IMG/VR virus record: IMGVR_UViG_3300024520_000444 | Location: 1-25,883 of that record | DNA: 25,883 bases | Strand: one strand, 5' to 3' | DNA from: a virus | Taxonomy: Duplodnaviria; Caudoviricetes | Shown: in pieces, positions 1 to 25,883 of the stretch | How the letters are laid out: each line of letters starts with the position of its first letter | Position numbering within the stretch: the first letter of the stretch is position 1 | Translations under genes and position numbers: made by a program | The notes under the pieces: generated by a model | The model's input: the letters and a program-made list of their open reading frames with translations, nothing else | Database searches by the model: none | Told to the model about the DNA's origin: nothing

Positions 1-76
1 TTGGTGGTGACCACGACTTCTTTCGTTGTGTGGTTTTTCGATTATACTCCTCTCTTGGAGTGCGCTCTTCAGACAT
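1..76 (-). CDS. Partial phage protein (N-terminus only), downstream of the scaffold-like gene
   Basis: ATG at 76 (minus) with a GAGG SD upstream; reads MSEERTPREEYNRKTTQRKKSWSPP and runs off the window. Confidence 0.65.
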   Translation of the reverse strand, partial: MSEERTPREEYNRKTTQRKKSWSPP

Positions 77-87
77 ATAAATATCCT

Positions 88-1080
88 CTAGTTATTTGCA
101 GACATATCCTTAACCAATTGGTTAGCATATTGTTCTGGCGTTACCCCAAGACGCTTTGCGAGGGCGACTTGAGTTGCTGTAAGCTGTACTTTGCGTGGTT
201 TTGCACCATTATTGCGTGTAGCAGGTGCAATCACGGAACTTTGGGAATTAGAGCTTACAGCTTCTTTTTCTTGACTCCCAAAGAAATCTGGAAATACTGA
301 CTTCATTCTTGAATCTATTCTTTCATAGTATTCATCAGAAGCAGGATTAATGTTTTCTTCTCTTACTAATTTTTCATGCACACCATATGCAAAGCTAGTC
401 ATTTCAGGATCATTACCAAACCATTGGTTTTTTGCTTGCCATGAAATTGCTTTATCATCAGGTCTTGGTGGCACTTGTTGTTGAGGAACAAACTGTTCTT
501 GTTGTTGTGGGACAAATTCTTCCTCTGGAATCCTTGCATTAAATTGTTCAGCACTAGCCGCATCCATAGTTGCTCTAGTTAAAGCCTCTTGAGCAGACAT
601 AATTTGTTCAGCATTTCCATCTTCGTATGCTTTTTTATATCTTTCTTGTGCAGCTTGTTTAGCAAACTCTGCTCTTTCTTCGGCTTGTTTCCCAAGATAT
701 TGCTGACCATCATTAACCAATCGGCTTAAACGATCATTTTCAGACTTTATTTGCTGTGCATATTTAATTGCTTCATCACGAAGTTTTGCAGCTTGTTCTT
801 TCTGCCTTCTTTCTTCGTGGTGTTTTGCTGTTAGTTGATCAATTCTTTTTTGAACGCCTTTATCAACATTCAATATTTCTTCATCAACTGGCTTGTCTTT
901 AACATCTTCAGCAAAAACCTTTTCTTTCTTTTCGGGTTTTGTTTCAACATCATCGACAATTTCAATATCAATTTCATTTTCAGAGTCAACAACCTCATCT
1001 GGCTTAGAGCCAATCCTAGATTTAATACCTAAAAATTTCTGTTCTGTACTCATTGTAGAGTTTTCGTTAGTATCGCTCAT
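88..1080 (-). CDS. Putative capsid scaffolding protein
   Basis: 330 aa, acidic and coiled-coil-like, C-terminal LTATQVALAKRLGVTPEQYA; position after portal/GroES in the head module. Confidence 0.6.
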   Translation of the reverse strand: MSDTNENSTMSTEQKFLGIKSRIGSKPDEVVDSENEIDIEIVDDVETKPEKKEKVFAEDVKDKPVDEEILNVDKGVQKRIDQLTAKHHEERRQKEQAAKLRDEAIKYAQQIKSENDRLSRLVNDGQQYLGKQAEERAEFAKQAAQERYKKAYEDGNAEQIMSAQEALTRATMDAASAEQFNARIPEEEFVPQQQEQFVPQQQVPPRPDDKAISWQAKNQWFGNDPEMTSFAYGVHEKLVREENINPASDEYYERIDSRMKSVFPDFFGSQEKEAVSSNSQSSVIAPATRNNGAKPRKVQLTATQVALAKRLGVTPEQYANQLVKDMSANN

Positions 1081-1448
1081 ACTTTTTCTATCCCTCTGGG
1101 ATCATCAACCACTGCTTCGACACTATCATCATTAATGATGCGAAATTCTTTCCCATGAATCTTAATTCGAGTGCCACTAAATGCACGAAACACAACAAAA
1201 TCTCCTTTGGAACACCAAGCTCCAGTAGGAAAACGTGATTCGTCTTTGTAACAATCAGGTCCCATTTTTAAAACAAAACCTGTAATAGTGGCTACTTCTT
1301 CATTGCGAATGGTTTCATCCGCTTTCAAAATACCGCCTTCGGTTTTATCTTCTTTTTCAGGGATTGCAATTAGGATTCTATATCCTGTGGGTTCTGGCAA
1401 CTGTGTTGCCTCTTTCTTTTCTTTCTCTATATCGAGAGCAGTATTCAT
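1077..1448 (-). CDS. groES: Co-chaperonin GroES (Cpn10)
   Basis: PEPTGYRILI..KTEGGIL..GFVLKMGPD..GDFVVF..GTRIKIHGKEFRIINDDSVEAVV fits Cpn10; ATG at 1448 follows an AGAGG SD. Confidence 0.9.
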   Translation of the reverse strand: MNTALDIEKEKKEATQLPEPTGYRILIAIPEKEDKTEGGILKADETIRNEEVATITGFVLKMGPDCYKDESRFPTGAWCSKGDFVVFRAFSGTRIKIHGKEFRIINDDSVEAVVDDPRGIEKV

Positions 1449-1509
1449 GACCACCTCTTTGCACGAAATTATTAAAGGTTTTCGAGTTACCTTGCGGCAC
1501 TATGCCGAT

Positions 1510-1701
1510 TTAGAGTCGTTCTAATTCTTGGATTATATCTAAGAGTTCACGCTCTGCAAGGGCTAAGCCCTCGATCACACCAGATTGATGTTTATATTCA
1601 TCAAAACTAGTACAACTTCCTGTAGCAATATTATCTGCCCTATCATTCATTAAGTCTCGTATTCTTGACTTAAATTTTTCAATCAGCATATCACTGCTCA
1701 T
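1510..1701 (-). CDS. Small hypothetical phage protein between portal and GroES
   Basis: 63-aa helical ORF overlapping the portal stop, same strand as the module. Confidence 0.75.
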   Translation of the reverse strand: MSSDMLIEKFKSRIRDLMNDRADNIATGSCTSFDEYKHQSGVIEGLALAERELLDIIQELERL

Positions 1702-4171
1702 TAGTATTGCCTGATGTTATAGTAGATGCAAGCCTTGATGCAATCTCTGCAGCTTTGGTTGCTTCTTCGCTTTCAATCTTTTCGCCCTCTACTTGAGCAT
1801 CAATTACGTCACTAACCAGTTTTTGTTTTACACTGGCATCAGCAATTTTTTCTTGCGACCTAATTCTCTCAAGCTCAATAGCATCACGACTTTGAGATTT
1901 TTGCATATCAACTTGTGCGTCAACCATATCGGCTTGAGCCTTGCGTTGAACTTCAGCTTGTTTAATATCAAGCTCACGCATTTTTGCTTGAACCAATGGG
2001 TCTTGCATTTGTTCTTGAATTTGTTGTTGTTGCGCTTCTCTTTGATTTTTCTGCAATAATCTTTCCGCAGCTTCTGCAACCATAGATGACAATCGTTTCT
2101 CAATATCTTCTGGTAATGGCTCACCCAATGGCGGAAGCTCAATGCCCAATTCTTTTTCAATCTCATTACGATATTGAAATGCCAAATGTTCTCTTACATG
2201 AGACTCTAAAGATGCTTGTAGTAACTGCATACCCTGTGGGTTGTTTGCGCCCATTTGTGCCAACTCTGGGTCTTGTATAGCACTCATATGAACTCTAATG
2301 TGTGCTTCTTGATCCTGATATTCAAATGCTTTAACTGGCTCTCCATTAATCATATTCATATTTTCACTGACTGGATCAGCAGCTTTTACATCATCGCCTA
2401 GCGGAACAATCTTGTCTGCATCTCTAATGCCTAATGTATCTAGCATCTGCCTGTGTAATTCAGGCAAATTATAAATCTGTGGCGATTGTTGAGCCAACTG
2501 AAGTGCTGCTTGATACTGCATTATCCTTTGAGACATTGTTGCTGAATTTGGATCAGAAACAGGTTGCACATCAATTCTGTCATCAAAATCTTCCATTTTA
2601 ATGTCAGACTCTGCATCAACTTCATAAGGATAAGATGGAGAGGTAAAGTCTTTAATTACATTAACCAAGATATTAAACTCTTGTTTCATTGAAGCGTGAA
2701 GCCTAGATTGTATAGCAGTCATAACCTTCATACTTCTTTCAAGAATCGCCAGTGTTGTTCCAACTGGAGCTTCTGAGTTCATGTCACTAACATTCAAATC
2801 TGATGCACTGGTAAACCTTCTTCCTTCTTCGACAATGTTTCCTAGCAACTGATAAAGAGTTGCTGAAGGTTCTTTGTAAGGAAGAAATGTAATGTTGTCC
2901 CTAATTGCACCACCGGGAATATCTACATCTCTAAACTCACCCGGCATAATTGGAGTATCATCCCCTTTAATTCTAAGCCCTCTGGACTTTAGACCACCCG
3001 GCAAGTTCGATAGTGTTCCTGCATCTACTAGCTGTCTTAATAAAGAAGTAGCAGATTTTGCCAATCCACCAATTAAATGCACTAAACCAAATCCATAAAA
3101 CCCAAGACCCGGTAAATATTGATAATGTGCAAAGTGTTGGCGCATCATGCGATTATTATCTTCCTCATACCAATTTCTACGAATTGATAAGATGCTATTG
3201 CTTGAAACATCAATGGTAACTACATAAGGCAATGCAATGCCTGTCTCGTTTCCTTCCTCATCAGTATCTTCAAAGCCTTGTAAATCTAAGTTCACCATCA
3301 TTTCTAACAGCGTATAACGATTATCGAAGTCATAAGTTGAGCTATCGCCTGTTAATTCATCGTATTTTTTACGAATATCATCTGGATCGGGCGATGGATC
3401 AGGCAAGTCAATGTCTCTATAAAAACCTGATACCTGTAATTTACGCACATCATTCGCATTCTTTTTCATAATGTGTGTAGATCGTTCTGCCATTTGAAGA
3501 TCGGTTGCGCCATAAGACACAATAAAATCTTCAGCAGGAACAAAAATCGCACATGGTCTATCCATGTTTGGATCGTAATAAACTTTTCTAAATGCTGAAC
3601 CCGCTAATGGCAAAGAAAACAAAAGTTTTTCAGTCTCAGTTCGGTATTCAGTCATTCTATCAGTCAATAAGTAGTTCATATATTCCTGAACTCTTTTTGA
3701 TTGTTGTTCTTTTTCAGGAGTAACCTTGCCAAATATCTTAGTATTTACTGGTCCTGAAGCTGGAAATATCTCACCGACTGCCTGACTTTGAAATCGAACT
3801 ACAGCCTCTGTAAGCATTGGATGAAACACGCCGCACGCTCCGGGCCAAGGTAAAGTTCGATCTTCAATCTTCAATCCCAACTGATCTAAACCTTTTATAT
3901 AGGTTTCTTCCCAATCATTCCTAGAATCTCTATCGCCTTGATATTGACCAACAAGCTCTGTTGCTAACATTTGGAGATCATCTTCAGATATCTCTTCTGC
4001 TAGGTTTGCAAAAAAATCACCGCTTGGATCAAAAGCATTGGGATCAAAATCAATAATCATTCCACCATCTTCAGTCATCATTGCACCATTAGGCTCAATA
4101 ATATCTATCTCAACGCTTGCTTCTAACTCACCTTCTATCGGTGTTGCTGGTGTTGTTCTTTCAATTGCCAT
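1691..4171 (-). CDS. Portal protein
   Basis: 826 aa downstream of TerL; PWPGACGVFHP, FYGFGLVHLIGG and PVGTTLA motifs, Q-rich coiled-coil C-terminus as in podovirus-type portals. Confidence 0.85.
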   Translation of the reverse strand: MAIERTTPATPIEGELEASVEIDIIEPNGAMMTEDGGMIIDFDPNAFDPSGDFFANLAEEISEDDLQMLATELVGQYQGDRDSRNDWEETYIKGLDQLGLKIEDRTLPWPGACGVFHPMLTEAVVRFQSQAVGEIFPASGPVNTKIFGKVTPEKEQQSKRVQEYMNYLLTDRMTEYRTETEKLLFSLPLAGSAFRKVYYDPNMDRPCAIFVPAEDFIVSYGATDLQMAERSTHIMKKNANDVRKLQVSGFYRDIDLPDPSPDPDDIRKKYDELTGDSSTYDFDNRYTLLEMMVNLDLQGFEDTDEEGNETGIALPYVVTIDVSSNSILSIRRNWYEEDNNRMMRQHFAHYQYLPGLGFYGFGLVHLIGGLAKSATSLLRQLVDAGTLSNLPGGLKSRGLRIKGDDTPIMPGEFRDVDIPGGAIRDNITFLPYKEPSATLYQLLGNIVEEGRRFTSASDLNVSDMNSEAPVGTTLAILERSMKVMTAIQSRLHASMKQEFNILVNVIKDFTSPSYPYEVDAESDIKMEDFDDRIDVQPVSDPNSATMSQRIMQYQAALQLAQQSPQIYNLPELHRQMLDTLGIRDADKIVPLGDDVKAADPVSENMNMINGEPVKAFEYQDQEAHIRVHMSAIQDPELAQMGANNPQGMQLLQASLESHVREHLAFQYRNEIEKELGIELPPLGEPLPEDIEKRLSSMVAEAAERLLQKNQREAQQQQIQEQMQDPLVQAKMRELDIKQAEVQRKAQADMVDAQVDMQKSQSRDAIELERIRSQEKIADASVKQKLVSDVIDAQVEGEKIESEEATKAAEIASRLASTITSGNTNEQ

Positions 4172-4184
4172 AGTAATCCATTAA

Positions 4185-6425
4185 TTATATTTTTGCTAAA
4201 CGAGAAGGAAAATTACCAATTACTCCGCCCGCAGAAAAAGTTGAAATCCCCTCTTTTAAAACTTTTTCTCTCATTTCTGGGGTAATTTTTATGATGTTAG
4301 ACTTGATCAGATTTCTTCTCCTATCTAAGCCTGTCTCTGGTGCAGCTAAAAATTTTTCTGTTCCTAAACCAAATGTATTATCAATATCTAAACTTCCTTT
4401 TTCAAACTCGCCACCATATTTCTTAGCCAGTTTCTGCATCGCAGAAGGTATCTTCTTATCATACAGCATTTCATAAAACTTGTGGTATCGATCACTGTAT
4501 CTGTCTTTCATAGCGGCAGAAGTAGAAATAGAAATTGCATCTTTGCCTTCATCAATTGCATCAACCAATAAACTTTTTATCCCCATATTGTACCAATCGT
4601 CTTTGAATGGGTAGTTAGGAACTGCTCTGTCTGGGTTTATTGTGCTTAGTTCTTTAGAAATTTTTCTTGCTTTATCAACGCCAACATCTCTAATAAAATC
4701 AAAGGCTTCTTTATGCTCAAGATAGTATTGTCTATGTGTTATAAGTCCTGCTCTATCCTTTTCTAATAAAAATTTTGTAGTTTTATCTTTTGAGAGAATT
4801 TTTCCAAATTCCATCAAACCTTTTACCCGATCATAATCATTATCAATATCTTTTAACAAGTCCTTAATCATAGCAGTATTTGCAAAATCATGATCTTTAA
4901 CAAAAGAAACCTCAACATCAGGATTTGGTTTTTTTATACCGGTCATTGTGCCCGTCTGTTCATAAGAGTAAGGCGTGTCCTTTAAGATATCATTGATTTT
5001 ATTAAGGGTTTTTGTTTTTTGTTTTGATGAAGGAATATATCCATACCTTGATCCTTCTTTATGTAAATCAGACTGAAGCTCATCAATGTGCAAACTGCTA
5101 GAACCATTTTCTAAAGTTCGATCCCTTACTAATGCGTGTGCAATTTGATTTTCATCATCAAAATGACTCGAATAATTTATGCCCCCTACATTTTCTGGAG
5201 CATTTTCCCAATTAAATACAACTTCCCTATAGTTTTCACCGCCGGGTAAATTGTTATCTATGTATGACTTATATTGAATATCACTGTAAATATATTCTTG
5301 ACCTTCTATTCCGCCAAAATCATATCCTTCTCTGGACATTGCATCTCGCAATTGAATCCTAGCTTCTGTGTTACTGTAAGGAACATCTCCAGTATCTATT
5401 CTTTTTCCATCAACGAAAATGCTGTAGCCAGTATCTTCATTTCCAAAAGCAAAGGTACTCGAATCTTCAGCAAATTCAATCATTTCGTATGGATTTTCTC
5501 GATACTCTTGTTTAGCCAATGAATCAGCAATCTCTTCATGCATTGTTTCTGGCACTTCATCCCAAGATTTTTTGTTTACATCCCATGCTTCATTGTAATG
5601 ATCTAGTAATTCTTTTTGTATTTCTGAATCGTTTTTTTCAATATCATATAAATAATCATAGGTTTTATACTGCCAAAAATTTGAGCCATCCAAAGGATCG
5701 GTATCGGGAGTGCTTTCTAAAAATTCTAATACTGGACTGTCATCACCTGATATAACATTTTTTCTAATCTTTATTTGATTATCACTAACCCCACGCACAA
5801 CTTCATCAATGCTTGCGTTTGGATTTGCTTCAATAAATTCATCAATACCTAAATATTCAAGCTCTTTTGGTTTCACTCCTTTGTTTGCAGAAGCATTAAC
5901 CCACTCTGTAATCTGTTTTCCTTTTAAGTCTTTAGGTGCTCTATTTATCAAAGTCTCAATAGTGGGCGAAACAAAGTTCTCATCTCTTGCATACTTATTA
6001 ACCAAGTCTGCTTGTTCAGACAAAGATGCAATTCCTTTTGATTTACTTGCTTTACCAGCAGCTCCAACGCCTTTTAATGTTGTTCCTACTATGACCCCTG
6101 CTGGTCCTGTAAATGGAGCAGAAGCATAAGCAGCATCCCCCAGAACGCCCATCGTTTGATACAAGGCATCCATGTATCTTTTGTTTTCTATGTTCTCCGA
6201 AAAACTTGGCAGTCTTTCAGTCGGAATCATATTCTCTTCAGTCGGTATCTGTGGATATAAACCAAAGTAATCAGTCAATCCAGAACTCGGAGCCATCAAT
6301 CCGCCCAACCAAGCAGCTTGAGCACCTAATTTTGGGAGCTTCTCTTTTATCTGTTGCTCTCTTGCTTGACGATCTAAATCTCTTTGCAGAAATCTTTGCT
6401 GTCTTTGTTCTGTTGTTTCTGCCAT
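4185..6425 (-). CDS. Large uncharacterised protein, possibly virion-associated
   Basis: 746-aa ORF coupled to the TerL stop; motif series YREVV..HF..AH..DR..LHIDELQSDLH..GY..PFK..W..YDKKIP; product is inference. Confidence 0.6.
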   Translation of the reverse strand: MAETTEQRQQRFLQRDLDRQAREQQIKEKLPKLGAQAAWLGGLMAPSSGLTDYFGLYPQIPTEENMIPTERLPSFSENIENKRYMDALYQTMGVLGDAAYASAPFTGPAGVIVGTTLKGVGAAGKASKSKGIASLSEQADLVNKYARDENFVSPTIETLINRAPKDLKGKQITEWVNASANKGVKPKELEYLGIDEFIEANPNASIDEVVRGVSDNQIKIRKNVISGDDSPVLEFLESTPDTDPLDGSNFWQYKTYDYLYDIEKNDSEIQKELLDHYNEAWDVNKKSWDEVPETMHEEIADSLAKQEYRENPYEMIEFAEDSSTFAFGNEDTGYSIFVDGKRIDTGDVPYSNTEARIQLRDAMSREGYDFGGIEGQEYIYSDIQYKSYIDNNLPGGENYREVVFNWENAPENVGGINYSSHFDDENQIAHALVRDRTLENGSSSLHIDELQSDLHKEGSRYGYIPSSKQKTKTLNKINDILKDTPYSYEQTGTMTGIKKPNPDVEVSFVKDHDFANTAMIKDLLKDIDNDYDRVKGLMEFGKILSKDKTTKFLLEKDRAGLITHRQYYLEHKEAFDFIRDVGVDKARKISKELSTINPDRAVPNYPFKDDWYNMGIKSLLVDAIDEGKDAISISTSAAMKDRYSDRYHKFYEMLYDKKIPSAMQKLAKKYGGEFEKGSLDIDNTFGLGTEKFLAAPETGLDRRRNLIKSNIIKITPEMREKVLKEGISTFSAGGVIGNFPSRLAKI

Positions 6426-7921
6426 TAGTAATACTCTGCTTTACCTGCGTAAAAAGGTTCATCTTCTTCATCGGAGTAAAGACTGACAAATCCACCTTGT
6501 CTAAATCTTAATAAAGCCTGAGTGCTTGAATCCACTAAATCGTCATGCTCTGCATTCGGAAAAGCCGCAAACTCTTCAATGACCTCATCTGCCCATCGGG
6601 TTTCCGGTGCCCAGACTATTCCAGTTGCAAACAAATCTGCAACCGCATTCACTCTTGCTATTTTATCGTTCCCTCTCGATGGGCTAAATTCTGATACAGG
6701 AATCCCCATTGATCTCAATTCAAAGATTAAGGGTGTTCCTGCGGCTTTCGACTCGACAATGAACGCATCGGGTTCATACTTCTGCCATGTCTTATAAGCC
6801 ACTTTTTTCAGTTCTGGAAACTCCAATCGTTCTTTAAACGCATCGAGCAAAATCAAATTGGGAGCCATTCTCCCATCTTCATCGCCTGTGTAAAACACTC
6901 CCCATGTCGTGCAAGCCGAATAGTCGGCACGCTGTGTTTTAAGAAATGCGGTGTCCCAAGACTGAATTAAAAACTCACAATGCGGTGGTCGATCTTCTTC
7001 CCATCGATTCCACCACTCTCTTTTAACCAATGCACCTTCTTCACTGGTTGGGTCTTGCTGATATTGTGCAGACCATTTTGAAACAGGAAGCTCTTCTTTA
7101 AGGGCTTCAAGTTCTTCTATCTTCCAAAAGCCGGGCCAAAGTGACTTGCCTGAAGGCAGGATTGCAGGAAACTCAATGACTCTCCATTCTTCTCCGCCAC
7201 GCTTCATACTGGTTTTCAATAGGTTTCCAGTCAAATCTCGTTTGTGCCATCGGGTCATTACCACCACAATCGCACCGCCCGGTTGTAAACGCTGACGAGG
7301 ACCTGAGGTGTACCATTCAAAAGTCTTATCAAATACTTTGGGATCGGCACTTGCACCTTCCTGCTCTGAGTGTGGATCATCAATGATTAATAAATCCGCA
7401 CCTTTACCAGTTACAGCACCGCCAACACCAATCGCAAAATACTCACCGCCTTTGTTGGTATTCCATCGACCCGCAGCTTTACTATCGGCTTGCAGGTTTA
7501 CAGTATCAAATATCTTTTGGTAATCCTTTGAGCCAACCAAGTTACGCACCTTTCTACCGAAACCCACTGAGAGTTCTGCGGTGTGTGCAGTCTGAATCAC
7601 CTTTCCTTCTGGCTTGTGTCCTAGAAACCACGCAGGCAACAAATAAGACGCAAACTCACTCTTGGTATGTCTAGGGGGCATATTGATAATCAAACGCTTT
7701 AAATCGCCATTGACAACACGACCAAACTCTTCAGCCATGATCTTGTGGTGATCCCCTTCTATAAATGCGGGCCAAACCGACTTCACAAAAGTAATAAAGT
7801 CACCCTGACAGTCTTCTCTAAACTTGGCTTTTTGTAATTCTTCGAGTTGTTTAAGCAACTCCAGCTTCTCATCGTAAGAAAGATTGCTGATATTCTGTAT
7901 TGTTTGTGAATTAATCTGCAT
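6425..7921 (-). CDS. terL: Terminase large subunit
   Basis: INMPPRHTKS (Walker A variant), LLIIDDPH (Walker B), VMTRW, nuclease QSWDTA..ADYSA, C-terminal HDDLVDS. Confidence 0.95.
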   Translation of the reverse strand: MQINSQTIQNISNLSYDEKLELLKQLEELQKAKFREDCQGDFITFVKSVWPAFIEGDHHKIMAEEFGRVVNGDLKRLIINMPPRHTKSEFASYLLPAWFLGHKPEGKVIQTAHTAELSVGFGRKVRNLVGSKDYQKIFDTVNLQADSKAAGRWNTNKGGEYFAIGVGGAVTGKGADLLIIDDPHSEQEGASADPKVFDKTFEWYTSGPRQRLQPGGAIVVVMTRWHKRDLTGNLLKTSMKRGGEEWRVIEFPAILPSGKSLWPGFWKIEELEALKEELPVSKWSAQYQQDPTSEEGALVKREWWNRWEEDRPPHCEFLIQSWDTAFLKTQRADYSACTTWGVFYTGDEDGRMAPNLILLDAFKERLEFPELKKVAYKTWQKYEPDAFIVESKAAGTPLIFELRSMGIPVSEFSPSRGNDKIARVNAVADLFATGIVWAPETRWADEVIEEFAAFPNAEHDDLVDSSTQALLRFRQGGFVSLYSDEEDEPFYAGKAEYY

Positions 7922-8219
7922 TAAAATCTAAAAGCTCCCGCATTTGTTCTAATAAGTCCATTTCCTTGCCATAGCGTTTTTCAAACTCAGCTTTGTAAGG
8001 GTGGCGGGAAACACATTCAGTGGTATTGTAGCCAGAGCGATGATGTCCCCAGCATAGTGGTATTGTCAAAAAATGCGCCCCCGCCTTCGTCTTGCCTTCG
8101 ATATGGTGCGGCTCACAAGGAGTGAATACACTCATTTCATTTCGGCAGACGATACATCCGTGTTGACAGATGAAATCCATCCACTGCTTTTCTTCACTAT
8201 TGGGGTTCCTTCCTTTCAC
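7911..8219 (-). CDS. Ref-like (RecA-dependent) HNH-type zinc nuclease
   Basis: GCIVC..HHI..HFLTIPLC.GHHR.G..SRH..FEKRYGKE.DLL pattern resembles phage P1 Ref / DUF968 proteins. Confidence 0.7.
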   Translation of the reverse strand: MKGRNPNSEEKQWMDFICQHGCIVCRNEMSVFTPCEPHHIEGKTKAGAHFLTIPLCWGHHRSGYNTTECVSRHPYKAEFEKRYGKEMDLLEQMRELLDFNAD

Positions 8220-8404
8220 CTGAACTCAAACCCAATGTAAAACAGCAGGGCAAACAATATTCTCCATACCACTTTCCAAATCACTAATACCACCTAGTAT
8301 ATTACCAGCTATATCTATACCAACCTCTTAACTATCTAGTATTTAACCAGTTGGTAACTTACTAGAGACGGTATATCCACTGGATTATAGTATTTAACAC
8401 CTCT

Positions 8405-8644
8405 TCACAGTTTCTTGTCAAGGGATTTCTGCGTGAGGTGGGCTGGTCGGAGGGTTCGATGCCCCTTTTTTAGTAAAATGCCCTTAGAAACAAGCTCATC
8501 CACTAAGGAATGCACCCATCCCACGCTTTTTACACCCAAATTCTCCGCAATTTCCTTGTATGTAGGCGCACAGTAGCGTTCAAGCCAGTAATTTTCCACA
8601 AACTCCAGTAAATCCGCCTGTTTTTTTGTTAAATTTTTTTCCAC
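8405..8644 (-). CDS. LexA-type winged-helix DNA-binding domain protein without peptidase domain
   Basis: LTKKQADLLEFV..APTYKEIAENLGVKS..VH..L.SKG resembles the LexA N-domain; GTG at 8644 with an AAGGA SD gives 79 aa. Confidence 0.75.
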   Translation of the reverse strand: MEKNLTKKQADLLEFVENYWLERYCAPTYKEIAENLGVKSVGWVHSLVDELVSKGILLKKGHRTLRPAHLTQKSLDKKL

Positions 8645-8873
8645 ACTAGGATTCCTTGAGCTAATTCCTGATAAATAAAGGTAAATGATACCAGAATGGT
8701 AGATCAAAGAAAAGAAGAAGGGGGGGGTCATAAAAATTGGGAATCTCTTGTGCAAAACTCTATTTACAATGAACTAGGAGTCCCAAGTGCGTGTAGGGGG
8801 GGTGTGGGGGTCGTATCTTCTTGATTTATGCGTGTACGCAAGGGGGGGGGTCTTTCTACTGGTGCGGATCGTT

Positions 8874-9335
8874 CTACTCAGAGATGACGAGTTTCAGCTT
8901 CTCTTTGATCTCAGCTTCGAGCTCTGAAGTGGTCTTGTTGTTATTGACTGTGACATTAACCTTAGACTCAGGATTAAATATATCGATCTCTCTGTGCTTG
9001 CCTAAGAGTTCGAGTGCCTTGAGTCTGCTACTTGGGTTATCGCCTTTGGTTTCTTCTACCAGTCGCTCCACAATGTAGCGAGAGAGAGAGTGGACAGAGG
9101 TCTGTAAATTCTGTTCTTTTCTAGCGGTTAGTGTCTGCACCCTTGAGGATACCTTGGGGTTGTTTAGCAGTTCATGTGCTGATCTGTGAACTGTGCTGTC
9201 TTTTGTACCTTGCTTGACGTTATATATCTTCCTGTATGCATCTGATGCTGAGTTGCCTTTAATGTATTCTTGGCAGAATAGTTCTTGCTTACTGGTTAGA
9301 GTAGGGATTGATTTCAGTTTAGGTCGATCAGTCAT
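8874..9335 (-). CDS. terS: Terminase small subunit
   Basis: LTSKQELFCQEYIKGNSASDAYRKIY..AHELLNNPKV..RLKALELLGK is typical of HTH-type TerS; upstream of TerL. Confidence 0.85.
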   Translation of the reverse strand: MTDRPKLKSIPTLTSKQELFCQEYIKGNSASDAYRKIYNVKQGTKDSTVHRSAHELLNNPKVSSRVQTLTARKEQNLQTSVHSLSRYIVERLVEETKGDNPSSRLKALELLGKHREIDIFNPESKVNVTVNNNKTTSELEAEIKEKLKLVISE

Positions 9336-9401
9336 AGACTGATTATATGATGCTCATCACCCCCCGATCAAGATTACAAAATGCTACCTCTATGCAGTCC
9401 T

Positions 9402-9421
9402 AATATTGACCAGTCATTATT
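9402..9421. repeat. 20-bp palindrome copy 1 (AATATTGACCAGTCATTATT)
   Basis: 19/20 match to consensus AATATTGACCAGTCAATATT; between the terS start and the early promoter. Confidence 0.9.
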
Positions 9422-9468
9422 TACTTTCCGATCTATGGATAAGTGATATCAATTAGATATATTAATGC

Positions 9469-9496
9469 TTGTATGAATATACCCATTTGATATACT
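9469..9496 (+). promoter_or_regulatory. Sigma70-like early promoter
   Basis: TTGTAT-16 bp-TATACT with an extended -10 TG (TGaTATACT) at the head of the plus-strand unit. Confidence 0.6.
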
Positions 9497-9502
9497 TCTT
9501 AT

Positions 9503-10075
9503 GTTGAATATCGTTTATATTTAGAGTCTGATTCAACTGGATGATAAAGGGACAAGTCCAATAGGTTAATACCGCCAAGTAGATAAGATCAAGTCCTGAA
9601 GAAAGTCAGAATTTCTTGACCGAGTCGATGCGGTGGTATCGATAAAGTGAGCGCCTTTTAGGTATAAGTTTCACTGGGTAAAAAATGAGTTTGTAGATTT
9701 CTCGTTACTGACAATTCAAATCTAGGGCTGAAACAAATGCCAACAGCAAGGATGGGAATCCGAAAATGTAAGTCTCTAAAGGGGGACTTGGAAGCATCTT
9801 CGAGATAACTGAGATTCTTGAACCCGATAGCCAGTAAATTTTTTAGGAAATTTTTAGCAGTCGATGAAAGCAGATTGATAGTGATGTCATGGTTGCCGAT
9901 TCAAATATCAGGATGACTTAGATCATATCAAGAACATTAATTATCTTTATCTCGAAAGACAAGCGCCAAGAAAGCCAAGATGGAAATCATAATGAGCATT
10001 GCGAGGTCTATATGAATAGTCCTAAGAATTTATTTATAACTGGCGAGAGTGGGGTTTCTCCCCTCGCTCTCGCAA
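9503..10075 (+). ncRNA. Candidate large structured RNA (~570 nt)
   Basis: No ORF in the track; many local and long-range complementary segments, e.g. 9581-9599 with 9908-9946; starts at the predicted transcription start and ends in a GC-rich hairpin at 10043-10073. Confidence 0.55.
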
Positions 10076-10156
10076 TACAGTTTAGTTCGCCTTAATCATA
10101 TTCATAACGAGTGTGATTAATGGGAATTATCCCAATTCATAATAGGAGAAAAAATT

Positions 10157-10639
10157 ATGAGAAAAATTACTAAAGAAAGTTCAGAAGCATTTGTGAATTT
10201 CGAGCAATACAAGAAGTCCAATACTGAAGTAGCAATTAAGTATGGATATTCATCTTCAGATGAAATCGCTAGATTTTATTTGCATGGGAATTGTATAGCT
10301 GAAATCAATAGATCAACATTGCCTGAATGTCGGGGATTAAAATCTATTGAGATTGATCTATGCGGATGGCATACACCAACCACTAGAGAAAGAATCAATG
10401 GCATTCTTGATGCACTTCATTATGACTTTAAGATCGCTCAGAGAAATCATGAGCAAGTCTTGGTTAGAATGAAAAACGAGAATCAGCATTGTTATGTGAC
10501 TGATTCAGATTTTAGCTACAGTTGGGAACAGGAATTGAAACTATCTGACGATAGTTTTGATCCCGAATTTGCTAAGAAAGTTTTTGCATCTAGCGAGTTC
10601 GTTAGTGGCACTGATCTGAATGCAATAACTGACTTTTAA
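10157..10639 (+). CDS. Hypothetical early phage protein
   Basis: 160 aa, strong TAGGAG SD; LHGNCIA..GWHTPTTRERING motif. Confidence 0.8.
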   Translation: MRKITKESSEAFVNFEQYKKSNTEVAIKYGYSSSDEIARFYLHGNCIAEINRSTLPECRGLKSIEIDLCGWHTPTTRERINGILDALHYDFKIAQRNHEQVLVRMKNENQHCYVTDSDFSYSWEQELKLSDDSFDPEFAKKVFASSEFVSGTDLNAITDF

Positions 10640-10708
10640 ATCAACTGATGAGCCTGTGAAACTCAGGCGAAACCCAATCGAAAGGTTGGGTCTTGATAAT
10701 AACTTTCA
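10640..10708 (+). ncRNA. Hammerhead ribozyme 1, type I
   Basis: Stem I ATCAA/TTGAT, core CTGATGA, stem II GCCTG/CAGGC, GAAA, stem III CCCAATC-GAAA-GGTTGGG, GUC site (cut after 10692); loop II TGAAA can pair with TTTCA at 10704-10708. Confidence 0.92.
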
Positions 10709-10721
10709 TATGGAGAATCAA

Positions 10722-11201
10722 ATGAAAATAATAAATAAAAAATTCAATGTGCCTACATGGGAATTGATAGTTCACGATAACTATAAAGAATTTCTAACAG
10801 CACAAAATAAAACTTCTAAGTCTAGGCTTGATGAGGTGAATAAAGCAATCACCAAAGAAAGAAAAAGGTTGAAACAAATAATCGCTGATTATGAAGAATC
10901 AATAAATGATCTTGTTGCTTGTCGTAAAGAGTTCAAAAAAGAAATTGAACAGGTTGCGACTGAGTATAGCTTCAGAAGGAAAATCAATGCACTACTAAAG
11001 AAGCATAGCTATTTATATGTGTGTTGGAATGGTGATGAGGATGTTTATACAACTTGGGTTTACTCAGATGACTTTAGGGATGAATATGAACCTACAGGAT
11101 ATTCTGAAGATGATCCTTATTATGATGAACATTTCTGTGATGAATATGAAGAAGCATACGAGAGATGTTTGGTTTACATTAAGCATCACGAAAGCATTTA
11201 A
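10722..11201 (+). CDS. Hypothetical protein (coiled coil plus acidic C-terminal domain)
   Basis: ATG 10722 with a GGAG SD; the ORF-track GTG at 10656 lies inside the ribozyme. Confidence 0.75.
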   Translation: MKIINKKFNVPTWELIVHDNYKEFLTAQNKTSKSRLDEVNKAITKERKRLKQIIADYEESINDLVACRKEFKKEIEQVATEYSFRRKINALLKKHSYLYVCWNGDEDVYTTWVYSDDFRDEYEPTGYSEDDPYYDEHFCDEYEEAYERCLVYIKHHESI

Positions 11202-11220
11202 TAAATAACCAAAGGGGTTG

Positions 11221-11240
11221 AATATTGACCAGTCAATATT
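11221..11240. repeat. 20-bp palindrome copy 2 (perfect), within a longer hairpin at 11212-11249
   Basis: AAGGGGTTG-AATATTGACCAGTCAATATT-TGACCCCTT. Confidence 0.92.
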
Positions 11241-11248
11241 TGACCCCT

Positions 11249-11300
11249 TGCTGTATAGGAATGTAATTCCTACTGATGATTGCGAAAGCATGAAACAGCA
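11249..11300 (+). ncRNA. Hammerhead ribozyme 2, type III
   Basis: Stem III TGCTG/CAGCA, GUA site (cut after 11255), stem I TAGGAAT-GTA-ATTCCTA, CTGATGA, stem II T-TGC-GAAA-GCA-T, GAAA. Confidence 0.88.
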
Positions 11301-11332
11301 CCAATCTAATTTACATAACATAGGAGAAAATT

Positions 11333-12421
11333 ATGAGTAAATTAAAAGCTAGTGAACTAGTCGAAGTAATCTTACATAACTTAGAGAATGCATCGAACAG
11401 TGTGCCTTTCATAAAAGGAAGCCCCGCTATCGGTAAATCTTCTCTAGTCTTTGAGATTGCTCAGACTATTGCTGACAAATCTAAACTGAAACTGATCAGG
11501 GATCATAAGGATCGACCAATCTATAATGTGAAGCCAAAGAAAAATGAATTTGGTTTTGCTGATTTTAGGGTCGCCATGTATGAGCCAATAGACTTTTCAG
11601 GGTTGCCATATATCGATGATAAAACTGGCAGTCAGAAAAGAGCATTACTGGATAATCTGCCTACAGATAAAAACAGTAAAGGTCTTTTGTTTTTGGATGA
11701 AGTAGCCCAAGCAACTCCCGCTTTGCAAAATACGATTCGCCAACTGACTTTTGAAGGTCGCATTGGCACTGATTATGTTTTGCCTACTGGTTGGAAAATT
11801 ATCCTTGCGGGTAATCATTCAACCGATAGAGCGGGTGCACAAAGAATCTTGACTCACTTTCAATCTGCTTGTTTAACTTTGGAATTAGTTCCAGATACGA
11901 ACGAGTGGCTAGAGTGGGGATATGGGAATAATATTAATGCTGACATACTGGCATTCTTAACTTTCCAACCTCAAGAATTGCATCAATTTGATGCTAAGAA
12001 GGAGGGTGGATTTCCCGCACCGAGAATCTGGCATCAAGTAAGTGAGATGTTGAATGGTGATCTTAGACGATCACTGATACAGCCAGTCTTAGAATCTTAC
12101 TTGGGTGAAAGGGTTGCTAGAGAATTTGAAACTTTTTGTGCATTCCAAAATGAATTGGAATCGCCAACCAAAATTCTCAAAAGTCCAAAAACAGCAAAAC
12201 TACCTGAAAGGACAGAGTTGCAATATGCAAGTGTCGCATCTCTGATCAATGCGGTTGAAACTCCAAAGCAATTTGAAAATGCTCTGACTTATGTAGAGCG
12301 TTTTAATGCTAAAGAATATTCAGTTTTGTTTGTCAAAGCACTCACAACTAAAGAATCAAAATTCAAAGAGACTTCGGTCTTTATTGATTGGCACATTAAA
12401 AACCAAGATATCTTGGTTTAA
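11333..12421 (+). CDS. MoxR-like AAA+ ATPase
   Basis: Walker A GSPAIGKS, Walker B LLFLDE, ILAGN sensor, PAPR.W; VWA gene nearby. Confidence 0.85.
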   Translation: MSKLKASELVEVILHNLENASNSVPFIKGSPAIGKSSLVFEIAQTIADKSKLKLIRDHKDRPIYNVKPKKNEFGFADFRVAMYEPIDFSGLPYIDDKTGSQKRALLDNLPTDKNSKGLLFLDEVAQATPALQNTIRQLTFEGRIGTDYVLPTGWKIILAGNHSTDRAGAQRILTHFQSACLTLELVPDTNEWLEWGYGNNINADILAFLTFQPQELHQFDAKKEGGFPAPRIWHQVSEMLNGDLRRSLIQPVLESYLGERVAREFETFCAFQNELESPTKILKSPKTAKLPERTELQYASVASLINAVETPKQFENALTYVERFNAKEYSVLFVKALTTKESKFKETSVFIDWHIKNQDILV

Positions 12422-12518
12422 GTGGTCTAATCAAAACTTGATACACAATGGCACTACCTGATTTTTATCAGGGGATAAGGGTCTTTTTTGATTCTCCTAT
12501 ACCTTATTCGCCATTGTG

Positions 12519-12572
12519 TAATCCTCGTATGACATTAGTAGTCATGCCTGATGAGATACTTCGAAAGGATTA
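12519..12572 (+). ncRNA. Hammerhead ribozyme 3, type III
   Basis: Stem III TAATCC/GGATTA, CUC site (cut after 12526), stem I GTATGAC/GTCATGC, CTGATGA, 2-bp stem II GA-TACT-TC, GAAA; loop I AGTA is complementary to loop II TACT. Confidence 0.88.
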
Positions 12573-12611
12573 TGAATCAGTTAATTAACTTTTACTTATA
12601 GGAGAATAAAT

Positions 12612-13601
12612 ATGAGTAAGAAAAATAATGACAAGAAAACTGCATTAGCAGAATCTTGTGTGAAAGTTCAGGTCACTATAAAAACTTATAGTGGGATAAA
12701 GGCTGATACCAGTGCTAGAAATGAATTGGCAGATATTAAAAATGCCAACTCGGATTTAGTAAAAGTATCTAAGCATTTATTAGACCCTGAATATCTTAAA
12801 CCCCCAATTCAGGTTGGCAAACAATTCAGGAATCAAGTTATCTATAAGAAAACTTTACCTTGGATTGATGCTGACGATAAAGTTTTGGGTGGTGGCAAGT
12901 CATATGTCTCAGGAAACCGACAGGTGAAAAAAGGCGAATGGCGATTGCTACCCGCAACTGAATTGGAAGCGTTTGAGAAAGAAGTTAAGCGATATAAGAA
13001 AAACTTCGATGATGAGGTTGAAATTATATTGCGAGACTACTCAAAGAAAATCGAAGAAGCCAAGCAGAATCATGTTGGATTGGGTGATCTATTCAAAGAA
13101 TATGAATATCCAACACCTAATGATCTGCGAGATAGGTATATCTTTGATTATGAAATTGGAATCGTAAACGAGTTCAATCACAAAGATATTAGAGTGGCAA
13201 TATCTGAAGTCGCCAAATCTAATATCATTGCCAATCATAAAGAAGGCGAAGAAACTGTTAAGCAGAATGCCGATAAGCATACTGCAAAACAACTTGTTTC
13301 TAGCATCGAAAGATTGGCAAGTGGATTGGAAAAGTTTGATCCCAAAAACAAAAGCAAGAATCCATTAAGGGATAGTAGCTATAACGAGCTTAGAGATATG
13401 CTTGATTCAATAGATCAATATCTATTGGGTGATGATGATGATCTAAGATCAACTGTAGCTGACTTGAGAAAAGACATCATAGATGCAAAATCTCAAGACA
13501 ATCTCAAGAAGGATAACAAGGCTAGGAAATCCACAGCTAAGAAACTGAGACAGGCTGAAAAGAAGGTCAAAGTTTCTGACACTGCTAAAGGATTATTTTA
13601 G
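12612..13601 (+). CDS. Hypothetical helical protein of the AAA/VWA module (possibly DUF3150-like)
   Basis: 329 aa with strong SD; TLPW..RLLP..YPT motifs; lies between the ATPase and VWA genes; family call tentative. Confidence 0.65.
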   Translation: MSKKNNDKKTALAESCVKVQVTIKTYSGIKADTSARNELADIKNANSDLVKVSKHLLDPEYLKPPIQVGKQFRNQVIYKKTLPWIDADDKVLGGGKSYVSGNRQVKKGEWRLLPATELEAFEKEVKRYKKNFDDEVEIILRDYSKKIEEAKQNHVGLGDLFKEYEYPTPNDLRDRYIFDYEIGIVNEFNHKDIRVAISEVAKSNIIANHKEGEETVKQNADKHTAKQLVSSIERLASGLEKFDPKNKSKNPLRDSSYNELRDMLDSIDQYLLGDDDDLRSTVADLRKDIIDAKSQDNLKKDNKARKSTAKKLRQAEKKVKVSDTAKGLF

Positions 13602-13688
13602 TTTGGTGGGGAGTCGCAAGACTCCCCAACACCAACATCTCAGCTCCCTGAGAAATAAAAATATTTTTAGAAGGTTTAAATCAAAGCA

Positions 13689-13708
13689 AGTATTGACCAG
13701 TCAATATT
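13689..13708. repeat. 20-bp palindrome copy 3, within a longer hairpin at 13680-13717
   Basis: ATCAAAGCA-AGTATTGACCAGTCAATATT-TGTTTTGAT. Confidence 0.9.
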
Positions 13709-13762
13709 TGTTTTGATGTAGGCATTCTGTCTGCAAAATTTGTTTATATATAGGAGAAAATT

Positions 13763-15187
13763 ATGGATAAGCAAACAACTGCCAGTAAAGTGGCAGAACA
13801 CAACATCGTCAAAGCTAGAACCTCGATCATCCAAAAGGGTCATCTTGGTATGGCTTCGATGATTACTCCTTTGATTCTGAAAGAAGTTTCAAAGGATGTA
13901 TGTTCTACAATGGCAACCGATGGCACTCATATCTTTTGGTGTGAATCCTTTGTCAATGAATCGAGTCATGAAGAATTGGAATTCGTTCTAATGCATGAAG
14001 CGTTGCATTGCACTTGGGCACATCATCTCAGAAGAAATGATAGGAATCCTGAGTTATGGAATATCGCAACTGATTATGCAATCAATGGCGAGTTAAATAG
14101 ATCAGGTTCAATATCCTATTGGAAGATGCCAAAGGATGCATTGTATGACAGCAAATATGATGGCAAAACTGCTGACGAAATCTACGCTATATTGCTTCAG
14201 GAAAAAGATCAGAAAGATAAAGAAAATGATCAGTCTGATAATTCTTCTGACGATGGCGATCAATCCGATGGATCATCCGATGGTGATTCTGATGGTGATT
14301 CTAATGATCAAGATCAAAGCAATGGCGGTGATAAAAAAGATGGTGATGATTTGGCGAATGCTAATGAAGGTAAACCATCTAACACTAGCCAAGCGGGTGG
14401 TGTTTGGGATGCAGTGAGCCAAGATGGAAAACCATTAACCAAGCAAGAAAATATTGATGCTCAAAGAGAATTGGCTAACAAAGTCCGATTGGCTGACAGC
14501 ATGAGTCGATCTTGCGGTAGCGGTTATGACAATTCATTCAACCGAAGGGTGAATGAAATTGATGTGGAAACTGCCAACTATCTTGAGAAAATTCAGGATT
14601 GGTTGGTCAGCGTTTTCCCTGATCAAACATCTTGGAATCGACCACATAGAAACCATATATGGAAAGATTCTACTTACAAGAAAGGAAACTATCTTCCGAG
14701 TAGGGTCAGTTCAGTTATGGGTGGCACTTTGGCAATCGGTGTTGATGTATCAGGATCAACTTCTTATTACATGGATGGATTCATGTCTCAGATACAGGGG
14801 TTGGTTGAGCAATGCAACATTGAGAAGGTCAAAGTTTGTTGGTGTAGCACCATAGTTCATCATGACGAAGAAGGGAATTATTGGGATGAAGTTGACATCT
14901 CTGCGGGTGAATCTTTATTAGATATCACTCCTAGAGGTGGCGGTGGAACTGAATTAACTCCCATCTTTGAATTGGTGAATAACTATACCGATGATGTTGC
15001 TGACATACAGGGTCTAATTGTTTTTACTGATGGAGAATTTTACCCAGTAAAAGCAAAACATGAGCCTGATATTCCAGTCCTATGGGCAACCACTCGTATG
15101 GATTGGGGTGTGACTGAATCTGAGTTTGGGGAAGTAATCCATCTACCGCCCCATTGCCTAACAGCAGACTTAGATTTAGCTAGTTAG
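13763..15187 (+). CDS. HExxH metallopeptidase-like plus VWA domain protein (DUF2201-like)
   Basis: TMATDG, HEALH, WNIATDYAIN; acidic D/S/G linker; MIDAS-like DVSGS, GGGGT, FTDG. Confidence 0.88.
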   Translation: MDKQTTASKVAEHNIVKARTSIIQKGHLGMASMITPLILKEVSKDVCSTMATDGTHIFWCESFVNESSHEELEFVLMHEALHCTWAHHLRRNDRNPELWNIATDYAINGELNRSGSISYWKMPKDALYDSKYDGKTADEIYAILLQEKDQKDKENDQSDNSSDDGDQSDGSSDGDSDGDSNDQDQSNGGDKKDGDDLANANEGKPSNTSQAGGVWDAVSQDGKPLTKQENIDAQRELANKVRLADSMSRSCGSGYDNSFNRRVNEIDVETANYLEKIQDWLVSVFPDQTSWNRPHRNHIWKDSTYKKGNYLPSRVSSVMGGTLAIGVDVSGSTSYYMDGFMSQIQGLVEQCNIEKVKVCWCSTIVHHDEEGNYWDEVDISAGESLLDITPRGGGGTELTPIFELVNNYTDDVADIQGLIVFTDGEFYPVKAKHEPDIPVLWATTRMDWGVTESEFGEVIHLPPHCLTADLDLAS

Positions 15188-15353
15188 GATTGGTGCAAAA
15201 AGGGGGGTTTTAAGGGTATGTTATGCCCTTACTACCCCTCTAACTTTGCATTAGACGAGCAATGGTGAAGCCATTTTTTGTGAGATTCGTCTTAATAGCA
15301 TCATTTGGTGTTATTAAGGGGAATTATCCCAAACTCAAATAAGGAGAATTAAT

Positions 15354-15602
15354 ATGAGTGAACAATCATTAAAAGAAGTAGCAGTAAACCATGACGACAT
15401 TGAAAAACTAGAAACTGCCTTAGACTACATTATGTATGTGGCTAGAACAGGCGGTCATGTTTTTATGCCTGAAGATAAAAAAGACTTTAAGCCTTTTTTG
15501 TTAAGTGAGATAAAAAGATTTCTCAATGAAGTCATAGAGGATTGCATTCAGGAAAATCCTGAAGGTGCAGAAATATACAAACTAAAACCAACTGATGATT
15601 AG
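15354..15602 (+). CDS. Hypothetical protein; last codons overlap hammerhead 4
   Basis: 82 aa with an AAGGAG SD. Confidence 0.75.
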   Translation: MSEQSLKEVAVNHDDIEKLETALDYIMYVARTGGHVFMPEDKKDFKPFLLSEIKRFLNEVIEDCIQENPEGAEIYKLKPTDD

Positions 15603-15674
15603 CTGAAATGCTATGAAAGCCAATCGCAAGATTGGCTATTGGTGTCAGTGTAATGCTGACTAAATTAACTTTCA
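15587..15674 (+). ncRNA. Hammerhead ribozyme 4, type I
   Basis: Stem I ACCAA/TTGGT, CTGATGA, stem II T-TAGC-TGAAAT-GCTA-T, GAAA, stem III GCCAATC-GCAA-GATTGGC, CUA site (cut after 15638); loop II TGAAA can pair with TTTCA at 15670-15674. Confidence 0.9.
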
Positions 15675-15691
15675 TTTATAGGAGATAAAAT

Positions 15692-16336
15692 ATGAATGAG
15701 ATAATCGATGATCTAAAGATCAAAGAAAAAAACATTCACAAGCTGAAAGGATTTCTTGATGACAATAAGTTCTATGGAAAAACTACTGGCTTTGCTGAAA
15801 GTCTTTTCAAGCACTTTGAAAAGAGAGGTGAATTGTCTGACAAACAATGGCATTGGGTATTGAAACTTGTTGATCAAGTTCAGAATCCAAAGCAAGAAGA
15901 ACCTGAGAAAAAACTGCCTAATATAAATGGTGTTTATTCTCTGCTCAGACGAGCGGTATCACCAAAGAATAAATCATTCCCTAAATTGTGGTTAAGACTT
16001 GATGACCAAGATATAAAAATATCCAAAGCATCAAACAAGTCTAGGCACAGAGGAAAACTATTTCTCAGCAACGGGAAGTGGGGATATGAAAATATTTACT
16101 TTGGGCGTATCGAAACCGATGGCGATCTTTACTTATCAAAAGATGGCAAAGAGGTTCAGGAAAAACTAATCGATCTATTAAATAGATTGGTTAGTGATCC
16201 TGAGAAAGTCGCAAGTGAATATGGAAAACTCACTGGCAACTGCTTTGCTTGTCATAAACAACTGTCCGATGACCGATCTATTGAAGTAGGTTATGGGAAA
16301 GTTTGTGCTGATAAGTTTGGATTACGTTGGGGATAA
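15692..16336 (+). CDS. Protein with C-terminal DUF6011-like zinc finger
   Basis: YGKLTGNCFACHKQLSDDRSIEVGYGKVCADKFG. Confidence 0.75.
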   Translation: MNEIIDDLKIKEKNIHKLKGFLDDNKFYGKTTGFAESLFKHFEKRGELSDKQWHWVLKLVDQVQNPKQEEPEKKLPNINGVYSLLRRAVSPKNKSFPKLWLRLDDQDIKISKASNKSRHRGKLFLSNGKWGYENIYFGRIETDGDLYLSKDGKEVQEKLIDLLNRLVSDPEKVASEYGKLTGNCFACHKQLSDDRSIEVGYGKVCADKFGLRWG

Positions 16337-16341
16337 GTGAT

Positions 16342-16380
16342 GATATTGACTGGTTGTTTTAATAATGACCAGTCAATATT
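16342..16380. repeat. 20-bp palindrome copy 4 (16361-16380) plus an inverted partial copy (16342-16358)
   Basis: GATATTGACTGGTTGTT-TT-AATAATGACCAGTCAATATT. Confidence 0.88.
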
Positions 16381-16590
16381 TGATTTCTCGTATGGTTTCC
16401 CTATTTACGTTTTGATAAACACTCATTTTGGGTGATGTCTAGGCATTACCCGACATGAGAAAATGCATTAGAACGTAAATAAGGAGTCCATTTTTCCTAG
16501 AATTAGTATGAAAATGCTAGTTTTGGGTGGATTTCTATTAATGGGCGATTCATTCGCCTTAATTTAATCTTACTATATAGGAGACAAATT

Positions 16591-16893
16591 ATGAGTAAGA
16601 AAAGAACTGTGCCATCTTTTGTAGCAGATGCTTATTTAGAAGCATTAACTATTTATGGCTACGACACTATGAACCATGAAAAGTATTGCTTTTCTGTAGA
16701 TCACTTTATAGATAACTATAAAGAATTTGCCAAAGATGATTTCTTTTGGATATTTCATTCCAAAGAAGAAAGAGATTCTTTTGCTTTAGATTCTTACAGA
16801 GAAGAATTAAATTGCGATTTTACTTATGGAGAAGCCAAAGAATATTTAGATGGCTTGAAAGAAATCGATCTTGATAAGGCGGTGTCATCATGA
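16591..16893 (+). CDS. Hypothetical protein
   Basis: 100 aa with a TAGGAG SD. Confidence 0.75.
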   Translation: MSKKRTVPSFVADAYLEALTIYGYDTMNHEKYCFSVDHFIDNYKEFAKDDFFWIFHSKEERDSFALDSYREELNCDFTYGEAKEYLDGLKEIDLDKAVSS

Positions 16894-17075
16894 GTGCCGA
16901 AATTTTGATAGACGAACAAGATCAAGAAAATTGGAATGTAATTTTAGATGATCTTAGAGAGTCGGGAATAATCAATATGTTCGGTGCGCCATCTTGGTTG
17001 CAAGATAATTTTTGTGTTTCTAAAAAAGAATCGCAACAAATTTTCAACAACTGGACAGAAACTTACAATCGCTAG
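16890..17075 (+). CDS. Small hypothetical phage protein
   Basis: ATGA overlap with the previous gene; LDDLRESG.INMFGA motif. Confidence 0.75.
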   Translation: MSAEILIDEQDQENWNVILDDLRESGIINMFGAPSWLQDNFCVSKKESQQIFNNWTETYNR

Positions 17076-17094
17076 TTATAAATAAATAAAACTT

Positions 17095-17147
17095 GACCCT
17101 ATCGGTCTATGTCTTTTTAGATGTGGATCGGTAGGGTCTTTTTTTTT
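17095..17147 (+). terminator. Intrinsic terminator ending the early unit
   Basis: 20-bp stem GACCCTATCGGTCTATGTCT/AGATGTGGATCGGTAGGGTC (with G-U pairs) followed by T9. Confidence 0.9.
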
Positions 17148-17339
17148 GGTCTAAATTTTGGGGCAAATCTAAAATATTTTTACAGGGAGATGGCAAAAAG
17201 TGAAAATATTTTATTTTTGGTGTGGGAGCTGACGGGAGTTTTTCCAAAGCCGTGTAAAAACTAAAAATATTTTTTTACCCCAGCAACGAAAAGTTCTGCA
17301 TGGTTTGGTCGGTATATATTCCAACACTACCTTTAACTA

Positions 17340-17359
17340 AATATTGACCAGTCAATATT
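17340..17359. repeat. 20-bp palindrome copy 5 (perfect)
   Basis: AATATTGACCAGTCAATATT, intergenic. Confidence 0.92.
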
Positions 17360-17427
17360 ACACGCACTAAGATACCAAGAAGTTATTGTCATACTTATTT
17401 GGAGTTAGTCTTTTGATATCTTTATGA

Positions 17428-17455
17428 TTGCATTATTTGGTTAAATCATTATAAT
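17428..17455 (+). promoter_or_regulatory. Sigma70-like promoter
   Basis: TTGCAT-16 bp-TATAAT upstream of the 17491 ORF. Confidence 0.5.
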
Positions 17456-17490
17456 TTGTATTAAATATAAACGCATTCAGAGTAATTATC

Positions 17491-18195
17491 ATGAGTAAAG
17501 AAAAAGACATCCTAACACCATCACAGATTGAGCCTAATCTTCCTACAGATTATTCAACTCCTAGTGCTCACTGCAATCTGTCTGTTTTGCAAGAAGCAGA
17601 GGAAACAAACTCCATTCTAAAAACAAAAAACGAAGGTGCTGATCCTGAATATGTTGCCCTGTTGGATGAAAAAGGAAAGATGCAACAAGAAGGAGTATTA
17701 GCAGATAAGAAAAAAACAAGCAGAAAACCTTTAGACAGGCAAATTGTAGAGAAATTTCTAATCAATAGAGAGTTTAATATTGATGAAAAGAAAGGTCAGT
17801 ACATAGATCACAGAGGTCATGTAAGAACAGAAAAAGAAAGAAAATATCCTGTAGATGTTCATCTACTCAAAAAAATATGTGCTATGCATCCCATCGTAAG
17901 GAATGTTCACAAATTAGTAAACATTTGTGGCTTTCATAAAACAATGTATGCAAGACTCAGCCCCGCAAGTGCAACTGTTAGAAAAGCAATCAACAAAGAA
18001 ATGATGACAAAGATTGCTGAAATCTTAGAGCTAGATGACTGGAGAATTTTAATAGACCGAGAAGAATTAGATGCTCTGTCGAAAAAAGAGCAGAGGATAA
18101 AGCAGATAAAAGAAGATATGGAATCTTACAGAAGCAAAATTCAAGGCTTGCAAAAAGAATTAAAAAAACAAAAACGAGGAGTAAACGATGATTAA
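17491..18195 (+). CDS. Hypothetical protein, possible Cro/CI-like HTH plus coiled coil
   Basis: 234 aa; KLVNICGFHKTMYARL..INKEMMTKIAEILE loosely resembles an XRE HTH. Confidence 0.6.
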   Translation: MSKEKDILTPSQIEPNLPTDYSTPSAHCNLSVLQEAEETNSILKTKNEGADPEYVALLDEKGKMQQEGVLADKKKTSRKPLDRQIVEKFLINREFNIDEKKGQYIDHRGHVRTEKERKYPVDVHLLKKICAMHPIVRNVHKLVNICGFHKTMYARLSPASATVRKAINKEMMTKIAEILELDDWRILIDREELDALSKKEQRIKQIKEDMESYRSKIQGLQKELKKQKRGVNDD

Positions 18196-18421
18196 ATATT
18201 TTTGTGACGACTGCGAAAAGGAAATGGTGATAGACCAACATCCTTTGGATATTGATTGTGAAGTGGCAGAGGGGGTCGATCTTTTGTATCACGAAGAGGG
18301 AATACAGGTTGATTCATACGACAGAAGAAGAGATGAGGTCAGCTATCAACATCAATGCAAAGAGTGCCATCTTAAAGTAAATAAAGAAGAATCCTTTTAT
18401 TATGATTGGGGTGTAGCATGA
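18188..18421 (+). CDS. Small Cys-containing hypothetical protein
   Basis: CDDC..CKEC; GAGGAG SD. Confidence 0.7.
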   Translation: MIKYFCDDCEKEMVIDQHPLDIDCEVAEGVDLLYHEEGIQVDSYDRRRDEVSYQHQCKECHLKVNKEESFYYDWGVA

Positions 18422-18729
18422 CCGAACAAAGAGAAGAGATTAAACAGTTTTTTGATAGAGGGGTTTATGCAACCATCATTCATTACAAGACTCAAACGAA
18501 TGGACATTGGGGTTATAAAACAGAATGCTATGTCTATGACAGTGAGTACAGAGCGATTGAACATGGACAAGATGCCATCTTTGACCGCAAACTATATTTC
18601 AGCGAAGAGCAACTAAGAAAGGCATTGGAGTTCCTAGCAGAAAACAAACGATACGATTTCGCATCCAACTTTGTTGAGGTGGTTAAAGTATCTAATATTG
18701 ACCAGTCAAAATTAAGGAGTGCAACATGA
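18418..18729 (+). CDS. Hypothetical protein
   Basis: ATG 18418 coupled to the previous gene; 3' end contains palindrome copy 6. Confidence 0.7.
   Translation: MTEQREEIKQFFDRGVYATIIHYKTQTNGHWGYKTECYVYDSEYRAIEHGQDAIFDRKLYFSEEQLRKALEFLAENKRYDFASNFVEVVKVSNIDQSKLRSAT
18694..18713. repeat. 20-bp palindrome copy 6
   Basis: AATATTGACCAGTCAAAATT, inside a CDS end and abutting the AAGGAG SD of the Arc-like gene. Confidence 0.88.
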
Positions 18730-18962
18730 CTGAATTACAAAAAGAAGAGACACATAACTTTATGTGCAGATTATCACAAGAAGATCACCAAAAACTTAAA
18801 GTGATCTCTAGTGCCTATAACAGAAGCATGACTTCTCAGATCAGACAGCTTATTCAAGATTGCTATCGAGAGCATGGCGATGGTATGGAAGAACATTTAG
18901 CGGGAAGATTGGAACAAGCAGAGGGAGTTAAAAACAGAGAAGATGATGCAATGCCTTTCTAG
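18726..18962 (+). CDS. Arc-like ribbon-helix-helix DNA-binding protein
   Basis: FMCRLSQEDHQKLK..S..YNRSMTSQIRQLI fits the Arc/Mnt pattern. Confidence 0.75.
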   Translation: MTELQKEETHNFMCRLSQEDHQKLKVISSAYNRSMTSQIRQLIQDCYREHGDGMEEHLAGRLEQAEGVKNREDDAMPF

Positions 18963-19525
18963 CGAAACGAATGCAGAATCATTTTTTGTAGCTTAACTTC
19001 CTGTTGGGTTTTTCTTTTGGGAAACCAATAATCTGATAGGACATCCAAGCCAAACCTCAAGGGGTCGATCTCATGATCTCTTGGGGTTTTTTCTTTGGCG
19101 ACCACATTCCATAATAAAATTTCAACTCTCGGACTTGCGTTCTTTTGTAAATATTTTTGCACGCCAGACAAGATCAAAGCTCTGGTTGGGGGTTGTGGTG
19201 GGGAAAAATTATTTTTCATATCACGAAACTCCCAAGAAGGGCTTCCAACATTTGCACCAGACTTGAAAATTATTTCTGTATATTTCTCACCAACATGGTG
19301 TTGGTCTACTGTGATTTTTTTTTCTATTAAGAGTTTGTCGATTGGCACTTGGTCAGTGACTTTCATATGGTGAAAAGGACTATGCTCTCCCTTTCTGAGA
19401 GAGTAAGAATGTCTTGATCTTAACTCTTTATTGCCTAATTCATTAACGACAATCTTAGAAGTCTGTTGTCCATTCGTAATCTTCGTCAAAGCCCATGTCC
19501 TCTGAGATTTCATCAAATCTACCAC
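18959..19525 (-). CDS. Hypothetical protein downstream of primase-helicase (start uncertain)
   Basis: Long ORF on the primase strand; its 5' part overlaps the primase end. Confidence 0.6.
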   Translation of the reverse strand: MVDLMKSQRTWALTKITNGQQTSKIVVNELGNKELRSRHSYSLRKGEHSPFHHMKVTDQVPIDKLLIEKKITVDQHHVGEKYTEIIFKSGANVGSPSWEFRDMKNNFSPPQPPTRALILSGVQKYLQKNASPRVEILLWNVVAKEKTPRDHEIDPLRFGLDVLSDYWFPKRKTQQEVKLQKMILHSFR

Positions 19526-21221
19526 TATTTAAATCATATCGCAACTTAGCAACTCCCTGACTGCCTTGAAAATTCCATCTTACTTTCTGAACATGGACAT
19601 CGGTATCGCTATCATTTCTAACAACACTTATTAAGAAATCGGCTTTGGTGTACCAAGAGATTGACCCCGATATGTCAAGACCTGTAGCAACTAGATTGTC
19701 TCTGTTTGCGGGCTTGGCGGGGTGAGCGACAAAGAGGACAACAGACTGAGTTTGTTTAGCCCATTGAGTGACTTTGGTTAATAACTTATTGATCGCTTCG
19801 GTCAACAACTGATTGCCTTGCTTGATGTCTATAAAGTTAAATGGATCAATCACTAGAACAGAAGTGTCTGCTCTGAGCAATGCGCTTGATGCAAAGTCTA
19901 ATATGCCATCAATCGTAAAAGGACTGCCCGCTTGGTGATCTTGGAATACAAAGTTATTCTCAATAAACTCTAAAGCATATTCCATTTCTTCCTGATTCAT
20001 TCTATTGTCTTTGCCTTTGAAGAATGGCTTACCAACAATCTTAGATGCCAACTGCAATGCATGAAGCTGTGGCGGTTTCTCGAAGGATGCAAAGCAAGTT
20101 TTCATTCCCTGTTTCGCAAGACGAATGCACATCTCATCAACTAGTTCTGATTTACCATGAGACGGGTAGCCCGTTACGACATACAAATTTGATGGGTTGA
20201 AGCTGATCAACCTATCCAGTGATGGCAGACCCAACTGCACACCCTTTGGATATCCATGATCGTATAATTCCTGTATTGAATCTTTGTAGGTGTAAATGGT
20301 GTTCAATCCCGCAAGAGGTAATGGTGTTGCGTTCTCAATCGCATCAACAATTTTCTCTGTCCCGCCTGTCATTAAGACTTCATTCACATCCTTGTATTGA
20401 CCGAGATCAACTTCGTAAGACTTGGCTTTTCCAATCCTTCTTCCCAACACTTCCTTTAAAGAATCTCCCGCAGTATCTTGATCGGTCAGTAAGATTGACT
20501 GGTCAATATTTGACAAGATCGTTTCTGCATCACGAAGATAATCGTACTTTTTATCGTCTGCTGTGTTGTCTTTTACTTTCGATGGCGCACCATTTGGGAC
20601 TGATACAATGAGAGTATTGTGTTCATCCTCACCGAATCCTATTCCCGCAGTCGCTAGACTCAGGACATCCATCTCTCCCTCTGCAATTATTATTCTTTTC
20701 TGCCCATTGAGTTTTTCTGGCAAATTGTATAAAGTTTTTGCACCGCCTTTTGTTTGAGTGAAGTATTTGTGTTCATCACTTGCCGATCTCCATTTGATCG
20801 CATAAGTCACACCATCTTTCTTGTATGGAAAACCAACGCTCGGTAGTTCACCGCTTCCATTAAACTTATGTTTCGAGAAGATAATCCCAAACTTTTCAAT
20901 CACCTCTTCTGATATCCCCCTAGCCATCAGCCAGTCTTTCGCAGTATTGTCAGGCTTGAAAACAGTGGTGTCCAACGCCTTAAAAATATTTTTGTTTGGC
21001 GGAACAGCGTGCGTCTGTCTTTCCGAAACTCTACCCTCGATGCCACAATGATGACAGCGATACAAAGCACAATCCGAAGAGACTGTGATTGATAATGGTC
21101 TATCTGATTTGTTTTTCTTTCGGGCTGAACTACACGAAGGACATTTGGTTTTGTGACTGCCGAAATCTAGGCTTTTTGAAATTGATAATAATTCATTCTG
21201 AAGATTGGTGCTTACATCCAT
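19455..21221 (-). CDS. Bifunctional DNA primase-helicase (T7 gp4/Twinkle-like)
   Basis: CPSC..CHHC zinc domain, TOPRIM EGEMD..SVPNGA..DQD.AG..KDVNE, helicase TGYPSHGKS, IDPFN, VAHP, DISGS; acidic tail ending TDF. Confidence 0.92.
   Translation of the reverse strand: MDVSTNLQNELLSISKSLDFGSHKTKCPSCSSARKKNKSDRPLSITVSSDCALYRCHHCGIEGRVSERQTHAVPPNKNIFKALDTTVFKPDNTAKDWLMARGISEEVIEKFGIIFSKHKFNGSGELPSVGFPYKKDGVTYAIKWRSASDEHKYFTQTKGGAKTLYNLPEKLNGQKRIIIAEGEMDVLSLATAGIGFGEDEHNTLIVSVPNGAPSKVKDNTADDKKYDYLRDAETILSNIDQSILLTDQDTAGDSLKEVLGRRIGKAKSYEVDLGQYKDVNEVLMTGGTEKIVDAIENATPLPLAGLNTIYTYKDSIQELYDHGYPKGVQLGLPSLDRLISFNPSNLYVVTGYPSHGKSELVDEMCIRLAKQGMKTCFASFEKPPQLHALQLASKIVGKPFFKGKDNRMNQEEMEYALEFIENNFVFQDHQAGSPFTIDGILDFASSALLRADTSVLVIDPFNFIDIKQGNQLLTEAINKLLTKVTQWAKQTQSVVLFVAHPAKPANRDNLVATGLDISGSISWYTKADFLISVVRNDSDTDVHVQKVRWNFQGSQGVAKLRYDLNSGRFDEISEDMGFDEDYEWTTDF
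20491..20510. repeat. 20-bp palindrome copy 7, inside the primase CDS
   Basis: Minus strand AATATTGACCAGTCAATCTT, encoding NIDQSI. Confidence 0.88.
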
Positions 21222-21375
21222 AATAATACCTACTGGTTATATACTAACTATTACTTAACTAACAGTATATTTACAGACTGGTATTATACTAATACTAGTA
21301 TATACTAGTTATAGCTGATTTTGATTGGGTCAGCTTATTCATATGAAATCTCCTATATGAGAAGAGTCTACTGAA

Positions 21376-21666
21376 CTAGTTTTTAGTAGGCTCTGTCATA
21401 GAGAAACTATCAAGAACACTGATCGCATTTTCAGCTAATACTTTTCTTTCTATCTTTGGTCTTTTCGACATTTCTAAAAAGAACATTGCCAAATAATCAG
21501 GATCAACTTCTGCACTATCGCATATCATTTTAAACTCCTCACCATTTGCAATCCAATCTGCAACATCTGTCACTCTTTCTGAATCTTTTGAATGGAAATC
21601 TCTAATGGCTTGCTTGAGTATTGCTCTGCAAATATCAAATGCCATTTGTTCATCTGTCGATAACAT
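21376..21666 (-). CDS. Hypothetical protein
   Basis: AILKQAIRD..WI..FKMICDSAEVDP; coupled to the RusA-like gene. Confidence 0.7.
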   Translation of the reverse strand: MLSTDEQMAFDICRAILKQAIRDFHSKDSERVTDVADWIANGEEFKMICDSAEVDPDYLAMFFLEMSKRPKIERKVLAENAISVLDSFSMTEPTKN

Positions 21667-22015
21667 TTACTTCTATCTCCGCTCTTGGATTCTCTTTGTC
21701 GATACCATGAAAAATATGTTTTTCTTTAACGCTTCTATCGTTCTCATAAATCCTACCTTGCATCAAATCCAGTATTAAACTTTCATCTAAATCAGGTCTG
21801 CGATTCTGATAATAAATTGTAATCGTGACCGAAACATCCTTCTCTTTTGGTATCAATGTTTCTTGTTGTGGGCACTGCCAAGCAAAATCTTCAGAGTATT
21901 TAAGGGCTTGTTTTGACTTAATAAATCGTGGCTTCCCACCTATCTGAACAAGCCTTCTACTGTTGGCTTTGCTGTAGCATTGTCCTTTAACAACAAACCT
22001 AATACTATCACCCAT
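21650..22015 (-). CDS. rusA: RusA-like Holliday junction resolvase
   Basis: SKANSR..RRPDLD..ILDLMQG.IYENDR.V..DKENPRAEI. Confidence 0.8.
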   Translation of the reverse strand: MGDSIRFVVKGQCYSKANSRRLVQIGGKPRFIKSKQALKYSEDFAWQCPQQETLIPKEKDVSVTITIYYQNRRPDLDESLILDLMQGRIYENDRSVKEKHIFHGIDKENPRAEIEVNVIDR

Positions 22016-22049
22016 TAATCACCTACACAAGAAATTTAGCAACAATCTA

Positions 22050-22077
22050 TTGACACCATCTATACAATCTATATACT
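22050..22077 (+). promoter_or_regulatory. Sigma70-like promoter overlapped by three 9-bp direct repeats
   Basis: TTGACA-16 bp-TATACT; ACMATCTAT at 22042, 22055 and 22064. Confidence 0.7.
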
Positions 22078-22111
22078 TTGTATTTCACAAGGAACTCAAA
22101 CAGGACTTTTT

Positions 22112-22393
22112 ATGAACAAAACAATTACGCCAGTTGTTGAAAAATCTGCACTCCCCACCAAAAAAAGATCGACTTGGAAATGGAATCTACCCCTTGAGTC
22201 TATCAAAAAAGGGGAGCTGATAAAACTCGAAATGTCAGAGGATGAAGCCAGAGATAGTAGCAACACAATCAGAACCATTGTCCACAGATTCCAAAAGAAA
22301 ACTCCATCAAAGAAATTTACAGTCAGGCTAGTCATCAACGATGTTGCTGAAGAGTTGGATTGGGAAGGCATAGGCATATGGAGAACTAGGTGA
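22112..22393 (+). CDS. Small hypothetical protein, possibly DNA-binding
   Basis: 93 aa with an AGGA SD; first gene after the promoter; ends GIGIWRTR. Confidence 0.7.
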   Translation: MNKTITPVVEKSALPTKKRSTWKWNLPLESIKKGELIKLEMSEDEARDSSNTIRTIVHRFQKKTPSKKFTVRLVINDVAEELDWEGIGIWRTR

Positions 22394-23265
22394 AGTACAC
22401 CAACAAACACAATCTTCCATCTGTAGTGGTTAATGCATTGATGCATGATACTTATTCTTCTGCGGGATCGGACTACAGCATGACCACACTGATAAAAGCA
22501 CCGCAACAAGTCATACTGGAAAGAGAAAATCAAAGCGCATTGACACAAGATGTTTCTGATCTAATATTTTCAAGAACTGGAACTTGGAATCACGATGGTC
22601 TTGAGGCGGGAAACAAAGACAACAAAGATGTTATCTGCGAGAAGAGACTTGCGATAGAGATTGATGGTGTAAAGATATCAGGCGCAACCGATGTATATGA
22701 TCGTATTAAACATCATGTCATTGATTATAAAACCACATCATACTATGCAGTCAAAGATGCATTAAAAGGCGGTGCTGTAAAGCCTGAGTGGGAAAAGCAG
22801 ACCAATGGCTATGCTTATATGTGGCGAGCAAATGGCTACACAGTCAGAGGAATTAAGATCATTGCGATACTCAGAGATTGGAGTCGTGCAAACTCATTCC
22901 GAGATAAGAACTATCCACCTACACCGATAGTTCAATTGAATGTTCCATTGTGGAATGAGCAAAAGCAGAAATGGTATTTAAGAGATAGGGTTGATCTTCA
23001 TGAGTTGGCAAAAGCTGAATATGAAGTGAGCGGGGAAACTAACGAATGCTCTGATGAAGAACGATGGAAAATACCAGATACTTGGGCTTTGAAGCTCAAG
23101 GGTAGAAAGAGAGCAATCAAGGTTTATAAATCAGAAGCAGAAGCACATCAGAATATGGACAGCGAAGAACACTTTGTTGAACACCGAGAAGGTAAAGCAA
23201 ACAAGTGTGAGAACTATTGTCCATGCAGAGATTTTTGTCCTCAGTATGAAGCTGAGACTAAATAA
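22390..23265 (+). CDS. PD-(D/E)XK exonuclease, Cas4/RecB-like
   Basis: E.RL..ISGATD..IDYKT..Q..GYA, C-terminal C..YCPC..FC; next to an annealing protein. Confidence 0.85.
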   Translation: MKYTNKHNLPSVVVNALMHDTYSSAGSDYSMTTLIKAPQQVILERENQSALTQDVSDLIFSRTGTWNHDGLEAGNKDNKDVICEKRLAIEIDGVKISGATDVYDRIKHHVIDYKTTSYYAVKDALKGGAVKPEWEKQTNGYAYMWRANGYTVRGIKIIAILRDWSRANSFRDKNYPPTPIVQLNVPLWNEQKQKWYLRDRVDLHELAKAEYEVSGETNECSDEERWKIPDTWALKLKGRKRAIKVYKSEAEAHQNMDSEEHFVEHREGKANKCENYCPCRDFCPQYEAETK

Positions 23266-23280
23266 TGACCAGTCAATATT
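23261..23280. repeat. 20-bp palindrome copy 8
   Basis: AATAATGACCAGTCAATATT; contains the nuclease stop codon and abuts an AAGGAG SD. Confidence 0.9.
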
Positions 23281-23293
23281 AAAGGAGACTACT

Positions 23294-23989
23294 ATGGCTA
23301 AAGAATTAACATATAAAGAAGTTTGGGACACACTCTCAAATGTCGATTGTTCAGAGCATATCGAGAAGAAGATGAATTTATCATATCTCTCATGGGCTTG
23401 GGCTTGGGGAGTGCTAATGGAACACTATCCTGATGCGACCTTTGAGTTTGGCGCATTCACTACAGCAGACGACACGATGCACGATGCAATGTTTTATCCC
23501 GATGGAAGTGCCAGTGTGTTTGTCACAATAAGTATACAAGGATTGAAAAGATCAATGTGGTTGCCTGTAATGGACAATCGAAACAATGCAATTTCTAATC
23601 CAACATCAAGACAGATATCTGATGCGAAGATGAGATGCTTGGTCAAGTGCATAGCGATGTTCGGTCTTGGTCATTATATTTTTGCGGGAGAAGATTTGCC
23701 TAGCGAGAAAAAAGAAAGTGGTTCAGCAGACAAACGTGATGATACCTCCAACCCACCCCCAAGTGGTGAGTCTGCTGAATCCAAAGAAGATGTCGTTGAT
23801 GAAAAATTCATAGAGATAGTCGAGACATTTACTGAAGATGTTGAGACAGTTGAATCTCTTGAGGAGTTCTTCATTGACAACAAAGATGAGTTTAAGAAAC
23901 TCAAAACAACAAGCGAGGAGACATACAACAGATTGATCTTGTCGTTTGCTAAAACTAAAGACGATCTAAAAAAAGGAGACAGAAGATGA
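23294..23989 (+). CDS. Single-strand annealing protein, Sak3/DUF1071 family
   Basis: EKKMNLSYLSWAWAW..WLPVMD.RN..MRCLVKCIAMFGLGHYIFAGEDLP; ATG 23294 with SD. Confidence 0.88.
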   Translation: MAKELTYKEVWDTLSNVDCSEHIEKKMNLSYLSWAWAWGVLMEHYPDATFEFGAFTTADDTMHDAMFYPDGSASVFVTISIQGLKRSMWLPVMDNRNNAISNPTSRQISDAKMRCLVKCIAMFGLGHYIFAGEDLPSEKKESGSADKRDDTSNPPPSGESAESKEDVVDEKFIEIVETFTEDVETVESLEEFFIDNKDEFKKLKTTSEETYNRLILSFAKTKDDLKKGDRR

Positions 23990-24258
23990 ATGATCGAATT
24001 AAGGTTGAAGGTGCAGTATTTGCGAACACCTATAAAAAAGCAAAGAACCATCCTGATTTTACAGGCAAGATCGAACTGAGCAAAGCTCTATTGAAAGAGT
24101 TGGTCGAGAGAGCGAAAGCCAATCAAGACATTTCAGTAAGCGTTGCAATGTGGGATCGTACTTCTAAAGATGGAAAGATATATAAGTATGTTTCTGTTGA
24201 GCTTCCTGAGATCAAGGAAGAAGAAGTCGAAGTCTTTGAAGATGAGATACCATTTTGA
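23986..24258 (+). CDS. Putative ssDNA-binding protein
   Basis: HPDFTGKI motif, acidic tail ending EDEIPF, follows the annealing protein. Confidence 0.7.
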   Translation: MNDRIKVEGAVFANTYKKAKNHPDFTGKIELSKALLKELVERAKANQDISVSVAMWDRTSKDGKIYKYVSVELPEIKEEEVEVFEDEIPF

Positions 24259-24674
24259 GTGCTCTAAGTTTTGAAGCTGTAAAGGTTCGGATTACTCAGA
24301 ACAAACAGGGAGTCTATCTGGTGCTTAATGTCCATCCAGACGAAGTGCCAGAGGACTTGCTGAGAAGTTGGGTTGGTCAGAGATACTACTGCGCTATGGT
24401 AGGCATACAAGAAGATGAGACTCCTGTTCCACATCAGCCAATCAGAAAGAAAACAAGCGGTCAAAAGTATGTGGATAGAGCGGGGATCATGGCAAGGGAA
24501 AAAGAATTTTGGGAGTTTGCAGAAGTCGAGAACGAAGAAGATGCTTCTGAGTTTATAAGAGAATTTTGCAACATACATTCAAGAAGCGAACTCAAGAACA
24601 ACGAGTTTGCTCAGATTCTTTTTGATGACATTAACAAGAAATATAACAAATGGTATGAGCAACATGACAAATAA
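24255..24674 (+). CDS. Hypothetical protein
   Basis: 139 aa, coupled; C-terminal CNIHSRSEL motif. Confidence 0.7.
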   Translation: MSALSFEAVKVRITQNKQGVYLVLNVHPDEVPEDLLRSWVGQRYYCAMVGIQEDETPVPHQPIRKKTSGQKYVDRAGIMAREKEFWEFAEVENEEDASEFIREFCNIHSRSELKNNEFAQILFDDINKKYNKWYEQHDK

Positions 24675-24867
24675 ATACATAGTAGAAATTGAAGTCACAG
24701 GCACAGAGATATATGAAATCGAATCCGATGTTTCTTTAACAGAACATGAACTGGTTTACAGAGCAATCAATAAGGATAAGCCTGATAATTGGAAAACAAA
24801 TGGTGATTCACCTTACAGTATTTCTGTAATGGAAGGGAAACTAGAAATAGATGAGTCTTTAAAATGA
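24664..24867 (+). CDS. Hypothetical protein
   Basis: ATG 24664, coupled at both ends. Confidence 0.65.
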   Translation: MTNKYIVEIEVTGTEIYEIESDVSLTEHELVYRAINKDKPDNWKTNGDSPYSISVMEGKLEIDESLK

Positions 24868-25112
24868 AAAAGAAAGCAAAGCAAGACGACAAGATCAATC
24901 CGCCTTATTACAAGAAAGGAATACAGGTGACTGACTTTATACTTTCTCACGATCTTGGTTGGTGCGAGGGGAACATCATAAAATATATTGTCAGACACAA
25001 GATCAAACACGAAGAGAATCCGATACAAGATTTAACAAAAGCCAAGTGGTACTTGGAAAAACTAATTGAAGAATTAAATGACACAGAATGGGCTAAGAAT
25101 CCTAAAGACTAG
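24864..25112 (+). CDS. DUF3310 family protein (T7 gp1.7-related)
   Basis: INPPYY..IQVTD..GNIIKY..R...K..DL.KAKWYL. Confidence 0.85.
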   Translation: MKKKAKQDDKINPPYYKKGIQVTDFILSHDLGWCEGNIIKYIVRHKIKHEENPIQDLTKAKWYLEKLIEELNDTEWAKNPKD

Positions 25113-25235
25113 AGGAGACTACCACAAGGTTTTAAAGACATAATGAGCCGAGAAGAAGAAATGTTTGCGCGTTGTTGGAACGACTCATGTGTAGGTTGGG
25201 GGGAATAACCCCCTCAATTTAATTAGGAGATAGAA

Positions 25236-25481
25236 ATGAAAGTGTTAGGTTTATTTATATTTTTACTAGGAATGTTTGTATTCACAAGCGGTTGGGTACT
25301 TTTAGATTTGGCATCTATGCCATTGAAGGATGATCTTTATTCATTAGATGTGTTGGGATTCTTTAACAATATGTTTTCGTTAGACCCAAACGTTGCAAGT
25401 TTTCAGTCTATTATGTCTTTACTGTTTATTGTTATGGGATGTTTCATTTGCTATAGCGGTAGCATTTTAATCAAATATTGA
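25236..25481 (+). CDS. Small two-TM membrane protein
   Basis: Two hydrophobic segments; AGGAG SD. Confidence 0.75.
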   Translation: MKVLGLFIFLLGMFVFTSGWVLLDLASMPLKDDLYSLDVLGFFNNMFSLDPNVASFQSIMSLLFIVMGCFICYSGSILIKY

Positions 25482-25493
25482 CTGGTCAAAGTT
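25474..25493. repeat. 20-bp palindrome copy 9 (TG centre on the plus strand)
   Basis: AATATTGACTGGTCAAAGTT; contains the TGA stop and precedes a GGAG SD. Confidence 0.85.
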
Positions 25494-25503
25494 TGGAGAA
25501 CAA

Positions 25504-25671
25504 ATGGAAAGGTTTAAATACTTAAAGAATTTAACAAGAGATCAAAACTACAGTCATTGGAGACTGTCTAACTCAAACGAAAGGCTTCATAACAACCAAA
25601 GGCTTTTATCCGAAGAAGAAGCGAGAGAACTATTTGACAAGTATTATCCCGATGACGAAAGAACTAAGTGA
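25504..25671 (+). CDS. Small hypothetical protein (55 aa, not in ORF track)
   Basis: GGAG SD; MERFKYLKNLTRDQNYSHW..FDKYYPDDERTK*. Confidence 0.65.
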   Translation: MERFKYLKNLTRDQNYSHWRLSNSNERLHNNQRLLSEEEARELFDKYYPDDERTK

Positions 25672-25883
25672 AAGAAAAGAAGATTGGTGGGCATGGCATA
25701 GGTTAAACCCTCATGTATGGAGATTGTTTGAGAAGTACAGTTTCGAGGCAATCAAGAGCGGTAGAGAGAACTACAGTGCATGGGCAGTCATTCAAAGGAT
25801 TCGTTGGCACACAACGATAGAAACACAAGGTGCAGATTTCAAAATATCAAACGACTATATAGCTTTCTATTCCAGATTGTTCC
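25652..25883 (+). CDS. Partial hypothetical phage protein
   Basis: ATG 25652, MTKELSERKEDWWAWHRLNPHVWRLFEKYS..RIRW..KISNDYIAFYSRLF, open to the window end. Confidence 0.7.
   Translation, partial: MTKELSERKEDWWAWHRLNPHVWRLFEKYSFEAIKSGRENYSAWAVIQRIRWHTTIETQGADFKISNDYIAFYSRLF

Follow-up and report, generated by a model that had tools for sequence, protein, structure and literature searches.

To our knowledge, large ornate bacterial RNAs are rare, and we know of no phage-borne one with a known job. The early leader of T7 combines a host-type promoter, an untranslated stretch and an RNase III processing site before the first gene, and we do not know it as a pseudoknotted, covarying RNA. Among the large RNAs, ROOL is described as averaging 581 nt, containing three pseudoknots, lying often near tRNAs in phages or prophages and forming an RNA-only nanocage (Weinberg et al. 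2017, PMC5737381; Kretsch et al. 2025, PMC12286853); GOLLD is described as phage-associated, derived from marine metagenomes and often over 800 nt (PMC12286853). Hammerhead ribozymes have been reported in arrays around changing genes in phages and prophages, and they cleave in vitro (Perreault et al. 2011, PMC3088659). The intergenic regions of IMG/VR have also been mined, yielding 10,006 candidates (Fremin et al. 2023, PMC10690425).

The window analysed here, 25.9 kb of marine phage DNA, carries portal, terL, terS, GroES, primase-helicase and small early genes. The public runs that match it best are seawater metagenomes and viromes. Its terL shares 53-57% identity with those of the pelagiphages HTVC027P and HTVC023P and of two related records, but the genes around terL are arranged differently. 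Between terS (8874-9335, minus strand; PHROG 51, E 6e-21; Pfam PF03592) and a run of plus-strand genes sits a gap of 821 nt (9336-10156), in agreement with the ORF-free gap of about 820 bp noticed in the original prediction; the small ORFs inside it are at most 38 aa long, with no frame conserved across indels in the homologs. The gap contains the candidate plus-strand non-coding RNA, with a predicted extent in the window of 9503-10075 (573 nt), and is followed by the first early gene (10157-10639, plus strand; Pfam PF23790, E 4e-12), which is exchangeable between relatives. The promoter already proposed for this RNA (9469-9496, plus strand) has a weak -35 (TTGTAT) and a plausible extended -10 (TG-n-TATACT), but is absent from the list given by a consensus scan. 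Across 40 homologs the -10 hexamer reads TATAAT in 17, TATACT in 19 and TATATT in 4, and because the motif served as the anchor for extracting homologs, its presence there is not independent evidence. A strong sigma-70-like promoter for terS (10/12; 9342-9371, minus strand) lies back to back with it.

Like the T7 early leader, the locus has a predicted host-type promoter, an untranslated leader and a predicted processing site before the first gene, although the genes seen do not make this phage T7-like. Like ROOL, the RNA is phage-borne and of similar size, with three pseudoknots, multistem junctions and a variable internal region, the likeness being one of size and pseudoknot count. It differs from ROOL in having no covariance-model match and no adjacent tRNAs, in belonging to one marine phage clade, and in heading an early unit and ending at a ribozyme or stem. 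Set beside those parts of the GOLLD description used here, it shares a conserved 3′ region and a more variable 5′ region, which is a likeness of build only, but is shorter (437-663 nt), with no model match and no tRNA context.

No Rfam model reaches its gathering score in the window, and none of the seven weak matches to 9300-10200 at E up to 10 (E 2.5-9.8) is credible. The models of ROOL, GOLLD, group I, group II and RNase P match neither 9300-10200 (E up to 10) nor six homologs (E up to 1); hence the earlier view that the RNA fits neither ROOL nor GOLLD stands. The window holds no tRNA, and neither does any of the 20 (short) loci scanned. Moreover, no published description of this RNA family was found in the literature, surveyed mostly at listing level. 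In six of the supplementary files of Fremin et al. 2023, three core motifs spelled both as DNA and as RNA gave 0 matches; fragments of the RNA may be among the 10,006 candidates of that survey. Judged by its sequence, this is a family of large ornate phage RNAs that had not been filed before, similar in build to ROOL and GOLLD. The 'new class' raised in the original prediction thus holds as a new family, but its build places the RNA within a known kind.

Homologs were sought in viral and metagenome collections through terS, the first early gene and motif patterns. This yielded 40 distinct full-length homologs from marine phages, the window included, which reduce to 17 representatives at 95% identity. 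Partial loci (12 in all) and pattern matches in unrelated coding DNA were left out, and a locus identical to the window (L250) was not counted separately. Lengths run from about 437 to 663 nt, with natural short (~440 nt) and long (~660 nt) forms. In 35 of the 40, terS is upstream and divergent, the remaining five having too little flank, while the next downstream gene belongs to 18 families among the 37 translatable homologs. One copy of the RNA was found per record in 5/5 records searched. Whole modules of the RNA differ between close relatives, and six homologs (L006, L258, L071, L215, L220 and L255) have another folded 5′ half with the core kept. Two covariance models built from the conserved core found no homolog in 99 further loci (mainly distant relatives by terS) and none around terL of four cultured or isolated relatives (HTVC023P, HTVC027P, DSL-LC04 and 023Pt_psg01). 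The best scores outside the family, 25.3 and 23.8 bits, both fell on the motif that had fetched the locus. Thus, the family is clade-restricted at this sensitivity. A blastn search against 50,697 phage records returned just two trivial matches of 32-34 nt. Most of what pattern scans picked up in viral contigs was chance similarity within coding sequence, and the scan of a genome collection gave eight loci, none homologous.

The complementary segments listed in the original prediction are all present in the window. However, 873 stems of at least 5 bp can be drawn in the RNA stretch, and 9503-10075 folded alone does no better than shuffled controls (MFE z -1.13; 13/100 shuffles fold equally well); among the homologs listed, single-sequence z ranges from -0.7 to -6.0, roughly estimated from 12 shuffles each. 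The window's own complementarity is therefore within chance, and the case rests on the homologs. In a 112-pair model applied to 17 long-type homologs, 95.1% of cells are paired and 25 pairs show two-sided change, compared with 36-49% and 2-5 pairs in slid controls; the homologs are related and mosaic, so that cell counts overstate independent events, and stem a of pseudoknot 1 is misaligned in this alignment (55.8% paired). The covariation originally called for among homologs beside terS is thus found. Separate alignments of the 3′ core (26 rows) and middle core (22 rows) agree with the model, as does RNAalifold on 17 short types (two-sided change in 27/81 pairs). Two-sided changes stay canonical in 26/33 model variants versus 464/1173 (40%) in decoy stems, a control of 861 stems that also pair in the window and that keeps the relatedness of the homologs, used in place of a tree-based covariation test; its p-value of 7e-6 is optimistic, as the model was drawn while viewing the same sequences. 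At model pairs there are 122 G-U cells and 13 A-C cells, an excess that indicates a plus-strand RNA and not a DNA fold. The conserved core has 79 invariant columns, and base pairs that switch are seen in anchored tables for pseudoknots 1 and 2 and for the GGGA, GNRA and terminal hairpins. Lone pairs such as 9766-10000 were rejected, since a free column-pair scan gave many isolated chance pairs. Taken together, 9503-10075 is almost certainly a structured RNA, and homolog covariation supports the earlier call of a large pseudoknotted non-coding RNA heading the early region.

The RNA begins with a hairpin near the predicted +1 (9503-9537; coordinates here are on the plus strand), which appears in single-sequence folds, differs in sequence between types and has RNAalifold pairs with two-sided changes in the short types. 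The GTTGAAT/ATTCAAC pairing proposed for it recurs by position in the folds of each type but not by sequence (78/118 cells, columns unaligned). In pseudoknot 1 (9538-9597), 9538-42 pairs with 9556-60, fully in 34/34 homologs with three sequence types. This helix is crossed by 9549-53 with 9593-97, fully paired in 28 of the 31 homologs extracted, with a GG-to-GA/CC-to-UC change; three more homologs have UA for CG. Pseudoknot 3 (9605-9712) is a loop-loop helix of 9605-09 with 9708-12 that ties the 5′ domain to pseudoknot 2; it first came up among the decoy stems and is fully paired in 34/34 main-type homologs, in five sequence combinations. Pseudoknot 2 (9684-9724) is of the H-type, with 9684-89 paired to 9701-06 and crossed by 9694-9700 with 9718-24. 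It corresponds to AATGAG/CTCGTT and TAGATTT/AAATCTA, which the original prediction had already noted as crossing helices, kept in 102/102 and 119/119 cells of the 17 long-type homologs. Each of its stems shows two-sided changes. The two further pseudoknots and the 3′ processing element had been overlooked.

The 5′ half of the conserved core (9726-9785) comprises a stem (9726-41), an invariant AACAG, a GGGA tetraloop hairpin (9750-61), the 5′ strand of helix X (9767-73) and a purine run (9781-86). It is followed by a variable domain (9787-9970) of 65-190 nt, present as a ~65-nt form in short homologs, whose closing stem has two-sided change at all 5 pairs. The 3′ half of the core (9972-10042) contains a GNRA hairpin (9979-88), a second hairpin (10004-23) and the other strand of helix X (10032-38); the GNRA loops vary within their class among homologs. 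Helix X forms 7/7 pairs in 40/40 homologs with one two-sided change, and it overlaps the search patterns, so that its pairing is partly fixed by how the homologs were found; the long-range helix is nonetheless likely real. The terminal 12-bp hairpin (10043-10073) has a loop, UUUCUCC (10055-61), that is invariant in 40/40 homologs on a stem with eight sequence versions. Likenesses inside the RNA to hammerhead, HDV, TPP, SAM-II/V, domain V and tetraloop-receptor motifs were rejected because the required pairings are absent.

The remaining helices of the original prediction, counted in the same 17 long-type homologs, fared unevenly. The closing hairpin (204/204 cells, 14 two-sided changes) and TTCTTGA/TCAAGAA (102/113, 11 two-sided changes) are kept, as is AGTGA/TCACT (45/45) within the window subtype only. 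Four others fail outside the subtype of the window: ATACCGCC/GGTGGTAT (85/136), GATC/GATC (42/67), GAGTCG/CGATTC (67/102) and GGGT/ACCC (45/60); for AAGTCTCT/GGGGACTT the inner pairs hold and the rest does not. The long-range helix drawn between 9581-9599 and 9908-9946 is mostly unsupported, because its 3′ side lies in the domain missing from short homologs and its strands covary with local partners. Its GACTT strand is missing in 7/17 homologs. Its AGATAA (9581)/TTATCT (9941) segment is conserved in 99/102 cells with zero two-sided changes, and may be a true pairing.

Downstream of the RNA, the window carries an irregular stem of ~20 bp (10083-10129, plus strand), a predicted RNase III-like processing site. 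This stem is found in 24 of the 40 homologs, the window included, and its slot in the other 16 is taken by a type III hammerhead. All 16 hammerhead candidates have the core CUGANGA...GAAA, an NUH triplet and stems I and III, with 5/5 pairs in both stems for 15 of them, and the predicted cut falls 7-14 nt downstream of the RNA. Rfam RF00008 matches the hammerhead abutting the RNA in L071 at E 1.9e-4, below its gathering score. A one-base core insertion occurs in the hammerheads after the RNA (L006, L008, L071 and relatives), 12/16 reading CUGAAUGA or CUGAACGA and one CUGACUGA. The stem exists in 19 distinct versions, with an upper stem of 12-13 bp that has two-sided changes at four positions and with 5-7 lower pairs. 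RNase III substrates as a rule present about two turns of irregular double helix, and its sequence leads us to read the stem as a putative RNase III-like site, one that would be cleaved. With a hammerhead or a covarying stem right after it, the RNA is quite probably released from the early transcript as a discrete molecule. The 3′ stem is weakly similar to Rfam RT-14 (E 7.4), a match that overlaps this stem only and was rejected as chance-level. The same type of stem occurs at 15284-15331 (plus strand) in the window and before other genes in L008, L135, L201, L205, L248, L258 and L262. Its flanks are conserved and its upper helix covaries, and this mobile inter-gene stem stands in slots that can also be filled by hammerheads. 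It is predicted to be either a site for RNase III or a self-cleaving element of an undescribed kind.

Three further hammerheads precede early genes in the window (10640-10697, 11250-11300 and 15587-15643, plus strand; types I, III and I), found by a strict scan that gave none in 30 shuffles and missed by Rfam gathering scores. A fourth, of type III with a one-pair stem II, was recognized by eye (12519-12573, plus strand). As in the published arrays, hammerheads separate changing small genes, and the prediction is that they divide one long transcript into units; the large RNA at the array head and the stem replacing the ribozyme are not described in the sections of that report used here, which account for the 3′ end of the RNA only (PMC3088659).

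Starting from the fold, its strand, the fixed position, the independence from the downstream gene and the 3′ cleavage-type element, all of which are observed, the following course of events can be proposed. The RNA would likely be transcribed first in the early region, from a host-type promoter, and would likely be cut free at its 3′ end by the hammerhead or the RNase III-like stem. The hairpins at its 5′ and 3′ ends may lend it stability, and the freed RNA may work in trans early in infection, much as has been proposed for ROOL and GOLLD, as a stable and compact particle to which a host factor binds or by which it is sequestered. In our analysis, such a trans-acting binding particle, rather than a leader, antisense RNA or enzyme, has about an even chance of being correct. 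Probable release, end hairpins, three pseudoknots, 79 invariant columns and no tie to a neighbouring gene make it the best reading. The parallel to ROOL and GOLLD, as far as their descriptions are drawn on here, also favours it in size, three pseudoknots, conserved 3′ and variable 5′ regions, and an exchangeable domain. Against it, the window itself carries the stem and no hammerhead in the slot after the RNA, the one-clade family with fast-swapping modules is unlike a deeply conserved machine, and the analysis turned up neither a partner nor an oligomer interface nor a tRNA cluster. The signal in RNA runs is also limited: in one metatranscriptome, the sole contig over 8400-11400 lies inside the RNA (230 nt, depth 2.4), and a second run has a contig that extends across the promoter, a sign of DNA carry-over. 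RNA runs X23 and X24 have no piece on the RNA, which carries no weight.

The RNA could instead be a cis-acting leader, like the long one of T7 early RNA, with a fold that shields the early transcript at its 5′ end or sets the pace of its transcription and processing and that has no role once cut. It is always first in the early unit, in single copy, and its modules turn over fast; since cleavage elements precede most early genes, release could also be a by-product. However, a hairpin would do for protection, without three pseudoknots or 79 invariant columns in the core, and cleavage 7-14 nt past the RNA would part it from the very mRNA it should protect. The position of the RNA, fixed beside terS while the next gene comes from 18 families, argues against a gene-specific cis element as well. 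We consider a cis-acting leader unlikely, though the most probable of the alternatives.

The invariant terminal loop brings up a regulatory alternative. Its sequence, UUUCUCC, is complementary to GGAGAAA, the ribosome-binding site that serves the first early gene (10145-10151, plus strand), and all three GGAGAAA sites on the plus strand of the window are ribosome-binding sites of early genes. By pairing with such sites, the RNA might silence mRNAs, either those of early phage genes, as a timer, or those of the host, or it might hold the first gene back until cleavage. The loop is invariant in 40/40 homologs on a freely covarying stem, and its duplex with GGAGAAA is predicted at -8.4 kcal/mol versus -6.0 for its internal partner, the purine run at 9781-86. 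Yet the loop can pair with this partner instead (5 or 6 of 6 pairs in 36/40 homologs; 3/6 with its counterpart in the four most divergent), and it does not covary with the ribosome-binding site, as relatives with GGAGUAA and GGAGAAU keep the same loop. Moreover, 7 nt cannot explain a 575-nt fold. An anti-ribosome-binding-site RNA thus appears distinctly unlikely.

The conserved core with its variable periphery might also belong to a ribozyme of a new class, or to a degenerate intron- or RNase P-like RNA. Invariant unpaired AACAG, AAGAA and GAAA surround a long-range helix with a swappable domain, and this phage makes heavy use of ribozymes. The catalytic cores used for comparison are marked by the P7 G-site of group I, the domain V triad helix of group II and P4 of RNase P. 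By eye, neither a P7 G-site nor a domain V triad helix nor a full P4 was seen; the corresponding models give no match at E up to 10 (up to 1 in six homologs), and the RNA interrupts no gene. A catalytic role is accordingly improbable. That the folds act in ssDNA or an R-loop, as part of a DNA-level element (an origin or a signal for packaging or entry) or of an RNA that primes replication, is very improbable, because the placement beside terS and near a GC-skew turn at about 8500 is outweighed by the one-strand G-U bias, GNRA loops that vary within their class, a ribozyme on the same strand, a skew turn that follows gene direction and the phage's own primase-helicase.

Returning to the trans-acting particle, the family offers a clean test case: its promoter is predicted in detail, a ribozyme would define the 3′ end of many members, and one exposed loop is invariant. 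The short (~440 nt) and long (~660 nt) forms mark dispensable domains, and the short ones suit probing and cryo-EM. A bolder proposal, which we regard as rather unlikely, is that these RNAs found a class of ribozyme-released, first-expressed phage RNAs, with protein-free host takeover through a loop that captures ribosome-binding sites or ribosomes, or through a new-ribozyme core. If it is true that the first product of the phage is a protein-free RNA machine, this would be a new mode of host takeover in abundant ocean viruses.

Several other features of the window were noted. A 20-bp palindrome occurs in nine copies (9402, 11221, 13689, 16361, 17340, 18694, 20491, 23261 and 25474), with 17 strand matches at the nine sites and 0 in 100 shuffles; one of these operator-like sites (9402-9421, no strand) lies in the gap upstream of the RNA. 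A small gene at 8405-8755 (minus strand) encodes a LexA DNA-binding domain (E 7e-9), and it and the nine palindromes are likely a phage regulator and its operators. Genes for an ATPase and for a DUF2201 metallopeptidase/VWA-like protein also lie in the early region (11333-12421 and 13763-15187, plus strand), possibly a chaperone-like pair. Finally, long near-perfect inverted repeats lie in the early intergenic gaps 12422-12612, 15188-15354, 16337-16591 and 17076-17491, and are perhaps terminators or small miniature elements.

Follow-up and report, generated by a model that had tools for sequence, protein, structure and literature searches.

Hammerhead ribozymes occur in phage and bacterial DNA, where their role is still open (PMC6765202; PMC13725137). 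The closest described systems are the clustered hammerheads that flank single prophage genes, for which Perreault et al. (2011; PMC3088659) proposed a role in RNA processing and demonstrated cleavage both in E. coli and in vitro. According to the same source, natural hammerheads include versions with a U.U mismatch or with a stem II of only 1-2 bp. The idea that phage hammerhead arrays process mRNA is therefore not new, having been published in 2011 (PMC3088659). The initial annotation of the viral DNA studied here had likewise read four hammerheads as a device that cuts an early polycistronic mRNA; this is still the best reading and is partly supported by the results below, but it had a published precedent.

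The window, that is, the whole stretch of 25,883 nucleotides analysed, contains the features collected in Table 1. A descriptor scan of both strands returned exactly four hammerhead sites (HH1 to HH4), all on the plus strand and none antisense, at the positions originally annotated, with 16-18 stem pairs in all per site. Among dinucleotide shuffles, 0/100 contained any hammerhead at a threshold of 15 pairs and 1/100 at 13 pairs; a relaxed scan of the window added no further site and gave one hit in 2/40 shuffles. Each of the four has the CUGANGA and GAAA core, the A15.1-U16.1 pair and an NUH triplet. The scan also reproduced the annotated types (two type I, two type III), triplets and cleavage positions: the predicted cuts lie 29, 77, 85 and 53 nt before the next start codon for HH1, HH2, HH3 and HH4, respectively, and HH2 and HH3 bracket the ATPase gene alone, in a unit covering 11256-12526.

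Table 1. Features of the early region, in window coordinates
Feature	Position	Strand	Remarks
Candidate sigma-70 promoter, extended -10	9469..9496	+	Read by eye; would head a ~620-nt non-coding leader
12-bp hairpin, 7-nt loop UUUCUCC	10043..10073	+	Loop complementary to next Shine-Dalgarno region
Motif B1	10085..10133	+	12-bp hairpin with C.U mismatch and lower stem, followed by small hairpin; probable RNase III target, cleavage predicted near 10121
Kyanoviridae gp96-like protein gene	10157..10639	+	PF23790, phrog_554
HH1, type I hammerhead	10640-10697	+	GUC; predicted cut after 10692; begins one base past stop codon
159-aa ORF	10722..11201	+	No family match
Long hairpin with G.U pairs	11213..11248	+	Around repeated palindrome; would cap 3' end of upstream product
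HH2, type III hammerhead	11249-11300	+	GUA; cleavage predicted after 11255; stem II with basal U.U
MoxR-like AAA+ ATPase gene	11333..12421	+	phrog_1297
Three-way junction, 21-nt loop 12481-12501	12443..12519	+	11-nt anti-Shine-Dalgarno 12491-12501, complement of 12597-12607
HH3, type III hammerhead	12517-12574	+	CUC; predicted cut after 12526; stem II 1-2 bp
DUF3150-like protein gene	12612..13601	+	Atlas clusters; no Pfam or PHROG match
~26-bp interrupted hairpin	13668..13729	+	Around palindrome; possible RNase III site; junction without hammerhead
DUF2201 metallopeptidase-like / vWA gene	13763..15187	+	Domain match
Motif B2	15285..15330	+	Second copy of RNase III-like hairpin; cleavage predicted near 15318
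82-aa ORF	15354..15602	+	HH4 takes in its last codons and stop
HH4, type I hammerhead	15587-15643	+	CUA; predicted cut after 15638; overlaps end of 82-aa ORF
6-bp hairpin directly after HH4	15644..15660	+	Would cap 5' end of downstream product; RiboJ-like layout
DUF6011 protein gene	15692..16336	+	Domain match
Intrinsic terminator-like hairpin and U run	17095..17147	+	Likely end of early transcript

Some of the annotated properties have to be qualified. The four sites are at gene junctions, but HH4 is not purely intergenic, because its core includes the last codons and the stop of the 82-aa ORF. They have three stems, but a U.U mismatch opens stem II in both HH2 and HH4 and stem II of HH3 is minimal. 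Finally, the statement that they do not stem from a recent duplication is only partly right: HH1 and HH4 are identical at 40 of 57-58 nt and are, on this resemblance, paralogous modules, and the same module recurs at different junctions in relatives. A further type I candidate at 10823 was dropped, as it emerged only with a loosened core and lies inside a coding sequence.

Three helices surround the core with covariation support, in a pair-type tally of 143 distinct hammerhead sequences for which pairing itself was required by the scan. In the HH3 family, both sides have changed in 10/18 pairs, a level reached by 0/500 shuffles. As regards the tertiary contact of stem I with stem II, pairing of loop I with loop II, including one compensatory pair, is predicted for HH3, a search in HH2 identified none, and loop II-leader pairing in the type I hammerheads (HH1, HH4) is not above shuffles family-wide (4.15 vs. 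4.32). Equilibrium folding assigns low probabilities to stem I of HH1 (0.01-0.08) and, within 100-nt flanks, to HH3 stems II and III (0.01-0.02). Ribosomes may also hinder folding, as HH1 begins right at a stop codon and another is overlapped by HH4.

The Rfam check suggested in the initial annotation was negative. The whole window gave no hammerhead match at E ≤ 1; a search restricted to a 3.4-kb stretch gave sub-threshold matches to HH1 only, HH4 stayed unmatched on 13500-17500 at E ≤ 10, and 17 related loci gave no usable match. The best hammerhead score was 21.8-22.5 bits, below the gathering scores of 48.5-56.3, and a control with RF00163 matched in 0/14 genomes. This outcome reflects a limit of the models and is extraneous to the definition of the hammerhead class. 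Rfam thus misses all these motifs, which implies that they are under-counted by standard annotation.

The synteny check covered related phage contigs. Among 66 loci with this ATPase module (602,902 nt), 63 carry at least one hammerhead, with 224 sense and 0 antisense copies in total; the loci are kin, so that these counts are not independent. Only 8/224 predicted cuts fall inside an ORF, though ORFs cover 87.5% of the span. Occupancy is 51/60 at the junction preceding the ATPase gene, 55/60 before the DUF3150-like gene, 34/54 before the vWA gene and 38/45 after it, and many inspected junctions without a hammerhead call have variant cores. At these fixed junctions, hammerhead type and core variant interchange. 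Indeed, in phages whose ATPases are 88-98% identical, the same junction may hold a hammerhead, with either a standard or an odd core, or else an RNase III-like hairpin. Unusual builds in the relatives include one hammerhead, at 6391-6474 of L001, with three tandem hairpins replacing stem II and a class that combines an AA insert with a hairpin hiding its own cut site; the three-hairpin and AA-insert forms may be undescribed builds. Type II calls in two loci (L009, L010) were re-read as type III. The locus belongs with the clustered phage arrays, in which several hammerheads flank single genes or short blocks of an operon. Hammerheads are absent from MoxR-like ATPase loci in two cultured phages and in three distant contigs, so that the protein module can do without them.

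The same distribution bears on the possibility that these ribozymes serve mostly as handles for recombination, or are selfish modules, and that the phage tolerates their cleavage without needing it. The same module does appear at different junctions, module boundaries are places where gene cassettes change, and contigs of the DNA run join or break at module positions. Against this, orientation is strictly sense (224 vs. 0), paired positions show compensatory changes, unrelated module types share one slot, and the catalytic core is retained in phages whose ATPases are only ~37% identical. Together, these features argue for selection on cleavage and make a mere handle quite improbable.

Two junctions of the window that lack a hammerhead have a covarying hairpin, motif B, shaped like an RNase III site (B1 and B2). 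Its alignment is 95.8% paired with 31 two-sided cells, which 0/500 shuffles reach. The 12-bp stem provides the helix of at least 11 bp expected above the site, and near the loop UA is found in 11/14 copies and UG in 13/14, UA/UG being the canonical E. coli RNase III distal box (PMC1540722); in the window, B1 has both and B2 has UG only. With regard to the G-C antideterminant at positions 2 and 4 of the proximal box, the window copies pass in both possible registers, and 4/14 copies have a G-C pair at the E. coli antideterminant position in one of the two. The rules used are those of E. coli; a host search among prokaryote genomes found no relative. Neither copy matches a twister, pistol, hatchet or HDV-like ribozyme model at E ≤ 10. 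The hairpin is present in 15/23 loci and missing in 8, and in 13/15 of the loci with it a hammerhead lies on the same strand less than 1.5 kb away. On these sequence features, B1 and B2 are likely RNase III sites. Moreover, the close relative L006 has motif B in place of HH3, and L007 has hammerheads in place of motif B at two slots, with a type III at the B1 slot. Cutting "without protein", as first annotated, is thus probably half true. Such swaps at one junction tie the ribozymes to T7-style processing.

The limits of the early operon are suggested by the candidate promoter, whose -10 element is the full consensus in 3/5 aligned relatives and which is not listed by a promoter scanner run on the region, and by the terminator-like hairpin. 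Within it, the 159-aa ORF has a same-slot homolog in 2/7 close relatives. The DUF3150-like assignment is a lead only, resting on Atlas clusters at 0.95-0.96 that carry DUF3150 in 12-25% of members. The interrupted hairpin that follows overlaps an alternative short hairpin (13717-13735), and distant relatives mostly have a hammerhead at that junction.

Taken as a whole, we consider it likely that the four hammerheads self-cleave and that, with the two hairpins predicted as targets of the host's RNase III, they would cut an early transcript of ~7.6 kb into hairpin-capped units of one to a few genes. Each junction would be a slot for a cutting module, filled in different relatives by type I, type III or odd-core hammerheads or by the RNase III-like hairpin. 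A type III module would have a strong hairpin upstream and start the downstream piece with its own stem I; with a type I module, stems II and III would stay with the upstream piece, and a hairpin often follows. Indeed, of 120 type III contexts, 92% have an upstream hairpin of -8 kcal/mol or below, and a downstream hairpin with z < -2 accompanies 60% of the 53 type I contexts vs. 9% for type III. The hairpins flanking the predicted cuts would cap both products. Irrespective of its upstream neighbour, each gene cassette would thereby gain ends that are standard and protected, as well as a half-life of its own, which would allow cassettes to be swapped freely.

Cleavage could instead mainly destroy or time-limit the early RNA, its pieces decaying faster so that early genes are shut off. 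Natural precedent exists in glmS, where cleavage is followed by decay (PMC6765202). The RNA evidence comes from one RNA run (share 0.07), as contigs of a relative that carry no molecule ends; contigs hardly cover 9.3-14.9 kb, in contrast to the late genes, which would fit early shut-off and is not proof of absence. One contig spans the HH4 cut and another spans B2, so that uncut RNA or DNA is present, a point against the processing reading. Destruction is nevertheless improbable in view of the hairpins at both predicted product ends. Furthermore, RNase E, in its 5'-end-dependent mode, acts poorly on 5'-OH substrates, and such ends do not seem to be phosphorylated in E. coli (PMC4191395), and the synthetic insulator RiboJ, with the same layout, is described as raising mRNA about twofold (PMC6206723). 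In one engineered E. coli system, cleavage in the 5'-UTR is reported to change neither stability nor expression (PMC5052635), which speaks against the stabilising role proposed above. Another fate of the ends, ligation of units released by paired ribozymes into circular mRNAs, was raised by Perreault et al. (PMC3088659), as 5'-OH and cyclic phosphate ends are ligatable. The cross-pairing needed for ligation by the ribozymes is no better than random, with a mean of 3.15 bp in 88 units vs. 3.37, and 1 bp for the ATPase unit; the same authors report detecting no circles (PMC3088659). Ribozyme-driven circularisation is thus rejected, and circular mRNAs are on the whole very improbable.

In addition to processing, cleavage may gate translation at some junctions. 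An upstream anti-Shine-Dalgarno (anti-SD) loop would block the next ribosome-binding site (RBS) until the RNA is cut, or the freed ATPase message would act in trans on early RBSs. The loop segment upstream of HH3 is an 11-nt perfect complement of the next RBS, is 97% unpaired, and is conserved in 8/8 close genomes while its closing stems vary, including L006, where motif B stands. A second such loop precedes B1; its 7-nt segment is kept in 7/7 genomes searched with differing stems, the loop being predicted narrower in L005 and L006. CUCCAA lies upstream of 31/31 AA-insert hammerhead copies vs. 0/224 others, and HH3 is predicted to refold after cutting, displacing stem III. Set against these points, no anti-SD loop is found at HH1, HH2 or HH4, nor in any of 52 type I contexts, and the 9/117 type III contexts with one (4.0 expected) include seven from one junction in close relatives. 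The next site ranks 1st to 8th among 7-13 early RBSs as a pairing partner, which does not support specific covariation between loop and next RBS; the HH3 loop pairs equally well with other early RBSs. The anti-SD 6-mer occurs twice in the region vs. 1.2 expected. A wider scan revealed no further phages with the loop beside a hammerhead, 10/17 matches being unrelated and 7/17 known relatives. Finally, nested refolding leaves accessibility unchanged on cutting at 6/6 sites, though this method cannot model an anti-SD/SD pseudoknot. We therefore regard gated translation as a tentative proposal that is rather doubtful. The same reserve applies to the combined picture of a loop-held SD freed by a hammerhead or RNase III cut, a freed ATPase message that may brake all early RBSs in trans, and undescribed hammerhead builds. 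In the parts of the literature covered, no natural anti-SD-gated phage hammerhead and no swapping of hammerheads with RNase III sites is described; the supplements of Perreault et al. (2011) may already list the association with these genes or the variants described here.

Compared with known systems, the hammerheads described here have the core and three-stem geometry of RF00008, RF00163 and RF03152, while scoring far below the gathering thresholds of these families. With the arrays of Perreault et al. (2011), as described there, they have in common mixed-type sense hammerheads around single genes, U.U mismatches and 1-2 bp stems II, and the proposed processing into single-gene mRNAs. Those arrays were assayed for cleavage, whereas the present ones are known from sequence; on the other hand, this array is traced over 63 loci, where it occupies fixed slots at junctions, is flanked by hairpins, swaps with RNase III-like hairpins and is joined by anti-SD loops. 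In phage T7, RNase III cuts an early transcript of ~7 kb at junctions into mono- or dicistronic units (PMC4858673), as proposed here, and motif B resembles the T7 sites in its 11-12 bp helix, UA/UG distal box and mismatch at the predicted site (PMC1540722, PMC3867540). Unlike in T7, where the cuts leave 5'-phosphate and 3'-OH ends, the RNA itself would catalyse most of the cuts here, with 5'-OH and cyclic phosphate as the resulting ends. The slot swaps among close relatives amount to natural swap experiments and give ready constructs for separating stability from translation gating. RiboJ combines a hammerhead, a hairpin and an RBS to give a standard 5' end (PMC6206723); HH4 has the same layout, but the modules here are natural, lie between genes and are of several types. 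Likewise, in engineered SD-masking hammerhead and twister switches (PMC5052635), the anti-SD is upstream of the cut and the SD downstream, as at HH3, whereas here the anti-SD is in a separate hairpin loop, would form a predicted pseudoknot and comes without a ligand sensor. If it works as predicted, this loop would represent the natural counterpart of a switch that the literature searches revealed only in engineered form.

A descriptor scan of both strands, covering 30 CUGANGA cores, recovered exactly the four hammerheads that the initial annotation had placed in the window (HH1 to HH4). Shuffling (100 shuffles, 15-pair threshold) gave none, and a relaxed descriptor scan of the window found no additional one. 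The Rfam hammerhead models, which had been proposed as a check, did not detect them; known natural hammerheads include ones with U.U opening stem II and ones whose stem II has just 1-2 bp (PMC3088659). Folded in isolation, HH1, HH2 and HH4 form all three stems, and HH3 shows stems I and III only in its centroid fold. In HH3, loops I and II are complementary, including one compensatory pair, and a seven-sequence alignment has two-sided changes in 10 of 18 pairs. Equilibrium folding with long flanks disfavours HH1 stem I and HH3 stems II-III, so that activity would require co-transcriptional folding or tertiary contacts. The four hammerheads are real and well supported, and most of them are very probably active.

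Coordinates of features in the window and in related phage loci (L numbers)
Feature	Position	Strand	Detail
HH1	window 10640-10697	+	type I; predicted cut after 10692
HH2	window 11249-11300	+	type III; predicted cut after 11255
HH3	window 12517-12574	+	type III; predicted cut after 12526
HH4	window 15587-15643	+	type I; predicted cut after 15638
Motif B (copies B1, B2)	window 10085-10133, 15285-15330	+	two hammerhead-free junctions
Terminase and portal genes	left of early block	-	family search
Primase-helicase, RusA and Sak genes	right of early block		family search
GroES-like gene	window 1077-1454		packaging/structural arm
LexA-like DNA-binding gene	window 8405-8755		family search
16-bp palindrome	window 9404, 11223, 13691, 16363, 17342, 18696, 20493, 23263, 25476	both orientations	nine copies
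HH2 ortholog, multi-hairpin	L001 6391-6474; L002 around 6886-6970; L006 around 6889-6973		
AA-insert type III-like hammerhead	L044 5852-5955		30 other copies
Core variants	L007 6069, 8220, 11670; L005 452; L055 3449; L090 4615		
Structured element 5' of AA-insert hammerhead	L044 5783-5860; L008 953-1030		no Rfam match

The virus record is linear, with a completeness of about 43%. The array sits in a + strand block running from a candidate promoter near 9490 (picked by eye) to a terminator-like hairpin (17095-17147), and coding in order for a gp96-like protein, a 159-aa ORF, a MoxR-like ATPase, a DUF3150-like protein (an identity that is an Atlas lead only), a DUF2201/vWA protein, an 82-aa ORF and a DUF6011 protein. 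We infer that the block is early from the genes it holds and where it lies. Its leader (9500-10040) is non-coding and has no Rfam match; a block near 9730-9790 is kept in 6/6 aligned genomes. Past the terminator, 17150-17365 carries repeated AT-rich palindromes, and a short high-depth contig of the single RNA run falls there. The 16-bp palindrome, with 0.15 copies expected in the window, in some cases lies directly 5' of ribosome binding sites (RBSs) or promoter-like sites, and is found within long hairpins 5' of type III hammerheads in 66 of 121 contexts; it is likely a DNA operator put to second use as an RNA hairpin.

Among 66 loci including the window (one per contig, duplicates removed; 602,902 nt), 224 hammerheads lie on the sense strand and none on the antisense strand. 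These counts are not independent since the loci are relatives, the distinct hammerhead sequences numbering 143. At least one is present in 63 loci, and the three hammerhead-free loci have ATPases just 21-28% identical. A hammerhead precedes the ATPase gene in 51/60 loci (38 type I, 13 type III), the DUF3150-like gene in 55/60 and the vWA gene in 34/54, and follows the latter in 38/45. Among 18 junctions inspected by eye, those within the family that the scan had missed mostly hold variant cores. Only 8 of the 224 cuts fall inside an ORF, the window's one being an artefact of an upstream GTG. Position and strand are thus kept across relatives while type and sequence interchange, as expected if selection acts on junction cleavage. 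The earlier view that the four are not a recent duplication holds at best for their age: HH1 and HH4, with 40 of 57-58 nt in common, are paralogous, shuffled modules. The HH4-type 5' half is found ahead of three different named genes, and phages with 98% identical ATPases differ in the gene cassettes between modules.

The same slots can hold motif B, a 12-bp hairpin; beneath it come a mismatch and a lower stem, and the 3' strand of that stem is able to refold as a small hairpin. In the relative L006 it occupies the slot held by HH3 in the other seven close genomes; in L007, type III hammerheads occupy both motif B slots. Across 14 copies, 95.8% of cells are paired, with 31 two-sided changes (0/500 shuffles). 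Its register relative to RNase III rules is uncertain by one pair; the favoured one, which we take partly from the T7 R1.1 stem, predicts 3' cuts after 10121 and 15318 and places an E. coli antideterminant in 4/14 copies. Close to the loop, its UA and UG pairs correspond to the canonical E. coli distal box, and the helix reaches the 11-bp RNase III minimum (PMC1540722; PMC3867540). Motif B is likely an RNase III site and very unlikely a new ribozyme. The junction after the DUF6011 gene (16340-16570) lacks a hammerhead; its several long, imperfect hairpins are possible further RNase III sites.

Type III hammerheads have a strong hairpin within 55 nt upstream (-8 kcal/mol or lower in 92% of 120 contexts; mean -16.6 versus -7.9 shuffled), and after cleavage the downstream piece would open with stem I. 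A hairpin lies 3' of type I in 60% of 53 contexts (z<-2) versus 9% for type III; HH4 has one and HH1 does not. In 43/52 cases type I cores overlap the upstream stop codon or start within 12 nt of it. HH4 matches the layout of RiboJ, an insulator that increases mRNA about twofold (PMC6206723), and RNase E, in its 5'-end-dependent mode, cleaves RNA with a 5'-OH end poorly (PMC4191395). On both grounds, we prefer to see the cleavage products as stabilised; in one engineered system, 5'-UTR cleavage had no effect (PMC5052635). Overall, the predicted cuts would probably process the message into end-protected units. Ribozyme-made mRNA circles are not supported by the analysis. Contigs of a relative in the single RNA run span the HH4 cut and B2, so uncut RNA or DNA was present; late genes are also covered.

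Several relatives carry variant hammerheads. Multi-hairpin HH2 orthologs have two additional hairpins (28 nt) between CUGAUGA and the pre-GAAA hairpin, with a compensatory change in L006; in known alignments inserts there never exceed 1-2 nt (PMC10085705), and these would, if active, be a new build. One core variant has an added base (CUGANNGA, 4 copies) and another A9 changed to U (6 pattern matches, 2 inspected); L007 holds seven hammerheads within 5.7 kb. In AA-insert hammerheads, AA separates stem II from GAAA and stem III has 3-5 bp; a competing hairpin masks the cut site and displays CUCCAA complementary to the downstream Shine-Dalgarno (SD) sequence, a possible switch. A conserved structured element lies 5' of this hammerhead in several distant loci.

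An alternative reading is that an anti-SD loop gates translation of the next gene until cleavage. Upstream of HH3, a three-way junction exposes a 21-nt loop in which 12491-12501 is complementary to 12597-12607, the next gene's RBS; the loop is kept in 8/8 close genomes despite changing closing stems (L007 being one base off in the anchored table), and a similar 7-nt loop precedes B1. In the AA-insert class of distant relatives, CUCCAA lies upstream in 31/31 copies versus 0/224 and sits in a covarying hairpin competing with stem III. However, gating does not look like the general rule: HH1, HH2 and HH4 have no anti-SD element, which occurs in 0/52 type I and 9/117 type III contexts, and a wider scan for the HH3-type loop found no further phages. 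Moreover, when the early RBSs are ranked as partners of the loop, that of the next gene comes anywhere from 1st to 8th; as the loop lacks RBS specificity, action in trans is also allowed. Gating is doubtful, and processing into end-protected units remains the preferred reading.

A hammerhead array as such is of a known kind. Perreault et al. (2011; PMC3088659) describe multiple hammerheads around single prophage genes, show that three arrays cleave in vitro and that one does so in E. coli, and propose that they yield single-gene mRNAs, an idea restated as unproven in a 2019 review (PMC6765202). Among the papers that our literature search reached, none deals with modules swapping slots or with anti-SD gating in nature; the natural module swaps make an old question about hammerhead function testable. 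The predicted window fragments are 622, 571, 563, 1271, 2792, 320 and 1509 nt, and a second cut may divide the 2792-nt piece at a long hairpin (13668-13729). This set is close in plan to the processing of T7 early RNA, about 7 kb long with five RNase III cut sites (PMC4858673).
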